A DNA stretch of 64,000 nucleotides from Candidatus Latescibacterota bacterium (GTDB lineage: Bacteria; Latescibacterota; UBA2968; UBA8231). Under the pieces are notes generated by a model. The model saw nothing but the letters and a program-made list of their open reading frames with translations, was not told the DNA's origin and made no database searches. The number at the start of each line of letters is the position of its first letter. Positions within the stretch are counted from its first letter, which is position 1. The DNA is taken from NCBI GenBank assembly GCA_965203175.1, contig OZ241867.1:4160001-4224000 (forward strand). The letters run 5' to 3'. The position numbers and the translations under genes were made by a program. This document shows positions 1 through 64,000 of the stretch, in pieces.

Positions 1-426
1 GAAGCACCTGCGACGCGCATTAAGGGCGGCGATCAGGAGCCGCGTCTGCTGGTTTTCCGCAAGCTGTCCATCGGTGTGGAGCGTCTGCAAGACGAAGCCT
101 TGGCCCGAAGTGGGGACTTAGTGCAGCTCGCTTACCGCTCGGGTGGCTTGCAGTTCGGGGCGATCCTGTCCGTCGATGGGCGCGGTACTGTAACCCAACA
201 CCTGCCCGCGACTGGAGCAGAGGCCGTGCCGCTGGCGGCGCAAGATACTCTCGACGTTGCCTACGAACTGGACGACGCGCCGCGGTGGGAGCGGTTTTAC
301 TTGGTGGCGGCCGATCGTCGATTTGGCTTGGCAGCAGTCAAAACCAAGCTGGCCGCCGGCGATGTGGCGTTGGGGGATGACGTCCGCCTATTCCGATTTA
401 CTGTGAAGAAACCTAGGGAGCCCTAG
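1..426 (+). CDS. C-terminal part of ActD-like/DUF4384-like putative anti-sigma protein (5' end outside window)
   Basis: Frame 1 is open from base 1 (EAPATRIKGG...RLLVFRK...GDLVQLAY...GAILSVDGRG.VT.HLP...YELDDAPRWERF), resembling proteins encoded next to caspase-like genes in ECF sigma loci. Confidence 0.55.
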   Translation, partial: EAPATRIKGGDQEPRLLVFRKLSIGVERLQDEALARSGDLVQLAYRSGGLQFGAILSVDGRGTVTQHLPATGAEAVPLAAQDTLDVAYELDDAPRWERFYLVAADRRFGLAAVKTKLAAGDVALGDDVRLFRFTVKKPREP

Positions 427-541
427 CTCCGCCTAGGGCAATCACGAGGAGGAGGTTGGCAACCAACGACGAGGAGTGAGCGTCGTTGTGTTGTCGTTGT
501 AGAGGCGACCCTTGTGGTTGCCCTATTGTCTCTGAGGAGTT

Positions 542-2602
542 GTGCCCATGTCTTTGGTGCGCGTCCTGCTGATCGTTGTCGCTGCGGCGGGTCTGTCCCA
601 GCCGGTGGAGGCGGAAGTGCGCCGGCTGATACTGGCAGCGGGGGCCAACAATGGCGGGGTGGATCGCGAATTGCTGCGCTACGCGGTCTCGGACGCGGAA
701 CAATTCGTCGAGGTGTTGCAGGAGATGGGAGGCTTGGACCCAGCCGATGTGTTGCTGCTGCGCGATCCCGACTTGACGGCCTTCGAGCAGGGACTGGCCG
801 ATCTAGGCAGGCGGGTAAAGACAGCTAGCCGACGGGGGGACCGCTTAGAGGTGCTGCTGTATTACTCGGGCCACGCCGACGAAGAGGGCCTGCTGTTGGC
901 CGGCGATCACCTCGGCTATCAGCAATTGCTCGACTCACTGAAGACGGCCAACGCCGCCGTCCGCATCGCCGTCCTCGATGCCTGCAACTCCGGGAGCATA
1001 ACCCGCATCAAGGGTGGCAAGCCCAAGCCGCCCTTTTTGGTCGATGAGTCTTTTGACATGCGGGGGTACGCCTTTCTCACGTCGAGTTCGGCCGACGAGG
1101 CAGCCCAAGAGTCGGACCTGATCGAGGCGTCCTTTTTTACCCACTATCTAATTTCCGGGATGCGCGGCGCAGCCGACGTTACCGGCGATGGCCGGGTGAC
1201 TCTGCACGAGGCGTACCAGTTTGCATTCGACGAGACGCGGGCGCGGACTCTTGGGACAGTGGGAGGCACTCAGCATCCGGCCTATGAGGGCCAGATGCGC
1301 GGCACTGGCGGCGTGGTGATGACCGAGGTGCGCCGCAATGCCGCGGGTCTGTCGCTGGACGAGGCCCTCGCTGGTCGGGTCTCTATCCGCAATGGCCAGC
1401 AGCGCCTAGTCGCCGAACTGAACAAATCCCCTGGGCGGGAGGTCGAGTTGGGATTGGTGCCGGGGGATTATACCCTGTTTTTGGAAACGTGGGACGCGGA
1501 CTGGCGCTTGGCCGAATTGGTTTTGACCGAAGGAGAGTTCGCCAAGGTGAGTACCGGTGACTTTCGCGCCTTGACCCCGGAGGAGACTAAGCTGCGCGGC
1601 GGCTCGGGGCGGAAGATTACCTTGGGGCGTCAGATCGAGGTCGCCACCGGAGAGGGCTACACCTTGTCGCTGGGGCTGTTGACCAATACGCAGGACGAGG
1701 CGTTTCGCGGCGTCCAGTTCGCCTGGTTGGTCAACCAAGCGCGCGGGCGGACGGGCAGTCAGGTCGGCGGGTTGGGCAACTTGGCGCTCAGGGAGGTCGA
1801 TGGCTGGCAGGCATCCGTCGTAGGGGTCAACTGGGCGATGGGGCCGTTGCAGGGTGGACAGGTGGGCCTGCTCAACATTGCCTCGCAAGTGCGCGGTTGG
1901 CAGGTGGCGCAAACGACCAACATCGTCGGCAAAATTCGCGGTTGGCAAATAGCCGGGCTCACCAATTTCGTCGGCGAGGTCAAGGGTGGTCAGGTTGGAT
2001 TACTGAACGTGGCGAGCGAGGTCAGGGGGTGGCAGGTGGGCTTGGTCAATCTTTCCGGTCACATCGAAAGCGGCATACCCATCGGGTTGATCAACTACTC
2101 GCGCAGCGGGCTTTTCAATCTCAGCACTTGGCGCGACGAAATCGGCTTTACCATGTTCACCCTCGCCTCGGGCAGCCGCTCGTTTTACACTGCTTTTACT
2201 ACTGGCTTTACTGACAAGGATGGACAGCGGCGCTGGGCGGTGGGCGTGGGCGGTGGGGTGCAGAAGCGCGGGCAGCGATTCTTCCTCGGCCTCGATGTAC
2301 ACAGCTACCGGATCAGCCGCGACCTCGATGACGATTACAGTGCGGGCATTGGGTTTTGGCCGCCCGCAGTGGACTTTGGTCTAGATCGCTTGGCTAGGGA
2401 CAACTATCTGGCGCGGATCAAACTTGAGACGGGGGTCGCTTTGCACAACCATCTGGTGCTGTTTGGTGGCGTCTCCCTGAACCAGTTGTGGACCGATGGC
2501 CATCAGCGGCTGATTGAGTCGGGCAGTCGCTACGAAAAGGAGTTAAAAGATGGGATTTTCACGTGGCCTGGTTTTTTCTTTGGCTTGCGCTACGGGCGTT
2601 AG
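542..2602 (+). CDS. Exported caspase-like (peptidase C14/orthocaspase) protein with C-terminal GxQ(V/I)GLxN repeats and probable outer-membrane beta region
   Basis: Signal-peptide-like N-terminus; His-Cys dyad motifs YYSGHAD and LDACNSG; repeated GWQV/GGQVGLLN units; ends FFFGLRYGR. Confidence 0.8.
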   Translation: MPMSLVRVLLIVVAAAGLSQPVEAEVRRLILAAGANNGGVDRELLRYAVSDAEQFVEVLQEMGGLDPADVLLLRDPDLTAFEQGLADLGRRVKTASRRGDRLEVLLYYSGHADEEGLLLAGDHLGYQQLLDSLKTANAAVRIAVLDACNSGSITRIKGGKPKPPFLVDESFDMRGYAFLTSSSADEAAQESDLIEASFFTHYLISGMRGAADVTGDGRVTLHEAYQFAFDETRARTLGTVGGTQHPAYEGQMRGTGGVVMTEVRRNAAGLSLDEALAGRVSIRNGQQRLVAELNKSPGREVELGLVPGDYTLFLETWDADWRLAELVLTEGEFAKVSTGDFRALTPEETKLRGGSGRKITLGRQIEVATGEGYTLSLGLLTNTQDEAFRGVQFAWLVNQARGRTGSQVGGLGNLALREVDGWQASVVGVNWAMGPLQGGQVGLLNIASQVRGWQVAQTTNIVGKIRGWQIAGLTNFVGEVKGGQVGLLNVASEVRGWQVGLVNLSGHIESGIPIGLINYSRSGLFNLSTWRDEIGFTMFTLASGSRSFYTAFTTGFTDKDGQRRWAVGVGGGVQKRGQRFFLGLDVHSYRISRDLDDDYSAGIGFWPPAVDFGLDRLARDNYLARIKLETGVALHNHLVLFGGVSLNQLWTDGHQRLIESGSRYEKELKDGIFTWPGFFFGLRYGR

Positions 2603-2608
2603 ACAGTC

Positions 2609-4156
2609 CTAGCCGTAGCGGACTAATACCTCGACATCGGTTAGTATCAAGTCGCAAGCAAGTTGGGGATGGCGTTGCAAGAGAACGACTTCTAGGCGAT
2701 GGAGGCCACGGGCGGCTTGGTCGGCTGTGAGCGCGAAGCTGTGCCAGGCGGCGGCGCTGACATCGGAGATGGGTTGGGGGTCGCCGCCGTGGCAATAGCT
2801 GATATCCGGATCGGCCAAGACCTCGCCGTCCCAGCAGCAGCGAACCTCGTCGCCAGCGACCCAATCTTGCAGACGCAGACGCAGGGTAATGGTCGCCGGT
2901 GGGTCTGCGCTCAAGTCGTCGGCGAGGTCGAGGTCGAAGTGCGGGCCGGTCTCTCGCATGGTTGGGTAGAGGGGGACGGGTAGGGTGCCGCGCAACCGGT
3001 CGTGCTGGTACGCGCCGCGCCACTCCCCGCTATGCTGGCGGAAGCGGTGGGTCGCGTTGTAGAGCTTGTCCTGGCGGCGCAGAGTCTGTACCGCGCCCAC
3101 TTGGGTTAGCAACTCGCGCTTTGAATCGCGGTCGGCGTGCCAGTTGAACGCGTATATGCCGGTCGCGCCTTGGCCGTGATACTGCATGGCCGTGGCTTTG
3201 GTGCGCATGTTGTGGCGGGCCGATTCGCCTTCGGGACCGGCTGCCGGGCCGGGGACACCGCCGTCAAAACCTGGATAAAGGGCGATGTCGTGGTCGGCGC
3301 AGAGGGCGCGGAAGGCGCTGACTTCAATGGCTGGATCGGTAGCGGCGGCACCGGCCGGAATCAGGATATCGACGAGGTTTTCTTTTACCCACGTTTCCAC
3401 GTCGTAGCCAATGCGGTGGCAGCCCTCGATGGAGCCGGCGACGCGAGCTGCTAGGTAGAAGGGTCGGCCGTGCTCTTGGGCTAGTTCGTCGGTCATCTGC
3501 CGCGCCGCCCGCATGAAGTCGGTGAGGACGTAGCGCAGGCGATAGGCATAGTCGGCGGGGAAGTGGAAGGGATGGCGTTGCCAGTCGAGTTCGACGCCGT
3601 CCCAGGGGTAGTTTTGGCAAACTTCGCGCAAGTGTTGGAAGCGATTTTCGCGCACTTGGGAGATGGCCATATTCCACGACAGGGCAAACCACTCCTCGGT
3701 ATCCTCGCCGAGGAGCCATTCGGGGTGGTCCTTGCGCAGTTGGGTCAGTTCGACGTGGTGCAGGGTCTGGAGGTCGCTTAGCTGAGCGCCGTTGAAGTGA
3801 TTGTCGTTCATGCGCAGCGAGGCATAGACGTGGAGGTTTAACTCGTGGCCGCGGTCGATGACGGCCTGTTGGGGATCTTCGCCTCGATCCAACATGCGGC
3901 GGATGTTTTCAGTGTGCGTGTAGTTAGCAGCGTTCTCGTAGCGGCGCTGATGAGTGTCGCCGAGGAGTTCGAGCGCGTCGCTTGGCCAGCGGGTGGCGTG
4001 TTCGCCCACGCACCAGAACAGGGCACCGACTTGGGTGTCTTCGAGGGGACCATACGTCTTGTCGAGAAAGGCGTCCATGGATTGGGGAACGGGCGAGTAG
4101 CCGTGCGGCGCGCCGTCCCAGTTGTAGATGATGCCGTAGTCAGGGGGATGGGACAT
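2609..4156 (-). CDS. Glycoside hydrolase-like TIM-barrel protein (GHL10/DUF187-like)
   Basis: IIYNWDG, SLRMND, HPEW, WDGVELDWQR, GYDVETW motifs; 515 aa. Confidence 0.6.
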   Translation of the reverse strand: MSHPPDYGIIYNWDGAPHGYSPVPQSMDAFLDKTYGPLEDTQVGALFWCVGEHATRWPSDALELLGDTHQRRYENAANYTHTENIRRMLDRGEDPQQAVIDRGHELNLHVYASLRMNDNHFNGAQLSDLQTLHHVELTQLRKDHPEWLLGEDTEEWFALSWNMAISQVRENRFQHLREVCQNYPWDGVELDWQRHPFHFPADYAYRLRYVLTDFMRAARQMTDELAQEHGRPFYLAARVAGSIEGCHRIGYDVETWVKENLVDILIPAGAAATDPAIEVSAFRALCADHDIALYPGFDGGVPGPAAGPEGESARHNMRTKATAMQYHGQGATGIYAFNWHADRDSKRELLTQVGAVQTLRRQDKLYNATHRFRQHSGEWRGAYQHDRLRGTLPVPLYPTMRETGPHFDLDLADDLSADPPATITLRLRLQDWVAGDEVRCCWDGEVLADPDISYCHGGDPQPISDVSAAAWHSFALTADQAARGLHRLEVVLLQRHPQLACDLILTDVEVLVRYG

Positions 4157-4223
4157 AAGTCTGCTCCTTTGCGAATTGGGCCCAAAGTACGGAGATTGTC
4201 AGAGGCGGGCAATGGAGGCCAGT

Positions 4224-4439
4224 ATGGCGAGAAAGTGGATGCTCTGCATGGCGTTGGTCGGTTGCGGGTTGAGCGATCCCCAAGGGCCGGCCGATTTGCC
4301 CAAGGATCCGTGGAAGCGCACCGAGGAACAGCGGCTGGAAGCGCTTGAGGAAAATTGTAGTGGTCCGTCCTGGGAGCGCGGGTGGCTCTGTCCGCGTGGC
4401 GCAGTCGATGTCGATACAACCAAATCTCAAGGTGGGTAA
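4224..4439 (+). CDS. Small putative lipoprotein (71 aa)
   Basis: GGAGG RBS before ATG 4224; MARKWMLCMALVGC lipobox-like; 12 nt upstream of next gene. Confidence 0.5.
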   Translation: MARKWMLCMALVGCGLSDPQGPADLPKDPWKRTEEQRLEALEENCSGPSWERGWLCPRGAVDVDTTKSQGG

Positions 4440-4451
4440 AGGAGTACTAGG

Positions 4452-5603
4452 ATGGAAGACATACTGCAGGCCGTCGATGAGCAGCGCCTAATTGATACGG
4501 CTAAGAAGCTGATTGCGGTGCCCAGCCCGACGCTGGATGCTGGCGCGGTAGCTGATGCGTTGGCGGCCATATTGGCTGAGGAAGGGTTTGCCGTGGAGCG
4601 CCCCCAAGCCGATTGGCCGCAAGCACCGGCCGTGGTGGCTCGCTTCGACAGCGGCCAACCCGGGCGGGTGTTGCAATTCGATGGGCACTTGGATACGGTG
4701 CATCTGCCCTTTGTGCCGCCCAAGGTGGAGAACGGCCAGCTCTATGGGTCGGGTTCGTCCGACATGAAGGGAGGAATCGCCGCCTTCGTCGAGGCCGTCA
4801 GGGCGTTGAGGGATACGGGCGCACTGACCAAGGGGGCGGTCTTGCTTACGGCCCACGACCATCACGAAGCGCCCTGGGGCGACCGCCGCCAGCTTTTGGC
4901 CTTGATCCGCGAAGGTTTTGTCGGCGATGGGGTGCTGCTGCCGGAGTATCTGGGTGATGCGTTGCCAGTCGCCGGGCGCGGGATGGCCGTGTTTAGCGTG
5001 GAGGTCGAGCGCGATGGCGCGCCGGTACACGAGGTGCTGAGTCCCGCCGGGCTGCCGGACGTGATCGCCGCGGGGGCCGAGGTGGTTTTGCGGCTAAACG
5101 CCCTAAACGAGCATCTGCGTGAGCGAACCGCCCCCCATGTCGGCAGCGACACGCTATTTATCGGCCGGCTCGAAGGCGGTCAGATCTACAATCAGGTGCC
5201 GGTCCAGTGCCGCGTCGAGGGGACGCGCCGCTGGGTAGCGGCTGGCTCGGAGCCAACCGCACGCCGCGAAATTGAGGACCTGCTCGCCGACGTAGCTGCG
5301 GCAAGCGGCACCCGCATCCGGCTCGCGGATTGGAACATGCCCGGCGATGCCTTTGCGGTAGATCAAAGCAGCCCGCTGGTGGGTGCGTTTCAGGCCGCGC
5401 ACGAGCAGGTGACCGGGGCACCGCTGCCCTTGGGAGGCAAACCTTTTATCGACGACGGCAATGTCTTTATGGCTGCCGGGATTGAGGCCCTAACCCACGG
5501 TCCTTGCGCCACGGGAGCACACACGACCGACGAGCAGGTACCGGTGGCCGAGTTGGTGCGGGTGGCGAAGGTGTATGCGCTGACGGCGCAGGCGTTTTGC
5601 TAA
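4452..5603 (+). CDS. M20/ArgE-DapE family metallopeptidase/deacylase
   Basis: GHLDTV, YGSGSSDMKGG, C-terminal AHTTDE. Confidence 0.85.
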   Translation: MEDILQAVDEQRLIDTAKKLIAVPSPTLDAGAVADALAAILAEEGFAVERPQADWPQAPAVVARFDSGQPGRVLQFDGHLDTVHLPFVPPKVENGQLYGSGSSDMKGGIAAFVEAVRALRDTGALTKGAVLLTAHDHHEAPWGDRRQLLALIREGFVGDGVLLPEYLGDALPVAGRGMAVFSVEVERDGAPVHEVLSPAGLPDVIAAGAEVVLRLNALNEHLRERTAPHVGSDTLFIGRLEGGQIYNQVPVQCRVEGTRRWVAAGSEPTARREIEDLLADVAAASGTRIRLADWNMPGDAFAVDQSSPLVGAFQAAHEQVTGAPLPLGGKPFIDDGNVFMAAGIEALTHGPCATGAHTTDEQVPVAELVRVAKVYALTAQAFC

Positions 5604-6889
5604 GCGGTCTCAAGGGCGCGCGCTGCGGCCGTGCCTCGCTCCTCATCGACGAAGTAGAGGCAGATTCCGCCCGCGACGAAGAGGACGACGATCGACAAAA
5701 TCCCCACGCGCGGGCTGCCGGTCAGCACTCCAATCCAGCCCACGAGCACTGGACCGATGACCGCGGCGAATTTGCCTAGCATGTTGTAAAAGCCGAAAAA
5801 CTCCGCCGCGCGGTCGCGGGGAATGAGCCTTGAGTAGAGCGAGCGGCTCAGGGCTTGCACTCCGCCTTGGACTAGGCCGACGGCCACGGCTAAGGCATAA
5901 AATTCCCAGACGGCATCTAAGAAGTAGCCCCAGACCGTCGCCGCAATATAGACGGCTAGGCCGATGAATATCCCCTTGCGGGTGCCAATCCGCTCGCCGA
6001 GCCAGCCAAAGGCAATGGCCGCGGGGAAGCCCACGAACTGAGTGATGCCCAAGGCGATGAGCAAGTCGTTGGTGTCAAAGCCGAGGGACAAGCCGTAGTC
6101 GATGGCCATCCGGACGATGGTATCGACGCCGTCGATGTACAGCCAGTAGCCGATGAGAAAGACAAAGGTCGTGCGTAGCTGCCGAATGTCGCGGCCGGTC
6201 GAGATGAGCTGTCGATAGCCGGCCGAGACTGCGCTCCAGCCGCGGCGGGCACACACTGGAGGCGATTCCTCGACCCACAAAAAGAGCGGTAGCGAAAAGC
6301 CAGCCCACCAGATGGCGACTAGCAAAAAGCACACGCGCACCGCCTCGCTGGCATCGGCCAACCCGAAGGTCGTGGGATGGAGAACCATCACCACATTGAC
6401 CGCAAATAGCAAGCCGCCGCCCAGATAGCCGAGGCTGTATCCGAGCGCCGAGACCGAGTCGGACTTGTCGCGCTCGGCTACTTCTACGAGGAGTGCATCG
6501 TAAAAGGTATTGCCACCGGAGAAGCCGATGGCGGCCAAGACATAGACCACAACTGCCAGTTCCCACGCGCCTTGGGCGACCATGTAGAGGCACCCCGTGG
6601 CGAGGATGCCCAAGAAGGCAAAGGCAAACAGGAACTTGCGCCGGGTGCCGCCTTGGTCGGCAATAGCTCCTAAGAAGGGAGCTAGCAGCACGACGATCAG
6701 GCTGCTGAGCGAGTTGGCTAGCCCCAGTTGGAAGGTGCTCTCGGTGACATCGCTGCCGGCGCTCCAGTAGGATTTAAAAAATACCGGGAAGAAGGCGGCG
6801 ATGACCGTGGTGGCAAAGGCCGAGTTGGCCCAGTCGTACAAAGCCCAGGCGATGATCGGTTTTTTGGCGTTGGTCGGCATGGTCGGCAT
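5600..6889 (-). CDS. MFS transporter (UMF1/Atg22-like)
   Basis: WALYDWANSAF N-terminal motif, ~12 hydrophobic segments, SRSLYSRLIP...EFFGFY; true start probably 6889 or 6880 rather than 7045. Confidence 0.85.
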   Translation of the reverse strand: MPTMPTNAKKPIIAWALYDWANSAFATTVIAAFFPVFFKSYWSAGSDVTESTFQLGLANSLSSLIVVLLAPFLGAIADQGGTRRKFLFAFAFLGILATGCLYMVAQGAWELAVVVYVLAAIGFSGGNTFYDALLVEVAERDKSDSVSALGYSLGYLGGGLLFAVNVVMVLHPTTFGLADASEAVRVCFLLVAIWWAGFSLPLFLWVEESPPVCARRGWSAVSAGYRQLISTGRDIRQLRTTFVFLIGYWLYIDGVDTIVRMAIDYGLSLGFDTNDLLIALGITQFVGFPAAIAFGWLGERIGTRKGIFIGLAVYIAATVWGYFLDAVWEFYALAVAVGLVQGGVQALSRSLYSRLIPRDRAAEFFGFYNMLGKFAAVIGPVLVGWIGVLTGSPRVGILSIVVLFVAGGICLYFVDEERGTAAARALETA

Positions 6890-7024
6890 GGTATTGGTTG
6901 ACGCAGGGGGCACCCTTGGTTGGAGGTCGCCGTACCGATAACAGTATAAGGCAAAAAGGGTGCGGTTGCCGCCTACATCCTTTATGGCTAGCGTAGGGAG
7001 GTCTTTATAAAGGACGATTCCTAT

Positions 7025-8071
7025 ATGAACGATGAAACGTTCCACTCACTTGCTGTCGCAGAATGGCTGCGTTTTGACGCGGCTACTAATCCGTATGGGC
7101 CGTCGCCCCGGGTCCGGGAGGCAATGGCCGCTTTTGCCCGCACGGGTGATTTTAGTCGCTACAGCGACGAGGAACGCGCCGAGTCGTTGCGCGAAGACTT
7201 GGCGGCGCATTGGGGGCTTTCACCCGATCACTTCATCGTATACAACGGGTCTGGGGAGGCCGTGGTCTGGCTTTTCTTGGCGCGGTTGCTGCTAGAGCAG
7301 CAGCGCTTGCTCATTCCGTCTCCGTCGTACGAGCGCTTTGTGGCGTTGGGACAACGGTGTGCTGCTGAAGTGATCTCGGTGCCGCTGCACGAGGAAAATT
7401 TTGCGCTGGTGCCCGAGCGCTTTATCGAGGCGGGCCAGCAGTCGGGAGCGCGGGTGTTGCTGATGAGCAGCCCCAACAACCCCACGGGCAATCTCCTTTG
7501 CGGCGACGCGGAAATGACGCGCTTGCTCGACGAGTTGCCCAACTGCCTGTGCATTGTCGATGAAGCGTATGCAGACTATGCCGGCCATAGCCGCGTGCCT
7601 TGGGTACAAGAGCGGGAAAATTTGGTGGTGCTGCGGACCTTTTCCAAAGCATACGGCATGGCTGGTTTGCGGGTCGGCTACGCGGTTGGTCCTAAGCCCG
7701 TTATCGCCGCCCTCGATCAGATGCAGGTTCCCTGGGCAGTCAATGCGCTGTCGCTGGTGGCGGCACAGGCGGCGCTGGCCGACCAAGGCTATTTGCAGGA
7801 GGTCGTCGCGCAGGTCCGCGGCGATTGTCAGGCGCTCTACGAGGGGCTGAACGAGCGGCCGTGGTTGCGAGCCTATCCGAGCGCGGCGAATTTCTTTTGG
7901 GTGCGCTGTGAGGGAATCGGCTCGGAGCGGCTGCGGACGGGTTTGGAAAAGTGGCGAATCCGCGCCCGCTGGCGCCAAGACGCGCCCGGCTTTGTGCGGC
8001 TGACGTCGCTGCGCCCCCAAGACAACGAGTATTTGTTGGCAGCGCTCGATGAGGTCGGGCAATTAGATTAA
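7025..8071 (+). CDS. hisC: Histidinol-phosphate aminotransferase-like PLP enzyme
   Basis: NPYGPSP, SSPNNPTG, VDEAY, RTFSKAYGMAGLRVGY (may be a paralogue). Confidence 0.7.
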   Translation: MNDETFHSLAVAEWLRFDAATNPYGPSPRVREAMAAFARTGDFSRYSDEERAESLREDLAAHWGLSPDHFIVYNGSGEAVVWLFLARLLLEQQRLLIPSPSYERFVALGQRCAAEVISVPLHEENFALVPERFIEAGQQSGARVLLMSSPNNPTGNLLCGDAEMTRLLDELPNCLCIVDEAYADYAGHSRVPWVQERENLVVLRTFSKAYGMAGLRVGYAVGPKPVIAALDQMQVPWAVNALSLVAAQAALADQGYLQEVVAQVRGDCQALYEGLNERPWLRAYPSAANFFWVRCEGIGSERLRTGLEKWRIRARWRQDAPGFVRLTSLRPQDNEYLLAALDEVGQLD

Positions 8072-8086
8072 CACAAGAGGAGGGGT

Positions 8087-9067
8087 ATGGAATACCGCAA
8101 TTTGGGCAAAGCTGGCATCAAGGTGTCCAAGGTGTGTTTGGGCACGGCTTTTCGCGGCGAAGAGGACGAGGGGGCCTGTATTGGGGTGGTGCAGCGGGCC
8201 TTGGACCTAGGCTGCAATTTTATCGATACGGCGCTGTATGGTGGGGGACGCTCTGAACAAGTAGTGGGCAAGGCCATTAAGGGACGGCGCGAGGAAGTGG
8301 TACTGACGACCAAGATTTTCGGCACCTTAGGCAATAGTCCCAATCACGTGGGGTTGTCGCGGGTCAATTTGCTGCGGGGCATTGAGGCGTCGCTGCAGCG
8401 GTTACAGACCGATTACGTCGATCTGTACTTGCTGCACTCCTTTGATCCGGTCACGCCGCTGGAGGAGACCTTGGGTGCGCTCGACGACATTGTGCGGCAG
8501 GGCAAGGCGCGCTACGTGGGATGCTCTAATTTCCCGCCGTGGAAGATCGTCGAGGCCCTGTGGATTTCGCAGCGCGAGCACTTGGCCACTTTTGCCTGTA
8601 TCCAGAATCAGTACAACCTGCTCAACCGCTGGGAGATGGAGCCGGAGCTGATGCCCATCTGCCGTCAGTTCGGCTTGGGCATTATGACCTACAGTCCGTT
8701 GGCTATCGGCCTGCTCTCCGGCCATTTCCGCCGTGGGCAAGAGCCGCCGCCGGGGACGCCGTGGAGTACGGACGAGCTGCGCGGCATGAGTCCGGGCAAA
8801 TACAATTTTGCCGAGGCCATGACCGAGCGGGTCGATACCATCGTCCAGGCGCTAATCGATATTGGGGCGCAGCACGGCAAGACCCCGGCGCAGGTAGCCA
8901 TTGCTTGGATTTTGGATCACGATGAGATCAGCGCTCCCATTTTGGGGGCTGACGAGCCAGCGCAGGTGGATGAGATCTGCGCCGGCTTGGACTGGTCCTT
9001 GGCACCAGAAGAGCGGGCTTTGTTGGACGAGGTCTCTGAGGTGAAAGGGCCGCAGAAATACGCGTGA
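8087..9067 (+). CDS. Aldo/keto reductase
   Basis: MEYRNLGK..VSKVCLGT, FIDTALY, SLQRLQTDYVDLYLLH, YSPLA.GLL. Confidence 0.9.
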   Translation: MEYRNLGKAGIKVSKVCLGTAFRGEEDEGACIGVVQRALDLGCNFIDTALYGGGRSEQVVGKAIKGRREEVVLTTKIFGTLGNSPNHVGLSRVNLLRGIEASLQRLQTDYVDLYLLHSFDPVTPLEETLGALDDIVRQGKARYVGCSNFPPWKIVEALWISQREHLATFACIQNQYNLLNRWEMEPELMPICRQFGLGIMTYSPLAIGLLSGHFRRGQEPPPGTPWSTDELRGMSPGKYNFAEAMTERVDTIVQALIDIGAQHGKTPAQVAIAWILDHDEISAPILGADEPAQVDEICAGLDWSLAPEERALLDEVSEVKGPQKYA

Positions 9068-9080
9068 AGGAGATGCATCC

Positions 9081-9179
9081 ATGAACAGACGCAGACTCCC
9101 CACCGGCATCCAGACCTTCCGCGAGGTCCGCTTTAATCGTATGAATAAGCATGATGCGGCTCCTGTGTGTAGGGTTTAG
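9081..9179 (+). pseudogene. 5' remnant of an AAA-ATPase-like (PD-(D/E)XK-associated) gene, cut off at the island edge
   Basis: AAGGAG RBS then MNRRRLPTGIQTFREVR, the typical N-terminus (R.LP.GIQTF.EIR) of this family; followed by unrelated codons and TAG at 9177-9179. Confidence 0.65.
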
Positions 9180-9265
9180 ATGCAATCTGCGGCGATTACG
9201 AATAGATCTAAAGCAGGGCTGCACCACGACTTAGCTTACTGTTGTGTGATTAGCAGGAGAAGTAT

Positions 9266-9772
9266 ATGGCTCTAATCGAGAATCTGGAACATGAAGGCTG
9301 GGAAGAATTTCTTCGGGATAGTTTCCGGTATGCACTCGAGGTCTTGAAGAATGATCGCTTTAGACCTGTCGGTAGTTCTGTGGACGATCTAAAAAGTTGG
9401 CTTACTGCGGGTGGAGTCGCCCGAGTCCGCACACATCTCAACAAGCAGATGGAAATGCGCCGTTTTCCCTCATCCCGAAAATCGGCAGTCAACGACTGCA
9501 TTGAGCAGTTGGTGCGAGAGAACCGGGGTGCGCTTCTGGACTTGATGGCCGATGGTATTGTCCCTACTACAAGGCAGGAGCAGTTCGAGATCTACGGCCT
9601 GCCAGAACAGGACTTCCAAGATATTCTCAGCCGTATAGTAGCAGGTGAACGCCCCTTTGAAGAATGGATGCATGCACATGGACATTCTGACGAAGAGATA
9701 GAGGAGATCTATAGGATGGTTGACCAATGGTTGATGCAGAAGGGGATCATTCCCCAGAGGTCAGGAGAGTAA
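9266..9772 (+). CDS. Hypothetical acidic helical protein (168 aa)
   Basis: AGGAG RBS and ATG, protein-like composition; no recognised motif. Confidence 0.7.
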   Translation: MALIENLEHEGWEEFLRDSFRYALEVLKNDRFRPVGSSVDDLKSWLTAGGVARVRTHLNKQMEMRRFPSSRKSAVNDCIEQLVRENRGALLDLMADGIVPTTRQEQFEIYGLPEQDFQDILSRIVAGERPFEEWMHAHGHSDEEIEEIYRMVDQWLMQKGIIPQRSGE

Positions 9773-9958
9773 AATTTGGTGTATGATCTGTGTGAGTTGG
9801 TCTAAAACAGGCTTTGGGCTTGTGAGAACACCCATGTGCCTCTGCTTTCCCATACTGACCTTCGAACCTACGGAACCCTGATCGACTAGGAGACCGGAAT
9901 ATGGATGCGCTGCTCTCGTGTCAGGACTTCGTTGGGTAGATCCTAGTTCACGCTATCC

Positions 9959-11545
9959 TTATTCCTCGGTCGTGATGTCCCTCGGCTTTGCTAGGTCTCG
10001 GGCGAGGCTTTCACAGAGGCTGATCGCAGACAGGCAAAACGTAGCTGCGATTGGCACGGACACGATACTCCCCTCTCTGTGCTGTCCGAAGTTACCGACC
10101 GAGTGGAGGTGGTCCACGAGTAAGCACGTTTGCTTCGTTACAAATCTTGAGACGGGGTCGTGGTCCTCTGTCCCTGTGATGAGACGCAGTATGCCGCACT
10201 GCGGCCCGCGTTTCCTAGGGAGCCGATCCCCTTCATCGAACTTTACCCCCACGAACTTCCAGTTATGTGGCATAGACCTGTTTGCTGGGAGTTCGGCTTC
10301 CCAGATTAGATCCAGCGCACGTTCAGCGATGCTTCGGGCCCAGTTTACAGATTGGGTTGGCTCGGGGAGCAGGTCCCGGATTGCCTTCTCAATATCCCCG
10401 AGAAGCCTTGAATCCGCCCCGGTGATCTGAGCGAGACGGAGTTCGAGGAGGCTTTGAATGTTGCTCTCGAAGCGCTCCGCATCGTCGAATAGCCGCCGCA
10501 GGTTCTCCACCTCGCCCGCTTGCTGCTGCGCATACTGGTCCATCAAGCGACATGACGACCGGAGCTTGTTGCCGGACGGACAGGCAAATCCTTGTAGTTC
10601 GAGATCGCGCCTCCGCTGGTCCGGCACTTCGGAGAGTGGCACCTCGCCGTTGGCGAGTTCGGCCAGATTGGACCGAAGTTCGATAGGGCAGTTATCCCAT
10701 AGGGCTGCGAGCAAATCGCGTTTTTCTTTGGCCGTCTCCTTTGCGATCGCGTCCACGTGCGATTTGGAGAGCGATGTGCCTTGGGGTGCTCCGACGAGGA
10801 GCCGCTCTGCCAGACTAGCTGCCAGAATCGGAACGCCGCCGGTCCAATTGGCAATCTCCTTGAGAGCAGAACTATCTAACGTGACGTCATGCAGTTTGAA
10901 GGGATTGAGGAAACCGCTCCAGTCATGGTCCTTGAAGCAACCGACCTCCAACGGGGAGTCGTAGAAAATCTCCCAGAAGTCTGATGTCCGAGACTCCTCG
11001 GTCTTGCAAATCTCCCGGAGTCTTCGTCGGCTTCCAGTCACAAGGCGGAGGCTGGCCTTCTGGCCGAGGTCGCGCATTTCGTCCCAAAGGTTTCTTGTTA
11101 TGCCGCTTCCGGCGAGAACGTGGTCGAACCCGTCGAGTACTGCGAGGAGGCGAAGCCCCTTGTGCTCCATATCGTCGAAGACGAGCTGAAGAAGATCGCG
11201 TAGCCCTTCCTCTTCGAGCTCCAAATACTCGGCAAGCTCAGGCTGCACCGACTGGAGGGTATCTTTGATTCGTTCCGCGAAACGCTGGCGGAACTCTTCA
11301 TCCGTCATGGGAGTGCCATGTCGGAAATCCCAGTACAAGGAGGTAACGTAATGATCTCCTGCGTCCTTAAAGTGAGAAGCAAGGTGGTTCAGGAGCACCG
11401 ACTTTCCGAACAACGGAGGACCTACGACGCACATGTGATCCGGCGTTGGCTTAGTCAGGTGGCGACATAGCTCTACAAAAAGCCGCTCGCGGCCGAGCAT
11501 CGGCGGGATTCCTACACCGAGGACTTGGTAGGGATTGTCGCTCAT
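9959..11545 (-). CDS. P-loop ATPase (STAND/AAA-like) with putative HEPN/DUF4145-like C-terminal domain
   Basis: NPY..LG..PMLGRE, Walker A GPPLFGKS, Walker B variant LLAVLDGFD, TGGVP; C-terminal ARSIAERAL...HLHSVGNFGQH; ATGA overlap with upstream gene. Confidence 0.7.
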   Translation of the reverse strand: MSDNPYQVLGVGIPPMLGRERLFVELCRHLTKPTPDHMCVVGPPLFGKSVLLNHLASHFKDAGDHYVTSLYWDFRHGTPMTDEEFRQRFAERIKDTLQSVQPELAEYLELEEEGLRDLLQLVFDDMEHKGLRLLAVLDGFDHVLAGSGITRNLWDEMRDLGQKASLRLVTGSRRRLREICKTEESRTSDFWEIFYDSPLEVGCFKDHDWSGFLNPFKLHDVTLDSSALKEIANWTGGVPILAASLAERLLVGAPQGTSLSKSHVDAIAKETAKEKRDLLAALWDNCPIELRSNLAELANGEVPLSEVPDQRRRDLELQGFACPSGNKLRSSCRLMDQYAQQQAGEVENLRRLFDDAERFESNIQSLLELRLAQITGADSRLLGDIEKAIRDLLPEPTQSVNWARSIAERALDLIWEAELPANRSMPHNWKFVGVKFDEGDRLPRKRGPQCGILRLITGTEDHDPVSRFVTKQTCLLVDHLHSVGNFGQHREGSIVSVPIAATFCLSAISLCESLARDLAKPRDITTEE

Positions 11546-14500
11546 TGTTCATCCCCCAGTGTCGTGGAGTTGTAATTATTTCTATGGCTAGCTCCATAGC
11601 CACTGCCGTCTCCCCGGCCCCGCCCATCGCCGAGCCCGTACCCGTACCCACTGCCGTCTCCCTGCCCCCGGCCGTCGTACCCACCACTTATCTCTTCACT
11701 TTCGCGGACAGCTTGTTGGCGCTGATCCTCGAAGTCGATGTTGCGTCGTATCCAAGCGGCCATCAGAGGAACTGCGAGCATATATGCTGAGCCTCGTGCT
11801 GTCTCTTGGAGTTCAAGGAGTTCGAGCTCACGGAGAAACTCTAGATCGTCTCCTAAGCGGTCTTCTTGAGGGAGAGCAATGCCGTACTCCTCGAGCTTCG
11901 TCTCCAGCAAACTCAGTGTGATGGGATCCGGCTCTCCCTCTAGCTGCTGGCACAATGCTAGGATAAAACGTCTACGCTCTGTTTCAGCGTAACCCCACAG
12001 CGTGCGGAAGTGTTCGTTATCCTTCACCATCTCTTGAGCTGTCGTGTTTACCGTCCCTACCGTCACTGTTCGCTCACCCGAACGAGCGGCGTGATCGAAA
12101 ATCCGGTTGCACAAGGACTGGATCAGGAAGGGTTGTTGTGAACACAGTTCGACTACGCGATTCCTCGCCTCGGGCACGTACGTGAACCGCTCCATGACCG
12201 GCTGTGTCACGAGGAGGCGGGCATCCTCCAGTGGAAGTTCGCGTACGGAGACTGGGTGGCCGAACCCGAAGAGCGTTGACCAATACTCCTTCCGCAGTCG
12301 CGTGAGCCGATATGAGCCGGTGAGTATAGCTGACATGTCCGAGTAAGTGTGGAGCAGGTAGCGGATGTTCTCCGGGACCTGTGAGCTTGTGATCTTGGCG
12401 TCGATCCCTTCTTGGAGTTTGTCGAACTCATCGAGCATGAGTAGGAGGCGTCGCGGACTGGCAGCCTCTAGGACAGACTGTATATAAAGTTCGAAGATCT
12501 CGAAGGGTCGCGCTCCAGAGAACGCTGTTGAGAGAGCTTTCGCAAACGTGACCTTGAATGGCTTATCCGGGTCAGGGGAATTCATGTCTGGGAGCCACAC
12601 TCGAAGCCCTGCGTCATGTGTCGCCCAGCCGATGTCGCGCGCCATAAGTCTGAAGACCTCGTTGGTGGGCAAACCGGCCTTGCTTTCGTGGCCTTCGCCA
12701 CCTTGTAGGGAGCAGTACACGACAATCCAGCCCGGAAGCACGTTGGGAGCCTGCAGGCGCTTGAGAATTGAGGTCTTGCCTGTTCTGCGGTTGCCTTCTA
12801 GAAAGATGACGTTGGCTTGGTGGCTGGTAGAGAGCTGTCGCTGAATCGTGTCGATGATGTCTTGGCGTCCGAAGAACATCTCCTCACGATCAATTGGGCT
12901 TCCGACGATGTATGGGCTGGTGCCGAGCTCAGCGAGGTGGACGGCCTCTCGCGTGGAACGAATCTCTACCGCAAGTGGCAGTTCACCAGATACAGGCTGT
13001 CCGTCAAGGCGGTCGGCTTGCCATCGAAGCTCGAACTGGAATGGCCTGGTCTCTGTACGCGCTGGGATCTTCGCCGTAAAACTGAGCATCTCGTCCTCAG
13101 CGAGGTAGCCGATATGGGTCGAGCCGACCGGGGGTGATGTGGAGACCGAGACGTTGCGCAGCGCTAGAGGCGACAGGTTTTTCACGCGGATCTGGATTTC
13201 GTTCTCCGTCCCCGCTACGACCGCGCTCGGTTCAATACTCGGATCCAATTCGATGTCTTCTAGGAGGGAGTCCAACTCGGCCCGAACGAGCTGGGAAATC
13301 CTTCTGGTGACATCTATCGCAGAGGCGAATGCCGGCAGCAGCGTCTCTTTGACAGGAAGCCCCGAGTGGAATCCCACACCGGACTTCCATCCTGCCAAAT
13401 AGGAATCTCCTCGTCTTCTGATCGTCGAATAGACCTCCTTAAGGCGGTGCTGTGCGCTGTCGAGGAGCGCCATGCGCCCCGACCCGGGTGGTACGTGATT
13501 CAGGCCCTGTAGCATCTTCACGGCCTCCGCGAGATCCTTCAGCCACGAGGCGAATTGAGGGGAAGTGCGCGATTGAGCGACCTGATTTTGGAGTTCCCAG
13601 ACCGAATGAGCAACCCGTTCCAAAAGTGCCACGCGGCTGGCCGTCTGGTCCGATCTCCGCAACTCTTGCACATCGGGAGATCCCATCAACCATGAGACAA
13701 CCAACTCCTCGCTGTCGCCCGTCAGGATACGTACGAGGGCGGCAAAGGGATCGTCTCCCTCCTCATCCATCTGCTTTACAATATGCTCTTGGATCGGAAC
13801 TTGCGGCACCAAGACGGGAAGATGTCGTAGCGTTCGAATGGAGAGGTGCTGGATAGTTGCCCCACGTACGTGACCACGGATCCATTCTTGGTAGGCATCA
13901 GAGGCGAGGAGACTCTTCAAAAACTGTGAAGAGATCTGTTCCTTGGGGCGTATGACGACCAAGCTCTTGGCGGCCACTGAGTCCACGGTACCTGTCGGCT
14001 CGGACACGATCGCCAGTTTTCCGATGGTGCCAGAGATGGTGAGCAGGATATCGCCGGCACGTAGCCGGTGCTTCGGATGCACTCGTTCGCTACTTCCATT
14101 GGTCAGGAAGATGGATGGAGGTTGTATACCAGTGCGGTTCACATCCGCTACGCGTACGAGGCCAGCGAACACCGATGGATCGTCTCCGTGCGGCGTGGTT
14201 ACTGACTTCCTGTACGAAACACCGGTAAAAATCTCCGCTACCTTGTTGAGTGGCTGTATGGAGACTTCGACATCCGCCTCTTGCAGAGCTTGAAGAAAGC
14301 GAGACAGAGCTTCCTCACCTGTTCGCTTAGCAACCAACTCCCAGTCCCTAGTCTTGAGTTCCTTGACCGGGGTTTCCCAGAGGCTGCCGTTTGGTGTGCC
14401 GCTCCTGAATTCGTCAGCGATACTGCGCACCGCTTCGCCTGCCTTCTCACGGCTGAACCCGTCTTCTGGTCGGATAGAGGGCCACTCCTCTACCTGCATG

Positions 14501-15642
14501 AACCGAACGGCCTGTGCCGCTTTCTCTCGATGGAAGAGAACCAGACTCGTCTTGATCCCTGTGTACGGATGGAAAGCCCCAGCCGGCAGCGACACTACTC
14601 CCTCCACACAGTAGTCGGTGAGAAGTTCCTTGCGGACCTTCCGGTCGGGACCGGGCCGGAAGAGAGTACTATCCGGAAGGGCGATGACGGCGCGACCACC
14701 CCGACGAAGAGAAGCCATCACGTGCTGAAGAAATAGCGTCTCGGATTTAGCTTTCGATTCCTGAAACTGGGCTGCGACCTCCGGGCGTGCGCGCGCCCCC
14801 CAAGGAGGGACGGCCAGAATGCAGTCGAATCCCTCTGAGGACCGATTTTTGGCCAAGGGGCGTTCTAAGGCGTCACCGAGTTCGAGTCTGGGTTGTTCAA
14901 TGCCTGCCAGGACGACTCTCGCAAGCCCGATGCTGTACCCGTACGGGCTGATCTCTACCCCGAACACGCTGTGTTGTTGGACTTCTGTCCAGACTTTTGG
15001 GGGCATCTGCATTGCTTTCTCGCGGAGTTTGCTCGCTACCGTGGAGAGCAGACCCCCGGTGCCGAAGCAGGGGTCGTAGATGCGTTCGCCTGGACTAGGA
15101 TCGAGAAGATCAGTCATCAGCTCGACCACAGGTCGGGGGGTTGTGTGCTCTCTTAGGGTTTTGGCCTTCGCAGTGGTTTTTTCCACTAGGGCTCCAAGGG
15201 CATCCCCGGCCACCTGCCTACCAGTGACAGTCTCCAGATTAAAAGCTTGGGCCCACTGGACGAGCGCCTCGATCATCTCAGGAGATTCGTGGACGAGTAC
15301 CTCAACGACGGGTGCAAGCCGTTGCAAGAACAGGCCGAGGTTGGTATTGGGCGCATTGCGCAGCGCGGGCAATACCTCTCCCCGAAGGACGTCTACAAGC
15401 TCCGCACCGCGAAGATCGCACCATGAAGACCAATGCTGATCCCGAGATAGCACAGGCAGGTAGTCGTGACCGTCGAAGGCGGCTACGGCTTCCTGCTCGG
15501 TATCTAGGTGGTCAGCCCAACGAAGCAGGAATAGGGTGGCTGCAAAGGGAGCGATGACCTCCTCAAGCGGATGGTCGCTACGGACCTTGTCGAGGCGGGT
15601 CCATAGATCGGACATGTGAGATGTAAGTTCGGGATGCTTCAT
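11542..15642 (-). CDS. HsdM-like MTase + HsdS-like TRD + P-loop ATPase fusion with Gly-rich tail (1366 aa)
   Basis: DPCFGTGG (SAM binding), ILAVPPWG at motif IV, LRAGDILLTISGTIGK...RGATIQHLS (TRD), SPYIVGSPI..FFGR, EGNRRTGKTS, LLLMLDEFD, GDGSGYG tail. Confidence 0.85.
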   Translation of the reverse strand: MKHPELTSHMSDLWTRLDKVRSDHPLEEVIAPFAATLFLLRWADHLDTEQEAVAAFDGHDYLPVLSRDQHWSSWCDLRGAELVDVLRGEVLPALRNAPNTNLGLFLQRLAPVVEVLVHESPEMIEALVQWAQAFNLETVTGRQVAGDALGALVEKTTAKAKTLREHTTPRPVVELMTDLLDPSPGERIYDPCFGTGGLLSTVASKLREKAMQMPPKVWTEVQQHSVFGVEISPYGYSIGLARVVLAGIEQPRLELGDALERPLAKNRSSEGFDCILAVPPWGARARPEVAAQFQESKAKSETLFLQHVMASLRRGGRAVIALPDSTLFRPGPDRKVRKELLTDYCVEGVVSLPAGAFHPYTGIKTSLVLFHREKAAQAVRFMQVEEWPSIRPEDGFSREKAGEAVRSIADEFRSGTPNGSLWETPVKELKTRDWELVAKRTGEEALSRFLQALQEADVEVSIQPLNKVAEIFTGVSYRKSVTTPHGDDPSVFAGLVRVADVNRTGIQPPSIFLTNGSSERVHPKHRLRAGDILLTISGTIGKLAIVSEPTGTVDSVAAKSLVVIRPKEQISSQFLKSLLASDAYQEWIRGHVRGATIQHLSIRTLRHLPVLVPQVPIQEHIVKQMDEEGDDPFAALVRILTGDSEELVVSWLMGSPDVQELRRSDQTASRVALLERVAHSVWELQNQVAQSRTSPQFASWLKDLAEAVKMLQGLNHVPPGSGRMALLDSAQHRLKEVYSTIRRRGDSYLAGWKSGVGFHSGLPVKETLLPAFASAIDVTRRISQLVRAELDSLLEDIELDPSIEPSAVVAGTENEIQIRVKNLSPLALRNVSVSTSPPVGSTHIGYLAEDEMLSFTAKIPARTETRPFQFELRWQADRLDGQPVSGELPLAVEIRSTREAVHLAELGTSPYIVGSPIDREEMFFGRQDIIDTIQRQLSTSHQANVIFLEGNRRTGKTSILKRLQAPNVLPGWIVVYCSLQGGEGHESKAGLPTNEVFRLMARDIGWATHDAGLRVWLPDMNSPDPDKPFKVTFAKALSTAFSGARPFEIFELYIQSVLEAASPRRLLLMLDEFDKLQEGIDAKITSSQVPENIRYLLHTYSDMSAILTGSYRLTRLRKEYWSTLFGFGHPVSVRELPLEDARLLVTQPVMERFTYVPEARNRVVELCSQQPFLIQSLCNRIFDHAARSGERTVTVGTVNTTAQEMVKDNEHFRTLWGYAETERRRFILALCQQLEGEPDPITLSLLETKLEEYGIALPQEDRLGDDLEFLRELELLELQETARGSAYMLAVPLMAAWIRRNIDFEDQRQQAVRESEEISGGYDGRGQGDGSGYGYGLGDGRGRGDGSGYGASHRNNYNSTTLGDEQ

Positions 15643-15665
15643 GTGCCGACTGTCTCCATTGAGAT

Positions 15666-16904
15666 CTAGCGCTCACCTGCAAATGCCTTGCGAAGAACAG
15701 CTTGCATCAACGCGTTCGGGTCAGCAGCAGAGGTGTTCGCATCAATCTGGTTTCTAACCTTGCGAGTGGGGGTGAACCGCAATAGTCGGCAAAGCTCGTT
15801 GACTCGCTTAAGACGCTCTTGGATACGGCTAACGATTCGTCGCTGTTGCTCAAGAGGAGGCAGGGGAATTTTATGCTGTTCGACAAAGGTTGCTGGTACA
15901 CGTTGCTGACCAGCAGAGCCGCGAAAATGCCGACGGGCTTCCTCGCGGAAGGAGCGTTGTCGAACAAAATACCAGAGCCACTGCGGAAGGACCGCTGGAC
16001 CGGGGCGGAGTACGTGGAACTCCGTCGAGCCAAAGCCAAGGCCATTGACAAGGCTCTGAGCAATTGCCGACTTCCCGTTCTGCATGCAGGGCGTGATTTT
16101 TGCAAATATCACGTCTCCCTGCAGAAAGGGGGTGAAGCCCTTTCGAACGTCGCCAAGTGGTTTCACCTCTGGAGAGGCAATGGTACCGGTCTCTTCGTCC
16201 ACCGCAGCCATCGGAACAAACGTGACTTCTATATCTTCATCAAGCGACCGAAGACGACTGTCGCGTCGAGGATTTACTTGGGCTATATCACCTATAGGAA
16301 CGACAGGGATGTTGGCGTCTTGGGTGAGTTCCAGAATAGAATCCGAGAAGACTGCGCTCTCTAGTGCAGTTGCTTCCACCAGAGATCCCCGACGGAGCAT
16401 CTGAATTTCTCTCACACGTTCGAATGCCTCCTGAATCTGCCCAACGATTCGTCGTTGCTCGGATAAAGGCGGTACCGGAAGCTCTATGCGCTCCAGCTTC
16501 TTTTTTGTGATATGCCGAAGTCCGACACCTCCGTGAGCAAGTGAGATCATCTCGTCTAGTCGGGAGTTCATGGCATGAACAAAAAATTCCTTGAGCATCT
16601 TTGTCTTATCGACAAGAACCTTAAAAATATGCTGGTTTAGGATCGCTTGGCCTCGGTTCCACACAAAGCACCCGAACGATGTGCCAGGCGTGCCTGACCA
16701 AGAAAGAAGCACATCGCCATCTTCAACGAGGTATTTACTGCGGATTTCCCCGTCATAGTAGTTAAACGGCTTGGTTTCGTCGTTGAGATTCTGAATGCGA
16801 ACGATTGGGAGGCCATGTTGGGTCCAATCTGAGGGTTTGAATGCCCGGCCGTTGATTAGCTGACATAGCGACCCAATGGGCTCCGATTGCCAGTGTTGCT
16901 TCAT
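15666..16904 (-). CDS. hsdS: Type I RM specificity subunit
   Basis: Two TRDs, each followed by a conserved P(V/L)PPLxEQxRIV region; ends VLRKAFAGE. Confidence 0.92.
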   Translation of the reverse strand: MKQHWQSEPIGSLCQLINGRAFKPSDWTQHGLPIVRIQNLNDETKPFNYYDGEIRSKYLVEDGDVLLSWSGTPGTSFGCFVWNRGQAILNQHIFKVLVDKTKMLKEFFVHAMNSRLDEMISLAHGGVGLRHITKKKLERIELPVPPLSEQRRIVGQIQEAFERVREIQMLRRGSLVEATALESAVFSDSILELTQDANIPVVPIGDIAQVNPRRDSRLRSLDEDIEVTFVPMAAVDEETGTIASPEVKPLGDVRKGFTPFLQGDVIFAKITPCMQNGKSAIAQSLVNGLGFGSTEFHVLRPGPAVLPQWLWYFVRQRSFREEARRHFRGSAGQQRVPATFVEQHKIPLPPLEQQRRIVSRIQERLKRVNELCRLLRFTPTRKVRNQIDANTSAADPNALMQAVLRKAFAGER

Positions 16905-18436
16905 TCGGGAGCCTCCAGCAGTTCTTCCAGCTCTTCAAGAAGCTCAATGATTCGTTCCTCCTTTGTCTTAATAGACTGGACCAGATCCAGCGCGGGTTTG
17001 TGTTCAAAATCCTCTTCCTTGTTGGGATTCTGAGCGGAGAGGTCCCAGTCCCGCTCGGCGATCTCATCGATAGAGACCGTCCATGAGTTTTCTGCTTTCT
17101 CCCGCTTCTCCTACTTGGCGAGGAAGTCTGGGATCTGGCTTCCTTGGATCGGTCGTCTCGTCGCCTTGAGGTCGAAGCCATCGTTGGTGAGTTCGTAGTA
17201 CCAGACATCCTTGGTACCAAGGCTATCTTTGCGGCGATTGAAGAAGAGGACATTCGTCTTCACACCCGTATAAGGGAGGAAGCATCCGGCTGGCAGCGAG
17301 AGGATCGTATGGATATCGAACTCGCGGAGGAGTCGTTCACGGACTTTGACGTCAGGGCCACCTCGGAACAGGACTCCCTCGGGAATTATTACTGCGGCCC
17401 GTCCGCCCGTGGCCAAGTTTGTCATGATATGCTGTAGGAAAAGGATCTCGGTGGAGCCCGATTGGATCGTGAAATTGGTCTGGAGCTCCCGAGCCATCTT
17501 CCCACCGTAGGGTGGATTCGAGAGAATGACATCGTAGCGGTCATTCTCCGGGACGTTAGTGGAGTGCAGCTCTAGTGTGTTCCCAAGTTCTATATTCGCT
17601 TCCTCAATGCTATGCAGCAGCATATTCATCGTGCCGAGTAAGTAGGCCAGGGGCCTGAGTTCGATGCCGTAGAAGGTGTTTTGTTGGAGTTGGTCGAGAT
17701 GCGAGCCACTGAGGGTACCCTCCATATTCCGGATGTACTCAGCCGACTCGGCAAGGAAGCCAGCCGTGCCGAAACAGGGATCGTAGATGCGGTCTCCGAT
17801 CTTGGGACGAACCACGTCGATCATGGCTCGGATGATGTGGCGCTGCGTGTAGAATTCGCCAGCGTAGCCGGCAGAGTCGGCAGCCACATCCTTCAGTAGC
17901 CCCTCGTAGAGTTCCGAAAGCACGATAACATCGGTCGCATCGCCAAAGTGGAGACGATTGACTTGCTGAGTGACCCGAGCGAAGCTCGCGCCACGACGTG
18001 AATGGTTGCGAACCGTCGAGAAGATTCGGCGAAATCGCTCGGCGATTGGATCGTTCGCGAATTGCCGAGTATCCTCAGTTTCTCCGAAAGCTCTGAGGTG
18101 AGGCCAGAGTTTTCCATTGACGAATTCCAGCATCTGATCGGGTTGGTTGGACAGCGATGACCAACTCGACCAGCGATACTCGCCGTCGAGTCTTCGCCGA
18201 TAGGGCGAGCCGTCAAAGGCAGCCTCTTCTTCGCGGCGGCTTTCCATCTCGTCAAATGCCTTGAGGAAGAACAGCCAGGCGAGTTGCTCTACGTAGTCGC
18301 GTGGGTCCACACCGTCGTCTCGAAGCTGATCGCAGGCACTCTTGATAGCTTGTTGCACCTCTTGGCGACGATGCTCTGTTTCTCCGTTGGATGCCTGCTT
18401 ATTTCGTTCTTGGCCTTGCTTGTGGGCCATATGCAT
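16901..18436 (-). pseudogene. hsdM: Type I RM methyltransferase with in-frame TAG at 17111-17113 (truncated or interrupted)
   Basis: GEFYTQR, DPCFGTAG, NPPY; the frame continues past TAG as EKREKAENSWTVSIDEIAERDWDLSAQNPN...LEELEELLEAPE to a TGA overlapping the hsdS ATG. Confidence 0.8.
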
Positions 18437-18440
18437 TCTC

Positions 18441-20729
18441 CTATGCCACCATCGGCACGTAAAGGTGCTGCTTTACTGCCTCCAAGTCCGCCTTTAGCTT
18501 GTCGGCTCCTCCGTAGCAGTTCAACAATCTGCTGAAGCTACCGAACCGTTCCACGAACTGGGGCGCGCTGTAGGTGCTGCCCCTCTCTAGATCGTCGATG
18601 CCGTAGAGCGAGTAGTGATCGAGGCCCGTCTCCCAGAAGCGCGTTTTGAAGCGATCTTCATCAGGCAAGTTGTGCTCGCCGAGTTGAGTAAGTAGCCAGT
18701 TCTCGTCGTCGTCCCATAAACGGACAACGCGGTCATGGCGGGAGGGGATTCTCACCAGTTCGTAACCCACCTTGCCGAGAATGTCCACATCATCCGATCC
18801 GTCGAGTTCGAAGTAGTGCCTGAACGCGGCCACATGGATGTCTCTGTCTGTGAGTTCGGACCGTAGATCGTGGCGCGTACTCCTGTCGATCCAGATACTT
18901 AGTAGCTGGTCAATATTGGTTGGCGCGATGCTCCGAATGACTTCACGTGACTGCTCTTGGTACTCGTCGAAGGGGATTTTGCGGCCATCGGCCAAGCAGA
19001 CATATCGCTCAGTCGAGGAGATATAGACTGAGATACCCTGTCCGACTGGTTTCTCCTTAGTGCTCTCAGTTGGCTTCTTCAGCGGTGATGACTTGCGGCT
19101 CTTCTGAAGGTTGGCTGGATGTCCATCGAACTCGGCATCTTCGAGTAAGTTCGCTCCAGCGTAGTCGAAGATGGTGAAGTAGCGCTTATTGATGTCGTCG
19201 CAGAGGCGGGTTCCCCGGCCCTTCATCTGCTTGTAGAGGATAGCACTCTTCACGGGTCGAGCAAAAACGATGTTCTTGACATCGGGTGCGTCGAAGCCTG
19301 TGGTCAGGAGATCAACCGTGACCGCCACTCGGGGCTTGGTACGACCGACCTCTCCGAAGTTACGCTCAAGCTGATGTGAGTTGCGTTCAGATCTTGTAAT
19401 CCGCGCGGCGTAGTCGTTGTCCCCCGAGAGACGTCGCAACTCGGCCGCGAAGAACGCCGCATGCGTATCATCAACGCAGAAGACGATGGTCTTATCGTCC
19501 CGAATGTCGTATTTCCCAAGGGTTGACCAGAGATCCTCCGCGATGCTCCTCGTACGATCGGGTAGCCTGATGTCGCGCTCGAAGTTACTTGTAGTGTAAT
19601 GCTTGCCGTCAGGGCCGATGTAGCCGTCTTCATCTAGGTTCGAAATACGCTCTTCGAGTAGATAGGGAACGAGGTAGCCATCTTCGATGGCCTGTCTCAG
19701 AGAGTAAGTATAGATAGGCTCGCCGAAGTACTCATAGGTGTCACGTCGCACCTCCTCCTCGGTGAGTTCGCGGCCGCTCCGATCCAGTTCACGAGGGGTG
19801 GCGGTGAGACCTAACTGGTAAGCTGACTTGAAATGCTCAAGGACACCGAACCAATCGCCGAAGCCGGAACGGTGACACTCGTCCACCACGACCAAGTCGA
19901 AGTAATCCGAGTCGAAGTACTCGTAAAGCTTCTTTCCGTCCAGTTCCTCGTCGAGGTTCTGGTAGTTGGCGAAGAAGATTTTCCCGACGAGATGCTCGCC
20001 TCGGCTGACCCGTTCCTTATCGATGACAACTCGCTCGTCCGAGGTGAAGCCAGCAAAGGCCCGATAGGCTTGGTCTTTGAGGCTATTACGGTCAGTAAGG
20101 AAGAGGAGACGGTTGTTCCGCAAGACATCCCCACGCATCAACTTCCACGCAAGTTGGAAAACGGTAAAGGTCTTGCCTGTCCCCGTGGCCATTAGGAGGA
20201 GCGCCCGCTTTTCTCCTTGGCTAAAGCGATAGAGGGTTTCAAAGATGGCCATCTCCTGATAGGGACGCACCTTCTTCTGGGTAATCTGGTCCTCGTACCA
20301 AGGTGCCTTGAACACAGAGTGCCACTCTGTCCAGACGATGTTACGCCCGAGGCGGGAGAGGATGTCCCCTGGTGTGGGCGGAGTGTCGAACGTTTCGAAT
20401 TCACCGGTCTTGTTGTCGGTCAGGATGTACTCGCGCCCATTTGAGGCAATCGAAAATCGAAGACCTAGGCGGTCGGCGTACCGGGAGCCCTGCTGCATAC
20501 CGTCCGTTGCTGCCCTCGCCTCGGCCTTGGCCTCGAGGATGGCGAGCGGCATCTGCGAGAGACGCAGCACGTAGTCGGCGATGATCCTCTGAGAAGAGTC
20601 GTACATCGACTCGCCGGTTAGGTTGACTCGGCCGGGGCCGATGACGACTTCCCGATCCCACTCCCACCCGGCTTTCTTCAGGGCGGGCTCGATCAGTTCC
20701 CGGCATGTTCTGTCTTCGTTTCGGCTCAT
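18441..20729 (-). CDS. hsdR: Type I RM restriction subunit (EcoEI/EcoAI-like, compact)
   Basis: ADYVL...LEAK nuclease motif, MATGTGKT, DECHR, GLTATP, LLTTGFDAP, QMKGRGTR. Confidence 0.92.
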   Translation of the reverse strand: MSRNEDRTCRELIEPALKKAGWEWDREVVIGPGRVNLTGESMYDSSQRIIADYVLRLSQMPLAILEAKAEARAATDGMQQGSRYADRLGLRFSIASNGREYILTDNKTGEFETFDTPPTPGDILSRLGRNIVWTEWHSVFKAPWYEDQITQKKVRPYQEMAIFETLYRFSQGEKRALLLMATGTGKTFTVFQLAWKLMRGDVLRNNRLLFLTDRNSLKDQAYRAFAGFTSDERVVIDKERVSRGEHLVGKIFFANYQNLDEELDGKKLYEYFDSDYFDLVVVDECHRSGFGDWFGVLEHFKSAYQLGLTATPRELDRSGRELTEEEVRRDTYEYFGEPIYTYSLRQAIEDGYLVPYLLEERISNLDEDGYIGPDGKHYTTSNFERDIRLPDRTRSIAEDLWSTLGKYDIRDDKTIVFCVDDTHAAFFAAELRRLSGDNDYAARITRSERNSHQLERNFGEVGRTKPRVAVTVDLLTTGFDAPDVKNIVFARPVKSAILYKQMKGRGTRLCDDINKRYFTIFDYAGANLLEDAEFDGHPANLQKSRKSSPLKKPTESTKEKPVGQGISVYISSTERYVCLADGRKIPFDEYQEQSREVIRSIAPTNIDQLLSIWIDRSTRHDLRSELTDRDIHVAAFRHYFELDGSDDVDILGKVGYELVRIPSRHDRVVRLWDDDENWLLTQLGEHNLPDEDRFKTRFWETGLDHYSLYGIDDLERGSTYSAPQFVERFGSFSRLLNCYGGADKLKADLEAVKQHLYVPMVA

Positions 20730-20779
20730 AATCTCATTAGCATGGTGTCTAGCATTGCCCAGCGGTTCCTGCTATACAA

Positions 20780-20795
20780 TGCAAAATGCGTGCCA
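20780..20795 (-). promoter_or_regulatory. sigma54 (-24/-12) promoter for the hsdR operon
   Basis: Minus strand reads TGGCAC-GCATT-TTGCA, matching TGGCAC-N5-TTGCW; 50 nt upstream of the hsdR ATG and directly after the activator stop codon. Confidence 0.85.
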
Positions 20796-22301
20796 TTAGC
20801 GATTCACCCTGTACTTGCTTAACCAGTTCGTGAACGTCTGGTAACTCGGAAGGCCCACCAAGTGGGCTGCCTGTGTCTTGTTCCCCTGGGTCTCATCAAG
20901 CGCACGTGTCAGATAGTGCTGTGCAACTGAAGTCAACAAATCCGGAAGGCTGAGGCCATTACCGAGGGGACGGTCGAGAATCTTGGATTCTTCTTGGCCT
21001 ATTGCCGGAAGCAACGCCTCCCGTACGTCTTCGCTGCGTATGGTGGACCCTGAAGTCCAGATTGCAGCCCTATGAAGCGTATTCAGTAGCTCTCGGACAT
21101 TACCTGGCCATGGGTGGGAGATGAGAATATTTCTTGCGCCCGGAGAAAGTTTCTTATGCTCGTAGCCCGGTTCCTGTGCGAGGTCGTCATTGACCTTCTT
21201 GAGTAGTCGATCTATGAGAAGGCTCAAGTCTCCTTTGCGATCTCTCAAAGGGGGTAGCTGTAGACTCGCCACCGCAAGGCGATAGAAGAGATCCTCCCTG
21301 AAGCGGCCCGCAGCGATTTCCTCGGTGAGGGTTCGGTTCGTCGCTGCGATGATTCGGACATCTACCTTGAGTGGGGTTGTCGAGCCGACACGTATGACCT
21401 CTCCCTCCTGAAGGATGCGAAGGAGTTTTACTTGGGCGGGAGGGGAGAGCTCGCCAACTTCGTCAAGGAAGAGTGTTCCACCATCTGCATCCTCAAAGTA
21501 TCCAGTCTTCCTCCTATCTGCGCCCGTGAAGGCACCTTTCTCGTGGCCAAAGAGCTCGGATTCAACGAGTTCAGCCGGTATTGCACCGCAGTTGACCGCC
21601 TTGAAAGGTTGGGCCCGCCGAGGGCTAGCTCTATGGATCGCCCGAGCCAGCAACTCCTTTCCTGTGCCAGACTCGCCTTCTATGAGAACCGACACGGATC
21701 GTGGCGCAACGCGACGTGCCTTGGCGACTAGCCGAGCCATGACTCGGCTGCGGTGGATGATGTCAGCGAACTCTGGTGCCTCTGGAGGTAGCCCAGCGGT
21801 TAGCTGCTCAAGGCGCTCGTCTGGAACTCGGAGTAGGTCGGGTATGAATTCGGCCGAAATGTCGAAGGGCACGGAGGCCGTCTGAACTCCGTACTCCTGG
21901 GAAGACTCGATCAACTTAGCAGGAAAACGCGTCTTGGCTAGAATGATCCAGACAGCCGCCATGGCCGGAGTACCTGGACTCAGATGAAAGATCAGCTCAG
22001 AATCTTTACCGTGATGCTCAAGCGCTTCGGTCACGACCCGAACCGCAGCCTCGTAGATCTGACCGAAGTCGGTAGGACTAGACAATGGCTCGTGACGGAC
22101 GGTCACCGCTGACTCGGTCTGGGGCCGGAGCCAATTAAGGAACGGTGTTACCACTTCCTTAGGGTAGTCACTGACCAGCACGGCAGTATCATAGGAACCC
22201 GTGCCGAGAGCTTGAGCGATCGGCCCTTTCCCTACGCGTTGCTCCTCCTTCGGTGCCTGAAGGTCGGCTTTGCCGATCCAGCTAATCAGGAGTCTATTCA
22301 T
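20796..22301 (-). CDS. sigma54-dependent transcriptional activator (bEBP) with RtcR/CARF-like N-terminal domain
   Basis: [49 protein letters not shown], Fis-type HTH; N-terminal LISWIG...HLSPGTPAM with no receiver domain. Confidence 0.88.
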
Positions 22302-22309
22302 GGCTATAT

Positions 22310-22338
22310 AAACTACAAGACTATTTGTATAAACACAA
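22310..22338 (-). promoter_or_regulatory. Possible sigma70-type promoter of the activator (near-leaderless)
   Basis: TTGTGT-17 nt-TAGTTT, 8 nt before the ATG, no RBS. Confidence 0.35.
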
Positions 22339-22467
22339 GATTTCTTACGTTTAGCATCGCAACAATAATCTGCATCGTCAGTTCTTGCTCTTCCTTGATG
22401 CTGACCCTTCTTGCGCGGTCAAGATTCTCTGCACTTTTTCTGCCACCACAACCCTGCGAGAACGCCC

Positions 22468-23187
22468 ATGCGCCTCTGCGACTTTACGATACTGACCTTC
22501 GACACCTATGGAACCCTTATCGACTGGGAGACGGGCATCTGGGATGCGCTGCAACCGCTCTGCGCGCGTCTAGCTGACCCGCCGACTCGCGAGGCAGCCC
22601 TCATCGCCTTCGCGCAGGTGGAATCCGCTTGCCAAGCGGCCAATCCCGACCTCCTCTACGCTGACCTCCTAGCAGCTACCCACCGTACGCTGGCCCGGAA
22701 CTGGGGCAGCGAACCCGACGAGGCCGAAAGCATCCGCTTCGGTCAGTCGGTCGGGGACTGGCCGGCCTTTGCCGACGCGGCCGAATCGCTCGCCTATTTG
22801 AAGCGCCACCACCGACTGATCACCCTCACCAATTGCGACCGCGCCAGCTACCGGGGCAGCGCCGCCCGCCTCGGCGATCCTTGGGATGCGATCTTTACCG
22901 CCGAGGAGATCGGCTCGTACAAACCGTCGCTGGCCAACTTCGAATTTCTGCTCGCCCGGGTGGCCGCGGACTTCGGCGGCGATCCCGGAAGCATCCTACA
23001 CGTCGCGCAGAGCCTCTTCCACGATCACGTGCCGGCCAAGGCAGTCGGCCTGACGACGGCATGGATTGACCGGCGGGCCGGGCGTGGCGGCGGCGCGACG
23101 GCACCTCCACCGGAGGCTGTAGAACCGGACTTCCGTTTCAAAAACATGGCGGAACTGGTCGTCCAACACCGCGCCGAACGGGCCTGA
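22468..23187 (+). CDS. Haloacid dehalogenase type II-like HAD hydrolase
   Basis: LTFDTYGTLIDWE, LTNCD, SYKP, LHVAQSLFHDHVPA. Confidence 0.88.
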   Translation: MRLCDFTILTFDTYGTLIDWETGIWDALQPLCARLADPPTREAALIAFAQVESACQAANPDLLYADLLAATHRTLARNWGSEPDEAESIRFGQSVGDWPAFADAAESLAYLKRHHRLITLTNCDRASYRGSAARLGDPWDAIFTAEEIGSYKPSLANFEFLLARVAADFGGDPGSILHVAQSLFHDHVPAKAVGLTTAWIDRRAGRGGGATAPPPEAVEPDFRFKNMAELVVQHRAERA

Positions 23188-23268
23188 ATCCGCCCCGGCG
23201 GCGTGTGGACGACAGCGGAATGTGCCGCTAATTTCTTGGGAATCCTTTTTGGCGGATATCGAACCCCC

Positions 23269-24027
23269 ATGAGCACACCTCTCCACGGTCGCATTGCCTT
23301 AGTAACCGGCGCAGCCGGCGGCATTGGCCAAGCAATATGCCGTGCCTTGGCTGCCGAAGGCGCGACGGTCGCCCTGCATTACCACACACAGAAGGACGCG
23401 GCCCGCGCGCTCGTCGCTGAACTAGGCGGGGCTGCCTTTGAGGCCGATATAACCGAGGCGAAGGCCGCGCAGTCGCTGGTCGAGCGCGTGGCTGGAGAAC
23501 TGGGTGGGTTGGATATTCTGGTCAATAACGCCGGTATCACCATCGGCGGGCAGTTCGTAGCCGATATGGCGCTGGCGGATTGGCACCGAGTGCTCGATGT
23601 CAACCTCAATAGCGTCCTCTACATGTGCAAGGCCGCCCTACCACGGATGCGGGCGCGAGGCGGCGCGGTCGTCAACATTGCCTCGAATGTGGTCAACACC
23701 CTGCCGGGCGGTGCGGCGGCTTATGCAACCACCAAGGCCGGGGTCGTGGCCTTGACGAAAGTGCTGTCGAAAGAGGAAGCCGAGCACGGCATCCGCGTCA
23801 ATGTGGTGTCGCCGGGGATCATTGACGCGGGGATGGGGAGCGGGGCGCTGGCGCGGCGGACGCCAGAGGTGCGGGCGCAATTTCTCAGCAGTATTCCCAT
23901 GCGCCGGGCCGGCGGCCCCGAAGAGGTGGCTGCGGCTGTGGTTTTTCTCGTGTCTCCGGCGGCTAGTTACGTGACGGGGCAGCACATAAGCGTCAACGGC
24001 GGAGACCGCACCGAGTCCTACCAGTAG
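23269..24027 (+). CDS. SDR family oxidoreductase (FabG-like)
   Basis: TGAAGGIG, NNAG, YATTK. Confidence 0.9.
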   Translation: MSTPLHGRIALVTGAAGGIGQAICRALAAEGATVALHYHTQKDAARALVAELGGAAFEADITEAKAAQSLVERVAGELGGLDILVNNAGITIGGQFVADMALADWHRVLDVNLNSVLYMCKAALPRMRARGGAVVNIASNVVNTLPGGAAAYATTKAGVVALTKVLSKEEAEHGIRVNVVSPGIIDAGMGSGALARRTPEVRAQFLSSIPMRRAGGPEEVAAAVVFLVSPAASYVTGQHISVNGGDRTESYQ

Positions 24028-24134
24028 GGTTAGACACCCAGACTAACAGCTTATATATTAGAGACATAGGCCCCTCTGGAGTACCGGAGGGAATCACTTC
24101 TACTGGTCTGAACGACCTTACTTAATAAAAATTG

Positions 24135-26147
24135 ATGAAGTACTTGCTCACCGGCGGCGGCACGGGTGGCCACGTGTACCCGGCCTTGGCCATTGCCAAC
24201 GAAATTCGGCAGACGCGGACAGACGCTGAATTCCTCTACGTGGGGCATCGAGACAAGCTGGATGCTTGGGTCGTGCCCGATCAGGGGTACCGCATCCGCT
24301 TTGTGCGAGCCCGCTCCTTCCCGCGCACTCGTTCCCTTGTGCCCTTATTGCGATTTGCCATCGTGCTCGCGGTTGGAGTCGTCCAAGGGTCGCTCATCCT
24401 CTTGCGCTACCGGCCCCAAATTATCATTAGCACGGGCGGCTTCGTCAGTGCGCCGGTCCTCTTCGCGCACGGCGTGCTAGCCAAGGTCGGCCTTTCTCGC
24501 GCTCGCGTCTTTATCTACGAGCCGAATGCCTATCCCGGACTTTTGAACCAAGTTACCGGACGGCTAGCGCAGCGAATCGGCGTGGCGTTTGAGCAGGCGG
24601 GTCGCTGGTTCGACGCGAAGAAGGTGGCTGTAGTCGGTTATCCGGTGCGCCGCTCTTTTCTGAACCTCGACCGGCACGTCGCGCGGGAAAAGTTGGGCAT
24701 TGACCAAGGCCGCAAGGTCGTGCTCGCCTTTGGCGGGTCAGGTGGTGCCAAAGCCATCAACGAGGCCGTGCTCGCAGCCTTACCCCTGTGGCGCGCGGCC
24801 GGACTGATGGTCATCCACGTCACAGGTCGCTACAAGGGATCGGATTACGACGCCGTGGCGGATACTAAGGCCGATTTAGCTGAGATGGGGATAGAGGGCG
24901 AAGGCGACTGGTATCGACGCCTTGATTACGCGGATGAGATCGTCGATCTGATTGCAGCGGCGGATCTAGTCATTTGCCGGGCGGGCGCAGGGACTCTTAC
25001 CGAGATGGCGGTCAGTGGGACGCCCACGCTGATCGTGCCACTGCCGACATCGGCTGAAGACCACCAGGCGCTGAATGCCCGGGAGATGGAGCGGATAGGG
25101 GCTGCTCAGGTGCTCTATCAGGAGGCGTTTTGGGACAGCGCCCGCATCTATAGTGGACTAGACAGCGAGAAGTTGGCGCAGCAGGTACTCGCGTTGTGCG
25201 CCGACGAGGAGCGGTTACAGGCCATGAGCGCGGCCGCCAAGATCATGCCCAAAGCCAACAGCCTCGAACTGATCACAGCTGAGTTGGACGGCCTTATTGC
25301 TGGGCAGCGCCCACCGGAGTTGCGCTTGGAGTTGCCCTCGGCCAAAAGCGGCTTGCCGACCGCCCCCAATGCCTTGCTGCGCTGGGTGCAAGCGCGGGTC
25401 AAGGAGGTAGGGAGCGTGGAGGCGATGGAGCCCGGCGAACTGGCCTATCTGCGCTATCAAGCCGACCGCCTACTCGCGTCCGAGGGTTGGTGCGAAATCC
25501 CGTTAGGGCAGCGCAATGTGGGCATCAAGCTCGTTGCGGTCTTAAACTACCAAGAGCGACTGCCGTTGCTGCTGCACATCCTCACCGACCGCACTACGAC
25601 TGGGTGGATGCGCCGTTTTTGCGGGGGAGACTTCCACCACGGAGGCATTATACGCCGGAATGTGGTCGAATACGGCTTGCGCGGTTTGAGGGTGACCGAC
25701 GCGCAAACCCGGGCCGCGTTGCTTAACGCGCTAGAAGCGGATCCCTACTTTGAGGTGCGGGCGTGGTCGGCGCAGGCCTTCGGCGAGATGTTTACAGTCG
25801 ATGACGAAATCGATAGTGCGCTTTGCGCGGCACTCGATGATAGCGCGCCGGAAGTGGTCGTCCAAGCCCTGAGTGCCCTTGGGAAAATAAGCCGCAATCC
25901 CGACCTGCTAACGCGGCTGCGCCGCTTCTACCTGCACCCGAACTGGCAGTTCCGCCAGCAGGTCGTGCTGGTGCTGATCGAGTTTTTGCAGCGCGGCGTC
26001 TTGGAACCGGCGCAATTGGAGCGCGATCTCGACCAAGTCTTGATCTCAATGCCTTATTTTGAGCCGGAATTCACCCTCGGTGCAAATCTGCGCGAATTGG
26101 CTGAACGCGTGCGCGCCGGCTTGCCACTAGCGGCCTCGCAGCGATGA
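24135..26147 (+). CDS. murG: MurG glycosyltransferase fused to C-terminal HEAT-like repeats
   Basis: TGGGTGGHVYP, YEPNAYPG, GYPVR, GGSGGA, RAGAGTLTE, HQALNA; ~270 extra residues with DPYFEVRAWSAQA and DSAPEVVVQALSALG. Confidence 0.8.
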   Translation: MKYLLTGGGTGGHVYPALAIANEIRQTRTDAEFLYVGHRDKLDAWVVPDQGYRIRFVRARSFPRTRSLVPLLRFAIVLAVGVVQGSLILLRYRPQIIISTGGFVSAPVLFAHGVLAKVGLSRARVFIYEPNAYPGLLNQVTGRLAQRIGVAFEQAGRWFDAKKVAVVGYPVRRSFLNLDRHVAREKLGIDQGRKVVLAFGGSGGAKAINEAVLAALPLWRAAGLMVIHVTGRYKGSDYDAVADTKADLAEMGIEGEGDWYRRLDYADEIVDLIAAADLVICRAGAGTLTEMAVSGTPTLIVPLPTSAEDHQALNAREMERIGAAQVLYQEAFWDSARIYSGLDSEKLAQQVLALCADEERLQAMSAAAKIMPKANSLELITAELDGLIAGQRPPELRLELPSAKSGLPTAPNALLRWVQARVKEVGSVEAMEPGELAYLRYQADRLLASEGWCEIPLGQRNVGIKLVAVLNYQERLPLLLHILTDRTTTGWMRRFCGGDFHHGGIIRRNVVEYGLRGLRVTDAQTRAALLNALEADPYFEVRAWSAQAFGEMFTVDDEIDSALCAALDDSAPEVVVQALSALGKISRNPDLLTRLRRFYLHPNWQFRQQVVLVLIEFLQRGVLEPAQLERDLDQVLISMPYFEPEFTLGANLRELAERVRAGLPLAASQR

Positions 26148-27250
26148 TCTACTACCTCGGGATCTACCTGCAAGAGGCTGTCGAGGCCCTGTCGTTTTTG
26201 CGCTTGGTCGATTCGATCAGCTTTCGCGTCATCTGCGGTGCGATCACTTCGTTGATTCTTACTATCCTCTTTGGCGGGCGGGTCATCCTTTACTTCTACA
26301 GCCGGGGGCACCGCGACATGCCCCGCGACTATTTCAACTCCGAGGCCGTCAGCAATCAAGCCAAAACCTACGGCGGAGGCTTAATCGTCGCTGCGATCTT
26401 GATTAGCGTCGGCCTGTGGTGCAAGCTGCACAGCCTCTTCGTCCTGTTCTGCGTGGGGGCGATTGTCTGGTTTGCCGCGCTCGGCTGGATCGACGACTTC
26501 CTCAAGGTGCGCCATCGCTCTAGTGATCGCGGGCTGTCGGAGAAGGCCAAGTTGGCGCTGCAAGTAGCTTTTGGGCTAGCGTTTGGCACTGCGTACATCA
26601 CCCAGGCCCTTCCAGCGGAGTCGGCCGGTTTGGCGACTCAGCTCTATCTGCCCTTTTTCAAAAATCCGGTCCTCGATCTTTCGTGGGGCTATGTGCCTTT
26701 TATTGCCTTCACGGTGACGGCCATCTCCAACTCGGTCAATCTCGCCGATGGTATCGACGGCTTGGCCGTTGTGCCAACTTCTTTTGTCGTGCTCGTCTTT
26801 GGGGTGTTCGCCTATGTGTCGAGCCACGCCGAGATCTCGGCGTTCCTCATCTTTCCCTTTATGCCGGGCGTGGGGGAAGTCGCCGTGATTTGTTCTATTG
26901 TCTTTGGAGCCTGCCTCGGCTTTTTGTGGTTCAATTCCTATCCGGCCAATGTCATTATGGGCGATACCGGGTCCATGGCACTGGGCGGCCTGTTGGGCAC
27001 GGTCGCCGTATTGGTCAAACAGGAGTTCCTCTTCCTAATCGTCGGGGGGATCTTCGTCGGCGAGACCCTGTCGGTGGTAATCCAGGAAAAAATCGGCATC
27101 CGGTGGCTGGGACGGCGCTTTTTTACCCGCTCGCCGATTCACCATCACTATCAGCAGCGCGGCTTGGCCGACACGAAGATCGTCATTCGCTTCTGGATCG
27201 TGGCCGGCATCTTGGCACTGTGTGGCTTGGCGACGCTCAAGATTCGCTAA
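26144..27250 (+). CDS. mraY: Phospho-N-acetylmuramoyl-pentapeptide transferase
   Basis: GWIDD, NSVNLADGIDGL, GFLWFNSYPA..MGDTGS, PIHHH; ATGA overlap with murG. Confidence 0.9.
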   Translation: MIYYLGIYLQEAVEALSFLRLVDSISFRVICGAITSLILTILFGGRVILYFYSRGHRDMPRDYFNSEAVSNQAKTYGGGLIVAAILISVGLWCKLHSLFVLFCVGAIVWFAALGWIDDFLKVRHRSSDRGLSEKAKLALQVAFGLAFGTAYITQALPAESAGLATQLYLPFFKNPVLDLSWGYVPFIAFTVTAISNSVNLADGIDGLAVVPTSFVVLVFGVFAYVSSHAEISAFLIFPFMPGVGEVAVICSIVFGACLGFLWFNSYPANVIMGDTGSMALGGLLGTVAVLVKQEFLFLIVGGIFVGETLSVVIQEKIGIRWLGRRFFTRSPIHHHYQQRGLADTKIVIRFWIVAGILALCGLATLKIR

Positions 27251-27252
27251 CT

Positions 27253-27723
27253 CTATAGATAGAGGCCATAGACGCAGAGGAGGACGATGGCCGCGCCTAG
27301 CAGGAGGGCCGCGGACATGGGGAGCGGCGCGGGCAGGCGGTTGATTTCGCGCTGATAGTGCCTGTACTCCGCCGACAAGATGCTGTAGCCGGAAACGAGA
27401 GCGGCAATGAGGCCCGCGATGAAGCAGGTGAGGACCACAGCGTCGGTCGAGAATGCGCGAGCGATGCTAGCGACATACGCGCCGATGTTGATCAGCAGGC
27501 TATACCGCTTCGTCATCAGGCCGTAGAGTACGAGCCCCACGCAAAGCGAGCCGACGGCCAACGCCGCGAAGATCGACAGCCAGTCGCGCGCGTCAGACAG
27601 TGCTAAGAAGCCCGTGCCAATGAGCAGGTGGAGCCACATCCCAACATAGGCGTAAAAGAAGGGCGCGCGTCTAAACGGCGCGTGTCCCATTAGATAGTGG
27701 GCGAAAGCAGTGGACTTGGGCAT
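27253..27723 (-). CDS. Hypothetical integral membrane protein
   Basis: About 5 hydrophobic segments; fills the gap between mraY and recG. Confidence 0.6.
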   Translation of the reverse strand: MPKSTAFAHYLMGHAPFRRAPFFYAYVGMWLHLLIGTGFLALSDARDWLSIFAALAVGSLCVGLVLYGLMTKRYSLLINIGAYVASIARAFSTDAVVLTCFIAGLIAALVSGYSILSAEYRHYQREINRLPAPLPMSAALLLGAAIVLLCVYGLYL

Positions 27724-27779
27724 GGCAATATGTGGCCAAAGATAGGCTGCAGCCCAAGTGCGTCAACGCATGGCCAACC

Positions 27780-29783
27780 ATGGAAATCCTGTCCATCCCC
27801 ATTGAAAAAATCAAAGGTGTAGGGGCCAAACGAGCGTCTGCGCTCAAAGACGTAGAGATCCTGACTCTGGGCGATTTGTTGTACTATCTGCCGCGCCGCT
27901 ACCTCGATCGCACGCAGATTTTGCCCATGGCCCGGGCGCCAATCGGCCAAGAAGTGACCCTCATCGGCGAAGTACGTCAGACGCGCTTCATCCCCGGGTC
28001 GCGGCCTCGCTTCGTGATGGTGGTCACCGACGAGACCGACGATATCACCTGTACCTTTTTTCAGGGGGGGCGCTACTTGCAGCGCAACTTTGCCGTTGGC
28101 GACGAACTGGCGATAAGCGGCAAGGTCGATCTCTTCCAAGGGCGGCGGCAGATGGTCCATCCCGAGTACGAATTCATACGCGGGGAGGAGCGGCTCCACA
28201 CGGGTGTTGTCGTTCCGCTCTATACGACCAGTGCCGATATGAAGGAACGCGGCCTGCGCAGCCGGGGGTTCCGCCGTTTGATAAGCGAGGCGCTGGATAC
28301 CTTTGCCGAGCGGATCGAGGACGATTTGCCCGCGGTCTTGCGCCAGCGCTTGGGCCTTGCAGAGCTGGGCGCTAGTCTGCGCCAAGTGCATTTTCCCGCC
28401 AGCCTCGCCGAGGCGGAGCGCGCGCGGCAGCGCTTGGCCTTTGGCGAGTTTTTTGCCTTTCAACTGCGCTTGGCGCGCCGGCGCAAAAAAAACCATGAGC
28501 AGGCCGACGGCATTGCCTTTGCGCCGAGCGAGAAACTGGTGCCGGCCCTGTGGGATTCCCTGCCGTTTGACCCCACTCGCGCCCAACTCCGGGTCGTCGC
28601 CGAGATCGCCGCGCAGATGCAGCGCCCCCAAGTTATGAATCGCCTCGTCCAAGGCGATGTTGGCTCGGGCAAGACCTTGGTGGGCCTGAGTGCGATGTTG
28701 ATGGCTGTGGAGAACGGCTATCAAGCGGCGATGATGGCTCCGACCGAGATCCTCGCCGAGCAGCACTTTTTCAATATCCAGGCACTCGTCGAGCCCCTTG
28801 GCTTGACTGTGGTCTTCCTCAAGGGTGCCCAGCGCAAGGCACTTCGGCAGGAGTTGTTGACGGCCATTGAAAGCGGCGCGGCCCACATTGTGGTGGGTAC
28901 CCACGCGCTGATTCAGGAGCAGGTGCAATTTGCCCGCTTGGGGCTGGCGGTCATCGACGAGCAGCACCGCTTTGGGGTCGTGCAGCGCGGCGCGCTCTAC
29001 AAGAAGGGCACCAAGCCCGATTTGCTGGTGATGACGGCCACGCCTATCCCGCGCACCTTGGCTCTGACTCTGTACGGTGAGTTGGATGTGTCGATCATCG
29101 ACGAGTTGCCTCCTGGGCGCAAACCGATCCGCACGGCCCTGCGCGGCAACGACCGCCGCGCGGCGATTTTTGAGTTTGCCGGCGATCAGGTGCGGCAAGG
29201 ACGGCAAGTGTACGTGGTATATCCGCTGATCGAAGAGTCGGAAAAGGCGGATTACAAATCCGCAGTCGAAGCCTACGACGAGTTGCGCCACGGCCCGTTA
29301 GCCGACTTCGCAGTGGCCCTGCTGCACGGGCGCATGGCGGCCGAAGAAAAGGCCGCGGTCATGGAGGATTTTAAGGAAAACCGGATCCAAGTCTTGGTTT
29401 GCACCACGGTCGTTGAGGTCGGAGTGGATGTGCCCAATGCCACGGTGATGATCATCGAACACGCCGAGCGCTTTGGCTTGGCGCAATTGCACCAGTTGCG
29501 CGGCCGCGTGGGGCGCGGTGGGGAGCAGTCGTTTTGCATCCTCATTAGTTACGTCCACGCCGGGGCCGAGTTGGCGGATTCGCGCGAGCGGCTCCAGACT
29601 ATGGAGCGCACTCAAGACGGCTTTGAGATTGCGGAAAAGGATTTGCAACTGCGCGGCCCTGGCGAGTTCTTCGGCGTGCGCCAGGCCGGGATGCCCACAT
29701 TTAAGGCGGCGGATTTGATCGCCGACGGAGACTTGCTGCAAAGCGCGCGCGAAGAAGCCATGCGGATTGTAGATAGCGAATAG
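27780..29783 (+). CDS. recG: ATP-dependent DNA helicase RecG
   Basis: PRRYLDR, QGDVGSGKT, DEQHRFGV, MTATPIPRTL, QLHQLRGRVGRG, DLQLRGPGE. Confidence 0.97.
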   Translation: MEILSIPIEKIKGVGAKRASALKDVEILTLGDLLYYLPRRYLDRTQILPMARAPIGQEVTLIGEVRQTRFIPGSRPRFVMVVTDETDDITCTFFQGGRYLQRNFAVGDELAISGKVDLFQGRRQMVHPEYEFIRGEERLHTGVVVPLYTTSADMKERGLRSRGFRRLISEALDTFAERIEDDLPAVLRQRLGLAELGASLRQVHFPASLAEAERARQRLAFGEFFAFQLRLARRRKKNHEQADGIAFAPSEKLVPALWDSLPFDPTRAQLRVVAEIAAQMQRPQVMNRLVQGDVGSGKTLVGLSAMLMAVENGYQAAMMAPTEILAEQHFFNIQALVEPLGLTVVFLKGAQRKALRQELLTAIESGAAHIVVGTHALIQEQVQFARLGLAVIDEQHRFGVVQRGALYKKGTKPDLLVMTATPIPRTLALTLYGELDVSIIDELPPGRKPIRTALRGNDRRAAIFEFAGDQVRQGRQVYVVYPLIEESEKADYKSAVEAYDELRHGPLADFAVALLHGRMAAEEKAAVMEDFKENRIQVLVCTTVVEVGVDVPNATVMIIEHAERFGLAQLHQLRGRVGRGGEQSFCILISYVHAGAELADSRERLQTMERTQDGFEIAEKDLQLRGPGEFFGVRQAGMPTFKAADLIADGDLLQSAREEAMRIVDSE

Positions 29784-29791
29784 GAGATGCC

Positions 29792-30922
29792 ATGAAAAGC
29801 GAAAGCCTCATTCCGCCCGCGGATTTTGTCGGGCTCGACGCAGTGACCCATCTCTGCACAGGGGGCGAAGCGCCTTGGTTAAAAGGGCAGAGTGAGGTGT
29901 ACGCGGAATTTGCTCAGTACAAAAGCGGCGGTGACCGAGGACGGCGCGCCATCTACGCCCGCGGCGAGCGCTGCCGCCAGCGCATGGGGCAGTTGTGGGG
30001 CGTTCCAGACGAGCGGATCGCCTTTACGCCGTCGGCGGCTGAAGGCATGGCTTGGTTGGCGCGGGGCTTGAACTGGCAGCCGGGCGACAACGTGGTGACC
30101 ACCAATTTGGAATTTCCCTCGGTGGCGTACAATTGGCGCAACGTGCGCGAGCAAGGGGTCGAATTGCGGCTGGTGCCGCATCGCGATTGGCTGGTGCGGG
30201 AGGAAGATCTGTTGGCCGCAGTCGATGAGCGCACTCGGGTCTTGGCTGTGAGTCAAGTCAGCTTTTACACGGGGCAAAACCTCGATATCGAGCAATTAGC
30301 GGCCGGGCTTGCCGGGCGCGACGCGCTCTTGGCGGTCGATGCGACCCACGCTGCGGGCGCAGTCGCCGTGCCGGCGGCGTGTACTGACTTGTGCGTCAGT
30401 TCGTGCTACAAGTGGCTGTTGGCGACGCACGGGGTTGCGCCGTGTTATTTGAGCCAACGGGCCGAGGCGCAAGTGCGCTCCACGGCTTTTGGCTGGCGCA
30501 ACTTGGCGGTGTGGCCGGCGCAAGGGGCTGTGCGCGAACTAGATGCCGACGAAAAGCCAATGCCCGACAAAATGGAGCCGGGCAATCCGGCTATGGTGGC
30601 GGTGCTCTATCTCGATTACGCTTTGGGGCGGCTATTGGACGTGGGGATTGAGCGGATAGAGGAGCACAACCGCGACTTGTCCGAACAAATCAGCGCCGGG
30701 CTGGAGCGTCTCGGGCGGCAGGTTATTTCGCCGAGTGCGCGGCCGCAGCGCTCGGGCAATACCTGTTTTGCGGACGACGACGCGCACGGGCTGTGTGAGG
30801 CTCTGGCCGACCGAGGGGTGTTGGTGTGGGGGGAATACGGGCGGGTGCGGGTCTCGGGGCATTTGTATAATAACAGTGACGATGTGGAGCGGTTTTTAGG
30901 GGTTTTGGGCGAGTTGGTGTAG
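29792..30922 (+). CDS. Class V PLP aminotransferase / cysteine desulfurase-like
   Basis: EFPS, VDATHAAG, SCYKWLL, RVSGHLYN. Confidence 0.85.
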   Translation: MKSESLIPPADFVGLDAVTHLCTGGEAPWLKGQSEVYAEFAQYKSGGDRGRRAIYARGERCRQRMGQLWGVPDERIAFTPSAAEGMAWLARGLNWQPGDNVVTTNLEFPSVAYNWRNVREQGVELRLVPHRDWLVREEDLLAAVDERTRVLAVSQVSFYTGQNLDIEQLAAGLAGRDALLAVDATHAAGAVAVPAACTDLCVSSCYKWLLATHGVAPCYLSQRAEAQVRSTAFGWRNLAVWPAQGAVRELDADEKPMPDKMEPGNPAMVAVLYLDYALGRLLDVGIERIEEHNRDLSEQISAGLERLGRQVISPSARPQRSGNTCFADDDAHGLCEALADRGVLVWGEYGRVRVSGHLYNNSDDVERFLGVLGELV

Positions 30923-30970
30923 GGAGGCTGAGACATAAAATATGGAGACGACAAAACAGGAACCTTAAAA

Positions 30971-31297
30971 ATGAATATCGCAGCCTCGGAAACGTTTATA
31001 TCGACTATGGTGGACCGCATCGTGGAAGCCTTCCAGCCTGCACAAATCGTCCTTTTCGGTTCCCACGCACGAGGTACGGCAACTGAATGGAGTGATGTGG
31101 ATTTGCTCGTAATTCTGCCGAAGGTGTCTGACAAACGGGGCACGGCTATCGAGATCCGCCGGGTCTTGGGGGATCTGCCGGTTTGCAAGGACATAGTGGT
31201 GGCGACTCCCGAAGAAGTCTCTCGTCGCGGGCACCTTGTGGGAACTGTATTGCGCTCAGCTCTCCGCGAGGGGAAGGTTATTTATGAGCGACTCTGA
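30971..31297 (+). CDS. Minimal nucleotidyltransferase (MNT antitoxin)
   Basis: LFGSHARG...SDVDLLV. Confidence 0.9.
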   Translation: MNIAASETFISTMVDRIVEAFQPAQIVLFGSHARGTATEWSDVDLLVILPKVSDKRGTAIEIRRVLGDLPVCKDIVVATPEEVSRRGHLVGTVLRSALREGKVIYERL

Positions 31298-31694
31298 ACT
31301 CGTTGATGAAGCTCGCCGCTGGCTTCGTTTCGCGACGGAGGATCTCGATGTTGCACAACGCTTGCTAACAGCGGATGGGGCACCTCCTCGCCACGCTTGT
31401 GCTCTAGCCCAACAAGCTGCTGAAAAGGCGTTGAAGGCAGCACTGGTACTTGAGGGAATAGACTTTCCATTCCGACACGACTTGGATGCCTTGCGCAACC
31501 TGCTCCCAAGCACTTGGTCGGTACGGCGTACGCACACTGATCTTGCTCAATTGACGGAATGGGCTGTCGAGGCACGATATCCAGGAGATTGGCAAGAGGC
31601 CACAGCAACCGATGCCGAACAGGCGGTGCCGCAGGCACGAGGGGTTTACAACTCGATAGCGGCTGAGTTTGAGCGGCGCACAAACGCTGACTGA
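31284..31694 (+). CDS. HEPN domain protein (MNT-HEPN pair)
   Basis: AQQAAEKALKA, HDL, ARYP; overlaps the MNT gene. Confidence 0.88.
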   Translation: MSDSELVDEARRWLRFATEDLDVAQRLLTADGAPPRHACALAQQAAEKALKAALVLEGIDFPFRHDLDALRNLLPSTWSVRRTHTDLAQLTEWAVEARYPGDWQEATATDAEQAVPQARGVYNSIAAEFERRTNAD

Positions 31695-32512
31695 ATCTGG
31701 CTCGTCGCTTTCGCCTTGAAGAGGACTCAACGTTGGGACTCAAGCACGTATCGCCGTCCGGCGACCGCTTCGACGAATCGATTGTTCCCCGCACCTCGCC
31801 AGAGTATCTCGACGAGGAACTGACGCGCCGGTTTCTCCGCGAAGACGCCGAGCTGACCGAGGATACTTTGCACAAGCTCCGCATCGTCGCTGCCGACGAG
31901 GAAGACGTCGTCCGTCTCACACTCGCTGGCGTTCTACTATGCACGCAGCAGCCGCAACAATGGATGCCCCACGCATACATACAAGCCGTCAGCTATGCAG
32001 GCGAGCGGACGGATGTCAACTATCAGACCGACGCCCGCGATATTGAAGGACCACTCGACGAGCAGGTTGCGGAAGCGTTGCACTTTGTGCGGCGGAACAT
32101 GCTGGTGCGAGCGACCAAAGTAACGGCTCGGGTCGATCAGCCGCAGTTCAGCGAGCGGGCCGTGTTTGAGGCACTCGTCAACGCCGTGGCGCATCGGGAC
32201 TATTCGATGGGGGGTTCGCGGGTGCGTCTGCACATGTTCGGAGACCGTCTTGAGCTATACGTCCCCGGTGCCTTGGCTAATACGCTCTCGCCGGACAGTC
32301 TGCATCTGCGGCAAGCCAATCGCAATGAACTTATCGTGTCTCTGTTGGCGCGTTGTCCCGCACCGACCGGTCTTGGACGGACTCACTTGATGGACCGGCG
32401 CGGCGATGGGGTGCCGATTATCCGCGAAGAGTGCCAGCAGCTTGCGGGTCGTCTCCCCGAGTACAGCCTAATTGACGACAGCGAGTTGCGGCTGGTGATT
32501 TGGGCGGCGTAG
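31691..32512 (+). pseudogene. AlbA_2(Schlafen)-HATPase (RecG C-terminal-like) gene with most of the N-terminal domain deleted
   Basis: LARRFRLEEDSTLGLKHV joined almost directly to RFDESIVP; then EALVNAVAHRDYS, RNELIVSLL, RRGDGV; no ATG start. Confidence 0.65.
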
Positions 32513-32517
32513 CCCAA

Positions 32518-33870
32518 TCAGTCGCCAAAAAACTCTCCGTAGATCGAGCGCACGGCCGCGGGAATGTCCGCTGCCGCGATCCCGAACATCATGCTGACCT
32601 CGCTCGATCCTTGATTGATCATCTCTATGTTGACGCTGGCGCGGGAAAAGGCACGGCAGGCACGAGCCGCCAAGCCAATGGTGTGGTGCATGCCCTCGCC
32701 GACGACCATCACCAAGGCGAGCCCGCGGGCGACCGACAACTCATCTACCTCTAGCTCGGTGCGAATCCGACGCAGGACTCGCTCTTCGGCCGCGTGGTTG
32801 AAATACGACTCGCGCACGATCACCGACATATTGTCAATGCCCGACGGCGTGTGCTCAAAGGAGATCCCCTCGTCCTCAAAAATGGCCAGCAAGCGGCGGC
32901 CAAAGCCCACTTCGCGGTTCATCAGGTACTTGCTGATGTACACGCTGCAAAACCCGTCGGTGGCGGCGATGCCGACGACCGGGTGGTCGCCGATCGCGCG
33001 CTCGGGGACAATGCGGGTGCCGGGTGCCTGCGGGTTGTTGGTGTTTTTGACGACGACCGGGATCCCGGCGTGGAACACCGGTTCGAGGGCTTCGTCGTGA
33101 AACACGGAAAATCCCGCGTAGGACAACTCGCGCATCTCGCGGTAGGTAATCTCAGTGACGGCGACTGGGTCGTCTACGAGTGTGGGATTGGCCACAAAGA
33201 CCGAATCGACGTCTGTGAAGTTTTCGTACACAGCCGCGTCGACGGCCGCGGCGAGGATTGCGCCGGTTATGTCCGAGCCGCCGCGCGAGAAGGTGACGAC
33301 CCGGCCGGTGGGCGAATAGCCAAAAAAACCGGGGAAAATGGTGATGCCTGGACGGTCCTTGAGTTGGCGCAGCTTGCCGTAGGACGCCTGTAACACGCGG
33401 GCGTTGCCCGGCTCTTCCGAGAGAATTAGGCCGCCCTCGCCTGGGTCGAGATAGTGGGCTTCGGCCCCGCTGTGGCGCAGGTACTCGGCGACTAGGCGGG
33501 CGCAGTTGTCCTCGCCGCCGGCCTTCATGGCGTCTGCGTAGAGCGCTTCGTCGCTCGTGCTCATGGCTAGCCGCTGCTCAAAGTCGGCGACAATGGGCGC
33601 GAGCGCCGTGTCCGGCAAGCCGAGATCGCCGATGATGGCGGCGTAGCGGTCGATGACGCGCGCCAGCGCGGTGCGCCCGTCTTGGTTGGTTAGCTGGGCG
33701 CGGACCACTTCAATGAGGAGGTCGGTGACCTTGGTGTCTTCACGGTCGCGCTTGCCTGGGGCCGAGACTACGACGAGTCGGCGCTCTGGATCAGCGGTGA
33801 CAATGGCGCAGATTTTCTCTATTTGCTCGGCTGACGCGAGGGACGTGCCGCCGAATTTAGCTACTTTCAT
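32518..33870 (-). CDS. lysC: Aspartate kinase (YclM/AKIII-like)
   Basis: MKVAKFGGTS, VVSAPG, FSRGGSDITG, TYREMRELSY, ACT domains; start at 33870. Confidence 0.92.
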   Translation of the reverse strand: MKVAKFGGTSLASAEQIEKICAIVTADPERRLVVVSAPGKRDREDTKVTDLLIEVVRAQLTNQDGRTALARVIDRYAAIIGDLGLPDTALAPIVADFEQRLAMSTSDEALYADAMKAGGEDNCARLVAEYLRHSGAEAHYLDPGEGGLILSEEPGNARVLQASYGKLRQLKDRPGITIFPGFFGYSPTGRVVTFSRGGSDITGAILAAAVDAAVYENFTDVDSVFVANPTLVDDPVAVTEITYREMRELSYAGFSVFHDEALEPVFHAGIPVVVKNTNNPQAPGTRIVPERAIGDHPVVGIAATDGFCSVYISKYLMNREVGFGRRLLAIFEDEGISFEHTPSGIDNMSVIVRESYFNHAAEERVLRRIRTELEVDELSVARGLALVMVVGEGMHHTIGLAARACRAFSRASVNIEMINQGSSEVSMMFGIAAADIPAAVRSIYGEFFGD

Positions 33871-33912
33871 GGCGTTCCTTTGCGAATTGGGTAAAAAATA
33901 TAAAACAATGCG

Positions 33913-34095
33913 CGGGAACGGGAAGTGCTCGAACTCTTGGCCAAGGGGTTGCAGAACAAGGAAATCGCCGCAGCCCTCCACATTGGCGAGCGCACCGCCA
34001 AGTTCCACGTCAGCGCCCTGCTGCGCAAGCTGGAGGCTGGCAACTGCACCGAAGCCGTGGCTCTAGCTGCGCAGCAGGGGATTATTACCGTATAA
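33913..34095 (+). pseudogene. Isolated LuxR/NarL-type HTH (regulator remnant)
   Basis: [45 protein letters not shown]; in-frame TAA at 33901 upstream, only a GTG at 33925 as possible start. Confidence 0.7.
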
Positions 34096-34105
34096 CTAGC
34101 GCCAG

Positions 34106-34148
34106 CCTGTCCTTTGGGACAGGTCGTATCCCGGTCCAATTGCGGACC
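34106..34148. promoter_or_regulatory. Two palindromes, possible LuxR/NarL-family operator boxes
   Basis: CCTGTCC-TTTG-GGACAGG (34106-34123) and GGTCC-AATTGC-GGACC (34133-34148). Confidence 0.4.
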
Positions 34149-34156
34149 TCTATACT

Positions 34157-34188
34157 GGCCCTCCGAGCGATTCGGAGGGCCTTTTTTT
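34157..34188 (+). terminator. Intrinsic terminator-like hairpin
   Basis: GGCCCTCCGA-GCGAT-TCGGAGGGCC followed by T7. Confidence 0.75.
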
Positions 34189-34239
34189 GTGCGAAATTGA
34201 GTAGCGAGCAGGACAAACTCATTTGCAAGGAGGCATAGC

Positions 34240-34941
34240 ATGAACGAGCAGACCAGACAGACCGCCCTCATAACCGGTGCTTCGCGGGGCCTAGGAAGGG
34301 CCTTGGCGCACGCCTTGGCGGATGCGGGTTGGAATCTAATCCTCGACGCGCGCGGTGCCCAAGCACTAGAGGGCGTTAAGGATAAATTGGCGGCCCGTAC
34401 CCGAGTCGCGGCTATTGTCGGCGATGTAACCGATCCAGCGCATTGCCACACCTTAGCTCAAGCTGCAGCGGAATGCGGCGGAGTGGATGCGCTGATCAAC
34501 AACGCCGGGGCCTTGGGCCCTAGTCCGCAGCCGCGGCTCCTCGACTATCCGCTCGACGTCTTGGAGCAAGTATATCGGACGAATGCGTTCGCACCTCTGA
34601 GGCTTATTCAGGCGTTGCGCCATCAGCTAGGCCGGGGAGCGCGGATAATCAATATCACCAGCGATGCGGCCGTGCAGGGCTACGAGGGATGGGGCGGCTA
34701 CGGGTCGAGCAAGGCGGCCTTGGAGCAACTTTCCCACGTCTTGGCCGCCGAGCACCCCGAATGGAAGGTTTATTGGGTTGACCCTGGGGATATGCGGACC
34801 GCGATGCACCAAGCGGCTTTTCCGGGCGAGGATATCAGTGATCGCCCGCTGCCCGCAGAAAGTGTCCCCGGTCTAATCGCCCTGCTAAAGGGCAAGTTGC
34901 CCAGCGGCCGTTACCAAGCACGCGAATTGCCAAGCTCGTAA
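34240..34941 (+). CDS. SDR family oxidoreductase
   Basis: TGASRGLG, NNAG, YGSSK, VDPGDMRT. Confidence 0.9.
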   Translation: MNEQTRQTALITGASRGLGRALAHALADAGWNLILDARGAQALEGVKDKLAARTRVAAIVGDVTDPAHCHTLAQAAAECGGVDALINNAGALGPSPQPRLLDYPLDVLEQVYRTNAFAPLRLIQALRHQLGRGARIINITSDAAVQGYEGWGGYGSSKAALEQLSHVLAAEHPEWKVYWVDPGDMRTAMHQAAFPGEDISDRPLPAESVPGLIALLKGKLPSGRYQARELPSS

Positions 34942-34954
34942 AGGAGGTGTAGCG

Positions 34955-36064
34955 ATGACGACCCTACTGAATACCGCAGCAGAAAACCGCGTCGATCTAG
35001 AATTCGCGCTCGGGAGCAGTGATTTTGTGCTGCCCGCTGAGTTGGAGGCAAGCGAACCGCCCGAAGCCCGCGGGCTGGCCAGAGACCAAGTGCGTCTGCT
35101 GGTTACAGCGGGCGCGGGAAAAGCCGAGCACGCAGTTTTCCGCCAGTTGCCCGATTTCTTGCAGGCAGGCGACCTGTTGGTGATCAATACCAGCGCGACC
35201 CTGCCGGCCGCGCTCACCGGCCAGCGGGACGACGGCAGCGCAGTGGAGGTCCATCTTTCGACCCGGCTGCCGGCCGGGATGTGGAGTGCGGAATTGCGCC
35301 AGCCAGCAGTTAGGGCCAGCCGGGCTTTCTACGGCGGCCGCGCCGGCGAGGTGATCGGGCTGCCGGGCGGCGGGCAGCTCAAACTCTACGCGCCCTATAG
35401 CGAAGATCGGCGCATTCAAAAGGGGGATCGGGTGCGGCTCTGGGTGGCGCGCTTGGCCGCGCCGCTGCCGTGGGCAGACTATCTGCACGCCCACGGCTTT
35501 CCCATCCGCTATGAGTACATGGGGCAGAGCTGGCCTCTGGCCTACTACCAGACCGCTTTCGCCGTCGAACCCGGTAGCGCCGAGATGCCTTCAGCCGGTC
35601 GGCCCTTTACCCCAGAGTTGATAACCCGGCTAGTGGCCAACGGCGTGCAGATCGCACCCTTGGTGCTGCACACCGGAGTAGCGAGCTTAGAGGAGGGTGA
35701 ACCGCCCTACGCCGAGTACTACCGGGTGCCCGAGCCAACCGCGCAGCAGATCAACTACGTTCGCGCCACAGGAGGGCGGGTGGTGGCGGTCGGCACGACA
35801 GTAGTCCGGGCCGTAGAAAGCGTTGCCGATGATCGAGGAAGAATCCGTGGCGGTGAGGGGTGGACGCGGCTAGTAATAGGCGAGGGGCATCGGCCGCGAG
35901 CCATAGATGGCTTGCTGACGGGCTTTCACGAGCCGCGAGCCTCGCATCTGCAGATGCTGCAGGCACTGGCCGGAAACGAACACCTAGGGCGGGCGTATGA
36001 GGAGGCGTTGGCGGCGGGATATCTCTGGCACGAATTCGGAGACATACACTTAATCCTGCCGTGA
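34955..36064 (+). CDS. queA: QueA-like SAM:tRNA ribosyltransferase-isomerase family protein
   Basis: GDLLVINTS, YQTAFA..PGSAEMPSAG, LHTG, VAVGTT, LTGFHEP, EFGD; divergent paralogue type. Confidence 0.7.
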   Translation: MTTLLNTAAENRVDLEFALGSSDFVLPAELEASEPPEARGLARDQVRLLVTAGAGKAEHAVFRQLPDFLQAGDLLVINTSATLPAALTGQRDDGSAVEVHLSTRLPAGMWSAELRQPAVRASRAFYGGRAGEVIGLPGGGQLKLYAPYSEDRRIQKGDRVRLWVARLAAPLPWADYLHAHGFPIRYEYMGQSWPLAYYQTAFAVEPGSAEMPSAGRPFTPELITRLVANGVQIAPLVLHTGVASLEEGEPPYAEYYRVPEPTAQQINYVRATGGRVVAVGTTVVRAVESVADDRGRIRGGEGWTRLVIGEGHRPRAIDGLLTGFHEPRASHLQMLQALAGNEHLGRAYEEALAAGYLWHEFGDIHLILP

Positions 36065-36231
36065 GCAGATCCGGTTTTTCGCTGCAAGCCGCCGTGGGGT
36101 AGTGGGTCACTTTGCCATTTTTATAAATTTGTCTTACAGGGGCTTTATGATTATCTTATCAAGTTTGTCACTTATCACAAACGTAACATTCTGCCGAGCT
36201 AGCGGCCCCTATCCCACGCAAAGGTCCATTG

Positions 36232-37203
36232 ATGAAAGCAGTGCGTTTCCACCAGTGCGGAGGCCCTGAAGTCCTCACCTATGAGGACGTGCCCGAGCCC
36301 ACACCTAGGCCGGGCGAGGCCGTAGTCGAAATCAAAGCCATAGGCTTGAATTATATCGACACTTATCACCGCGGCGGGCTATACCCAGTCGAGCTGCCCT
36401 GCATCCCTGGCATGGAAGCCGCCGGAATCGTCGCGCGCGTCGGCGAGGGGGTAGAGGGTGTGCAAGTGGGTGATCGCGTGGCCTATGCCGGGGTGATGGG
36501 GTCGTACGCCGCAGAAGCGGCCGTGTCCGCTGACCGATTGGTTCCTCTGCCTGACTCAGCGTCCTATCAGGTGGGGGCCGCCGCTTTGCTACAAGGCATG
36601 ACGGCGCACTACCTAGCGCATGGATCCTATCGGTTGGGCCGCGAAGACACGGCTTTGATCCACGCTGGGGCTGGCGGCGTGGGCTTGCTCCTGATTCAGA
36701 TGGCTAAGCGGTGTGGAGCGCAGGTGTTTTGCACGGTCTCAACCGAGGAAAAGGAGCAGTTGGCTCGGGGGGCCGGGGCTGACGAAGTCATCCGCTATAC
36801 TGAGCGAGACTTTGAACAGGACGTCATGGCACTCACCGACGGGCGCGGGGTTGATGTGGTGTACGATTCCGTGGGTCAGGCGACCTTTGACAAGAGCTTG
36901 AACGTGCTCAGGCCCTTGGGTTACTTGGTGTTGTTCGGTCAGTCGAGTGGCCCGGTCCCGCCCTTTGATGCCGGAATCCTCAGCACCAAGGGGTCGCTCT
37001 TTTTGACTCGGCCGACCATGCTGCACTACATCCAGACCCGCGAGGAGCTATTGGAACGCGCTGGCGCGGTGTTGGAATGGATCGGTAGCGGCGAGTTGGC
37101 GCTGCGTATCAGCGAGCAGTTCGCCTTGTCGGACGCGGCTGAAGCCCACCGCGCCCTGCAGGGGCGCAAGACGACCGGCAAGGTTGTCCTCATACCCGAT
37201 TGA
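36232..37203 (+). CDS. qor: NADPH:quinone oxidoreductase (zeta-crystallin family)
   Basis: GLNYID..HR.G.Y, LQGMTAHYL, AGAGGVG, VVYDSVG, RKTTGK. Confidence 0.9.
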   Translation: MKAVRFHQCGGPEVLTYEDVPEPTPRPGEAVVEIKAIGLNYIDTYHRGGLYPVELPCIPGMEAAGIVARVGEGVEGVQVGDRVAYAGVMGSYAAEAAVSADRLVPLPDSASYQVGAAALLQGMTAHYLAHGSYRLGREDTALIHAGAGGVGLLLIQMAKRCGAQVFCTVSTEEKEQLARGAGADEVIRYTERDFEQDVMALTDGRGVDVVYDSVGQATFDKSLNVLRPLGYLVLFGQSSGPVPPFDAGILSTKGSLFLTRPTMLHYIQTREELLERAGAVLEWIGSGELALRISEQFALSDAAEAHRALQGRKTTGKVVLIPD

Positions 37204-37223
37204 AGTACCCAAGGAGTTAGGCG

Positions 37224-38468
37224 ATGACAGAGGCAGATTCCAAGGACGAACTAACCCCGACCGCAGACCGCGCTGAACAAGGCGCGGACTTTGCCCAGAT
37301 GCTCGACGCCGAAGGGGCACCACCGGCTCCGGCCACCAATGAGGTCGCAGTCGGCGATGAGGTCAGCGGCGTGATTGTCAAGGTCGAGGACGAAAACAGC
37401 TTTGTCGAATACGGCAGTCGGGACGAGGCCATAATCCGCACTAGCGAGCTCAAAGGCCCCGATGGGGAAATGCGCTACAAGGTCGGCGACCCGATTGCGG
37501 CGTTTGTCGTGGCCGTCGGGGACGAGGTCCAGCTCAGTCACGGGTTGAGTCGCCAAGACGCCCAGGCCGACTTGCTCTACCAAGCATATAAGGCCGGGTT
37601 ACCCGTCGAAGGCCGGGTTGATGCGGTCAACAAGGGGGGGCTGGGCGTGACTATCGAGGGCGATGTGCGCGGTTTTTGCCCGATTTCGCACGTCGATACC
37701 CAGTACGTGGAAAACGCCGAAGAGTACCGCGGCCAGACCTTGACCTTTAAAATTATCGAGTTCCGCCATCAGGGCCGCGTTATCGTCCTGTCGCGCCGGG
37801 CCTTGCTCGAAGCTGAGCAGGACAAAGCCGCTGGCGCAGTGCGCAGCCAGCTAAAGAAAGGCGCGCAACTGGCGGGCAAGGTGACGCGGCTGGAGTCTTT
37901 TGGCGCGTTCGTCGATTTAGGTTCTGGGGTAGAGGGTTTGGTCCACGTCTCGGAGATCAGCCATCAGCGCGTTGGCCATCCCGAGGAGGTCCTCGCGGTG
38001 GGGCAGCAACTCCAAGTCGAAGTCTTGCGCACCAAAGACTTGGGCAAGCGGCGCAAGGAGCGGATCTCGCTGTCGATCAAGGCACTGGAAAAGGACCCTT
38101 GGCAAGAGATAAAAGAGCAGTTCGCAGTCGGCACGGTCGTCACGGGCAAGGTCGATGGGCTGGAAGATTTTGGCGCGTTCGTCGAGTTGGTCGAAGGCGT
38201 GCGCGGGCTGGTGCATGTCTCGGAGATCGCCGACCGCCGCATCGGCCACCCGCGCGAGGTCCTCTCGCCTGGGGAAGAAGTCAAGGTGGTGGTGCTCGAA
38301 GTGGATGTCCGCCGCCAGCGCTTGCGCCTGTCGATCCGCCAAGTCGATGCCCTCGAATCCGAAGCCCATCTCGCTGAGTTCCGCCAGCGGCAGCAGCAGG
38401 AGCAGGAAACGGAGCAAGGCAGCAGCGCCATGCTCGAAGCGCTCCGGCGCGCCAATCTAACCGATTGA
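37224..38468 (+). CDS. rpsA: Ribosomal protein S1-like protein (four S1 domains)
   Basis: Repeated FGAFV.L..GV.GLVHVSEI and RGFCPISH; possibly a second paralogue. Confidence 0.7.
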   Translation: MTEADSKDELTPTADRAEQGADFAQMLDAEGAPPAPATNEVAVGDEVSGVIVKVEDENSFVEYGSRDEAIIRTSELKGPDGEMRYKVGDPIAAFVVAVGDEVQLSHGLSRQDAQADLLYQAYKAGLPVEGRVDAVNKGGLGVTIEGDVRGFCPISHVDTQYVENAEEYRGQTLTFKIIEFRHQGRVIVLSRRALLEAEQDKAAGAVRSQLKKGAQLAGKVTRLESFGAFVDLGSGVEGLVHVSEISHQRVGHPEEVLAVGQQLQVEVLRTKDLGKRRKERISLSIKALEKDPWQEIKEQFAVGTVVTGKVDGLEDFGAFVELVEGVRGLVHVSEIADRRIGHPREVLSPGEEVKVVVLEVDVRRQRLRLSIRQVDALESEAHLAEFRQRQQQEQETEQGSSAMLEALRRANLTD

Positions 38469-38469
38469 G

Positions 38470-39720
38470 ATGGGGCTGACTGACGCCATTTTTAACCACC
38501 CGCGCTCTGGGTACTACGGCGAGTACGGTGGGGCTTTTATCCCCGAAATTCTGCGCACGACCCTCGACGAATTGACCCAAGTCTTTGAGGACGCGCGCCG
38601 CGACCCCTCCTTTTGGGCAGAGTTCGAACAGGTAATGCGGACGTATTCCTGCCGGCCGACCCCAATTACCTTTCTCGAAAATCTTTCCCGCGAGGCCGGC
38701 GGGGCGCGGATCTTTCTCAAGCGCGAGGACCTCAATCACACGGGTGCCCACAAGGTCAACAACGTCATGGGCCAGGGCTTGTTGGTGCGCCGCATGGGCA
38801 AAAGTCGGGTCATCGCCGAGACGGGTGCTGGCCAGCACGGAGTGGCCACGGCGACGATGGCCGCTCGCTTGGGGCTAGAATGTACTATCTACATGGGGGC
38901 CGTCGATGTCGAGCGTCAGCGGCCCAATGTGTTCTGGATGGAGCAATTGGGTGCCGAGGTGGTGCCCGTGACCGATGGCTCGGCCACGCTCAAGGACGCC
39001 ATCAATGAGAGCCTCCGCGATTGGGCCTATTCCATGGCCGACACGCACTACGTGCTCGGCACGGCTTGTGGCCCGCATCCCTTTCCGCAAATCGTCGCCT
39101 ATTTCCAGCGAATTATCGGCGAGGAGAGTCGTCAGCAGTTGCTGGACTCAGTGGGGTGCCTGCCCGATAGGGTGTACGCCTGCGTCGGCGGGGGGTCCAA
39201 CGCCACGGGCCTATTCCTGGGGTTTCTCGACGACGCGTCCGTCGAATTGGTTGGAGTCGAAGCTGGGGGGAGAGGGCTGGAGACGGGCGATCATGCCTCT
39301 CGCTTGGCCGGTCTCGTCGGTACGCCCGGGGTCGCCCAAGGTTATAGGACCTTTTTCTTCCAAGATGCCGAAGGCCAAATGCGGCATACGCACTCGGTGG
39401 CGGCGGGGTTAGACTACATCGGCGTCAGTCCGATTCTAGCCCACTTGGCCGAGGTGGGCCGGGTGCGCATTGAGGCCGCGACGGATCAAGAAGTGATCGA
39501 GGCTCTCAAGCAGATGATGCGCAGCGAGGGGATCATCGGCGCGCTCGAAAGTACCCACGCCTTAGCCGGTGCCCTGCGCGAGGTGGGCGCGATGACGGCC
39601 GACCAAGTGGTGCTGATTGGCCTGTCGGGCCGCGGCGACAAGGACATTTTCACAATTGCCGACGCGCTTGAGGATGAAAACTGGCAGCGCTTCCTCGCCG
39701 ACAAGGCCGCCCAGTCGTGA
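38470..39720 (+). CDS. trpB: Tryptophan synthase beta chain
   Basis: LKREDLNHTGAHKVNN, AETGAGQHG, CVGGGSN, LSGRGDKD. Confidence 0.97.
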   Translation: MGLTDAIFNHPRSGYYGEYGGAFIPEILRTTLDELTQVFEDARRDPSFWAEFEQVMRTYSCRPTPITFLENLSREAGGARIFLKREDLNHTGAHKVNNVMGQGLLVRRMGKSRVIAETGAGQHGVATATMAARLGLECTIYMGAVDVERQRPNVFWMEQLGAEVVPVTDGSATLKDAINESLRDWAYSMADTHYVLGTACGPHPFPQIVAYFQRIIGEESRQQLLDSVGCLPDRVYACVGGGSNATGLFLGFLDDASVELVGVEAGGRGLETGDHASRLAGLVGTPGVAQGYRTFFFQDAEGQMRHTHSVAAGLDYIGVSPILAHLAEVGRVRIEAATDQEVIEALKQMMRSEGIIGALESTHALAGALREVGAMTADQVVLIGLSGRGDKDIFTIADALEDENWQRFLADKAAQS

Positions 39721-40493
39721 ATCTGCAAGCCCATATCGAAGAGCGGCTCACCGAGCGCAAAGTTCTGCTGATGACGCATCTGATCGCCGGTTTTCCCTCG
39801 CTGGAGGCCAACTGGCGGATGTTGGAGATCATGGCCGAGGCCGAGGTCGATTTGGTCGAATTGCAGATGCCCTTTAGCGAGCCCATCGCCGACGGGCCGA
39901 CCTTTGCGCGAGCCAATCAACAGGCCCTAGAAAGAGGGCTTACTCTCGACCAGTACTTCGACCTAATGCAGCGCTCGACTGCGGCTTTTCCCTTCCCGCA
40001 TCTGATGATGGGCTACTACAACACGGCGTTCCGCTTGGGGCACGGCCCGTTCTGCCGCCGCTTGGCAGCATGTGGGGCCTGTGGATTTATCCTGCCGGAC
40101 TTGCCGGTCGAAGAGTACGGCGACCTGTGGGCAGCAGGCGCTGAGTGCGAGCAAACGCCGATTTTATTGATGACCCCGACCAACACCGAGCAGCGGCTGC
40201 AGCAGATCGGTACTCAAGCCAAAGGGTTTGTCTATGCGGTGGCGCGCAAGGGCGTAACTGGCCGTCAGACCGACTTAGACGATGAACTCTATCGGTTTAT
40301 CGCACGCTGTCGCGCAGCGACTGATCTGCCGCTGGGAGTCGGCTTTGGCCTGCGCAGCGGGGAAGATTTGCGGCAGCTACAGGGCCAGGCCGAAATCGGC
40401 ATCGTCGGATCGGTGCTGTTGGAGGTCTGGGAACGGGAAGGGGAGGCGGGCTACGCCGCCCTATTGCGCGATTTGGCCGCTGGTCGCGACTGA
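39717..40493 (+). CDS. trpA: Tryptophan synthase alpha chain
   Basis: ELQMPFSEPIADGP, MGYYN, PDLP, GVTG, VGFG. Confidence 0.95.
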   Translation: MNLQAHIEERLTERKVLLMTHLIAGFPSLEANWRMLEIMAEAEVDLVELQMPFSEPIADGPTFARANQQALERGLTLDQYFDLMQRSTAAFPFPHLMMGYYNTAFRLGHGPFCRRLAACGACGFILPDLPVEEYGDLWAAGAECEQTPILLMTPTNTEQRLQQIGTQAKGFVYAVARKGVTGRQTDLDDELYRFIARCRAATDLPLGVGFGLRSGEDLRQLQGQAEIGIVGSVLLEVWEREGEAGYAALLRDLAAGRD

Positions 40494-40545
40494 AAAATCC
40501 TTTACAACGATAATCCTTAGTCTGATCAACGTTGCATCGCCGCGA

Positions 40546-41274
40546 TCAGTCCATGTACAACCCCCCGTTGACGTCGATAGTCTCGCCAGTGATGTGCCGC
40601 GCGTCGTCCGAAGCCAGAAAGAGCGCGCAGTTGGCTACATCTTCGGGCTGGCCGGAGCGGCCAAGGGGGATGGAGGCCTTGAGCTGATCGTGTTCGGGGG
40701 CGGAAGTCATGGCGGTGTCGATGACGCCGGGAGCAATGGCGTTGACGCGGATCTGGTCGGGGGCGAGGGCGCGCGCTAGGCCAATGGTCAGGGTGAGGAC
40801 GCCGGCTTTGGCCGCTGCGTAGGGGGGACCAGCAGCTAGGCCGCCAGTCTTGGCCGCTAGGGAAGTCATGTTGATGATGGCTCCCTGACGGCGAGCCTTC
40901 ATATGGGGGATGACTGCTTGGGCGCAGAGGAAAGGGCCCTTCATGTTGACATCGACGATGCGGTCCCAGTTCTCTTCGCTGCACGATTCAAAGGTCGTAT
41001 AAACCAAGTAGCCAGCGTTGTTGACGAGGATATCGAGTTGGCCGAACTCGTCGAGCACGCGGCTCGTGCCGGCGAGGACTGAGGATTTGGACGACACGTC
41101 CAATTCTAGGCCCAACGCGCCGATCTCAGCGGCCGTGGCGTGGGCGGTGCTTGAGTCAATATCGGCGACGGCCACCCGCGCACCTTCGCGGGCAAAGCAC
41201 TCGGCGATGGCCTGACCGATGCCCCGGCCCGCGCCGGTGATCAACGCAGTCTTGTGCTGTAATTTTCCCGTCAT
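40546..41274 (-). CDS. SDR family oxidoreductase
   Basis: TGAGRGIG, NNAG, YAAAK. Confidence 0.9.
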   Translation of the reverse strand: MTGKLQHKTALITGAGRGIGQAIAECFAREGARVAVADIDSSTAHATAAEIGALGLELDVSSKSSVLAGTSRVLDEFGQLDILVNNAGYLVYTTFESCSEENWDRIVDVNMKGPFLCAQAVIPHMKARRQGAIINMTSLAAKTGGLAAGPPYAAAKAGVLTLTIGLARALAPDQIRVNAIAPGVIDTAMTSAPEHDQLKASIPLGRSGQPEDVANCALFLASDDARHITGETIDVNGGLYMD

Positions 41275-41282
41275 GTGCGCTC

Positions 41283-43136
41283 CTACTTAGAAAAAGATCG
41301 CCAGAGCAGGACTGTACCGTCCTCGGCCCCAGATGCCAGCATGGTCCCGTCGGATGAAAACGCCACGGCTTGGACCCAACCGGTATGCCCTTTCAGGGTG
41401 GTCAGCCGCTTCTGCGTCGCAGCATCCCACAGGATTATGTTGTTATCGCTCGAGCCGGACGCCAGCGTAGTTCCATCGGGCGAAAACGCCAAGCAAGTGA
41501 CATTTCCGGTATGTCCTTTGAGGGTGGCTAGCTGCTTGTGGCTTGCGACATCCCATAGGATTACGGTGTCATCGCTTGAGCCGGATGCGAGCATGGTCCC
41601 ATCGGGCGAAAACGACCCTGAAAGGACATAGTCCGTATGTCCTTTGAGGGTGGCTAGCTGCTTGTGGCTTGCGACATCCCATAGGATTACGGTGTCATCG
41701 CTTGAGCCGGATGCGAGCATGGTCCCATCGGGCGAAAACGCCACGGTTTGGACCCAATCCGCATGTCCTTTGAGGGTGTCTAGCCGCTTCTTCTTCACGA
41801 TGTCCCATAGGATTACGGTGTTGTCGTCTGACCCGGACGCCAGTGTGATACCGTCGGGTGAAAACGCCACGGTTTGGACCCTATTCTTATGCCCTTTGAG
41901 GGTGGCTCGCTGATTCTTCTTCGCGACGTCCCACAGGATTACGGACTCATCCCCGCCGGACGCTAGGGTAGTTCCATCGGGCGAAAACGCCGCAGCTTGG
42001 ACTCTAGCTTCATGCCCTTGTAGGGTGTCCAGCCGTCTCTTCTTTGCGACATTCCACAGGATTAAGGACTCATCCCCGGACGCGAGCATGGTCCCGTCGG
42101 GTGAAAACGCCACGGTTTGGACCCCCGACCCATTCCCTTGCAGGGTGGCCTGTTGCTTCCACGCGGAAGGATCGTCGTCTGTAATGGATGGGTCGATCTC
42201 CGGCAGCGGTGCCAGAGAAGAAAGTTGCCAGAGCAGGACCGAACGATCCGTGGACGCCAGCAACGCGCTGTCGGGCGAAAACGCCAGCGAAGTGACCGAC
42301 CATCTATACCCCCTCAGGGTAGCCCGCCGCCTCCGTGTTGCGACATCCCAAAGAATTACGGTGCGATCGTATGAGCCGGATGCCAGCAGCTCGCCGTTGG
42401 GCGAAAATTCCACGGAATAGACGTGAGACGTATGCCCCCTCAGGGTAGCCCGCCGCCTCCGCGTTGCGACATCCCAAAGAATTACGGTGCGATCGCTTGA
42501 AGCGGACGCGAGCATAGTACCGTCGGGTGAAAATGCCACGGAATGGGCATTCTCCGTATGTCCTTTGAGGGTGGCTAGCCGTCCCCTCCTCGCGACATCC
42601 CAAAGGGCTACACTGTGATCGCTTGAGGCGGACGCGAGCATGGTGCCGTCGGGTGAAAACGCCACGGCTTGGACGCTATCCGCATGCCCTTCCAAGGTGA
42701 CCCGCTGTCTCCGCATTGCGACATCCCAAAGGACTATGGTGCGATCGTCTGACCCGGATGCTAGTATGGTGCCGTCGGGTGAAAACGCCAGAGAATTGAC
42801 CCTCTGCGCATGCCCTTCTAAGATGGCCAGCCGCCTCTGCTCGGTGACATCCCAAAGGACTACGGTGTTATCCCCGCCGGACGCGAGCATGGTGCCGTCG
42901 GACGAAAACGCCACGGCTTGGACATAAGACGTATCTTGCAGGCTGGCCCACAGGCTCTGGCTCGCGACATCCCAAAGGACTAAGTCGCACGCTAGGATCG
43001 CGCCGTCGGGCGAAAACGCCACGGAAGAGGCATAAAACGTACGATCTTGGGCGGTCAGCCGACTCGACGTGGGAGAATCGGCACCAACAGGGGCTGCCAT
43101 CGCTAGCCCGACTATAACGACGAATAATGCTTTCAT
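41283..43136 (-). CDS. Secreted WD40-repeat protein (7+7 repeats, double beta-propeller)
   Basis: Signal peptide; 14 GH...VAFSPDG..LASGS.D.TV.LWD units split by a Pro/Asp linker. Confidence 0.92.
   Translation of the reverse strand: MKALFVVIVGLAMAAPVGADSPTSSRLTAQDRTFYASSVAFSPDGAILACDLVLWDVASQSLWASLQDTSYVQAVAFSSDGTMLASGGDNTVVLWDVTEQRRLAILEGHAQRVNSLAFSPDGTILASGSDDRTIVLWDVAMRRQRVTLEGHADSVQAVAFSPDGTMLASASSDHSVALWDVARRGRLATLKGHTENAHSVAFSPDGTMLASASSDRTVILWDVATRRRRATLRGHTSHVYSVEFSPNGELLASGSYDRTVILWDVATRRRRATLRGYRWSVTSLAFSPDSALLASTDRSVLLWQLSSLAPLPEIDPSITDDDPSAWKQQATLQGNGSGVQTVAFSPDGTMLASGDESLILWNVAKKRRLDTLQGHEARVQAAAFSPDGTTLASGGDESVILWDVAKKNQRATLKGHKNRVQTVAFSPDGITLASGSDDNTVILWDIVKKKRLDTLKGHADWVQTVAFSPDGTMLASGSSDDTVILWDVASHKQLATLKGHTDYVLSGSFSPDGTMLASGSSDDTVILWDVASHKQLATLKGHTGNVTCLAFSPDGTTLASGSSDNNIILWDAATQKRLTTLKGHTGWVQAVAFSSDGTMLASGAEDGTVLLWRSFSK
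41509..41740. repeat. Exact 106-bp direct repeat at 126-bp period inside the WD40 gene
   Basis: 41509-41614 is identical to 41635-41740. Confidence 0.85.
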
Positions 43137-43275
43137 AAGGCGTCTCCTATGTGAAACAAAATATGCTATTTTGCGCGATGGCCCAATGTGCGTGGTTTGC
43201 TAAGTTGGGGAAAATCTGTAAGTATAAGACTGCTTATAGGAGCTACGCCGAACTTTAGGATCGGGGGTTTTAGTT

Positions 43276-44535
43276 ATGAGGAACGTCATTGGAGTCATCC
43301 TCGGGGGTGGGCAGGGTGCGCGGCTCTTCCCGCTGACGCAGTTGCGCTCCAAGCCGGCCGTGCCGATTGGCGGCAAGTACCGCTTAATCGACATTCCCAT
43401 CAGCAATTGTCTGCATTCTGGGGTCAACCGCATCTTCGCCTTGACCCAATTCAATTCCGCTTCGCTGCACCGCCACATCAGCACGACGTACCGCTTTGAT
43501 TCCTTTTCCGATGGCTTTGTCGAGATCTTGGCTGCCGAGCAGACTCAAGACAGCGTCGATTGGTACCAAGGCACGGCCGACGCGGTGCGCCAACAGCTCA
43601 GGCATTTGCTCTCGCGCCGCGCCGACCAGGTGCTAATCCTGTCGGGCGACCATCTCTATCGCATGGATTACCGCGCCTTTGTCGAAGAGCACCGAGCGCG
43701 CGGTGCGGACGTGTCGATTGCGGTCAAACCGGTGACGCGACAAGCCGCGCCTGCGCTGGGGATCGTGCAGGTGAACGGTCAGGGGCGGATCGTGGATTTT
43801 CGTGAGAAACCGCAAGACGAGGCTGAGTTGGATGCTCTGCGGCTGCCAGCAGCAGCCGACCCGGAGGCGTGCTATATGGCCTCTATGGGCATCTACGTGT
43901 TTGAACCCCAAGTCTTGGTCAGCCTACTGATGAGCAGCGACCAAGACGATTTCGGCAAGCACATCATTCCGGGTGCGATCCACAAGATCGGCGTTTTTGC
44001 CCATACCTTTGACGGCTATTGGGAAGACATCGGGACCATTCGCTCTTTTTACGAGGCCAATTTGGCGCTGACGGATCAGCCGCCGCCTTTTAACTTTTAC
44101 CGGGCCGACGCACCGATCTACACGCACGCGCGCTTTCTCGCTGGCACGCGGCTGGAAGATTGCCATATTGAGCGGGGGATTATCTGCGAAGGCTCGTACA
44201 TACGGTCCGCTCGGATTGAGCGCTCAGTGATCGGGATCCGCTCGGTGATTGGTGCCAATTGCCAGATTGCCAACACCATCGTCATGGGGGCTGATTCGGA
44301 TGAGTCGCCGGCCGACCGAGCGCGCAATACGGCCCAAGGCATTCCAGATATGGGGATTGGTGCAAACAGCACGATCACCGGCGCGATCATTGACAAAAAC
44401 GCGCGTATCGGCGAGGGGGTACGCATCACCAACAAGGATCGAGGCGTCGAGGCCGACGAGACAAACTACTACATCCGCGACGGGATCGTGGTTGTACCTA
44501 AGGACGCGGTGATTCCGTCGGGCACTGTGGTGTAA
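43276..44535 (+). CDS. glgC: Glucose-1-phosphate adenylyltransferase
   Basis: GGGQGARLFPLT..RSKPAVP.GGKYRLID, WYQGTADAV, SGDHLYRMDY, DFGK. Confidence 0.97.
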   Translation: MRNVIGVILGGGQGARLFPLTQLRSKPAVPIGGKYRLIDIPISNCLHSGVNRIFALTQFNSASLHRHISTTYRFDSFSDGFVEILAAEQTQDSVDWYQGTADAVRQQLRHLLSRRADQVLILSGDHLYRMDYRAFVEEHRARGADVSIAVKPVTRQAAPALGIVQVNGQGRIVDFREKPQDEAELDALRLPAAADPEACYMASMGIYVFEPQVLVSLLMSSDQDDFGKHIIPGAIHKIGVFAHTFDGYWEDIGTIRSFYEANLALTDQPPPFNFYRADAPIYTHARFLAGTRLEDCHIERGIICEGSYIRSARIERSVIGIRSVIGANCQIANTIVMGADSDESPADRARNTAQGIPDMGIGANSTITGAIIDKNARIGEGVRITNKDRGVEADETNYYIRDGIVVVPKDAVIPSGTVV

Positions 44536-44553
44536 AGAAGCGAGTGGGCGTAC

Positions 44554-44594
44554 AAAAAGCGGGACGGGTTTTACACCCATCCCGCTTTTCTTTT
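44554..44594. terminator. Bidirectional intrinsic terminator between convergent genes
   Basis: AAAAGCGGGA...TCCCGCTTTT stem with A and T tracts on either side. Confidence 0.75.
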
Positions 44595-44610
44595 GCCTTG
44601 CAAAAAAGTC

Positions 44611-46254
44611 CTATTTGAGCAAAGTCATCTTGCGGTGCAGGACTTGGTCACCGGCGCGGAGGCGGTAGATGTACGTGCCGGCACTGAGGTCCGACGCATC
44701 GATGGCGACTGAGTAGGAGCCGGCCATGCGCCATCCTTCGGCCAGCGGGGCAACCTGTTGGCCGAGGGCGTTGAAGAGGGTCAGTTCTACGTGGCCATCC
44801 GCCGGAATGGCGAAGGCAATGGTCGTGTTGGGGTTGAAGGGATTGGGGTAGTTTTGGTTCAGTGTACAAGCAGTGGGTATGGCTGCCGACACCTCCGACT
44901 CTGAGGCGATTACGGTTGCCATCTCATTGGGCATGATGCCGGCCGTCGCGAGGAAGGTCCAACCCGAGGTCCACAGTTCATTGCCAAAGGCTCCGACATA
45001 GTCAACTTGGGTGTAGAAGCCGTCGTTGGGAATGGTACCGCTGCCGTTCCAAGCCGGGCTAGCGTCTTGGAGCCTGGGATCGAGTCCGGCGTCGCGGGTG
45101 CGGGAAATGCCCATGAGAAGCGGATCTTCGAGACGGTTGTTGTTGGCTACGAGGTGAGCGAGGGCAAACTCGGGAGCGAGAGAAGTAACGTCTTCGCCAG
45201 CGCCAAAGCCCCACCAAATGTTGTTGGCCAAGACGAGGTCGCCGGCCTCTAGGCGAGCACGGCTGTCTTCACCCGACTCTAAGTCTTCAATATCGACGCC
45301 TTCACCGGCGAAGTCGGTGAAGATGCTGTTGTGGTATTTGCCACCGGCATTGTCGCGGATTTTGAGCACCACGTCGTTGTCGCCGTTGGTGGAAAAGGCA
45401 CCGGAGCCGATATAGGTGGCGTTGTAGATGGCCGGCGTGGCATAGGGCGTGCCGTCCTCGGGCGTGGTGCCGCCGTCGTGCTCACCCGCGCGGTTGCCCG
45501 TCTCGGCATCTTGAATCACGAACCAGAATTGGCCTTTGCCGCGGAAGCCTTCGTCGTAGTCAAAGGCGTCGTCGCCGTTGAAGGCCGAAACCAGATACTT
45601 GGTGTTGACCGTGCCGCCGAACCACTCAAAGCCGTCGTCTCGGTTGTTGTACACCTCGACGTATTCGATGACTGTGCCACTGCCGACGCCGCCCATGGTC
45701 AGGCCGTTGATTTCATTGCCTGCGCCGATGTCGGTGCCGCCGTGGCGGATGGACGCGTAGCGGAAGACGCCGGAGTTGTCGCTGTCGTCATCGCCGCCGT
45801 AGAGGCCGCGCGGCTCGGTGGTGGGAATGCCCTCAATGGGGGTTTCACCTGGCGTGGAATTGAGGCTAGCCCGGCCGAGGATGATGACGCCGCCCCAAAG
45901 GCCGCGCGCGTCGAGTGGCAAGTCGTTGGCATTGCTGACGTCGTCGGCCTCGGCGGTGAAGATGATTGGCTTATCCGCTGTGCCTTCGGCGAAAATTTTG
46001 CCGCCGCGAGCGACGACGAGGGCACTGGCGTTTTCGCCTTGTCCCGGTTTGCCCTTGATGACCGTGCCCGGCTGAATCGTCAGCGAAGATCCCTCACTGA
46101 CAAAAACTAGGCCGTTGAGCACGTACTCGTTGTCCGCGGTCCATTCTACGCTGTCACCGACCGGAATATCGGCGGTGGTGACATCGATGGTGGCCGCTAA
46201 GGCAATGGTCGGCAGCAGGGCGGTGCCGACCGCGAGCATTATCTTGCGCAGCAT
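44611..46254 (-). CDS. Secreted beta-helix-like protein with C-terminal T9SS-A/FlgD-Ig-like domain
   Basis: Signal peptide from MLRKIML; LTIQPGTVIKG, GLWGGVIILG, EINGLTMGGVGSGT, DDGFEWFGG; LNQNYPNPFNP. Confidence 0.75.
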   Translation of the reverse strand: MLRKIMLAVGTALLPTIALAATIDVTTADIPVGDSVEWTADNEYVLNGLVFVSEGSSLTIQPGTVIKGKPGQGENASALVVARGGKIFAEGTADKPIIFTAEADDVSNANDLPLDARGLWGGVIILGRASLNSTPGETPIEGIPTTEPRGLYGGDDDSDNSGVFRYASIRHGGTDIGAGNEINGLTMGGVGSGTVIEYVEVYNNRDDGFEWFGGTVNTKYLVSAFNGDDAFDYDEGFRGKGQFWFVIQDAETGNRAGEHDGGTTPEDGTPYATPAIYNATYIGSGAFSTNGDNDVVLKIRDNAGGKYHNSIFTDFAGEGVDIEDLESGEDSRARLEAGDLVLANNIWWGFGAGEDVTSLAPEFALAHLVANNNRLEDPLLMGISRTRDAGLDPRLQDASPAWNGSGTIPNDGFYTQVDYVGAFGNELWTSGWTFLATAGIMPNEMATVIASESEVSAAIPTACTLNQNYPNPFNPNTTIAFAIPADGHVELTLFNALGQQVAPLAEGWRMAGSYSVAIDASDLSAGTYIYRLRAGDQVLHRKMTLLK

Positions 46255-46332
46255 AGTATCCTCCTGATACTGGATAAAAGTAGTGGACGCCAGCGACTCG
46301 AATCGCTGACGTCCACTATAAAAGCACAAGCC

Positions 46333-46392
46333 TGTACCAATAGTATGGCAGTAATGTGAACTAATGTGGCAGTAATGTGAACAGTCTGTTAC
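46333..46392 (-). promoter_or_regulatory. Pho-box-like array (six ~11-bp-spaced units)
   Basis: Plus-strand hexamers TGTACC 46333, TATGGC 46344, TGTGAA 46355, TGTGGC 46365, TGTGAA 46376, TGTTAC 46387; includes a 16-bp direct repeat TGGCAGTAATGTGAAC. Confidence 0.6.
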
Positions 46393-46410
46393 AACGCCTC
46401 AGCGAATGCG

Positions 46411-49311
46411 TTAGCGGTTGTAACTGACCGAAATTGAAAACGAACGGCCCTTGTAGTACTGGCTGGAGATGTAATCGTTGTCTTGATAGCGGTACGCCTT
46501 TTCAAAGGAGGAGTCGAGGAGGTTTTTGGCACTCAGCTTGATCTTGTACTCGTGCCACTGCTGCGAAAAGGTGCAGTCGAGCGTGCCTCGCACTTCCTCG
46601 AACACGTCCGGGGTTCCGCCGAGGCTGACTTCTGCCAAGCGCCGGCCGAAGATGTTGTAGTAGATACCGGCAGCCGTGCCGGTGGCGAAGTTGTCGTAGC
46701 TGAGATCGAGGTTGATCAGGAAGGGCGACTGGCCTTGGAGCTGGCGCGTGTCCGCGGTCTGTGAGTTGAGGGCCCGGCGCAGCTTTAGCTCGGTGGAGTC
46801 GATGTTGACCTCGGAGCGGACCAGTGAGAGGTTGCCGCCAGCGTGGAAGTGCTCTAACTGCGGTATGAGGAATCCAAGACCGTGCCGCGCCTCGAACTCG
46901 ACCCCGGCCACTTGAGCGGCTTCGACGTTCTGGAACTGGACCTCGCCGTTGACGGTGAGAATGACGCGCTCGATGGGGTTTCTGAAATCCTTGTAGAACA
47001 CGCTGGCCGCGTACAGCTCGCCGGGGTTGCCGAAGTGCTCCCAGCGCAAGTCGTAGTTGTTGATCAAGGTCCGCTCTAGCTCGGCGTTGCCGATAAAGGT
47101 GAAGCCGCCGACAAAGCTGAACGAGGCAAACGGGGCCAATTCGCGGAAGGTGGGGCGAGCGAGGGTGCGGCCGTAGGAGGCGCGCAAATTCATGCCGGGA
47201 CGAACCTCCCAGACGGCGTTGAGCGAGGGCAGCAAGTCGTTTTCGGAGAGCTGGCTGGCGGTCTTGGTCGAGTCTTGGCTGGCTACGTCGATATGCGTGG
47301 ATTCGAGCCGAGTACCTCCCACGAGGCGCAGTTGGGTGTTGATGGGTAACTCGAGCATAGCGTAACCGGCGTAGATTTGTTGGTCGCCGTCGAAATTGCT
47401 CGAAAGCTGGGTGGCGTCTTGAACGTAGGAGCCGAAGCGGTACTGACTGCCATTGCTGCTGGTAAGCCCGACTTTTTCGGTAATAAAAAAGGAGTCGGGT
47501 TGGCCGTCGTAGTCGATGTCGTCTTGGTCAAATTCGTAGCGGCGCTCGCGGAAGGTGCGCGCTTTGTCCAGCGCCAAGAAGCCGGTTTTGAAGTTGCTGT
47601 TGATACCCTGCCATTGCTTGAAGGGCAAGGTCAGGTTGAGCTGGAATTCGCGGTTGCTCTCGTCGAGATCGCGGAAATAGCGAGTCGGCAGCGGATAGAT
47701 CGAGGGCGAGATTGAGTAGTCAACGATGTCGCCCCGCAGTACGTTGCCTTCCCCGTCGCGCATGACCTCGCCGTTTTCGTCGCGCAGCGGGCGGTTCTTG
47801 AGGGTTACGTAGTTGTTGGTAAAAAATCGCAAGTCAGGCTCTTCTTGCGCCGAAGAAGAAGCAGACGCCGACCATTCGGCCCGCAGGTCGCGCAAGCTGC
47901 CAAAGTGGTGTTTGCCCGCCAGTTGCAGCGATTGGATTTGGCGTTCGGTAAACTTCAAAACGCGCGTCTCGTACATGGCGTCTTCTTCGAGGTCGCGGGG
48001 GAATGCACCGGCTAGATAGCGGGCGACGTCTTCACTGTTGCGGTTGTACATGTTGGTGACCGACAACTCGTGCGTGGGGGCCGGCTTGAGAGACAAGGTA
48101 ACGAGGCTGCCCCAAGTGACTTCTTGCGATCCTCGGGTGTCGGCGAGGTTAAAATTATTGGTCAGGGTACTGGCTTCCTTGCTGGTGAGCTGCCAGCGGG
48201 CCGAGGTGCCATTGTCGTAAAAAGAGGAGTTGTTGCTGTAAGTTAGGGTGCCGAGAAAGCCGAAGGGTTTGTCCAAGAGCGAGACTTGATTGCCCAAGGC
48301 GACCGAATAGCTCTGGTTCAACGGCGCGGCCGTGGTGGTGGGAGCCATGACCGAGGAGAACGACTTGGAATACTCGTCGAGTTGGAGCGCCTTTTCCTCG
48401 TCGTTGTACGCGGCACCCACATCGGGGATTTCTGCCTCGCCGTTGGCCAAGGCCGCGGGGATTTCTCGCGTCCCATCATCGACCCCGATCCAATCGAGTC
48501 CACCGCCCTCATAGGTGAGGAACTGGTCGTTGAACGAACTCTGAGTGTTGAATTTGGTCGAAGCTGAGACGGAAAGGGTGAAGTTATCGGGGAACGCCTT
48601 GGTGCCGATGTTGACGGCGCCACCGGTGAAGTCACCGGGCTTGTCTGGGGTGAAGCTCTTGGTGGTGACGATGTTGTCCAAGAGAGAAGTGGGGAAGAGA
48701 TCCATGGGGACGGATCGCTTGTCGGGATCGGCATTGGGAAGCGAGGACCCGTTGAGTTGGACCGAGCTATAGCGATCGCCTAGGCCGCGGATGTAGACGT
48801 ACTTGCCGTCCACTACGGAGGCACCCGTCACGTGGGACATGGCCTCGGCAGCGTCGCCGCTGCCGGCGCGCGAGATTTCCTCGGCGCTGATCGCATCGCT
48901 GACTGCCGGGGCCTTTTGGCGCTCCTTGAGCAGGGCCGCACCGGTATTGCGCAGGGCCTTGGCCTCGACGATGACCTCGTCATCGAGTTCTAGAGCCTCG
49001 GGCATGAGGGTGATGGTCAGCTTGGCCACCTCGCCGTCTTGCACCTCAACACCGATAATCGACGCATCCTGATAGCCGATCATTGAACTGGCCAGCACAT
49101 AGGTCCCGATTGGGACGTCGAAAAGCTGAAACCGGCCCTCTATATCACAGGTTATGCCGATCTGGGTGCCTTCTAGGAAAACAATCGCACCCACGAGCGG
49201 ATCGCCGGTCTGGCGATCGAGAACCGCGCCGGATACCGTGCCGGTCTGCGCGAAGGTAGGATGGGCAAGGGCCAAAAAGGAGAGGACGACAATGGACAAG
49301 CAACGCTTCAT
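46411..49311 (-). CDS. TonB-dependent receptor with N-terminal carboxypeptidase-regulatory-like domain
   Basis: Plug motifs ISAEEI...YVYIRGLGDRY...PMDLFP..KSFTPD; ARPTFRELAPF; C-terminal SVSY. Confidence 0.9.
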   Translation of the reverse strand: MKRCLSIVVLSFLALAHPTFAQTGTVSGAVLDRQTGDPLVGAIVFLEGTQIGITCDIEGRFQLFDVPIGTYVLASSMIGYQDASIIGVEVQDGEVAKLTITLMPEALELDDEVIVEAKALRNTGAALLKERQKAPAVSDAISAEEISRAGSGDAAEAMSHVTGASVVDGKYVYIRGLGDRYSSVQLNGSSLPNADPDKRSVPMDLFPTSLLDNIVTTKSFTPDKPGDFTGGAVNIGTKAFPDNFTLSVSASTKFNTQSSFNDQFLTYEGGGLDWIGVDDGTREIPAALANGEAEIPDVGAAYNDEEKALQLDEYSKSFSSVMAPTTTAAPLNQSYSVALGNQVSLLDKPFGFLGTLTYSNNSSFYDNGTSARWQLTSKEASTLTNNFNLADTRGSQEVTWGSLVTLSLKPAPTHELSVTNMYNRNSEDVARYLAGAFPRDLEEDAMYETRVLKFTERQIQSLQLAGKHHFGSLRDLRAEWSASASSSAQEEPDLRFFTNNYVTLKNRPLRDENGEVMRDGEGNVLRGDIVDYSISPSIYPLPTRYFRDLDESNREFQLNLTLPFKQWQGINSNFKTGFLALDKARTFRERRYEFDQDDIDYDGQPDSFFITEKVGLTSSNGSQYRFGSYVQDATQLSSNFDGDQQIYAGYAMLELPINTQLRLVGGTRLESTHIDVASQDSTKTASQLSENDLLPSLNAVWEVRPGMNLRASYGRTLARPTFRELAPFASFSFVGGFTFIGNAELERTLINNYDLRWEHFGNPGELYAASVFYKDFRNPIERVILTVNGEVQFQNVEAAQVAGVEFEARHGLGFLIPQLEHFHAGGNLSLVRSEVNIDSTELKLRRALNSQTADTRQLQGQSPFLINLDLSYDNFATGTAAGIYYNIFGRRLAEVSLGGTPDVFEEVRGTLDCTFSQQWHEYKIKLSAKNLLDSSFEKAYRYQDNDYISSQYYKGRSFSISVSYNR

Positions 49312-49363
49312 GGCTGAAAAACCTCCCTTGAAAAGATTTAAGCACAGATAATAGAGAGGCTGT

Positions 49364-49401
49364 GTTGAGAATCGGTTACTCTGAAATCACAATCCGGTTA
49401 C
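49364..49401 (-). promoter_or_regulatory. Pho-box-like repeats upstream of the TonB receptor
   Basis: Plus-strand GTTAC 49375, ATCAC 49386, GTTAC 49397 (11-bp spacing). Confidence 0.55.
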
Positions 49402-49449
49402 AAGGAGCCTTGGAGGCAGTGTCTCTCTCGCGGGATGAAGGAGGAAAAC

Positions 49450-49510
49450 GTCACCGTTTTGTAACAATACTGTGACAAAAGCGTCGCATAGCGAGGCCAT
49501 TTTGTAACAT
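49450..49510 (+). promoter_or_regulatory. Pho-box-like repeats upstream of the porin gene
   Basis: GTCAC 49450, GTAAC 49461, GTGAC 49472, GTCGC 49483 (exact 11-bp period), further GTAACA at 49504. Confidence 0.7.
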
Positions 49511-49551
49511 AGGACAAGAAAAACGCCAAAAGAGGGAGGGTTGTAACACAA

Positions 49552-50520
49552 ATGAAAAAAACGATGACGCTTGGTGTATTGATCTTGGGCTGGGTTTTTG
49601 CTGCACGAGCGGAGGGCGGCACGATCAAGGGCGTTATGTTTGGCGAATACTACTATATATTGGCCGCCGACGAGACCGACGCCAAGCAGCCTCGCAAGCG
49701 CAATGCGTTCCGGTTTCGCCGTCTGTACTTCACCTATCAAAAGGACATCGCCACCGACTTTGCGATTCGCTTTCGCCTTGAGGCTAAGGACGCGGGGTTT
49801 GCCCAAGGTGCGAAGATGGAACCCTTCGTCAAGCACGGCTATTTACAGTGGAAGAAGGGACTGGGCGATGCGGATATATATCTAGGACTTTCAGGGACGC
49901 CGACTTGGGCGGTCGCCGAAAAGGTCTGGGGGTACCGCTCGATAGCCAAGACCGTGCTCGACTGGAATAAAATTGGCTCTTCGGCTGACTTGGGCGCGGC
50001 CCTCAAGGGCGCGGCCGGCCAGCTGAGCTACCACCTGATGGTCGGCAATGGTCCCGGACAGAAGCCGGAGGACGACCACGGCAAGAAGTTCTATGGTTCG
50101 CTGAGTTTCAAAGCTACGGATCGATTGATATTGGAAGGCTATGCGGACTTTAATGCCAAGCCAGCCGGTCGCAACGAGCGGACCTTCAAGGGCTTCGTCG
50201 GCTGGCAGGGAGCAAAAGGCAAGGTGGGGTTGGAGGTTTTCTCGCGCACCAACGAGCAGGTCGGTGCTGGCGGCGAAGACCAAGTCATCACCGGGGTCTC
50301 GGCCTTTGGCTCGCTGCCGCTGAGCGCCGCGCTCAAGGGCTTTGGCCGGGTCGATGCGGTTTCTCACGACGCCGAGGACGACAGGGATTTGCTCTTCATC
50401 GCCGGGCTCGACTACGCCGCGGCGAAAGCCGTCCACCTGATGCCCAATGTGATCGTCGAGTCGTCCACCGGTCGCGATGCCAATGTCCAAGGCCGGCTGA
50501 CATTTTTCTGTAAATTTTAG
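49552..50520 (+). CDS. Putative phosphate-selective porin-like outer membrane protein
   Basis: Signal peptide, FRFRRLYFTY, amphipathic strands, terminal Phe; directly upstream of pstS. Confidence 0.65.
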   Translation: MKKTMTLGVLILGWVFAARAEGGTIKGVMFGEYYYILAADETDAKQPRKRNAFRFRRLYFTYQKDIATDFAIRFRLEAKDAGFAQGAKMEPFVKHGYLQWKKGLGDADIYLGLSGTPTWAVAEKVWGYRSIAKTVLDWNKIGSSADLGAALKGAAGQLSYHLMVGNGPGQKPEDDHGKKFYGSLSFKATDRLILEGYADFNAKPAGRNERTFKGFVGWQGAKGKVGLEVFSRTNEQVGAGGEDQVITGVSAFGSLPLSAALKGFGRVDAVSHDAEDDRDLLFIAGLDYAAAKAVHLMPNVIVESSTGRDANVQGRLTFFCKF

Positions 50521-50526
50521 CCCTAT

Positions 50527-50567
50527 TGTAACACAGGTTTTATCCATGAGACACGCGAATGTAACAC
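50527..50567 (+). promoter_or_regulatory. Pho-box-like sites upstream of pstS
   Basis: TGTAACAC at 50527 and 50560 (33 bp = 3x11 apart). Confidence 0.55.
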
Positions 50568-50609
50568 AAACTCCTCAATCTTATGCAATCTAACCTGGGA
50601 GATGCACTA

Positions 50610-51581
50610 ATGAAGATAAAGTGGAGCGGAGTAGCGCTGATGTGTTGGGTGTTCGCCGCGGGCGTCCAAGCGCAGACCATAGCCGTTGATGAGCGGATCG
50701 CGCCCTACGAGAAGGTGCGCGGCTTGTCTGGTAACGCCAGCAGTATTGGCTCCGATACGATGAACAACATGATGGCTCTCTGGCTGGAGGCCTTCCGCAA
50801 GTACTATCCCAACGTCAAGATCCAGATCGAGGGCAAAGGGTCTAGTACCGCGCCACCAGCCCTAATCGAAGGCACGGCTCAGTTCGGGCCGATGTCGCGG
50901 CCGATGAAGTCGAGCGAGGAGGACAAATTCGAGCAGGCTTTCGGCTACAAGCCAACGCCCTTGCGGGCGGCGCTAGACGCACTGGCGGTCTTTGTCAACA
51001 AGGACAACCCCATCAAGGGCTTGAGCCTGCCGCAAGTCGATGCGATTTTTTCCAAGACCCGCCGCAGCGAGTTCCCCAATGACATCGCCGCTTGGGGCCA
51101 GTTGGGGCTGGATGGGGATTGGGCCAAGGCCCGGATCAGCCTCTACGGCCGCAACTCGGCCTCGGGCACCTATGGCTTTTTTAAGAAGCAGGCCCTGTTC
51201 AAAGGCGACTACAAGGACGAAGTGAAAGAGCAGCCCGGCTCGGCCTCCGTAGTCCAAGGCATCACCGAGGATCGCTTCGCCATAGGATACAGCGGCATTG
51301 GCTATCAGACCTCGGGGGTGCGCGTCGTGCCCTTGGCCAAAACCGAGGGACAGGAGTTTAAACAAGGGTCTATGGAAAACGTATTGAATGGCTCTTATCC
51401 TCTCGGGCGCTTCCTGTACATTTACATGAACAAGGCTCCCGGCCAAGCCATGGATCCGCTAGTGAAAGAATTCTGCAAGTTCATTTTTTCCAAAGAGGGT
51501 CAAGAAATTGTCGTCAAGGATGGCTATATGCCCGTGCCGTTTGAAGTAGCACAAGCCGAATTGGCCAAGTTGGATAGCTAA
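50610..51581 (+). CDS. pstS: Phosphate ABC transporter substrate-binding protein
   Basis: GSDTM, GKGSSTAP, GPMSR, GRNSASGTY, YPLGR. Confidence 0.95.
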   Translation: MKIKWSGVALMCWVFAAGVQAQTIAVDERIAPYEKVRGLSGNASSIGSDTMNNMMALWLEAFRKYYPNVKIQIEGKGSSTAPPALIEGTAQFGPMSRPMKSSEEDKFEQAFGYKPTPLRAALDALAVFVNKDNPIKGLSLPQVDAIFSKTRRSEFPNDIAAWGQLGLDGDWAKARISLYGRNSASGTYGFFKKQALFKGDYKDEVKEQPGSASVVQGITEDRFAIGYSGIGYQTSGVRVVPLAKTEGQEFKQGSMENVLNGSYPLGRFLYIYMNKAPGQAMDPLVKEFCKFIFSKEGQEIVVKDGYMPVPFEVAQAELAKLDS

Positions 51582-51593
51582 AGGCGCGAGGGC

Positions 51594-53798
51594 GTGGGCG
51601 AAAAGCCATATAAGCGCGGGATCACGCCGCGAGCGCGAATCTTCGACTGGCTAGCTGGGCGCTGTATCTCCATTGGCGGCATCGGCATTATCGCCGCCGT
51701 CATGGGGATATTCTTCTTCGTCCTTTCCGAGGCGTGGCCCTTGTTTTGCTCCCCAGAGGTAACAGCAGAAAAAGCACACCAAGTGGCCGGCCCATTCGCC
51801 ATTGGGCTCGACCCCTACTACCAGACCGCTTATGCAGTCGGCCCCCAAGGGGTGGATTTGTTGCGGTTGGACGATGGCCAAGTCATCCGCCGTGAACGGC
51901 CAGCCGAGCTGACGGGCCGCAAAGTAACGGCCGCACAGCGGATGCCAAACGACGTTTTGGCGCTGGGCACGGACGACGGTCATTTGCTAGTGGCGCGGAT
52001 TCGCTTCCAACTCGATTACAGCAGCGGCCAGCGGCAGGTGGTGACGCAGTTTGCGGTTGAGCGCCTCATCGCAGTTGATCCGGCGGGCGAGTCGCTGGTG
52101 CAAGTGGCCTTTCGGGAAGGGGACGATGGCCGCTCGGCCGCCGCGGCGATTACGGCGAGTGGCCGCTTGGTGGTGATGGGAGCCGAGCAGCAGCAGGGCC
52201 TATTGGGGCCGGGCGAGCGCCGAGAAAGACAGTACGAGCTAACGGCTGACCTCGACGGCAAGGCCACGCAGGTACTACTCGACGGTCGCATTCGTCAGTT
52301 GCTCGTGGGTACGGATCAGGGACAGGTGTACGAGTGGCGGCTGGGCGCGGTGGAACAAGCGCCGGCGTTTGTGGGGCACATTGCTGTCTCAGAGGTGGCG
52401 GTCTCGGCGTTGGGGTACGCGCTGGGCGAGGTTTCGCTGGTCGTCGGCGACGCGGCTGGCCACGTCAGCACTTGGTTTAAGGTCGAGGAAAATGGGCAGC
52501 GCTCGTATCGCAAAATTCACGCCTTTGTTCCCCATGCGTCAGCCGTTACCCACATTGCCGCCTCTACGCGCGACAAGCAGTTCCTCACGACCGACGCCGA
52601 GGGGGCCATCGCCCTGCACCACTTAACCTCCGAACAGACGGCCTTCCAACTGCGGGACGACTCCCCGGCGACCGCGTTGGTCTTTGCACCCAAGGCCGAT
52701 GGATTTTTGGTCTTGGGCCAAGACGGGTGGTTGCGGCGCTTTGCTCTCGACCATCCCCACCCCGAAATCAGCGCAGCCGTGCTATTCGGCTCCATCTGGT
52801 ACGAGGGCTACCAAGGCCGCGAATACGTGTGGCAGTCCACCGGCGGCACGGACGAGTTCGAACCGAAGCTCAGCTTGGTACCGCTGATTTTGGGTACGGC
52901 CAAGGGCACGCTCTATGCCCTGCTTTTCGCGTTGCCGTTGGCGATTTTAGCGGCGATTTACACGGCTGAATTTGCCTCGCCGCGCGTGCAGGGCTTGGTC
53001 AAGCCGTCCGTGGAAGTCATGGCCTCGTTGCCGAGCGTCATCTTGGGCTTCTTAGCTGGCTTGTGGCTGGCCCCACTCCTCGAATCGCACTTGTTGGGGA
53101 CCTTGCTGCTGCTGCCAGCGGTGCCAACCGTGGTCATAGCTGCGGCTTGGGGCTGGCAATACGCTCCAGAGGCTTGGGTGCGCCAAGTGGCGCGGGTGGG
53201 GGAGATATATTTGCTCGGCGCGGTGACCCTACTGGTCGCTTGGTTGGCGTACGCGCTGGGGCCGGTCTTTGAAGACTTGGCTTTTGACGGGCACTTCCTG
53301 CGCTGGCTGCGGCAGGACGCGGGCGTTGGCTACGACCAGCGCAATTGCTTGGTCGTGGGGTTTGCCATGGGCTTTGCGGTCGTTCCGCTGGTCTTTACCA
53401 TCTGCGAGGACGCACTTTCTAGCGTACCTAGCCACTTGCGCGCCGGCTCGCTGGCCTTGGGAGCCACGCCGTGGCAGACGGCGATCAAGGTGGTGTTGCC
53501 CATGGCCCTGCCGGGCATTTTCTCGGCGTCCATGATCGGCCTCGGCCGCGCCATCGGGGAAACCATGATCGTGCTGATGGCCACGGGCAATACCCCGATC
53601 ATGGATTGGAACATCTTCAACGGCATGCGCACCATTTCGGCCAATATCGCCGTGGAGTTACCCGAAGCACCGCACCAAGGTACGCTCTACCGAGTGCTTT
53701 TCCTCAGTGGCTTGCTGCTGTTTATGGTCACCTTCTGTATCAACTCGTTGGCCGAGATCGTGCGCCAGCGCTTGCGGGATAAGTACAATCGACTGTGA
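51594..53798 (+). CDS. pstC: Phosphate ABC transporter permease with large periplasmic beta-propeller-like insertion
   Basis: WYEGY...WQS, MASLPSV, GLGRAIGETM. Confidence 0.9.
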   Translation: MGEKPYKRGITPRARIFDWLAGRCISIGGIGIIAAVMGIFFFVLSEAWPLFCSPEVTAEKAHQVAGPFAIGLDPYYQTAYAVGPQGVDLLRLDDGQVIRRERPAELTGRKVTAAQRMPNDVLALGTDDGHLLVARIRFQLDYSSGQRQVVTQFAVERLIAVDPAGESLVQVAFREGDDGRSAAAAITASGRLVVMGAEQQQGLLGPGERRERQYELTADLDGKATQVLLDGRIRQLLVGTDQGQVYEWRLGAVEQAPAFVGHIAVSEVAVSALGYALGEVSLVVGDAAGHVSTWFKVEENGQRSYRKIHAFVPHASAVTHIAASTRDKQFLTTDAEGAIALHHLTSEQTAFQLRDDSPATALVFAPKADGFLVLGQDGWLRRFALDHPHPEISAAVLFGSIWYEGYQGREYVWQSTGGTDEFEPKLSLVPLILGTAKGTLYALLFALPLAILAAIYTAEFASPRVQGLVKPSVEVMASLPSVILGFLAGLWLAPLLESHLLGTLLLLPAVPTVVIAAAWGWQYAPEAWVRQVARVGEIYLLGAVTLLVAWLAYALGPVFEDLAFDGHFLRWLRQDAGVGYDQRNCLVVGFAMGFAVVPLVFTICEDALSSVPSHLRAGSLALGATPWQTAIKVVLPMALPGIFSASMIGLGRAIGETMIVLMATGNTPIMDWNIFNGMRTISANIAVELPEAPHQGTLYRVLFLSGLLLFMVTFCINSLAEIVRQRLRDKYNRL

Positions 53799-55390
53799 TG
53801 AAATTCTGGCAGCGGGGCGACCCTTTTATCTGGCTTACGGGCGGGGCATTGGCCCTGTGTTTGGCGATGATCGCCGGTTTGGTGGGGATCATTGTCTATC
53901 ACGGCGCGGGCGTGTTCTGGCCGCAGGATTTGACCCTGTTGCGCCTCAAAGACGGTCCGCCGGTCATGGGCAAATTGATGGATCGCCAGCCCATTCCCGG
54001 GGCCGCAGGGCACTATCGGGTGCAGCTAAAGGTCGGCAACCGCGATGCGTATGGCCAAGACTTTCGCTGGGTGGATGAAGACGCGATTGCCGAGCGCGAA
54101 ACACCGCCCGAGGCCGTGGTCTTCGAGCGAGTCGAGTGGGGCGATACGCACGGCTTTATCGCAGCTTTGTACGAGGAGGAGCGGTTGCTGGCAAAAGGGG
54201 TGGGGGTCTGGGAGGTCTTACAGGAACTGCTGGCCCAGGTCGGCGAGCTGGACGAGCGCATTCGCACCTTGGAGCGCGGCGAGTTGGACAAGCTCAACCG
54301 CGCTATAGATGACTTGCACCTGCAGGAGCGTCGCTTGCAGCGCGAGCAAAATGACGCACAACTGACTGCAATCGAGGTGCGTCGCCAGGCCCTATGGGAC
54401 GAGCACGAGGCCCTGTCTGGGCGCTTGGACGAGTTGCGGGAGCAGCAGGAACGCTGGGAGGTGGAAGTCGCGCTGGCCGGGGGTGAGACGCGCCGCGTCG
54501 CGGTGGCAGCTATCGTTCGCGCTTATCGACCCAATTTGATGGGCTTTTGGGCCAAGGTGCAGACCTATCTGTCCAAGGGCTGGGAGTTCGTGGCGGGCGA
54601 GCCGCGCGAATCCAACACCGAGGGCGGCATATTCCCCGCGCTGTTTGGCACGGTGATGATGGTGATGCTGATGAGCTTGGCGGCCGTGCCCTTTGGGGTC
54701 CTCGCAGCGCTCTACCTGCGCGAGTACGCCCGGCAGGGCCTTTTGGTGCGCCTCGTGCGGATTGCGGTCAACAACTTGGCGGGTGTGCCTTCGATTGTCT
54801 TTGGCATGTTTGGCTTGGGGTTTTTTGTTTACGGCATCGGCGGTAGCATTGACCAGCTCTTTTACGCGGATGCCCTGCCGACGCCCACTTATGGCACCGG
54901 CGGCATTCTTTGGGCCTCGCTGACCCTTGCCCTGCTGACGGTGCCGGTCGTCATAGTTGCCACGGAGGAGAGCTTGGCGGCCGTGCCCCGCGAGATGCGC
55001 GAAGGTGCGCTGGCTTTGGGGGCGACCAAATTTCAGATGATTTGGAGTGTGGTGCTGCCCAGTGCTCTGCCGGGCATTCTCACGGGCGTCATCTTGGCCA
55101 CGGCGCGCGGGGCTGGCGAGGTCGCGCCGCTGATGATCACTGGCGTCGTCAAGCTAGCGCCGGATTTACCGCTCGATGCGTTCACACCATTTTTTCACTT
55201 GGAGCGCAAGTTTATGCACTTGGGCTTCCACATCTACGATGTGGGCTTCCAGTCGCCCAACGTGGAGGCGGCCCGGCCCATGGTGTACACCACAGCCTTA
55301 CTGTTGTTGACTATTGTGTTGCTCCTGAACTTGACGGCGATTGTCGTCCGCAACAAATTGCGCAAGAAATACGCCAGCGCGGCCTTTTAG
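53795..55390 (+). CDS. pstA: Phosphate ABC transporter permease
   Basis: [29 protein letters not shown]. Confidence 0.92.
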
Positions 55391-55398
55391 GAGATGCC

Positions 55399-56181
55399 AT
55401 GAGTACGCCCGTAGCCTCGGACCATGCACATCCCATCGTCGAAGTGGAAAACCTGAACATGTTCTACGGCGAGACTCAGGCTTTGCACGACATCGACCTG
55501 AGCATTCCCCCACGCGAGGTGACCGCGTTTATCGGACCTTCGGGCTGCGGTAAATCGACGCTCTTGCGCTGCTTCAATCGCCTCAACGACCTGGTCGAAT
55601 CCGCGCGCATTGAAGGCTCGGTGCGGGTCAGCGGTCGCGATATTTACGCGCCCGATTGCGATGTAATCGACTTGCGGCGGCGGGTGGGCATGGTGTTCCA
55701 AAAGTCCAATCCCTTCCCCAAGTCCATCTACGAGAACGTAGCCTACGGCCTGCGCGTGGCTGGGGAAAACCGCCGCTGGGTGCTCGACGAGGCCGTGGAG
55801 AAAAGTCTGAAGGCCGCGGCGCTGTGGGATGAGGTCAAGGACCGGATCAAGGACAACGCGCTGAGCTTGTCCGGCGGCCAACAGCAGCGGCTGTGCATCG
55901 CGCGCACCCTCGCCGTCGAGCCAGAGGTGGTGCTGATGGACGAGCCGTGCTCGGCGCTGGACCCGATTGCCACTGGGCGGGTCGAGGAGACGATCACCGA
56001 GCTGAAGTCCGATTACACCATCATCGTCGTCACGCACAATCTGCAACAGGCCGCGCGGATTTCGACCTATACGGCCTTCTACTATCTGGGCTCCTTGATC
56101 GAATTCAGTCAGACCGAAGACATGTTTACCAACCCCCGTAACAAACAGACCGAAGACTACGTAACCGGCCGCTTTGGCTGA
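55399..56181 (+). CDS. pstB: Phosphate ABC transporter ATPase
   Basis: [37 protein letters not shown]; AGGAG RBS before ATG 55399. Confidence 0.96.
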
Positions 56182-56195
56182 GGGAGGAAGGTGCC

Positions 56196-56885
56196 ATGGA
56201 ACGAAGATTTGACCAGCAATTAGACGAGCTCAAACAGGACTTGTTAAGAATGAGCGGGGCCGTCGAGGAGTCCATTGGGCAGGCCGTACGCGCCCTCGTG
56301 GAGCGCGACGACGAGCTAGTGCAGGTAGTGATTGAGGGGGGGAAGAAGATCGACGATTGGGAGATCGGCATTGAGGAGACCTGCCTGAAGGTGTTTGCGA
56401 CCCAAGGGCCGATGGCCAGCGACCTGCGGCTGTTGGCCTGCATCCTAAAAATCAACGAAGACCTAGAACGCATCAACGACGAAGCCGTCAACATCGTCCA
56501 ACGCGCCGAGGTGCTCAACAAACTGCCGCTGCTCAAACCGCTGATCGACATCCCGCGCATGTCCGAATTGGCCCAGGGCATGGTCAAGGATGCTCTCGAC
56601 GCGTTCGTGCGCCGCGACGTGGACTTGGCGCGCGACGTTGGTCAGCGCGACGAGGAACTCGACCTGTTGCGCGACCAGATTTTTCGCGAGCTGCTCACGT
56701 ACATGCACGCGCCGTCGATTGGGCCGGACACCATCGACCGCGGCATCTACCTGATCTTGGTGTCGCGGCACCTCGAAAGGATCGGCGATCACGCCTCCAA
56801 CATCGCCGAGAACGTGGCGTTCCTCGTCGAGGGGCGCATCGTGCGGCATCAAAAAGAAGAATGGTGGGAGGAAAAGGACTCATGA
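56196..56885 (+). CDS. phoU: Phosphate signalling protein PhoU
   Basis: P.ASDLR, DLERIND, HLERIGDHASNIAE. Confidence 0.95.
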   Translation: MERRFDQQLDELKQDLLRMSGAVEESIGQAVRALVERDDELVQVVIEGGKKIDDWEIGIEETCLKVFATQGPMASDLRLLACILKINEDLERINDEAVNIVQRAEVLNKLPLLKPLIDIPRMSELAQGMVKDALDAFVRRDVDLARDVGQRDEELDLLRDQIFRELLTYMHAPSIGPDTIDRGIYLILVSRHLERIGDHASNIAENVAFLVEGRIVRHQKEEWWEEKDS

Positions 56886-57574
56886 ACGACAAAATCCTAG
56901 TCGTCGAGGACGAGCCCGACATTCTCGCCTTGGTCTCGTACCATTTAGAACAATCCGGTTTTGCCGTCGTGCCAGCCGAGGACGAAGAGCAGGCCTTGAG
57001 CGCGGTTGAGCAAAATCAGGTTTGCCTCGTGGTCTTGGATTTGATGCTGCCGGGCATCGGCGGTTTGGAGGTCTGCCGCCTCCTCAAGCAAAATCCCCGC
57101 ACCAAAGACATACCGGTCTTGATGCTGACGGCACGCGCCGGCGAGATCGACCGCATCGTCGGCTTGGAGTTGGGGGCGGATGATTACTTGGTCAAACCCT
57201 TTTCCCCGCGCGAGCTCGTCTTGCGCATCCGCGCCATCTTGCGCCGCGTGCAAAGTAGCGACGAAGCGGAAGACGCGCAGATCGTAGCCGGCCCCTTGGC
57301 CATTGATCCGGTGGGATGTCAGGTGCAAATCGACAGCGATCCCATCGAGTTGACGGCGACCGAATTCAAGCTCTTGACGACCCTTGCGCAGCGGCGCGGG
57401 CGGGTGCAGTCGCGTGAGGAGTTGCTCAAGGTGGTGTGGGGCTACGAGTACGCTGGTTATCGCCGCACGGTTGACACCCACATCCGCCGCCTGCGCGAAA
57501 AGCTCGGGGCAGCAGCCGAGATGGTCGAAACCGTGCGCGGCATGGGTTACCGCTTTCGCCGAGAGGGACGATAG
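56882..57574 (+). CDS. phoB: OmpR/PhoB response regulator
   Basis: VVEDE, LDLMLP, GADDYLVKPFSPREL, RTVDTHIRRLR. Confidence 0.9.
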   Translation: MNDKILVVEDEPDILALVSYHLEQSGFAVVPAEDEEQALSAVEQNQVCLVVLDLMLPGIGGLEVCRLLKQNPRTKDIPVLMLTARAGEIDRIVGLELGADDYLVKPFSPRELVLRIRAILRRVQSSDEAEDAQIVAGPLAIDPVGCQVQIDSDPIELTATEFKLLTTLAQRRGRVQSREELLKVVWGYEYAGYRRTVDTHIRRLREKLGAAAEMVETVRGMGYRFRREGR

Positions 57575-57575
57575 G

Positions 57576-58889
57576 GTGCACTTAGGGTGGATCGTGTTCC
57601 TGAGCAACGCGCTGTTAGTCGTGCTCGTCTGGTGGAGTGGTCACATCGCACTCGCGCTCGCGTTGGCCGCGCTTTGGACTGGCGGCCAAATTTGGTTCTG
57701 GGGTCGCACGGCTCGCCGGCAGGGAGAGCGGTTGCGCCAACTCGACCAAGCGACTCCCGGCGACTCGGCTTGGCTGGAGGCATTCCATCCCGAGTTGGCG
57801 CGTCCGCTCGAGGAACTCGCCGAGCGCATTCAACAGCGCGTCGGTCAGCTAGAGAGCGAAAATAACCGCTTAGGGATCATCCTCGAAAGCATTACCGAGG
57901 CCATCCTGGTCGTCGACCGCGATGGCCGTGTGGTGCTGGCCAACAAAGCGCTGGCCAACCTGTTTGGCATAGACCCGCCGCTAGAGGGGCTGTTGACCGC
58001 CGAGGTCGTGCGCTACTCGGCCATCCAAGATGCCTTGGCTGGGTGTTTGGCCGATGGCCGACGGCGAGCAATGGAAGTGGACCTGACTGGTGCCCGAGAG
58101 CGCCATTTGGACATGCAGGTCGCGCCCGTCTTCGAAGGGAACGAGTGCATTGGTGCGGTGGCGGTGCTCTACGATATTACGCGCCTGCGCCAACTAGAGC
58201 GGATGCGCCGCGACTTTGTGGCCAATGTGTCCCACGAGTTGTGTACGCCATTGACAGCCATCAAGGGCTATGCCGAAATTTTATCCGATGGTGCGGTCGA
58301 CGACCGGGAGACGGCGCGCCGCTTCACCGGCATCATCGAGAATCACGCCGACCGCTTGACCCGCTTGCTCGGCGACTTGCTCGATCTGTCGCGGCTGGAG
58401 TCCGATCAACTGGAAGTCGAGCTGATCCCTTGCGAGCTGAAGCCTTTGGTGGATACGTCCGTTGGTTCGGTCAGCCAAGCGGCCGCGCAAAAACAAATCG
58501 ACATTCACTGCGACATTCCGCCGTCTGTCCAAGTGATTTGCGATCCCAAATTGATTGAACAGGCCCTAATCAACTTGCTCGACAACGCCGTCAAATACAC
58601 GCCCGCCGGTGGGAAAGTCCGCATTGGCACGCGGCCTATAGAGGACGCCGGTCGCCTAGCGATTTACGTCGAAGATACCGGCATTGGCATTCCCTCCGAG
58701 GACTTGGGGCGGATTTTCGAGCGCTTCTACCGGGTTGACAAGGGGCGCTCGCGCGACCTCGGCGGCACGGGCTTGGGCTTGTCTATCGTGCGCCACATTG
58801 CCGAAGTCCACGGCGAGCAAGTGTCCGTACAGAGCAAGTTAGGCGCGGGGACGACTTTCAGCTTTGAACTGCAAAGCCGCGGTATCTAA
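57576..58889 (+). CDS. phoR: PAS-containing sensor histidine kinase
   Basis: DFVANVSHEL.TPL, NLLDNA, FYRVDKGRSR..GGTGLGL; likely GTG start at 57576. Confidence 0.9.
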   Translation: MHLGWIVFLSNALLVVLVWWSGHIALALALAALWTGGQIWFWGRTARRQGERLRQLDQATPGDSAWLEAFHPELARPLEELAERIQQRVGQLESENNRLGIILESITEAILVVDRDGRVVLANKALANLFGIDPPLEGLLTAEVVRYSAIQDALAGCLADGRRRAMEVDLTGARERHLDMQVAPVFEGNECIGAVAVLYDITRLRQLERMRRDFVANVSHELCTPLTAIKGYAEILSDGAVDDRETARRFTGIIENHADRLTRLLGDLLDLSRLESDQLEVELIPCELKPLVDTSVGSVSQAAAQKQIDIHCDIPPSVQVICDPKLIEQALINLLDNAVKYTPAGGKVRIGTRPIEDAGRLAIYVEDTGIGIPSEDLGRIFERFYRVDKGRSRDLGGTGLGLSIVRHIAEVHGEQVSVQSKLGAGTTFSFELQSRGI

Positions 58890-59253
58890 AGCCGCGATAC
58901 TGTGCTGGGCATTGGCTGTCCTAGTGATTGGCTGCGCTGGTGAAAGCGACGACGGCGCGGTGGCCCAGGGCAAAGCGCTCTTTACCCGCAATGGGTGCGC
59001 GGTGTGCCACGGCCCGGACGGTCGCGGCGATGGCCAGATCGCGGCAACGCTCAAGCCGCCCCCGCGCGATTTCCGCGATCCCGCCGCCTATAAAAACGGC
59101 CACAGCAAGGCCGCCATCGCCCGGACGATTCAGAAGGGAATGCCCGGTACTTCCATGCCGGGTTATCGGCATCTATCGGAGGAAGAACGCGAGCAGATTG
59201 CCGCATATATTCGCTCTTTGCTAGAAAAAAAAGAAGATGAAGACACGCCTTAG
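58864..59253 (+). CDS. Monoheme cytochrome c (possible lipoprotein); start uncertain
   Basis: VIGC lipobox-like, CAVCH, GTSMP. Confidence 0.8.
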   Translation: MNCKAAVSKAAILCWALAVLVIGCAGESDDGAVAQGKALFTRNGCAVCHGPDGRGDGQIAATLKPPPRDFRDPAAYKNGHSKAAIARTIQKGMPGTSMPGYRHLSEEEREQIAAYIRSLLEKKEDEDTP

Positions 59254-60331
59254 TTTGATACTTACATTCGCACTCACCCTGCTGTTTTTTGCCACTCCCC
59301 ACACAGTTCGTGCCCACAAGCTCAACACCAGCTACACGAATTTGATCGCAGAAGACGCCGCGCTCAAAGTGCGCGTGCGCATAGACGATTTCGATCTCCT
59401 GAAAATCGGCATCGATCAAGACGGGGACAGCCTGTTGTTCTACGAAGAGATAGAGGCCGGCCTCGACGACGTATTCGCCTTTGTCGAAGAGCAGATGCGC
59501 CTGCGGGCCAACGGCGAGCCGCTCGCTCTCGTGCGCGACAGGGGAGACATCACCCCGGACGATCAGGGCAATATGTTTGCCAACGTGTACTTCAGCGCCG
59601 AGTTAGAGGAACCCGTCAATGAGCTAGAGGTCTGGGTCGGTTGGCCGGAGCGCTTTGGGGACGCGCACAAAAACTTGGCCAAAATCATGTTGCCCGGTCA
59701 GCCGCTCGTCCAAGCTGTGTTTTCGGCGGAATCGCCGCAGCAGACCTTTGCTGGAGAGAAGTCGCTGTGGGACCATCTATACGAGTTCACAGTGCTCGGG
59801 GTGGAGCACATTTTCCTCGGCTACGACCACGTCATGTTTCTGCTGGCGCTGATCGTGGTGGGCGGTCGGCTACTCACTTTGGTCAAGGTGGTTACGGCCT
59901 TCACCGTTGCCCACAGCATCACTCTCTGCTTGGCGGCCCTTGAAATCGTCCGCCTGCCGAGCCAGTGGATCGAGGCTGGCATCGCCTTGAGCATCGTGTA
60001 CGTCGCGGTGGAGAACTTCTGGCTCAAGCGCATGGATTACCGCTGGATGATCACTTTTGCCTTTGGGCTGGTGCACGGGTTTGGCTTCGCCAATGTGCTG
60101 CGCGAGTTGGGATTGCCGACGCGCGGGCTGGTCGCCTCGCTGTTTGCGTTCAACGCCGGCGTGGAAATCGGCCAAGTAGCGATTGTCGCGCTCGTCTTTC
60201 CCTTGATCGCGTGGCTCAGCCGGCAGTCCTATCAGCGGACGGTTGTTTTGGTGGTGTCGGCCGTTATTGGGTTTTTTGGGCTGGGCTGGTTTGTCGAGCG
60301 GGTTTTGGGGCTGGAATACATGCCGCTGTAA
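59237..60331 (+). CDS. HupE/UreJ_2-family membrane protein
   Basis: GVEHIFLGYDH, TAFTVAHSITL, FGLVHGFGFA, FNAGVEIGQ. Confidence 0.85.
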   Translation: MKTRLSLILTFALTLLFFATPHTVRAHKLNTSYTNLIAEDAALKVRVRIDDFDLLKIGIDQDGDSLLFYEEIEAGLDDVFAFVEEQMRLRANGEPLALVRDRGDITPDDQGNMFANVYFSAELEEPVNELEVWVGWPERFGDAHKNLAKIMLPGQPLVQAVFSAESPQQTFAGEKSLWDHLYEFTVLGVEHIFLGYDHVMFLLALIVVGGRLLTLVKVVTAFTVAHSITLCLAALEIVRLPSQWIEAGIALSIVYVAVENFWLKRMDYRWMITFAFGLVHGFGFANVLRELGLPTRGLVASLFAFNAGVEIGQVAIVALVFPLIAWLSRQSYQRTVVLVVSAVIGFFGLGWFVERVLGLEYMPL

Positions 60332-60341
60332 GCGCGGCTAG

Positions 60342-61472
60342 CTAAAAATCCGCGAAGGAGCCGTCCTCTGGGTGGCGGCGCATCGTCCGCTGCCGCCAGG
60401 GGCCACGGTGGGTAGCCGCCTCTATACCGTCTGGGTCGATCTCCACGCCTAGCCCCGGCCCTCGGGGCAATTCCACAAATCCATCCTGCATTTGCAAAGG
60501 GTTGGTGAAAAACCCTTCGCCGCCACCGCCGCCGTATTCCATGATGAGGAAGTTGGGCGTACCGGCCATCGCGTGTACGGAGGCGACGATGCCGAGGGGG
60601 TCGGCGGCGTTGTGAGGCGCGACGGAGATCTCGTGGACTTCGGCTAGGGCGGCGATTTTCTTCATTTCGAGGATGCCGCCGCAGTGGCGAATATCGGGTT
60701 GGACGATGGCCGCGGCCTTGCGCTCGCACAATTCGCGGAAGCCCCAGCGGGTGGCGCAGCGCTCGCCGGTGGCGATGGGGATGGAGGTCGAGCGCGTCAG
60801 TTCTAGCAGGGGGCCGATATTGTCGGTGGAACGGGTCGGCTCCTCGACGAAGAGTGGCTTGAGTGGCTCAAGTTCGCGCAAGAGCACTTTGGCCAGCGCT
60901 GGGCTGGTGGCGCGATGGAAGTCGATGGCGATGTCAATGGTCGGGCCGACGGCTTCGCGCATGGCCGCAATATGGGATATGACTCGTTCAATGCCCGCCG
61001 GATTTTCGATGGGGCGCACAGGGTCGGGGAAGGGGGTGGTTTTGAGCGCTGTAAAGCCTTGTTTGACGCGCTGGCGGGCGGCTTGGGCGGCTTGCTCTGG
61101 GGTGGGACCCCCGGCTGCTCCATAGACCCGAATTCTCTCGCGTACTGATCCGCCTAATAGCTTCCACACGGGTAAGTTAGCAGTTTTACCTAAGATATCC
61201 AGACAGGCCATTTCTATGCCGCTGAGGGCCGCTAACAGGATCGGCATCTGGCGGGAATAGCTGGAGCGGTAGAGGGTCTGCCAGTGGTCTTCGATTTGCA
61301 AGGGGTCGCGGCCAATCAGGTAATCGCCCATGTCGAGGATGGCCCGCTCCACCGTGCGGCCGTGTTCGTAGTTCATGGGCGCGCCCAAGCCCGTAAGGCC
61401 AGCGTCAGTTTCGACTTGGAGCAAAAGGCCGCGATTGTTGAGCGGCGTAATGTCGAAGCGGGTTATTTTCAC
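60342..61472 (-). CDS. dgoD: Galactonate dehydratase-like (mandelate racemase/enolase superfamily)
   Basis: SGIEMA..DILGK, IDFH, EEP, ATGER, QPDI..CGG, APHN. Confidence 0.7.
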   Translation of the reverse strand: MKITRFDITPLNNRGLLLQVETDAGLTGLGAPMNYEHGRTVERAILDMGDYLIGRDPLQIEDHWQTLYRSSYSRQMPILLAALSGIEMACLDILGKTANLPVWKLLGGSVRERIRVYGAAGGPTPEQAAQAARQRVKQGFTALKTTPFPDPVRPIENPAGIERVISHIAAMREAVGPTIDIAIDFHRATSPALAKVLLRELEPLKPLFVEEPTRSTDNIGPLLELTRSTSIPIATGERCATRWGFRELCERKAAAIVQPDIRHCGGILEMKKIAALAEVHEISVAPHNAADPLGIVASVHAMAGTPNFLIMEYGGGGGEGFFTNPLQMQDGFVELPRGPGLGVEIDPDGIEAATHRGPWRQRTMRRHPEDGSFADF

Positions 61473-61476
61473 CTTC

Positions 61477-62463
61477 TTACTCCTTTAGCCACGCTTTGAC
61501 CCGTGGGTGGTCGAGGACCTCTGGATTGAGGATGTGTTCGGGCTGGCGGCCGGCGATGGCGGCTGAGATTTGCTCGATGCCTTTGGCGTCGAGGCGCATG
61601 GTGGATTCGACCGTAATGCCAGCGTTGTGGTTGGTGCAGATGATGCGCGGGTGGTCCTTGTGGATGGCGCGGGTGTCGTTGACTGGATCGTCCACCACGT
61701 AGTAGTAGAGTTTTTCTTCCTCAATGGCGCGGTGGACGTCCTCGTCGTTGACGAGATTGCCGCGCGAGGGATTGATCAGCGAGGCGTGGGGCTGCATCAG
61801 GCTGAGCAGGTCGTAGTGGACGATGGTGTCGTCTCCCGAGACGTGGAGCGAAACCGTGTCGCACTCGCGAAAGAGCGCTTCGGGCGAGTCGGCGACTTCG
61901 GCCCCGTATTGGGCGGCGATGTCGGCGATGTCGGGACGGGTGTCGTACACGAGTAGGCGACCGCCCTCGCCCAAGAGCGGCACGGCGCGTTGAGCCACCT
62001 CTTGGCCTATGCGACCGCAGCCGTACAGGCCGAGGGTGGTGTATTGGGCCTCGTAGGTGCGGATGATAGAGAAGTCTCCTCGGTGGGAGAGGTGATTGAG
62101 GGTATAGACCCGCTTGAGGGTGGCCATCCACTGGGCAATGGCGTATTCGGCGACCGCGTCCATGTGAACCGGCGTCACGGTGATGATTACGCCGTAGCGG
62201 GTAGCTCCTGGGATATTGACTTTGTCAAAACCGACGCCCCAGCGGGCGACGATGCGCAAATCCTCGGCCGCTTCGTAAAATTCGTCCGTATAGACCGATG
62301 AACTGGCGATAGAGGCGATGAGGTTGGGAGCGTGTTCGGCGGTGAGAACGGCTGGCTCTGGGACGAGGGTGCCCAAGGAGCGGAGGTGTTCGAGGCCCTG
62401 TTCTCGCTCGCTGGAGGCGAATTCGGCGTTTCGAAACTGAGCGGTGAGCATGATGTTCGGCAT
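61477..62463 (-). CDS. D-isomer-specific 2-hydroxyacid dehydrogenase
   Basis: ARWGVGFD, AVAE, GCGRIG, INPSRG, HNAG. Confidence 0.85.
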   Translation of the reverse strand: MPNIMLTAQFRNAEFASSEREQGLEHLRSLGTLVPEPAVLTAEHAPNLIASIASSSVYTDEFYEAAEDLRIVARWGVGFDKVNIPGATRYGVIITVTPVHMDAVAEYAIAQWMATLKRVYTLNHLSHRGDFSIIRTYEAQYTTLGLYGCGRIGQEVAQRAVPLLGEGGRLLVYDTRPDIADIAAQYGAEVADSPEALFRECDTVSLHVSGDDTIVHYDLLSLMQPHASLINPSRGNLVNDEDVHRAIEEEKLYYYVVDDPVNDTRAIHKDHPRIICTNHNAGITVESTMRLDAKGIEQISAAIAGRQPEHILNPEVLDHPRVKAWLKE

Positions 62464-62488
62464 GTGTATTCCTTTCTACTACAATGGA

Positions 62489-63349
62489 TTAATCTACTTC
62501 ATCTGCGGCTGGAATTGAATCCATCGCCCCTGGTCGGGTGACGCAGAGAGCGGCGGCCTGCACCGCGCGGGTCATGGCGTCTCGCGCGGTCATGGCGGTG
62601 GTCAGGCCCTGGAGAAAATAGCCGATGAAGGTGTCTCCCGCACCTGTCGTATCGACTGCTTCGACATGCGGCACCGGGAGGTGGAATTCCTCGGTTGGGG
62701 AGCGATACTGGGCACCAGCGGCCCCCAGCGTGAGCGCGATTTGGGCACTAGGACAAAGCGCGGCCAGCGCAGCGAGTTCAGGTGCGCTGGCAAGGCCGGA
62801 AGCCTCGGTTTCATTGACGATGAGCAAATCGATCAATTCGAGGGGATACGCGCGAACTTCCGGGCCAAAGGGCGCGGGGTTTAAGCATATCGTCAGGCCC
62901 CGCTCAGAGGCTGAGGTGATGATGTAGGCGATGTCGTTTATCTCATTCTGCAAGAGGAGGATATCCTCTCGGTCGAAACGGGATAATGCGGCGTCTATGT
63001 CCCCTCTGTCTATTTGGGCATTGGCCCCGGCAAAGAGGACGATGCTGTTTTGGCCGTGGCGGTCAACTTGGATAATGGCGTGGCCGGTAGGTACGTCCCC
63101 AACGCGGATGTGCTGCACATCCACGCCCAGCCCAGCCAATTTATCGACTAGCCATTGCCCGTCTGGCCCGACTTGGCCGGCGTGGAAGACGCGCGCACCA
63201 GCGCGGGCAAGGGCCGCTGATTGATTGGCACCTTTGCCGCCAGCAAAAACTTGGTGGGACGAGCTGGCGATGGTCTCGCCCGGGCGGGCGATGTGTTCGA
63301 CTTGGTAAACGAGGTCGATGTTGAGCGAGCCAAAGTTGAGGATGTTCAT
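62489..63349 (-). CDS. rbsK: Ribokinase (PfkB family)
   Basis: GSLNID, GGKGANQ, LQNE, NPAP, DTTGAGDTF. Confidence 0.85.
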   Translation of the reverse strand: MNILNFGSLNIDLVYQVEHIARPGETIASSSHQVFAGGKGANQSAALARAGARVFHAGQVGPDGQWLVDKLAGLGVDVQHIRVGDVPTGHAIIQVDRHGQNSIVLFAGANAQIDRGDIDAALSRFDREDILLLQNEINDIAYIITSASERGLTICLNPAPFGPEVRAYPLELIDLLIVNETEASGLASAPELAALAALCPSAQIALTLGAAGAQYRSPTEEFHLPVPHVEAVDTTGAGDTFIGYFLQGLTTAMTARDAMTRAVQAAALCVTRPGAMDSIPAADEVD

Positions 63350-64000
63350 CCAGCCGTTGCTTCGCGGTAGGCGGCTTGTGCCGTAGCTTCCAAAAACCGC
63401 ATGTCGTTGCTGAAGTCGATGAACTGGAAGCCCTCGGCGACGCGCCGCTTGACTTCGGCGGAATCCTTGACGGGGATGCCGCTGGGTTTGCCGGCTTTGG
63501 CGCAGCCGGCGCGAAAAGCCTGTAAGGCGGCCTCGTGATCGGGGTGGCCGGCGGCGACGCCCATGGACATGGCTAGGTCGCCTGGTCCGAGGAAGCCGAT
63601 ATCGACGCCTTCGACGCGGGCGATGGCCTCGGCGTTTTCAATGCCCTCCATGTCCTCGATCTGCGGGATACAGAGGACGGCGTCGTCAAAGCTCTGGCGA
63701 TAGTCCGGGGCCAATGTGACGCAGCGGCCCGTGCCCACCGACCGATTGCCACGCGGTGGATAGCGCACGGCTTGGGCTAGTTTTTCAGCCTGCTCTGGGG
63801 TGCTGACGTGCGGGAAGACCAAGCCCCAGGCTCCGGCGTCGAGCAGGCGGGCGGCCGTGGTCGGGTCGTGGTCCCAGGCGCGGGCCAAGGGTAGGGCACC
63901 CCGCGCCTCAATGGCGCGGAAGGTATGGGCTATATGGCCGAGATCAAAGGCCGAATGCTCGGCATCGACCACCAGCCATTTGAAGCCGGCCGCAGCCATG
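63346..64000 (-). CDS. HpcH/HpaI aldolase family (5' end probably outside window)
   Basis: DAEHS, LDAGA, RYPP.G.R, QIE, GPGDL. Confidence 0.85.
   Translation of the reverse strand, partial: MAAAGFKWLVVDAEHSAFDLGHIAHTFRAIEARGALPLARAWDHDPTTAARLLDAGAWGLVFPHVSTPEQAEKLAQAVRYPPRGNRSVGTGRCVTLAPDYRQSFDDAVLCIPQIEDMEGIENAEAIARVEGVDIGFLGPGDLAMSMGVAAGHPDHEAALQAFRAGCAKAGKPSGIPVKDSAEVKRRVAEGFQFIDFSNDMRFLEATAQAAYREATAG

Follow-up and report, generated by a model that had tools for sequence, protein, structure and literature searches.

We describe a horizontally mobile region that is probably an inducible anti-virus defence. The minus strand of the 64-kb stretch of DNA analysed (the window) carries six co-directional genes for a CARF-sigma54 activator, HsdR, HsdM, HsdS, a 1366-aa fusion protein and a 528-aa ATPase, which lie on a 12.5-kb low-GC island bounded by a 93-nt direct repeat. 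In our preferred reading, with a probability of about 0.45, a horizontally moving island carries the region as its cargo, namely a signal-induced, sigma54-dependent defence operon in which the fusion and its partner would act as ATPase switch and effector. The low GC content, the direct repeats, a PDC-M09A-like gene, and GmrSD, PLD, SF1 helicase and RmuC genes as neighbours of the pair elsewhere look like a defence setting.

The island and its restriction-modification genes

The six minus-strand open reading frames proposed by a first-pass annotation are all present, and its domain calls hold in Pfam, PADLOC and NCBIfam profile scans, apart from a HEPN call that is discussed below. Neighbouring genes are 4-66 nt apart or overlap, and the 4-nt ATGA overlaps previously noted for hsdM/hsdS (16901-16904) and for the fusion and ATPase genes (11542-11545) follow from the gene coordinates. 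The GC content is 0.53-0.58 in the island versus 0.61-0.63 outside. The island boundary is marked by the right copy of the repeat (22455..22552, plus strand), which forms the 5' end of the HAD-hydrolase gene next to it, and the left copy (9821..9913, plus strand) is a degenerate copy of this 5' end. Local alignment with 9821-9913 gave 82 of 93 identical positions with 3 gaps and a score of 112, compared to a maximum of 27 among 200 shuffles. The distribution of the island is patchy, with 5 of 41 related genomes carrying it (the window's own included); remnants persist at the same site in genome G023, and in a sister genome a PDC-M09A-like gene occupies the hsdRMS slot.

The restriction subunit HsdR (762 aa; 18441..20729, minus strand) belongs to Type IB (EcoAI/FtnUII family; NCBIfam NF046051, 3.6e-153) and shows the nuclease N-domain, SF2 motor and EcoEI_R_C region of such subunits (Pfam ResIII, HSDR_N and EcoEI_R_C). 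The specificity subunit HsdS (412 aa; 15666..16904, minus strand) has the two target recognition domains (TRDs) typical of Type I systems (two stretches of Pfam Methylase_S; PADLOC Specificity_I, 1.5e-89). An intact Type IB HsdM is not encoded: hsdM (16901..18436, minus strand) retains the motifs DPCFGTAG (motif I) and NPPYGG (motif IV, NPPY intact) and has a premature TAG at codon 442 of 511 (17111-17113), after which the final 69 codons stay in frame up to the overlap with hsdS. The four closest homologues shown have TGG (Trp) at codon 442, as do 31 aligned HSPs. The TAG base is seen in contigs of runs X1 and X2, and relatives in X3 and X22 read TGG; the stop is a real TGG-to-TAG change. Because of this stop the Type IB set is probably dead in this genome and, with the restriction-modification (RM) part broken, the six-gene operon cannot work in the way the first-pass annotation had imagined.

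Sigma54 control and conservation of the two-gene core

The first gene (20796..22301, minus strand) encodes a 501-aa RtcR-like activator with CARF, AAA+(sigma54) and HTH domains (Pfam Sigma54_activat, 2.6e-71; HTH_8; a weak RtcR match, 0.0017). It is a member of the PADLOC RtcR_PspF2 class, matching the model PDLC01995 (RtcR_PspF2 CARF_AAA_HTH) over its full length at 4.3e-202 (aa 3-499 on profile positions 2-480 of 481). It is not RtcR proper, as it scores 335.8 bits against the NCBIfam RtcR equivalog, for which the cut-off is 650, and the genes downstream are hsdR and the rest of the operon, not rtcAB.

The consensus sigma54 (-24/-12) promoter proposed earlier ahead of hsdR is exact. The element TGGCACGCATTTTGC (20781..20795, minus strand) begins immediately past the stop codon of the activator gene, lies 52 nt upstream of the hsdR ATG, and is the only exact match to TGGCAC-N5-TTGC within the window. 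With one mismatch allowed the window holds 5 matches compared to 5.06 expected, so the weight rests on the position and conservation of the promoter and not on this count. In agreement with the proposed sigma54 control, this motif, with at most one mismatch, is found no further than 330 nt past the activator stop in 43 of 45 related loci, versus 2.7% of 2000 random 360-nt windows from the same loci, and rpoN is encoded in the genome. In the four cyanobacterial loci (L022, L027, L028 and L053) the activator was not seen in the locus map. We propose that the activator, combining a CARF sensor with AAA+ and HTH domains, would switch on this promoter, which in turn would drive the Type IB set together with the conserved two-gene core.

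Of 80 related loci from many phyla, 79 have the fusion and ATPase genes side by side, and in the remaining locus the contig ends 125 nt past the fusion; the two families have at least 647 and at least 1030 members. Conserved linkage, which the first-pass annotation had set as a test of its proposal, was confirmed: of the 64 related loci that offer at least ~8 kb of upstream DNA, 57 have the activator, hsdRM or both immediately upstream of the two genes. Its six-gene unit has to be revised: the core consists of fusion and ATPase, usually with the activator, and hsdRMS is optional. The activator is accompanied by hsdRM in 22 loci, or in up to 26 if L061, L066, L084 and L090 are counted, where the sigma54-AAA match is divergent or cut, and 20 loci contain activator and pair without any hsdRMS (~8 kb upstream). 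Since it recurs across phyla, the arrangement exceeds chance. The two-gene core could work without the RM set. Other neighbours of the pair elsewhere are GmrSD, PLD, SF1 helicase and RmuC. The pair occurs in more than 10 phyla, in bacteria from soil, marine and sponge-associated settings and on plasmids, and its carriers include the cultured and non-pathogenic Variovorax paradoxus NBRC 15149, Planctopirus hydrillae JC280, Cupriavidus lacunae S23, Marinobacterium nitratireducens and Calothrix anomala FACHB-343.

The fusion protein and its partner ATPase

The fusion protein (1366 aa; 11542-15642, minus strand; all its parts and those of the partner below lie on this strand) contains Pfam N6_Mtase (aa 144-385), Methylase_S (524-626) and AAA_16 (923-1078) regions. 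Its HsdM-like methylase module (aa 28-444; 14311..15561) matches PADLOC MTase_I PDLC03021 at 3.6e-67, which is also the best model for the operon's own HsdM, and spans HsdM profile positions 25-454 of 491. The SAM-binding motif I with its FxGxG pattern is kept (DPCFGTGG), as in 65-67 of 67 fusions. Motif IV reads VPPW in place of NPPY/W, so that the catalytic Asn is gone and the (D/N/S)PP(Y/F/W) pattern of an active N6-adenine methyltransferase is absent. The earlier call of a pseudo-methyltransferase is thereby supported, also beyond this genome, as motif IV lacks N/D in 42 of 65 aligned fusions. Among alignable loci without hsdRM it is degenerate in 21 of 22, and self-protective methylation therefore cannot be the logic of the pair there.

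The methylase module is followed by one HsdS-type TRD (aa 450-615; 13798..14295; Pfam Methylase_S, 5.9e-08), the model of which has Foldseek matches at ~1e-9 to the S subunit of PacII (7vs4_C) and to Esub1 (8vsr). Mean column conservation is 0.52 for the methylase core and 0.49 for the TRD. Next are a helical region with two long helices and an eight-strand beta-sandwich (aa 616-895; 12958..13797; H166-346 and E350-446 in the numbering of AF2 model m0e81a5f0c89f, +449; mean pLDDT 87.8), and an ORC/Cdc6-STAND-like P-loop ATPase with lid and winged helix (aa 905-1320; 11683..12930). The Walker A (GNRRTGKTS) and Walker B (LLMLDEFD) motifs of this ATPase are invariant in 67 of 67 fusions, and Foldseek aligns it with 2qen (6.6e-11, TMt 0.75). 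The Gly/Asp/Tyr-rich tail (aa 1321-1366; 11545..11682) is disordered (pLDDT <50) and unconserved (column conservation 0.06), and holds the internal 36-nt repeat D1. The fusion may be described as half a Type I methyltransferase, i.e., an HsdM-like module, one TRD and long helices, joined via the beta-sandwich to an ATPase.

The partner protein (528 aa; 9959-11545) has an N-terminal AAA_22/AAA_16 match in Pfam. Its ATPase, lid and winged helix (aa 1-350; 10496..11545) are paralogous to the fusion ATPase (hhalign 98%). Both ATPases match PABY2304, ORC/Cdc6 and NLR folds, and both have the P-loop NTPase, helical lid and winged helix of the STAND and ORC/Cdc6 clade. The partner carries Walker A GPPLFGKS and a Walker B (VLDGFD) without Glu. 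The two ATPases are predicted to bind each other, with an ipSAE of 0.81 compared to 0.01 for the best of three controls; the mark passed is reached by 58 of 80 solved complexes versus 2 of 110 mismatched pairs. The prediction was run on alignments built in this analysis, at least 92% of contacts are shared between its runs, the partner pLDDT is at least 81, and the predicted interface joins the fusion's invariant SPY motif to the partner's conserved residues 25-37. The model may owe this pass to ORC/Cdc6-type AAA+ heteromers that it has memorised.

The C-terminal domain of the partner (aa 351-528; 9962..10495) is all-helical (model pLDDT 90.9) and HEPN-like by motif and helix order only, with R370, E418, W429 and H489 invariant in the alignments. 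The HEPN call of the first-pass annotation is unproven. The R-x4-6-H motif of HEPN proteins reads GNFGQH here, with Gly at the canonical Arg position, and RNxxxH stands at the aligned place in 11 of 65 tabulated relatives. A Pfam scan of 38 C-terminal domains gave one HEPN_Swt1 match (E 0.11) and one DUF4145 match (E 0.16), and neither a PDB sequence search nor an Atlas search returned a match. Fold searches were filled by residues 1-350, and a profile search with the domain found it solely in this family among the 150 best matches. DUF4145 is a HEPN clan member common in R-M loci. The partner domain shares with DUF4145 (PF13643) the helix order, a [G/R]-N-x3-H motif at the end of the penultimate helix and the split between Gly and Arg (16 G and 2 R in the 18 DUF4145 sequences fetched), but profile similarity is not significant (hhalign probabilities of 2% and 11.8%, and 0.7% when forced global). 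Because Gly sits at the canonical Arg position, RNase activity of the window's copy is doubtful.

Across the 65 tabulated fusions, 11 combine NPPW with RNxxxH in the partner, 12 an N/D motif IV with the Gly-type partner motif, and 42 a motif IV lacking N/D with a non-Arg partner motif (41 Gly); a dead methylase paired with the Arg-type motif occurs in 0 of 65.

Candidate mechanisms and relation to known systems

In our preferred reading the methylase-like head of the fusion would be a reader rather than an enzyme, directed at DNA or at things that attack Type I enzymes (DNA-mimic anti-restriction proteins, for example), and the fusion may serve as a decoy sensor. The two ATPases would form a nucleotide-controlled hetero-oligomer; recognition by the head would flip the ATPase switch and free the C-terminal effector of the partner, probably an RNase, leading to abortive infection or growth arrest. 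A SAM motif retained by nearly all fusions beside a motif IV that lacks N/D in most speaks for a reader, and the invariant R370, E418 and H489, the RNxxxH relatives and the Gly/Arg split shared with DUF4145 speak for the effector role. The missing Glu in the partner's Walker B (DGFD) and the Gly of its GNFGQH motif speak against this reading. A more elaborate two-tier circuit, in which CARF-sigma54 induction, a dead-methyltransferase bait, the paralogous ATPase switch and RNA cutting by the DUF4145-like domain all operate, is in our view unlikely as a whole. Infection would damage RNA, upon which the activator would raise the level of the pair, and the dead Type I half-complex would then bait DNA-mimic anti-restriction proteins or SAM depletion. 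RNA cut by the DUF4145-like domain could feed the CARF sensor again, closing a possible cyclic-phosphate feedback loop. The motif series fits this circuit and would then record an RM enzyme evolving into a decoy guard.

The fusion could instead be the M-S DNA-recognition scaffold in a Type I-like restriction machine that does not depend on modification; it would recruit HsdR, the two ATPases rather than methylation status would gate translocation and cleavage, and the effector would be HsdR acting on DNA and not an RNase. We regard this as rather improbable, although the Acinetobacter ursingii plasmid NZ_MH220285.1, where an hsdR (36% identical over the full length) overlaps the start of a fusion with motif IV HPPV, followed by the ATPase and with no separate hsdM or hsdS, fits a restriction-complex role better than a decoy role. 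The fusion methylase also spans nearly the whole HsdM profile of the model that fits the operon's HsdM, median identities of 69% and 68% for hsdR and hsdM of the cassettes stand against 37-50% for the pair, and fusions keeping Asn/Asp co-occur with hsdRM in 20 of 21 loci with enough upstream DNA. However, the 20 loci with activator and pair hold no hsdR within ~8 kb upstream, and L024 and L039 retain mere short hsdR remnants, so that the pair persists after hsdR loss; moreover, a restriction enzyme without self-marking would attack the host chromosome. That the dead methylase is a small-molecule sensor, which tells the ATPase switch that SAM is depleted (e.g., by SAM-degrading enzymes of phages) or relays a signal derived from SAM, appears very unlikely to us. 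It would account for a nearly invariant motif I (DPCFG.G) in a family in which most fusions lost the catalytic Asn, and for a methylase core conserved as much as the TRD, but the TRD and long helices are kept as well, which argues for a macromolecular target, and the intact motif I may serve folding only. There is similarly little probability that the pair is not immune at all but an island addiction or maintenance module, or a regulator of the neighbouring RM system such as a restriction-alleviation or assembly factor. The mobile and patchy island with its repeats and its remnants in G023, and the frequent travel of the pair with hsdRMS, are compatible with such roles, whereas the loci with the activator as sole companion, the lack of any antitoxin-like partner among the genes seen, and the signal-dependent CARF-sigma54 control with GmrSD, PLD and PDC-M09A-like neighbours fit defence better.

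The pair is named by no PADLOC, NCBIfam, Pfam or PHROGs model, consistent with the earlier remark that the six-gene architecture was not recognised as a named system. The pair differs from antiviral STAND NTPases (Avs) and PABY2304/SSO1545-type ATPases in comprising two paralogous subunits with a methylase and TRD head in place of a repeat-type sensor. PrrC with EcoprrI and PARIS serve as abortive back-ups that are coupled to Type I restriction or guard it, and combine an ATPase with a nuclease domain, the ATPase being of ABC type (AAA_13 / AriA) and the partner an anticodon nuclease or Toprim. Here, the ATPases are of ORC/STAND type in a module at the 3' end of the operon, and neither Pfam AAA_13 nor PADLOC PARIS (E up to 0.01) matched. 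Both PrrC/EcoprrI and PARIS are named in the part of the Ronin study considered here (Silas 2023, 10.1101/2023.04.06.535777). As described there, Ronin resembles the present pair in using an HsdM/HsdS look-alike to sense anti-restriction proteins, with methylase catalysis dispensable and an attached effector that kills the cell, but it consists of separate HsdM and HsdS without HsdR, plus a 61-aa membrane protein, RonA, and that description includes no ATPases, CARF activator or sigma54 promoter (10.1101/2023.04.06.535777). The look-alike of the window forms a single protein with an ATPase, and that it senses anti-restriction proteins is hypothetical; HsdR is present, and no small membrane ORF fits the gaps of the operon. 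MADS is an eight-gene mad1-8 set (PMC13662399), and scores against its NCBIfam models stay far below the cut-offs (MADS2 73.8-87.7 bits versus 720, MADS5 35-39 versus 400), with no match for the partner.

The regulatory idea is already in print for other cargo. Makarova 2014 (PMC4012209) reported, in the part of the text considered, that RtcR-like (PspF-like) CARF-AAA+-HTH activators adjoin R-M systems, and guessed, as the first-pass annotation did, that restriction is turned on once 2',3'-cyclic-phosphate RNA or a phage nucleotide is sensed by the CARF domain. Domain architecture, the 5' position in a restriction operon and sigma54 dependence are the same here, but that part names only 'R-M systems' and the fusion and ATPase pair is absent from it. 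For CoCoNuTs, a feedback loop from HEPN via cyclic-phosphate RNA to CARF was proposed in the section considered of Bell 2024 (PMC11090510). The superoperons described there likewise have an RtcR-like 5' gene and Type I RM and other defence genes ahead of a terminal effector module, but this module is of McrBC type with coiled-coil nucleases, and none of its parts appeared in Pfam scans of the six proteins. The RM-decoy idea is in print as well, again for other cargo (Ronin, 10.1101/2023.04.06.535777).

That RtcR-like CARF activators associate with restriction systems has been in print since 2014 (PMC4012209, in the part considered), and the literature searched holds no tests of the signal or of the reason for inducible restriction. 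For one large class of these activators, we identify here the cargo that stays constant: an ATPase joined to a methylase-like reader, together with a sister ATPase bearing a putative nuclease domain. The cultured carriers make questions about the pair directly testable. If it is a defence system, it would represent a new architecture linking restriction enzymes, STAND-type switches and transcriptional induction, and its natural series from active to dead methylases could show how decoys evolve.

The six-gene operon and its conserved core

The six ORFs lie head-to-tail on the minus strand of the window and encode the RtcR-like activator of 501 aa (20796-22301), HsdR (18441-20729), HsdM (16901-18436), HsdS (15666-16904), the 1366-aa fusion of an HsdM-like methylase, a TRD and an ATPase (11542-15642), and its 528-aa partner ATPase (9959-11545). 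As read off the ORF coordinates, hsdM/hsdS and fusion/ATPase overlap by 4 nt each. Family scans bore out the domain calls of the first-pass annotation for the first four genes. The activator carries a Sigma54-interaction AAA+ domain (2.6e-71) and HTH_8 and fits the PADLOC model RtcR_PspF2 CARF_AAA_HTH end to end (4.3e-202), while its score against NCBIfam RtcR (335.8 bits) is far under the cut-off of 650. HsdR falls into the EcoAI (Type IB) family (3.6e-153), the motif NPPYGG is present in HsdM, and HsdS has two TRDs. A -24/-12 sigma54 promoter (TGGCACGCATTTTGC), the sole exact match to this consensus in the window, begins directly 3' of the activator stop codon and ends 52 nt 5' of the hsdR start. 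Scans for sigma70 promoters and terminators between 9200 and 22500 gave site numbers no higher than in shuffles.

From the 100 relatives returned by a scan of species-representative genomes, 80 loci were retained, and the window's proteins were mapped on all 80. These loci belong to Planctomycetota, Acidobacteriota, Latescibacterota, Gemmatimonadota, Binatia, Cyanobacteria, Proteobacteria, Spirochaetia, Chloroflexota, Verrucomicrobiota, Armatimonadota and Bacteroidota. At least 647 proteins of a metagenome collection belong to the partner family, and at least 1030 to that of the fusion's C-terminal part; those that are named at all are called 'hypothetical', 'type I restriction enzyme M protein' or 'N-6 DNA methylase'. 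An ATPase gene is located directly 3' of the fusion gene in 79 of the 80 loci, ruling out a chance adjacency, and the contig of the 80th stops 125 nt past the fusion. Activator and hsdRM accompany the pair in 22 loci, the activator without hsdRM in 20, and hsdRM without a recognised activator in 15, four of which (L061, L066, L084, L090) show a divergent or cut sigma54-AAA match just upstream of hsdR. Neither was found in seven loci, and in 16 the upstream DNA is too short to judge. Loci with neither RM nor activator upstream have GmrSD, RmuC or a PLD nuclease plus SF1 helicase among their neighbours. The conserved linkage postulated earlier was thus recovered, and the six-gene observation is confirmed and far from chance. 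Since the pair is constant while activator and hsdRM vary, the unit is nevertheless not the six-gene set, as had been proposed, but the pair, usually under the activator, with hsdRMS as a frequent and exchangeable passenger.

Sigma54 control, likewise part of that proposal, also held up. A promoter with at most one mismatch occurs within 330 nt past the activator stop in 43 of 45 loci compared to 2.7% of random windows, and rpoN is encoded by the genome. The order of activator gene, conserved sigma54 promoter and cargo can be counted as shown; in loci of the short form, which lack hsdRM, the promoter is located ahead of the fusion. Short hsdR remnants ahead of the fusion in two loci (L024 and L039) suggest that this form arises through deletion. 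Four cyanobacterial loci (L022, L027, L028, L053) contain the pair without a CARF-sigma54 activator, L027 and L053 together with hsdRM. Cyanobacteria are not known to have sigma54, which would fit the absence of the activator.

Architecture of the two ATPases

Residues 28-444 of the fusion fit the PADLOC Type I methylase model at 3.6e-67 (7.1e-127 for HsdM of the operon). The SAM-binding motif I (DPCFG.G) is retained in 65-67 of 67 aligned fusions. The catalytic motif IV, NPPY/W when intact, reads VPPW in the window, and its Asn/Asp is missing in 42 of 65 tabulated relatives, in agreement with the pseudo-methylase inferred earlier. On the DNA level, the motif I stretches (IYDPCFGT) of the fusion (15059-15090) and hsdM (17766-17797) are 88% identical over 32 nt, a vestige either of shared ancestry of the two methylase genes or of gene conversion between them. 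In a structure model of residues 450-1366 (mean pLDDT 87.8), the first part is one TRD, for which Foldseek finds the PacII S subunit and Esub1 at ~1e-9. Next come a helical region that includes two long helices, a beta-sandwich of eight strands and the P-loop ATPase, which has a lid and a winged helix; the Gly-rich tail is disordered. The ATPase best matches PABY2304 (2qen, 6.6e-11, TMt 0.75), and also ORC/Cdc6. It is the most conserved part of the fusion (mean column conservation 0.68), with Walker A (GNRRTGKTS) and Walker B (LLMLDEFD) invariant in 67 of 67 sequences, whereas conservation is lowest in the helical linker (0.36) and the N-terminal part. The Gly/Asp/Tyr-rich tail shows no conservation in relatives; its coding DNA (11594-11677) contains two 36-nt direct repeats, 83% identical and 48 nt apart.

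The ATPase modules of fusion and partner are paralogues (hhalign 98.3%, E 1.8e-14, 271 columns), a relation that emerges solely at profile level, as BLASTP of the partner against the fusion gave no significant match. For fusion residues 905-1325 together with the partner, complex prediction reached an ipSAE of 0.81, while the highest of three controls scored 0.01; the benchmark mark was attained by 58 of 80 solved complexes and two of 110 mismatched pairs. Contacts agree between runs to 92% or more, the pLDDT of the partner does not fall below 81, and the predicted interface joins an invariant SPY motif before the fusion P-loop to partner residues 25-37. This supports, but does not show, that the two ATPases bind each other, and since ORC-type AAA+ heteromers are present in the structure bank, the pass may partly be memory. 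The constant cargo consists of two paralogous ATPases, one with a catalytically degenerate Type I methyltransferase half and the other with a conserved helical domain and an invariant His.

This helical domain (residues 351-528 of the partner, all-helical in the model) had been called HEPN, which was too confident. Supporting the call, R370, E418, W429 and H489 are invariant, H489, the His of the motif GNFGQH, is where the penultimate helix ends, and 11 relatives have RNxxxH, a canonical HEPN signature, at the aligned position. DUF4145 domains from related genomes have G-N-x3-H in 16 of 18 and R-N-x3-H in two of 18 cases, with the same helix order. Every statistical test failed, however. Pfam searches with 38 of these C-terminal domains remained at noise level, with one hit each to HEPN_Swt1 (E 0.11) and DUF4145 (E 0.16). 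Comparison by hhalign with an alignment of DUF4145, for which 18 of 25 matches were used, gave 2%, or 11.8% once the query was deepened to 177 rows, and a forced global alignment 0.7%, yet the G-N-x3-H registers coincide. The PDB sequence profile search returned just ORC1 lid pieces (E at least 0.02), ESM Atlas no usable match, and PHROGs no match to the partner protein. Foldseek and VIA-align matches of the whole 528-aa model were all taken up by residues 1-350. Among 1.84 billion representatives the domain profile found 453 proteins at E ≤0.001, the best 150 of which are all of the same family or its fragments, with no bridge to a named family. We consider a HEPN-like nuclease domain somewhat more likely than not, and rate an active RNase in the window's copy below it.

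The island and the RM copy of the window

GC content is 0.53-0.58 over 8-22 kb compared to 0.61-0.63 in the surroundings, and the neighbours of this island are housekeeping genes. An imperfect direct repeat (9821-9913 and 22455-22552; 93 nt, 82/93 identical, 3 gaps), a duplicate of the start of the adjoining HAD-hydrolase gene, flanks the island on both sides. Visible by gapped alignment (score 112 compared to at most 27 in 200 shuffles), it is overlooked by a gapless repeat search. No tRNA gene was found in the window and no integrase among the island ORFs. In G011, a congeneric genome, the site is likewise occupied by an island (locus L007, 9229-17977), which has flanks 90-98% identical and contains activator, fusion and ATPase without hsdRMS. 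The hsdRMS slot between activator and fusion holds a PDC-M09A-like gene (10808-11791, 8.4e-30), followed by a 153-aa ORF (11796-12257) with no match in Pfam, PADLOC or PHROGs. Identity to the window is ~70-74% for the fusion and just 54-62% for the ATPase. In a further genome (G023, L010 10991-11256) only two short remnants of the partner ATPase gene (aa 32-92 and 144-179) adjoin the aldo-keto reductase gene, a decayed island copy at the same site. The partner ATPase is present in five of 41 related genomes searched, including the window's own. Convergent with the operon lies a 168-aa ORF (9266-9772, plus strand) without match in Pfam, PADLOC or PHROGs; being 98% identical in G011 (L007 18148-18651), it is part of the flank and not of the island.

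Codon 442 of hsdM is TAG, while Trp stands at this position in 31 aligned HSPs and in the four closest homologues among those listed. The same base occurs in contigs of two public sequencing runs (X1 and X2, from one study; X1 may be the source sample), and the codon is TGG in contigs of close relatives from a sponge metagenome (run X3) and from an RNA library (X22). As far as contigs can show, the TAG is therefore a real nonsense variant and no assembly slip, and restriction and modification by this RM copy are probably lost. Metatranscriptome contigs of X22, whose source is a relative with ~95% similarity, match parts of each of the six genes (9900-22400). This may reflect in-situ transcription, but DNA carry-over may also account for it and the coverage was not counted as expression.

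Proposed function and relation to known systems

RtcR-like CARF-NtrC-HTH proteins are 'often associated with R-M systems', and cyclic-phosphate RNA or a phage nucleotide was proposed as their signal (Makarova et al. 2014, PMC4012209). RtcR homologues stand at the head of defence superoperons in which Type I RM takes the middle and HEPN effectors the end, and for which a feedback was suggested (Bell et al. 2024, PMC11090510). By analogy with RtcR as treated in these two papers, the activator would sense an infection-linked ligand. Fusion and partner would then assemble, as in the predicted complex, the methylase-like head would read DNA or a Type I-directed phage factor, and an ATP-dependent switch would free the helical domain, acting probably on RNA, to cause growth stop.

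The main rival to such a sensor is that the fusion serves as an M-S scaffold for HsdR. This is favoured by a plasmid of Acinetobacter ursingii (NZ_MH220285.1, L117 5798-13563), in which hsdR runs straight into the fusion and then the ATPase, with no separate hsdM or hsdS. Its fusion has HPPV as motif IV and its ATPase GDFGQH; a WYL-domain gene is located upstream in place of the CARF activator, which is absent from 12 kb upstream. Fusions that keep the Asn/Asp of motif IV have hsdRM alongside in 20 of 21 loci with enough upstream DNA, and motif IV is degenerate in 21 of 22 alignable loci without hsdRM, though the loci are related and these counts hence do not represent independent events. A pair standing alone could thus not mark self by methylation, which argues for a reader or sensor and against an R-M-like logic. 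Among 65 tabulated pairs, Asn/Asp in motif IV is combined with Arg in the partner motif in 11 and with Gly in 12, whereas motif IV without Asn/Asp is combined with Gly in 41, besides one Ala and one gap, and never with Arg.

For the sensor reading, Ronin offers a precedent as an HsdMS look-alike that senses anti-restriction proteins and for which methylase catalysis is dispensable (Silas et al. 2023, bioRxiv 10.1101/2023.04.06.535777). The regulatory and decoy concepts are hence already in print, for other cargo. As the first-pass annotation had anticipated, PADLOC and other libraries give no system name for the pair. Membership in MADS, an eight-gene system unrelated to the pair, in BREX-like systems, CoCoNuT, PrrC or PARIS was rejected on the membership criteria. 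No description of the pair was found in the literature searched, and the supplement of Makarova et al. (2014) or the coverage of RtcR_PspF classes by Makarova et al. (2020, NAR 48:8828) may already list the neighbourhood. The system relates to RM-linked guard or abortive modules and to STAND-type switches, placed under a CARF activator, and the pair with its activator is widespread and open to experiment.
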